From Treponemataceae bacterium (lineage in GTDB: Bacteria; Spirochaetota; Spirochaetia; Treponematales; Rectinemataceae), in NCBI GenBank assembly GCA_963677895.2, contig CAXXGJ010000005.1:1-11015 (forward strand): a DNA stretch of 11,015 nucleotides. The letters are read 5' to 3'. Shown here piece by piece: positions 1-11,015 of this stretch (position 1 is the first letter of the stretch; each line of letters opens with the position of its first letter). Under the pieces are notes generated by a model, which saw nothing but the letters and a program-made list of their open reading frames with translations, ran no database searches and was not told the origin of the DNA. A program made the position numbers and the translations under genes.

Positions 1-1089
1 GAGGAAGCCCGGAAGCTGGGCTGCTCGGTGAGAACGGACCCCGTCGGAAACGTCCACGCGCGTCCGTCAGGGCTCTCCTGGGACGAGCCCGCCTGGCTCT
101 GCGGGTCGCACATCGACACGGTGCCGAGCGGCGGGAAATTCGATGGGGTGGTCGGCGTGGTCGTCGCGCTTGAAATCCTGAGGACTCAGCCCGGCGCCGC
201 CCTGGAGCTCGTGATCTTCGCCGAGGAAGAGGGCACCACCTTCGGTATCGCCATGCTTGGAAGCCGTGCCTGGGCGGGAACTATAGAAGCAGAACAGATC
301 AGAAAACTGAAGAATCGCGCCGGAATCGATGTCGAGACCGCCGGCAAGGCTTTCGGCGTCGCGCCTGAAATGATCCGCGCCGGGAGTTTCGGCTTTCCCT
401 TCGACCGCTACAAGGGCCTGCTCGAAGTGCACGTCGAGCAGGGCTCGGGCCTGTGGAAAAAAGGCTTGCCCCTCGCCGTGGTAACCACGGTCAACGGGCG
501 AAGACAGTACTCGGGTCAAATCCAGGGGCTTGCCAATCACGCGGGCTCGACGGCCATGTCGGACCGATATGACGCCCTCGCGGGAGCCGCCGAGCTCGTT
601 CTCGGCCTCGAGTCTTTGGGAAGGGAAATAGACCGCGTCCACCCCGGTTCTACCCTGACGACAGGAGCCTTGACCGTGTCGCCCAACGCGGTGAACGTCG
701 TCCCGGGGAGGGCGGACTTCATGCTCGACTTCCGCTCGCCTTCCAATGAAGCCCTCGCCTCGGGCGACGCCTCGATCCGACGCCTTCTCTCCTCTATCGG
801 GGAGAAACGGGGCCTTCAGACCCGGATCGAATGTTTCGAGAACCTGCCGGCCTTGCCCTTCGACCCGGGCCTCTGCGATCGCCTTCGCGGGGCTGGGGCC
901 GAACTGGGGATTCCACTGCCCGACGCTTCGAGCGGAGCCCTGCACGACAGCGCCATCCTCGCTCCCTTCCTGCCCACGGCCATGCTCTTCGTGGCAAGCA
1001 AGGACGGCATAAGCCACAACCCGGCCGAGTTCAGTAGGTCCGAGGACATCGCGGCTGCGGCGCGCGTCGTGGCCGCAGCCATAGCCTGA
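1..1089 (+). CDS. M20-family Zn-dependent amidohydrolase (allantoate amidohydrolase / N-carbamoyl-L-amino acid hydrolase type), 5'-truncated
   Basis: Frame 1 is open from base 1 (EEARKLGCSVRTDPVGN...), so the true start lies upstream of the window. Family motifs: GSHIDTV, GGKFDG, EEEG, EVHVEQG, NHAGST, NVVPG, SGALHD, GISHNPAE. Stop TGA at 1087-1089. Confidence 0.92.
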   Translation, partial: EEARKLGCSVRTDPVGNVHARPSGLSWDEPAWLCGSHIDTVPSGGKFDGVVGVVVALEILRTQPGAALELVIFAEEEGTTFGIAMLGSRAWAGTIEAEQIRKLKNRAGIDVETAGKAFGVAPEMIRAGSFGFPFDRYKGLLEVHVEQGSGLWKKGLPLAVVTTVNGRRQYSGQIQGLANHAGSTAMSDRYDALAGAAELVLGLESLGREIDRVHPGSTLTTGALTVSPNAVNVVPGRADFMLDFRSPSNEALASGDASIRRLLSSIGEKRGLQTRIECFENLPALPFDPGLCDRLRGAGAELGIPLPDASSGALHDSAILAPFLPTAMLFVASKDGISHNPAEFSRSEDIAAAARVVAAAIA

Positions 1090-1104
1090 AAATTGACTTC
1101 GGAG

Positions 1105-1836
1105 TCACAGCTCCCGCGGCTCGTCGGCCAAGGGGGCAGCGTTCAATCGCATCTTGATTTGCTTCCATTGGGGGAGATGGAGTGTCATGAGTCCCTTGAA
1201 TCGCGCATCGTGGCGCCGCTCCAGCAGATGAACGAGCTCGTGGACGACGACATATTCGAGGCATTCAGGCTGTTTTTTTGCGAGCTCCAAGTTGAACCAG
1301 AGGCGCTTGGCTTTGACGTTGCAGCTACCCCATCGGGTTTTCATCTTTCGCACGCCCCAGGAAGCGGCTTTTACTCCAAGCGGCGGCTCCCACTTCGCGA
1401 TCAAAGGAGCTATCTCGAGCTTTAGCTGCTTGCGGTACCAGCGATCGAGAACCTCCCGCCGATGCTCGACCTCCGATCCGGCGCGAATGGCCAGCTCCAT
1501 CGTATCAATCTCTTTTAAAACGATGCCTTCGCGTCCCGCGACTTCCCGGATCGCGAGCCTGTATTTTTTCCCTTGAAACCAATGTGTTTCGTCACTCACC
1601 ATCTCGTGTTCCGGTGGGCGAACCTGGCTCGCGAACTTTTCCCGGTGGCCCTTGATCCACACGAGGCGCTCAATCACCGCGAGCCTGATAGCCTCTTCGC
1701 CCACCCAGAACGGCACGGCCAAACGAACCCTGCCGTCTGGAGGGTAGACGGTGATACGCAGGTGCCTGATCACCTTGCGGACCACCTCAATCTGGATGCC
1801 TGAGACTTCAATCCCAGTCGTCTTATTGCTTTTCAT
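1105..1836 (-). CDS. YgjP/DUF45-like (SprT-like/M48) zinc metallo-hydrolase, 243 aa
   Basis: HELVH (HExxH) within YVVVHELVHLLERRHDARF, MKTRWGSC motif, and N-terminal RKVIRHLRITVYPPDGRVRLAVP typical of DUF45 proteins. GGAG Shine-Dalgarno just upstream on the minus strand. GC-rich like the backbone. Confidence 0.88.
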   Translation of the reverse strand: MKSNKTTGIEVSGIQIEVVRKVIRHLRITVYPPDGRVRLAVPFWVGEEAIRLAVIERLVWIKGHREKFASQVRPPEHEMVSDETHWFQGKKYRLAIREVAGREGIVLKEIDTMELAIRAGSEVEHRREVLDRWYRKQLKLEIAPLIAKWEPPLGVKAASWGVRKMKTRWGSCNVKAKRLWFNLELAKKQPECLEYVVVHELVHLLERRHDARFKGLMTLHLPQWKQIKMRLNAAPLADEPREL

Positions 1837-1896
1837 GGAACTCCACGATATCTAGAAAGTACAAAGTTTTAAACAGAATTGTAACCCTATTTACTT

Positions 1897-1920
1897 AAGA
1901 TATGGTATATGCCATATCTT
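1897..1920. promoter_or_regulatory. 24-bp near-perfect palindrome (operator-like or hairpin)
   Basis: AAGATATGGTAT|ATGCCATATCTT, 11 of 12 positions complementary, ~60 bp upstream of the DUF45 start. The palindrome is seen directly; its function is inferred. Confidence 0.4.
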
Positions 1921-2020
1921 GTGGCTTTGCCTATCCTTTGCCATGTTATTCTCTCAATCATTATAGACTGTATATATTGATTTTAAGGAGATCATCTCAA
2001 GGTATTGTTGTATGAAGTAA

Positions 2021-2135
2021 TCACTACATTGGCAAGATCTGTAATTCCGGCTCGAAGGGCTTGGCGCGCTTTTTGCATTGTTGTTCCCACAAAAAGCGTG
2101 CCAAAGGATTTGATAGGTTGAAGCGGATGCTAGAG
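2021..2135 (-). repeat. Degenerate attC-like site downstream of the KAP NTPase gene
   Basis: Minus strand: CTCTAGC (R''-like, contains the TAG stop) ATCC GCTTCAACCT ... TTGGCACGCTTTTTG-14 nt-CAAAAAGCGCGCCAA ... GCCAAT GTAGTGA (R'-like, lacks GTT). The inner inverted repeat at 2061-2075/2090-2104 matches 14/15. Shares motifs with the site at 6024-6162. Confidence 0.62.
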
Positions 2136-5100
2136 TTTATTCTGGTTACTATACTTTACACCCAGTTGATTGTTTATTTTTCTTGTAAATATTCTCTTGT
2201 TTGTAGGTAACCATAATTTATGCCACATCTTCCAATAGAATTCTTCATCATCTCTGAATATTTCTATATTCCCTTTCTCAGTTATAAATGTACTAAACTT
2301 ATCTGAATCATCTTTTGATTCAAAAGGACCACTGTTTGTAAGATAATGTTTTTTATCCTCCAGATTTGACAATCGCTCTAGTATATATTTTACAAGTTTA
2401 ATTGGTTGTGGAATATTATATAAATGAGCTAATCTATCAATAGGCAAATTATCTTCATAAATTAACGTGGACGCTACTAATTTTCTTAAAAAATTATGGT
2501 TATTCGCCATTATCTTAGCACATTCTTTGCATTGTTTAAAAACAGTATACTTATCTTCGAGTTGCAGTTCATCAATGTCATAGAATGCATTTTCTCGTAA
2601 TATTGATCCTGCAAGGAAGGGAACATAAAGTTTATTTTCATAGAGTATATTGGTTACTTCTTTAACTATGGAAGTGTTGATGGGTATTTTGCTAAGTATG
2701 GATAGTGTTATATTTGATAATTCTTTTATGTCATTAATACTTTCAATATATTTACTATACAAACTTTCATCATCAGTCATAAATTCAATAAGGGGTTCTT
2801 CTAATTTAGGTATTAATATCTTTATCGTATACATGAATTCAATAGCCCCTATAGGCGTACTTAAATCAAATGTATTAGAGAAGTAACTGCATAAGTCATC
2901 AACTTTGTCTTTAGATATAGTGCCTAATTTTGCTGATTTGAAGTCAATATCATTTAATATTAGTCTCTGTATTGATGAATCAGATATATAATTACCATTG
3001 TAATTATCTGGATTAAACAAATTTTTTAAGACATTAAATATTATTTCACCTGATAACTTCGAATCATTAATTGCCATAGGAATAAACTTATAATTTTCTG
3101 CATTTATCTTTTCATGGTCTAGCAAGAAATATACCCCATCTGTAATCGTCAAAGCTATTTCAATTTCTTCTCTAGATATCAAAGGGAATTCGTTTAGAAA
3201 GATTGGGTTTAAATCATTTTGGTCAGTTTTTAAGTTCATTAAAAAAGATTTTCTAATATCTATAAAAACTTTTTCATCATATTCATAAATGGACTCAGCG
3301 ATTTCAATTAGCTTTTCTATAATCCAAGGATTTTCATAATTAAAACTTTTTAGTTGTTTACTAGCTTGTCTTGATACTAGAGATGATTTTATCAAATGGT
3401 TGTCTTCAAAATAAGTTAAAATTCGAGTGTCGATAATACAATCAAGTATTAATAAATCAATTTTTGTTAGTTCTTCCTTTGATAGTTCGTTTAAATCAGT
3501 TAGTACCAAGTATTTACAAAAATGACTTTTTTCAAGAGTTTGATTAATAACACTGCCAATTATAATTTCAAGGAAAGCATGATTTACTTTATTATATTTT
3601 ATTAGGTAATTCAGTGCAATGTAAGAGAATTCTTTAATATCTTCATTTTTTGAAATGATGGAGAGTAAAGTTTCAAGCTTATCTGATTGTATAGAATTAA
3701 GATTCAGTTCCAGAATGGCATTTAGTGTTTCTTTGAAATTATTCTCTACTAACTTACGAGATTCTATGAAATCAAGAACTATATCTTTATCAAAGATTTC
3801 ATTGATCTCATCAATGGTTATAAGTGGCATGTTTTCAGAAATAAATAGATTTAAAAATAGTAATTCTGAATTTTTTACTGCAAGAATTATTTCTTTTCTG
3901 TATATACTCGCTTCTTTATTTAAGCTAGAGAGTATCTTAACTAAAAAGTCTGAAAATTCTTTGAAGATATTCTCTCTTACTTTTTTCTCAATAACATTAT
4001 AATTTATAATCTTTTTTAGGAGAGTACAATCATTGTTTAGATCAGAATTCAATATTTTTATTGATCTAGCAATACAATCTTCTAATTTATGAGCATAATC
4101 ATTTTTACACGCTGTATTAAATAGAAATTCGAATTCGAGTAATATAATTGGAAAAGGGCGATTAAATTCATATAAATCTCTAAGTGCTTTAGCAATTGCA
4201 TAATCCTTTTTTTGTTTCTTCAGTATTTTTTTGTATGCTTCCTCTATTTCAGTTCTATCTTCTTCAACGAAGGGGTAATCTTCAGAATGTAATATACAAT
4301 TTACGATGAGACGTTCATTTATATCCATAATATAGCTATTCTTTGGATAGTTATAAAAGTACATAAGGAAATCATCTTCAATATCACGCTTTACAAGCAT
4401 ATTAGCAAATATTGAAACAAATATTGGAGATTCAAAATTATTATCATTATTTGAATTATATTCATTCTCTGATGTGGTAATTGGAATAATGTTATTAATA
4501 TTTTCTTCAATTGACTTGTTGTCAGGTAAAAGATAAGAAGATTGTACGATTTTTACTAGCTTGTTTTCATTTTTCAGAAGCACCATCCAGTCATGTTGAT
4601 AGCTACGTTGAAGATATACAACAGCTGCACATTTTTTTAATTGTACATCAGCATTTTCCTGCTTTTCTTTTAGAGAGTGAAAAAGTATAAATGTATCATT
4701 AAGTCTGTCTTTAATTTCTCGAATAGTGAGGTTTTCTCCTTTTCCAATCCATTGTAAGTCTTTGAGGTAATTTATTCTAACATATTCAAATGTGTCAGTT
4801 GGAGTTGGCTTAATATTGAGAAGGCTTATGTTATCGTGAAGAATATTAAGCATCAAGTCATTAATATTTTCATTATGAATAGGCTTAATTGTAATTGTAT
4901 AATCGAATATTTTTGAATATATAAGTTCACTAATTCCTGGCTTCAATGCCACTTCCGATTTTAATGATACTATGTATATAATTTGGTCTTTTTTATTCGT
5001 TGGGAGAAGGTTTACAAACCGATAAAGCTCTTTAAGAAAATATGTCGTAATATCTTGATCTCTGATTCTATCAATATCTTCAATAAAGATGACCTGTTTT

Positions 5101-5918
5101 AAATTTGAACCACCAATGCGTAATAGTCTATCAGCGACTTCACGGTATACTTCGAATAAATCTGCTGAATCTGGATCGACTTTCCCTTGTGAGTCCCATA
5201 ATGAGAATATAAAATTTCCACGTATAATTCCAATAAATAGTAGTAAAGCACTTAGAAAGAGAAAGAAGGGAGAAAGGTTTGACAACAATGATACAAGATT
5301 TATAAGTGAATCAATTGCCATTTCATTTTTAGCATTAAATATTTGAATTAGTAGAGGCTCAATTCGGTCATAATTGTAGAAATCTTTTAAATAAATGTAT
5401 ATTGAAAATATAAGTCCAGATAAAATAATGAAAATAAAACTTGAGTAGGTTGAAACAGAAAGCGATAGCTTTCCGTAATTTTTACTTAGTCTATGATTGA
5501 TATATTTTGCAAAGTTTCTGTTTCTTTTTTTATTTCCAAACGCCAATTGGTATAGAAATGACTTTGTTGAAATTGTTACAGTTTTTGTATTGCTTTCGTT
5601 TGTACTTTGATCAAAAAAACTATCCCAAAGATTAATTATAATTGTTTTTTTAAATTTGTTTTTTTCTAACTTATGCTTAAGCTTTTCGGTTAGGCTAGAT
5701 TTCCCGGAACCATAATCACCGATTATACCAATAATGTGAGCGTTCTCTTTGATTGCCTCCTTTATTGCTTCCGCTTGCATATCAAATCCAAATAAATCAT
5801 CTTTGTCTTTTGATATAGGACTATTCTTAAAAATAACCGGATGCTTATTTTCTACTTCATTTAATTTCGTTAAGGGTGCAATTTTAAGTCTAATAAAATT
5901 AGCTAAATAATTTAACAT
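2130..5918 (-). CDS. KAP-family / YobI-like P-loop NTPase with two transmembrane segments and a long C-terminal region, 1262 aa
   Basis: N-terminal DLFGFDMQAEAI, Walker A IGIIGDYGSGKSS, Walker B VIFIEDIDR, and SKIFDYTI motif. Two hydrophobic stretches (SFIFIILSGLIFSIYIYL; FFLFLSALLLFIGII) lie between Walker A and B, the KAP hallmark. GAGGA Shine-Dalgarno at 5925-5929 (minus). Confidence 0.85.
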   Translation of the reverse strand: MLNYLANFIRLKIAPLTKLNEVENKHPVIFKNSPISKDKDDLFGFDMQAEAIKEAIKENAHIIGIIGDYGSGKSSLTEKLKHKLEKNKFKKTIIINLWDSFFDQSTNESNTKTVTISTKSFLYQLAFGNKKRNRNFAKYINHRLSKNYGKLSLSVSTYSSFIFIILSGLIFSIYIYLKDFYNYDRIEPLLIQIFNAKNEMAIDSLINLVSLLSNLSPFFLFLSALLLFIGIIRGNFIFSLWDSQGKVDPDSADLFEVYREVADRLLRIGGSNLKQVIFIEDIDRIRDQDITTYFLKELYRFVNLLPTNKKDQIIYIVSLKSEVALKPGISELIYSKIFDYTITIKPIHNENINDLMLNILHDNISLLNIKPTPTDTFEYVRINYLKDLQWIGKGENLTIREIKDRLNDTFILFHSLKEKQENADVQLKKCAAVVYLQRSYQHDWMVLLKNENKLVKIVQSSYLLPDNKSIEENINNIIPITTSENEYNSNNDNNFESPIFVSIFANMLVKRDIEDDFLMYFYNYPKNSYIMDINERLIVNCILHSEDYPFVEEDRTEIEEAYKKILKKQKKDYAIAKALRDLYEFNRPFPIILLEFEFLFNTACKNDYAHKLEDCIARSIKILNSDLNNDCTLLKKIINYNVIEKKVRENIFKEFSDFLVKILSSLNKEASIYRKEIILAVKNSELLFLNLFISENMPLITIDEINEIFDKDIVLDFIESRKLVENNFKETLNAILELNLNSIQSDKLETLLSIISKNEDIKEFSYIALNYLIKYNKVNHAFLEIIIGSVINQTLEKSHFCKYLVLTDLNELSKEELTKIDLLILDCIIDTRILTYFEDNHLIKSSLVSRQASKQLKSFNYENPWIIEKLIEIAESIYEYDEKVFIDIRKSFLMNLKTDQNDLNPIFLNEFPLISREEIEIALTITDGVYFLLDHEKINAENYKFIPMAINDSKLSGEIIFNVLKNLFNPDNYNGNYISDSSIQRLILNDIDFKSAKLGTISKDKVDDLCSYFSNTFDLSTPIGAIEFMYTIKILIPKLEEPLIEFMTDDESLYSKYIESINDIKELSNITLSILSKIPINTSIVKEVTNILYENKLYVPFLAGSILRENAFYDIDELQLEDKYTVFKQCKECAKIMANNHNFLRKLVASTLIYEDNLPIDRLAHLYNIPQPIKLVKYILERLSNLEDKKHYLTNSGPFESKDDSDKFSTFITEKGNIEIFRDDEEFYWKMWHKLWLPTNKRIFTRKINNQLGVKYSNQNKL

Positions 5919-6010
5919 TATTGATCCTCACTAAATAATTTATTCAATTTGAAATAATTGCTTGAATATTTCTTTTATAAATACTTGATTGTACTTCATG
6001 TTGATTTTTC

Positions 6011-6023
6011 GCGCGAAGCATCG
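6011..6023 (-). repeat. 13-bp cassette leader repeat CGATGCTTCGCGC, copy 2
   Basis: + strand GCGCGAAGCATCG is identical to 7606-7618 and directly abuts the 7-bp core-like TTTAGTA (6024-6030, minus). Confidence 0.85.
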
Positions 6024-6162
6024 TACTAAAATTGGCTTAACATTTATAGCCTGGCCCAAACGGTTTTGTATAGCAACGATACGAAGGATAGACGTATTAT
6101 GTGTATGGGTTTTCTGCACAAACCATAACAAAGCTTTATAAGGTTGACGCAATTTTTTAAGT
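6024..6162 (-). repeat. Degenerate attC-like site between the nuclease and KAP NTPase genes
   Basis: Minus strand: ACTTAAA (R''-like, contains the TAA stop) AAATT GCGTCAACCT ... GTTAAGC CAAT TTTAGTA (R'-like). The left arm GCGTCAAC has one extra C relative to the complement of the right arm (GCTTAAC), as expected for the attC extrahelical base. Inner arms GGTTTGTG/TACAAAACC. Length 139 bp. Confidence 0.65.
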
Positions 6163-7590
6163 CTCTGATTCAATAGAATAAATGCTTGCACTTTCTTTAA
6201 GATTTCCATCTATAAGCATCAAATCACAGTTTGTAATTCCACTTGTCAAAGATTCATTGTGCAAAGCAACAAGTTCACTTATTCTAGTAGATGGCCCGCC
6301 ATTATCTATAACCAAATAAATCGCATTAGTTGTTTTTTCTGCCTTTTTATACTCCCCTATTTGTGTCGTATATCCATGTAGTAATTGTTTATTTGTTGTT
6401 AATTTAATTTCAACTACAATTCTTAATACGTATCCAATACTAAATTTAAAGTCAACAGCACCTCTACCAGAGTTTGTTTCAGGATTAATATCAGTATTAT
6501 TTGCCTTACAATATGCATCAGCTATTCCATAAAATAATCTTTGTGCAATTCTTTCGCGACGAGGTTTACCATTTGCATATAATATTTCGGAGAGCCCATT
6601 ATTCTCAATTAATTCCTTAAACATTTTACATATTTCCAGAACAAGAATATTTAATTCTATCCTGGTAGAAACCTTTGCTTTTGTAATCTTTAGCGGGATT
6701 CGCGATGTTATTTCTTTTGCAGCCTGATACCATGAATTCTCCCCCAAAGGATCTAGTAAAAAATCATAAGGATCAAGTGAAAATTCACGATATTCATAAA
6801 TTAAAGATTTAATAAGCTCTGAATCCTGTAGAACAACTCGACGTGCTGCATGTTTCTTAGCTGTGGTAGTCATTTTTTTCCAATCATCTCCGATTTGCCT
6901 GTTAATTTCACTTCTTACTTTTTCATTTAGCATACATATTAGACTTATATCTTCCCATTCAGTAGCAACTGGTAATTCATGTAAGATTTCCTTTGGAAGA
7001 AGATATAATTTCTTTCCATTGAAGGGGTTTAAAATTAATCCATCTACAAACTTAATATCTTTTCGAGATTTATTGTCTATTCCTATTTTCGTTAGAACTC
7101 GAATCGAATAAGCATGCAAATATCCACTTATTGTCCGGGCAATAAAATCACTAATTCTATCTGGTCCAATATCATCTTCAAACAACCCAACTATTTCAAA
7201 TATTTCTGGTTCTTTCACACCTGCATCAATTATTTCTTTACCAGAACGTAGAATTTTTATCTTTAGCTCTTTTCCAGACCCCGAACCTGCTGTTCCGTTT
7301 TCAGAATATCCAAGGCAGATTTCTTCAAATTCTGTCATCTTTAATAATTCAAATGCCTCTCGCCAAAATCTATCTTCATCTTTTTTCGAAACACTTAACA
7401 ATGTACCTATTTGATTGAACAATTTTGAAATTGCATCATAAGCACCAATTAATTCGGGTATATTAGCATCCCTAATACGAATAAAGTTAACAAACATCCG
7501 TGAATCAAAATCAAGAAGTGTATCAAAGCATCCTTCAGAATCTAATAATACTTTAGGTATTTGCAGAAAATCACTTAATGAAATAGACAT
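6157..7590 (-). CDS. Uncharacterised protein with a C-terminal PD-(D/E)xK (restriction endonuclease-like) nuclease domain, 477 aa
   Basis: C-terminal PETNSGRGAVDFKF...VVEIKL followed by QIGEY (E...D...ExK...QxxxY arrangement). GAGGTG Shine-Dalgarno 5 nt upstream of the ATG. Long ORF in AT-rich DNA. Confidence 0.72.
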   Translation of the reverse strand: MSISLSDFLQIPKVLLDSEGCFDTLLDFDSRMFVNFIRIRDANIPELIGAYDAISKLFNQIGTLLSVSKKDEDRFWREAFELLKMTEFEEICLGYSENGTAGSGSGKELKIKILRSGKEIIDAGVKEPEIFEIVGLFEDDIGPDRISDFIARTISGYLHAYSIRVLTKIGIDNKSRKDIKFVDGLILNPFNGKKLYLLPKEILHELPVATEWEDISLICMLNEKVRSEINRQIGDDWKKMTTTAKKHAARRVVLQDSELIKSLIYEYREFSLDPYDFLLDPLGENSWYQAAKEITSRIPLKITKAKVSTRIELNILVLEICKMFKELIENNGLSEILYANGKPRRERIAQRLFYGIADAYCKANNTDINPETNSGRGAVDFKFSIGYVLRIVVEIKLTTNKQLLHGYTTQIGEYKKAEKTTNAIYLVIDNGGPSTRISELVALHNESLTSGITNCDLMLIDGNLKESASIYSIESET

Positions 7591-7605
7591 ATTTTCACCT
7601 CTTCG

Positions 7606-7618
7606 GCGCGAAGCATCG
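7606..7618 (-). repeat. 13-bp cassette leader repeat CGATGCTTCGCGC, copy 1
   Basis: Identical to 6011-6023 and directly abuts the perfect core GTTAGGT (7619-7625, minus). Confidence 0.85.
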
Positions 7619-7652
7619 ACCTAACAACAATTCACTTATTCTGTATAACTCC
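7619..7652 (-). other. attI-like recombination site (core GTTAGGT with upstream GTTATAC)
   Basis: Minus strand GGAGTTATACAGAATAAGTGAATTGTT-GTTAGGT. Perfect GTTRRRY ~30 bp before the first gene, with no attC-type hairpin arm upstream. A second GTT box at 7643-7649 resembles an accessory integrase site. Confidence 0.5.
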
Positions 7653-7661
7653 CAAATCATC

Positions 7662-7689
7662 ATTTTACACCAATCCAAAAAACGCGCAA
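7662..7689 (-). promoter_or_regulatory. Putative sigma70 promoter driving the array (Pc-like)
   Basis: Minus strand TTGCGC (7689-7684), 16-bp spacer, TAAAAT (7667-7662), pointing through the core site into the first cassette. Confidence 0.45.
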
Positions 7690-7785
7690 GCCACAATTCC
7701 TGTTTTAAAAAGAAAATATCACGACTTGCTTAATCAAGACTTATGTTATACGACAGGATTAACACTTTTATTCGCACTCCATGAA

Positions 7786-7794
7786 TGCTATATT
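7786..7794 (+). promoter_or_regulatory. Extended -10 promoter (TGcTATATT) of the DUF72 gene
   Basis: TG-c-TATATT ends 8 nt before ATG 7803, and there is no Shine-Dalgarno in between. Confidence 0.4.
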
Positions 7795-7802
7795 CTTAAT
7801 AT

Positions 7803-8630
7803 ATGCCCCTCTACATCGGCACCTGTTCCTGGAACTACGACTCCTGGGTTGGGCTGGTGTATGACCAGCCTGAATCGCGGTCCGTCGACTACCTCGCCGC
7901 GTACGCGAAGCGATACAGGACGGTCGAAGTCGATTCCTGGTTCTACAAGATTCCGACCATGAGGGAAGTTGAGGAGTACGCGGCCGTCGTCGATTCAGGC
8001 TTCAGCTTCGTCGTCAAGGCGCCTCAGGACATCACGCTTACGCATAAGCGGGGCGACATAGAGCCGAATCCTGCCTTCCTTTCGCCCAAGCTCTTCGGAC
8101 ATTTCCTCGAAAGGCTCTCGCCGATAAAAGGTCAGATCGGCGCCATCATCCTCGAATTCGAGTACCTGAACCGCCAGAAGATGGCTGGCCAGAAGGCCTT
8201 CATCGATGCGTTGCGCGCCTTCCTCGATCGCGTGCCCAGGTATATTCCCATCGCTGTGGAGCCGCGGAACGGGCCTTACCTCGACGAAGCCTGATTCTCC
8301 TTCCTGGCTGAAGCCAAGGTCTCCCATGTCTTCTCGGAAAAGCAGTTCATGCCGCCCATCGTCGAACTGTGCGCGCGCTACTCAAGACTTCTCAACGATC
8401 TCGTCATCATCCGCCTGCTCGGCGACGACCGGAAAAAGATAGAGGAAGCCTCGGGAGGACGTTGGGACAGGATCATCGATCCGAAGCCCGAGCTTCCCCT
8501 CATAGCGGCCATGGTTTCGGACCTGGTCGCGTCGGGGCGCGAGGTCAGAGTCGACGTCAACAATCATTATGAGGGTTCGGCGCCGGAAAGCATCGAAAGG
8601 TTGAAAGGTTTTCTCCTTTCTCCGTTGTGA
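7803..8630 (+). pseudogene. DUF72 (YecE-like) protein interrupted by one in-frame TGA at 8292-8294
   Basis: Motifs YIGTCSWNYDSWVGLVY, TVEVDSWFY, FVVKAPQDIT, AVEPRN, IIRLLG, VNNHYEGSAP. ORFs 7803..8294 and 8349..8630 share a frame, and the intervening codons read DEA*FSFLAEAKVSHVFSEKQF without another stop. Confidence 0.8.
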
Positions 8631-8666
8631 AATCTCCCTGCGTGGATAATACTATTAAGAACGAGA

Positions 8667-8690
8667 GCATTCATCGTCTACGATGTATGC
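8667..8690. promoter_or_regulatory. Intergenic inverted repeat upstream of the serine hydrolase gene
   Basis: GCATTCATCGT-CT-ACGATGTATGC, 10 of 11 pairs, no U-tract, ending 14 nt before the AGGAGA Shine-Dalgarno. Confidence 0.35.
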
Positions 8691-8717
8691 CGCTCAAATA
8701 AACCAGGAGACACCAGG

Positions 8718-11015
8718 GTGAAAGCGAACTGTTCACATTCACAGGCACGTTATGCGATCATTATCGCGCTTCTGTTGCTCATCGGCGGCTTGTTGCCGGC
8801 GACGGCCGAGCCGGGCGCCCTCCTTGCGTCATCATTCACGCCACGTCAGCTTGCCTCCATAGCCAAGGAAGCGAGCGAAGCGGTTGAGCAAGCCCTGCAA
8901 GCCACGGGAGCCTCAGCGGCTAGCGTCGCCCTGGGCGACGGAGGCGGCACGGTATGGTCCGCTCAATTTGGATTGGCCGACAAGGAAGCGAAGAAGGCGC
9001 CTGAGCCGGAGACGATGTTCGGCATAGGTTCCACAAGCAAGATGTTCGCGACCGCCGCGGCCATGATACTTGTGGACAGAGGCCTGATCGGGCTGGATAT
9101 GCCCCTCGTCGCCTATCTGCCCGAGTTCCGCATGGCGACGCCGGGCTACGAAAAAATAACCGTGCGCATGCTGCTCAACCATTCCGCGGGATTCCCGGGA
9201 ACGGACTACCGCAACGCGATGACGCGCGCCCCGATTCAGGGCTATGCCGATCAGGTTCAGGCGACCCTCGCCGAATCAAGGCTGAAACACGAGCCGGGAT
9301 GGATGAACGTCTACGCCAATGACGGCTTTACCATGGTGGAACTTCTTGTCAAGAAAATGACGGGCCTCGATTATCCCGCCTTCATCGAAAAGGAAATTCT
9401 TTCGCCCTTGGGAATGAACCATTCGCTCTACCCGCTCGCCTCCTTCCGCGAAGGAAGCTTCGCCAGGCCCTATGCCGGGGAACAGCCCCTCCAGCAGGAG
9501 TACGTGGGACCCTTGGCCTCGGGCGGGCTCTACTCCACTCCTTCCGATCTCACGCGTTTCGCGGCGATGTTTATCGGGAAGGGCAGTCTGCGGGAGAAGC
9601 GGATTCTCTCTCCTGAATCCGTAGCCGCCATGGCTCTGGACCAGACCGCGGGGAGATTCAGTCCCTTGCCCAGCGGCTATTTCCGCAATGGTCTTGGATG
9701 GGACACCGTCGATCATGAAGGAATGGCGGCCTTCGGGATCAAGGCTTGGCAGAAGGGCGGCGACACCAATTCCTACGGCTCGACCCTCATCGTCCTGCCG
9801 GAAGAAGGCCTCTCGGTAGCGGTGACCGGCGCCTCGGGCCTGCATTCAGACAGCGCGAACGCGATCGCCGAAATAGTATTGGCTCGCGCCCTCGTGGAAA
9901 AAGGCAGGCTCGCGGCCATGCCGGTCGCGGTTCCGGCGGCAGCCCTGCAGACGGCGGCTGTTCCCTCCGAATTTCTCCAGAACATGTCAGGCGTCTACGC
10001 TTCCTTCAACGCAGTCAACAAAATCGAACTCCGTGCCGACGGCAGCCTTTCATTGTATTCATACAAGAATGACGCGTGGGTGCTGGCCCTTCAGGGGATG
10101 AGCTATCGCGATGACGGATGGTTCAGCTCCAGCGATGCCGGCGCTCCTCCTGTCGACGTTACCAGGATCGTGGCGGATGGCCGCGATTACCTGGCGATCC
10201 GCATTCCGAGCGCGCATGGGTGGTATCGATCGGCCATGCCGTTCGCGCAAAAAATCGCCCCGCAGCCTCCTCTTTCTCCCGCGTGGCAAAAACGAATGGG
10301 CAAGACATGGCTTCCCGTAAATTACGCGGCCGAAGACGATTACCTCGCCAAGGGCGCTGACCCCAGGATCTGGCTTAAGACGATAGAAGGCGCCGAAGGG
10401 TATGTATTCTCCCGCGGTCCCGATGGCTGGATGGCGACGATACCCGCGACCGGAAACGGGGATTATGAATCCCGCTCATTCATTCTCATCCCGCAAATAA
10501 ATGGCAGGGATTTATACGACGTGAAGGTCATCCAGCGGGACGGAGAGGAATGGCTTCGCGAAACGAGCACTCTGTATCGGCCCCTCGATTCCGTGCCCGC
10601 GCTGAGTCTCGGCGAGAGTCGCGTAACGACAGGCCCCGAAGGTTATGCGGAATGGCGTCGCCTGCCTGCCGAAGCCCAATTCACCGTGACCGGGGCGAAA
10701 ACCTTCAAATTCTACGACGCGGATTTCGCGCAGCAGAATTCTGATTCCCTCACGACGGGCGCAGGCGGCGGGTATCTGGCCGTTTTCGGCGTCCCGGGCG
10801 GCAGCGCGCGAATTTCGGTGCGCTCCATCTCGAAATCTCAGGCTGCGATTTCCGTCCCCTTCTCCCCCGAGCAGCAGGCGCGGATAGCCGAGGCCGGGCG
10901 CAAGGCCGCCGAGTCTGTCATGGAATCCTCGGGCGGATCAGCCCTGACCGCCGCTCTTGTCGATGAAAGCGGGCTCGTCTGGGCCGGGCAGTTCGGGTTG
11001 GCCGACAAGGCGACC
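8718..11015 (+). CDS. Secreted serine hydrolase of the beta-lactamase class C / AmpC-like family, multi-domain, 3'-truncated (>766 aa)
   Basis: Absent from the ORF track; translated by hand. AGGAGA at 8705-8710, GTG at 8718, signal-peptide-like MKANCSHSQARYAIIIALLLLIGGLLPATA. SxxK = STSK (9030-9041), LLNHSAG, YxN = YAN (9312-9320), ASGGLYST, GLGW, KGG (9753-9761). No stop before the window end. Confidence 0.9.
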   Translation, partial: MKANCSHSQARYAIIIALLLLIGGLLPATAEPGALLASSFTPRQLASIAKEASEAVEQALQATGASAASVALGDGGGTVWSAQFGLADKEAKKAPEPETMFGIGSTSKMFATAAAMILVDRGLIGLDMPLVAYLPEFRMATPGYEKITVRMLLNHSAGFPGTDYRNAMTRAPIQGYADQVQATLAESRLKHEPGWMNVYANDGFTMVELLVKKMTGLDYPAFIEKEILSPLGMNHSLYPLASFREGSFARPYAGEQPLQQEYVGPLASGGLYSTPSDLTRFAAMFIGKGSLREKRILSPESVAAMALDQTAGRFSPLPSGYFRNGLGWDTVDHEGMAAFGIKAWQKGGDTNSYGSTLIVLPEEGLSVAVTGASGLHSDSANAIAEIVLARALVEKGRLAAMPVAVPAAALQTAAVPSEFLQNMSGVYASFNAVNKIELRADGSLSLYSYKNDAWVLALQGMSYRDDGWFSSSDAGAPPVDVTRIVADGRDYLAIRIPSAHGWYRSAMPFAQKIAPQPPLSPAWQKRMGKTWLPVNYAAEDDYLAKGADPRIWLKTIEGAEGYVFSRGPDGWMATIPATGNGDYESRSFILIPQINGRDLYDVKVIQRDGEEWLRETSTLYRPLDSVPALSLGESRVTTGPEGYAEWRRLPAEAQFTVTGAKTFKFYDADFAQQNSDSLTTGAGGGYLAVFGVPGGSARISVRSISKSQAAISVPFSPEQQARIAEAGRKAAESVMESSGGSALTAALVDESGLVWAGQFGLADKAT

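Follow-up and report, generated by a model that had tools for sequence, protein, structure and literature searches.

How two defence-like genes came to lie one after the other as integron cassettes, at a chromosomal site with no integrase gene beside it, is the question raised by contig CAXXGJ010000005.1 of a Treponemataceae bacterium (assembly GCA_963677895.2). The window is the whole stretch of DNA that was analysed, the first 11,015 nucleotides of this contig. Taken together, its features are best explained, with good probability, by a cassette dock without an integrase, two decayed attC sites and a hairpin leader at the start of each cassette.

Layout of the locus

1105..1836, minus strand, YgjP-like (M48) metallopeptidase gene (Pfam PF01863), distal fixed flank of the array
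2021..2135, minus strand, decayed attC 2 (R'' AGC, L' lost, R' GTAGTGA); family-profile match
2130..5918, minus strand, gene for a KAP-family P-loop NTPase of 1262 aa with a long helical C-terminal region
6011..6022, minus strand, cassette 5' leader 2, with the same 13 nt as leader 1
6024..6162, minus strand, decayed attC 1 (AAC>AAA and GTT>TTT); family-profile match
6157..7590, minus strand, gene for a DUF8370/DUF8371 protein of 477 aa with a predicted C-terminal restriction-endonuclease-like fold
7606..7617, minus strand, cassette 5' leader 1, a bulged mini-hairpin of the family pattern (bottom strand GCGAAGC)
7618..7625, minus strand, crossover core G/TTAGGTC (junction of attI-like site and cassette), where allele homology stops
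7625..7802, minus strand, putative integrase-less docking platform, a 178-bp AT-rich spacer from the DUF72 start to the crossover G
7803..8630, plus strand, DUF72 gene (Pfam PF01904), fixed flank on the proximal side, divergent from the array

The YgjP-like flank is also found at a second copy of the locus, on contig C2 of the same assembly (G000), and in a congener, G001. Translation of the DUF72 gene meets an in-frame TGA at 8292–8294; the versions in the C2 copy, G001 and G005 are intact. An 89-aa ORF at 5940–6209 overlaps attC 1, has no Pfam match and was not counted as a gene. An Rfam scan of the window gave a single match, judged to be due to chance.

Contigs from one public run match 2058–3650 and 3647–7842 with zero differences; this run is probably the source sample, so the match backs the assembly only. 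G000 looks mixed, with close populations together, and the C2 copy and an array on contig C39 of G000 may therefore belong to other cells.

The attC sites and their decay

The locus came to attention through a sequence-only reading, which described two related hairpins, each starting at the stop codon of the preceding minus-strand gene, and took them for the ends of integron cassettes with spirochaete-type attC arms. The sequences that it quoted were all found where it had placed them, and the hairpins do begin at the stop codons. Against a profile of 17 intact attC repeats from the same assembly, 6161–6024 matched with an E value of 2.9e-13 and 2135–2023 with 3.6e-12. The intact relatives that the reading expected are abundant: arrays of this attC family are present in G000 and its relatives, and a strict finder gave 45 intact repeats on C39. 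As judged by these comparisons, both hairpins (6024–6162 and 2021–2135) are decayed members of the spirochaete attC family, attC sites being marked by inverted R''/R' and L''/L' boxes that fold on the bottom strand with an extrahelical base. A plasmid search with a short attC returned one record.

The AAC and GTT triplets are gone from both sites, and the 477-aa and 1262-aa genes are intact. In attC 1, AAA/TTT stands for AAC/GTT, so that two complementary changes fall on the first triplet position. Of the two cores that had been proposed, the first is GTTAGGT as described, but the second reads TTTAGTA, off the GTTRRRY consensus, with ACTTAAA as its partner box. The triplets of attC 2 are AGC/GTA. 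Identity to the nearest family member is 110/141 for attC 1 and 84/116 for attC 2; intact members have a median nearest-neighbour score of 0.95. Among 227 sites that were folded attC 1 is the weakest and attC 2 lies in the weakest 4%; the outer arms of the former still fold, and the latter folds its inner stem only. A mismatch at the first position has been described as blocking recombination (PMC2811028), and the window sites are attC-derived but probably not working.

In this family the variable positions of the core pair with the cassette's own R'' end in 91–99% of 224 cassettes. The nuclease cassette follows the rule: its variable GTC pairs with GAC at its own R'' side, with all three variable positions matched and an own-end complementarity of 6/8. 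The KAP unit breaks it (TAC against AGT, 0/3 variable positions), which suggests a fusion of two cassettes, or a replacement.

A dock probably served in trans

The alleles of the dock in the window, the C2 copy and G001 are alike up to GTTAG and then unrelated, splitting at G/TTAG into different first cassettes. A contig from an independent run matches 7620–7830 only; in all, the core is the point of divergence in three sequenced alleles and in one partial contig. The dock is present in 2 of 69 family genomes, and a search of these 69 found no empty allele. In sequence, its likeness to attI is confined to AAT-N4 ahead of the core; AAT-N4-GTT is common to 5 of 7 family attI sites. The allele comparison fits the attI-type entry of new cassettes at the first position of a fixed site, and the 7625 site is, on this evidence, probably a reusable, stand-alone attI-like chromosomal dock; it holds different cassettes in different lineages. 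Of the promoter that had been proposed ahead of the array, a weak TTGC..TAAAAT/TAGAAT box pair is kept in three alleles when these are compared by eye; a consensus scan of 7560–7830 gave no sites.

The sequence-only reading held that intI had been lost or acts in trans, and that DUF72 occupies its usual divergent position. The latter was mistaken, as intI in this group lies in tandem, upstream of attI (also PMC3607928). The former agrees with what was found. The window contains no integron-integrase-family ORF and thus no complete integron, and neither TIGR02249, the PF00589 listing nor tblastn revealed an IntI in G000, where the best IntI-profile match reached 103 bits against a cut-off of 265 and relatives' IntI queries gave matches of only about 30%. 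A 295-aa recombinase on contig C30, in a prophage-like region, was rejected as IntI on its score, which is below IntI level. The flanks of the relatives' intI were likewise not found in G000, so the absence of IntI may reflect an assembly gap. Among 41 genomes searched 24 have an IntI above the curated cut-off, and ten further genomes gave one match. Since no IntI is found in the assembly and the congener G001 has three intact integrons together with the same dock, there holding one cassette, it is likely that an integrase acts on the 7625 dock in trans.

A second integrase-less dock in the genus shows front-loading across six alleles. In G002 a 107-aa cassette adjoins the core; in G001, C4 and C28 one or two extra attC-bounded units stand ahead of it. 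The core lies about 25–45 bp from the upstream stop, and the site is absent from G005 and G046.

With two attC sites in a small array and no nearby intI, the window array counts, on its own, as an ordinary CALIN, a type of element for which insertion by a distant IntI at a secondary site is one proposed origin (Cury et al., 2016, PMC4889954; Loot et al., 10.1101/2022.09.11.507474). Unlike a one-off insertion of this kind, it sits at a position that different lineages have used again, where the upstream half is conserved and front-loading is seen, as in attI; and, in contrast to the CALIN and SALIN elements described there, both of its attC sites are decayed. The chromosomal, or reverse, integrons of Treponema share with the locus their attC arms, a GTTAG core and sites of 110–150 bp; they carry intI in tandem upstream, as do the window's relatives, whereas the window locus has none (Wu et al., 2013, PMC3607928).

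Two other origins of the dock were weighed. It could be the attI and spacer left after deletion of intI, the array being a frozen relic. True crossovers lie 151–170 bp past the intI stop at 10 of 15 loci, close to the 178 bp that separate the DUF72 start from the crossover, and T. phagedenis has lost intI and kept attC remnants (PMC3607928). We consider this origin unlikely: the dock does not resemble intI-linked spacers and retains no remnant of intI, its cassettes vary between alleles with DUF72 in place in all, and the spacer of the second dock is far shorter. The sequence-only reading had looked to intI-linked copies of 7606–7760; none occurs in the 69 family genomes, so a former deletion of intI is not shown. 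It is somewhat easier to imagine, if still rather doubtful, that the dock is an attG hot spot, an ordinary promoter region struck repeatedly with no evolved attI. GWT sites in the genome serve as targets for IntI, and cassettes inserted there can become domesticated (Loot et al., 10.1101/2022.09.11.507474). The GWT core, the G at +8 and the A or C at +9 are shared, and after a first insertion the cassette itself would bring +8 G and +9 A, the GM of the attG right motif CRGM (+6 to +9); NNGM is found in 216 of 282 leaders. In contrast to attG, however, the motif lies on the cassette and not on the genomic site, and full CRGM is found in only 59 of the 282. The conserved, attI-like upstream half (AAT-N4) at two unrelated docks and the front entry of new cassettes also speak against a hot spot, and attG sites are described as unlike attI (10.1101/2022.09.11.507474). 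Under the preferred explanation, an IntI encoded elsewhere would insert circular cassettes at the G/TT of the dock, as the allele comparison indicates; the decay seen in both attC sites would have followed and locked in two intact defence-like genes, perhaps under selection.

The two cassette genes

The 477-aa protein is probably a defence nuclease. It has 269 homologues, its DUF8370/DUF8371 name comes from the Atlas, and D380, E394 and K396, candidates for the acidic and lysine residues of a PD-(D/E)XK-like nuclease, are invariant. Its structure model (pTM 0.82) has BglII, BstYI and BamHI as best VIA matches over residues ~308–470, with middling Z scores of 7.4–7.6 that are below the decisive level. 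PADLOC gave a weak match to PDC-M36A; neither Foldseek nor a search of PDB sequences yielded a clear match. A locus search with the single protein returned none, whereas one with an alignment did. The 1262-aa protein is likewise a probable defence protein, assigned to the KAP family by its invariant Walker A motif GxYGxGKS, its Atlas neighbours and a precomputed PF07693 match that is not listed in a separate Pfam scan of the window proteins; it has 29 full-length homologues and a weak PifA match.

Among 94 loci there was no clear case of a homologue of either gene in a cassette, and a spirochaete homologue of the nuclease (64%) and one of the KAP protein (34%) are likewise without attC. This is an outcome that the sequence-only reading had itself named as counting against it, and it weakens the idea of widely travelling cassettes. 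Homologues of the two did not occur together within the fetched flanks of 96 loci, so that a two-gene system of nuclease and KAP protein is unsupported and was set aside.

A hairpin leader at the cassette 5' end

The 13-mer CGATGCTTCGCGC occurs on the minus strand at 7618–7606 and 6023–6011, though not among the top families in a repeat search of the window. It is not a feature of attI but the 5' leader of the cassettes. In leader 1 the G at +8 pairs with the C at +19, the A at +9 is unpaired and the loop TTC corresponds to bottom-strand GAA; a C>T change breaks one pair of the stem. Both window leaders read GCGAAGC on the bottom strand. Their C+GATGC variant is found in 7 of 412 unique leaders, the window leader included, and is absent from other G000 and G001 leaders.

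In counts drawn from related genomes, and hence from samples that are not independent, a stem begins at +10 in 289 of the 412 leaders, with +9 A unpaired in 279 and a pair across this bulge, at +8, in 274 (partner-shuffle maximum 261). In all 10 leaders with C at +8 the opposite base is G. A GC hairpin is present in 203 of 282 unique leaders, and G..A loops number 153 on the bottom strand, the one that recombines, and 4 on the top (shuffles 2.2). Held-out leaders (hairpin in 105/130; G..A 73 to 0) and one leader per cassette family (260/347; 191 to 3) gave the same picture. Some 30% of leaders lack a hairpin, other loops are found in 50 of the 203 hairpins, pairing across the bulge at +7, +6 and +5 is at or below shuffle level, and of the 13 cassette families with loop variants only 5 retain G..A throughout. 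The form is that of a DNA mini-hairpin, with a short GC stem, a C-G closing pair and a GNA or GNNA loop on one strand. Covariation demonstrates its structure and its strand bias; its function we infer.

Leader class is tied more closely to the attC type of its own cassette (p 0.005) than to that of the preceding one (p 0.08). In phage cassettes with the same attC type the hairpin is longer; about half of 16 folds show the +9 bulge here too, and mini-hairpins favour the bottom strand by 10 to 0. The phylum pattern scan and the viral scan had GAC built into the pattern and therefore show distribution, not conservation. Among 33 proteobacterial, Xanthomonadales-like leaders there were 2 hairpins and no G..A loop; such cassettes work without a leader hairpin. 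These 33, from relatives of a Rhodanobacter genome, are the sole outgroup, since Vibrio gave no usable sites (no array near intI in G401, and none usable in five further regions).

No description of the leader was found in the literature, and the available part of PMC3607928 makes no mention of it. It shares a bottom-strand extrahelical base and a 5'-GAA loop with the features described by Bouvier et al. [quoted passage not shown] The single-stranded priming sites of the G4, St-1 and alpha3 origins, ssiA and the N4 promoters also have C-closed GNA or GNNA loops on one strand (PMC13037366). Both kinds of DNA pass through a single-stranded phase; the likeness is structural only.

What the leader may do

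The leader is the standard 5' element of spirochaete cassettes, a hairpin with one extrahelical base (the bottom-strand T) and a G(N1-3)A loop closed by C. Once a cassette is excised, its leader directly abuts its own attC. When the bottom strand is single-stranded the leader could fold there and serve an extended attC module as an accessory part, recognised by protein, resistant to SSB and helping folding or synapsis. Free hairpins of the GCGAAGC type show unusual stability in DNA, and SSB binds them poorly (PMC13037366). We put this accessory role forward tentatively, as the likeliest of the roles considered but far from assured.

Primers mostly begin with a purine, and T7 primase reads GTC. 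The leader might be a single-strand initiation signal at which primase binds bottom-strand 5'-GTC-3' and starts the top strand at the +9 A, making excised single-stranded cassettes or recombination intermediates double-stranded. Of the 412 leaders, 283 have GTC as the template triplet and 45 have ATC, and +9 A is near-invariant even without a hairpin (268/282). Mini-hairpins stand at the primase sites of phages G4, St-1 and alpha3 and of ssiA, with GAA and GTTA loops that occur in leaders too (PMC13037366), and single-stranded release of cassettes is possible (PMC12614218). Yet the bulge accounts for +9 A without priming and the motif is absent from other integrons, and we think such a signal improbable. 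The same may be said of the view of the leader as a scar left by cassette birth, added with attC as one module around a hairpin that protected or primed the end of a single-stranded gene copy, and since then without function. The link to the cassette's own attC type and the joint inheritance of leader and cassette (concordant in 49 of 50 families) accord with a scar, as do the resistance of mini-hairpins to 3' exonucleases (PMC13037366) and the unsolved mechanism of cassette creation (PMC4889954), but compensatory pairs and loop variants within families suggest that selection continues.

Readings of the leader as an RNA hairpin of the 5' UTR, or as a very small REP-like insertion aimed at attC flanks, are largely disfavoured and seem quite improbable. 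The leader does lie just 5' of ribosome-binding sites, and similar GC units occur in the variable region of attC (47/300 bottom, 2 top). Against an RNA, the loops TTC, TCC, TAC, TGC, TTAC, TAAC and TGAC are all G..A on the opposite strand, and we know of no RNA motif common to them. Against REP or REPIN-like elements, neither dispersal, examined in G000 only, nor presence and absence between homologous loci was seen: the window's own are the only leader-type units in AT-rich DNA of G000 away from attC, and 50 cassette families include no clean presence/absence pair (one is discordant, by point changes).

A wider proposal joins several of these elements. The bulged GNA mini-hairpin beside 5'-GTC-3', just past the crossover, would be a dedicated single-strand element that some protein reads, perhaps primase when it makes the second strand, and would mark the true boundary of the cassette-making module; the integron would be distributed, with several integrase-less, attI-like docks served in trans and genes domesticated by attC decay. 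In this combined form it is conceivable, though we would not expect it to hold.

Cassette creation and the handling of single-stranded cassettes are open questions. The leader, a conserved, covarying and strand-specific structure outside the accepted attC boundary, offers a concrete handle on them and may be an overlooked part of the handling of single-stranded cassettes. Reused docks without intI are evidence from nature that integrases act in trans and that a genomic hot spot can turn into attI; they also show how decay of attC can fix defence-like genes.

The cassette island and its attC sites

The island between about 1850 and 7800 has a GC content of 27-33%, against 57-65% in the flanks of the window. 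The array runs leftward on the minus strand:

6157-7590, minus strand: ORF of 477 aa (ORF scan), in the nuclease unit
6024-6162, minus strand: attC 1
2130-5918, minus strand: ORF of 1262 aa (ORF scan), in the KAP unit
2021-2135, minus strand: attC 2

The motifs from which the sequence-only reading had proposed an integron cassette array are present in the window, and BLAST searches of the assembly (G000, GCA_963677895.2) with both hairpins returned many related repeats, most of them on contig C39, where a strict finder placed 45 attC sites. This contig (1-46421) is a 46-kb cassette array with its 5′ end cut off and no intI; decay is stronger in its last sites. A profile built from 17 intact repeats matched both window sites at E ~1e-12. 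The array with its attC sites and leader is real, and both sites belong to the attC family.

Both window sites are decayed. Identity to their nearest relatives is 110/141 for attC 1 and 84/116 for attC 2; in folding energy per base attC 1 is the weakest of 227 sites, and attC 2 lies in the bottom 4%. L′ is gone from attC 2, and attC 1 carries AAA in place of AAC and TTT in place of GTT. Since recombination requires an identical first nucleotide in both partners (PMC2811028, excerpt), attC 1 should not recombine with G-type sites. The changes in attC 1 (6024-6035, 6150-6162) increase the complementarity of its outer arms across a spacer that is normally unpaired, an effect that template switching in a quasi-palindrome could have. 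The AT-rich, non-coding segment 3′ of attC 2 (1837-2020), unrelated to what other alleles have there, is a possible cassette remnant. Isolated attC sites elsewhere in G000 (C6:171276-171400, C18:529573-531074, C30:18911-19035) adjoin low-GC genes, some of them defence-like.

A search of G000 for IntI found none. A search of 41 genomes gave IntI above cut-off in 24, with three copies in the congener G001, where three intact tandem integrons (C1, C5, C7) include one array of more than 100 kb. Among IntI-bearing relatives intI is oriented toward the array, as described for Treponema (PMC3607928, excerpt), and the core lies 151-170 bp past the intI stop in 10 of 15 loci. This architecture, together with the attC type, marks the source organism as probably a spirochaete. 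Many G000 contigs are duplicated at 88-97% identity, small contigs copying large ones, and the bin is probably a mixture of close populations; same-cell statements are therefore unsafe. We infer that IntI acts in trans on the window array.

Probable docks without intI

Between the DUF72 gene and the array, at 7625, lies a putative cassette-receiving site without intI, here called a dock. The region upstream of DUF72 recurs on G000 contig C2 and in G001, and the distal M48 gene is the same in both. From the DUF72 start to the core GTTAG (GCTAG in C2) the three copies align; past the core they diverge, with first ORFs of 477, 639 and 181 aa, each preceded by its own leader, a short hairpin at the cassette 5′ end. 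Alleles thus switch at the core. In a 481-nt contig from another study only the last 211 letters match, to window 7620-7830. Among 69 family genomes the spacer was matched only in G000 and G001; G005 has DUF72 without the spacer.

In the other alleles (L056 6363-8290, L051 10004-10580), though not in the window, a small gene that we take to be HTH, joined in the C2 copy by a presumed HipA-like gene, separates the last attC from M48. At codon 164 (8292-8294) DUF72 carries an in-frame TGA; related contigs have G at 8294, and copies elsewhere are intact. Either the gene is a pseudogene or the stop is a low-coverage assembly error. Outside the array, 8718-11015 encodes a large protein in which Pfam gives a beta-lactamase-family (serine hydrolase) domain; this is repeated in the 1392-aa C2 copy.

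A second integrase-less dock lies 25-45 bp past a gene downstream of one that we take to be mannose-6-phosphate-isomerase-like:

Second-dock loci: G000 contigs C4, C13 and C28; L208, L267 and L269

Its six alleles (C4, C13, C28, G001, G002, G017) have in common an AT-rich end, AAT/TAT/AAC-N4-GTT, after which the sequence differs. A 107-aa cassette stands first in G002 and is preceded by further units in G001, C4 and C28; the site is absent from G005 and G046. The order of units suggests attI-like front-loading without intI. Of 7 attI sites in the family, 5 also show AAT-N4-GTT. The docks may be relic attI sites or domesticated attG hot spots (10.1101/2022.09.11.507474, excerpt). CALINs and secondary-site insertion were already known (PMC4889954, excerpt).

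The cassette leader

By sequence comparison, the 13-mer shared by the two cassettes is a variant of a general cassette leader. A set of 282 unique leaders from 8 genomes has A at +9 in 268, G at +8 in 228 and a GC hairpin in 203; a G(N1-3)A loop is read 153 times from the bottom strand and 4 times from the top strand. Among 92 distinct hairpins the loop counts are 46 bottom and 3 top; controls gave 2.2 (shuffled leaders) and 1 (downstream window). Held-out leaders (n=130, from nine genomes, one of which, G038, was also in the first set) yielded 105 hairpins, with G..A loops 73 bottom and 0 top. With one leader per cassette family, hairpins occur in 260 of 347, and the loop in 191 bottom and 3 top. 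Across all 412 leaders the stem begins at +10 in 289, and +9 is A in 279 and paired in no more than 18; the base that follows the stem is paired with +8 in 274 (G-C 263, C-G 10, T-A 1; at most 261 when partners are shuffled), a C at +8 having G opposite in 10 of 10. The element is therefore a bulged hairpin whose extrahelical base is a T of the bottom strand. The counts overstate certainty, as kin are not independent, yet there are many variants of both loop and pair, and covariation shows both the structure and its strand bias. Both window leaders have the rare C+GATGC form, found in 7 of 412, which points to a common origin, for example one donor lineage or a duplication.

Leader class is more strongly associated with the attC type of its own cassette (p 0.005) than with the preceding site (p 0.08), and in 49 of 50 cassette families the members agree in it. 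In phages, 16 unique leaders that follow the same type of attC have longer hairpins, about half with the +9 bulge, and mini-hairpins in 10 bottom and 0 top. Viral contigs L247-L264 carry spirochaete-type attC followed by bulged hairpins of 40-50 nt, which look like a longer version of the leader. An outgroup of 33 leaders, taken from genomes related to one of Rhodanobacter, gave 2 hairpins, neither with a G..A loop.

A function for the leader can be proposed. Strand choice within attC is guided by extrahelical bases and GAA loops (PMC2727003, excerpt), and single-stranded release of cassettes is possible (PMC12614218, excerpt). In DNA, hairpins of the GCGAAGC type are very stable; they bind SSB poorly and are found at ssDNA priming sites (PMC13037366, excerpt). 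The likeliest single role, at somewhat less than even odds, is that of an accessory element that extends attC and acts as ssDNA. A priming signal seems unlikely, and a scar of cassette birth is about as improbable; an RNA element or a mobile repeat, even taken together, is less probable again, and a small remainder falls to none of these roles. The leader was not found described in the literature searched, including excerpts of PMC8352920, PMC4909258, PMC6557892 and PMC5737381.

Cassette ends, genes and selection

Among 224 unique cassettes of the family, 91-99% show pairing between the first eight bases and the R″ side of the same cassette, and the pairing does not extend past these bases. 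The nuclease unit follows this rule (GTC with GAC); the KAP unit, at 3.9 kb large for a cassette, breaks it. Leader 2 is separated from the KAP start by a 19-codon frame (5940-5999, minus strand), which could be what is left of a lost cassette. Because own-end pairing is absent and this frame precedes the start, the KAP unit may have arisen when two cassettes fused.

The 477-aa protein belongs to DUF8370/DUF8371, and in a structure model its C-terminal domain is most like type II restriction enzymes (Z 7.4-7.6); the protein of 1262 aa belongs to the KAP NTPases. Homologues flanked by attC sites, which the sequence-only reading had led one to expect, gave no clear case and one weak candidate in 94 of 96 loci examined, a set that leaves out the closest homologues (72-86%). 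In other spirochaetes neither a nuclease homologue at 64% nor a KAP homologue at 34% has attC sites, and homologues of the two genes do not co-occur in the flanks of the 96 loci.

Both genes are full length relative to their homologues, so the attC sites appear to have decayed while the genes were kept, and we infer selection on both. Since chromosomal integrons are rich in defence genes (10.1101/2024.07.02.601686, excerpt), a predicted defence role for both is plausible.
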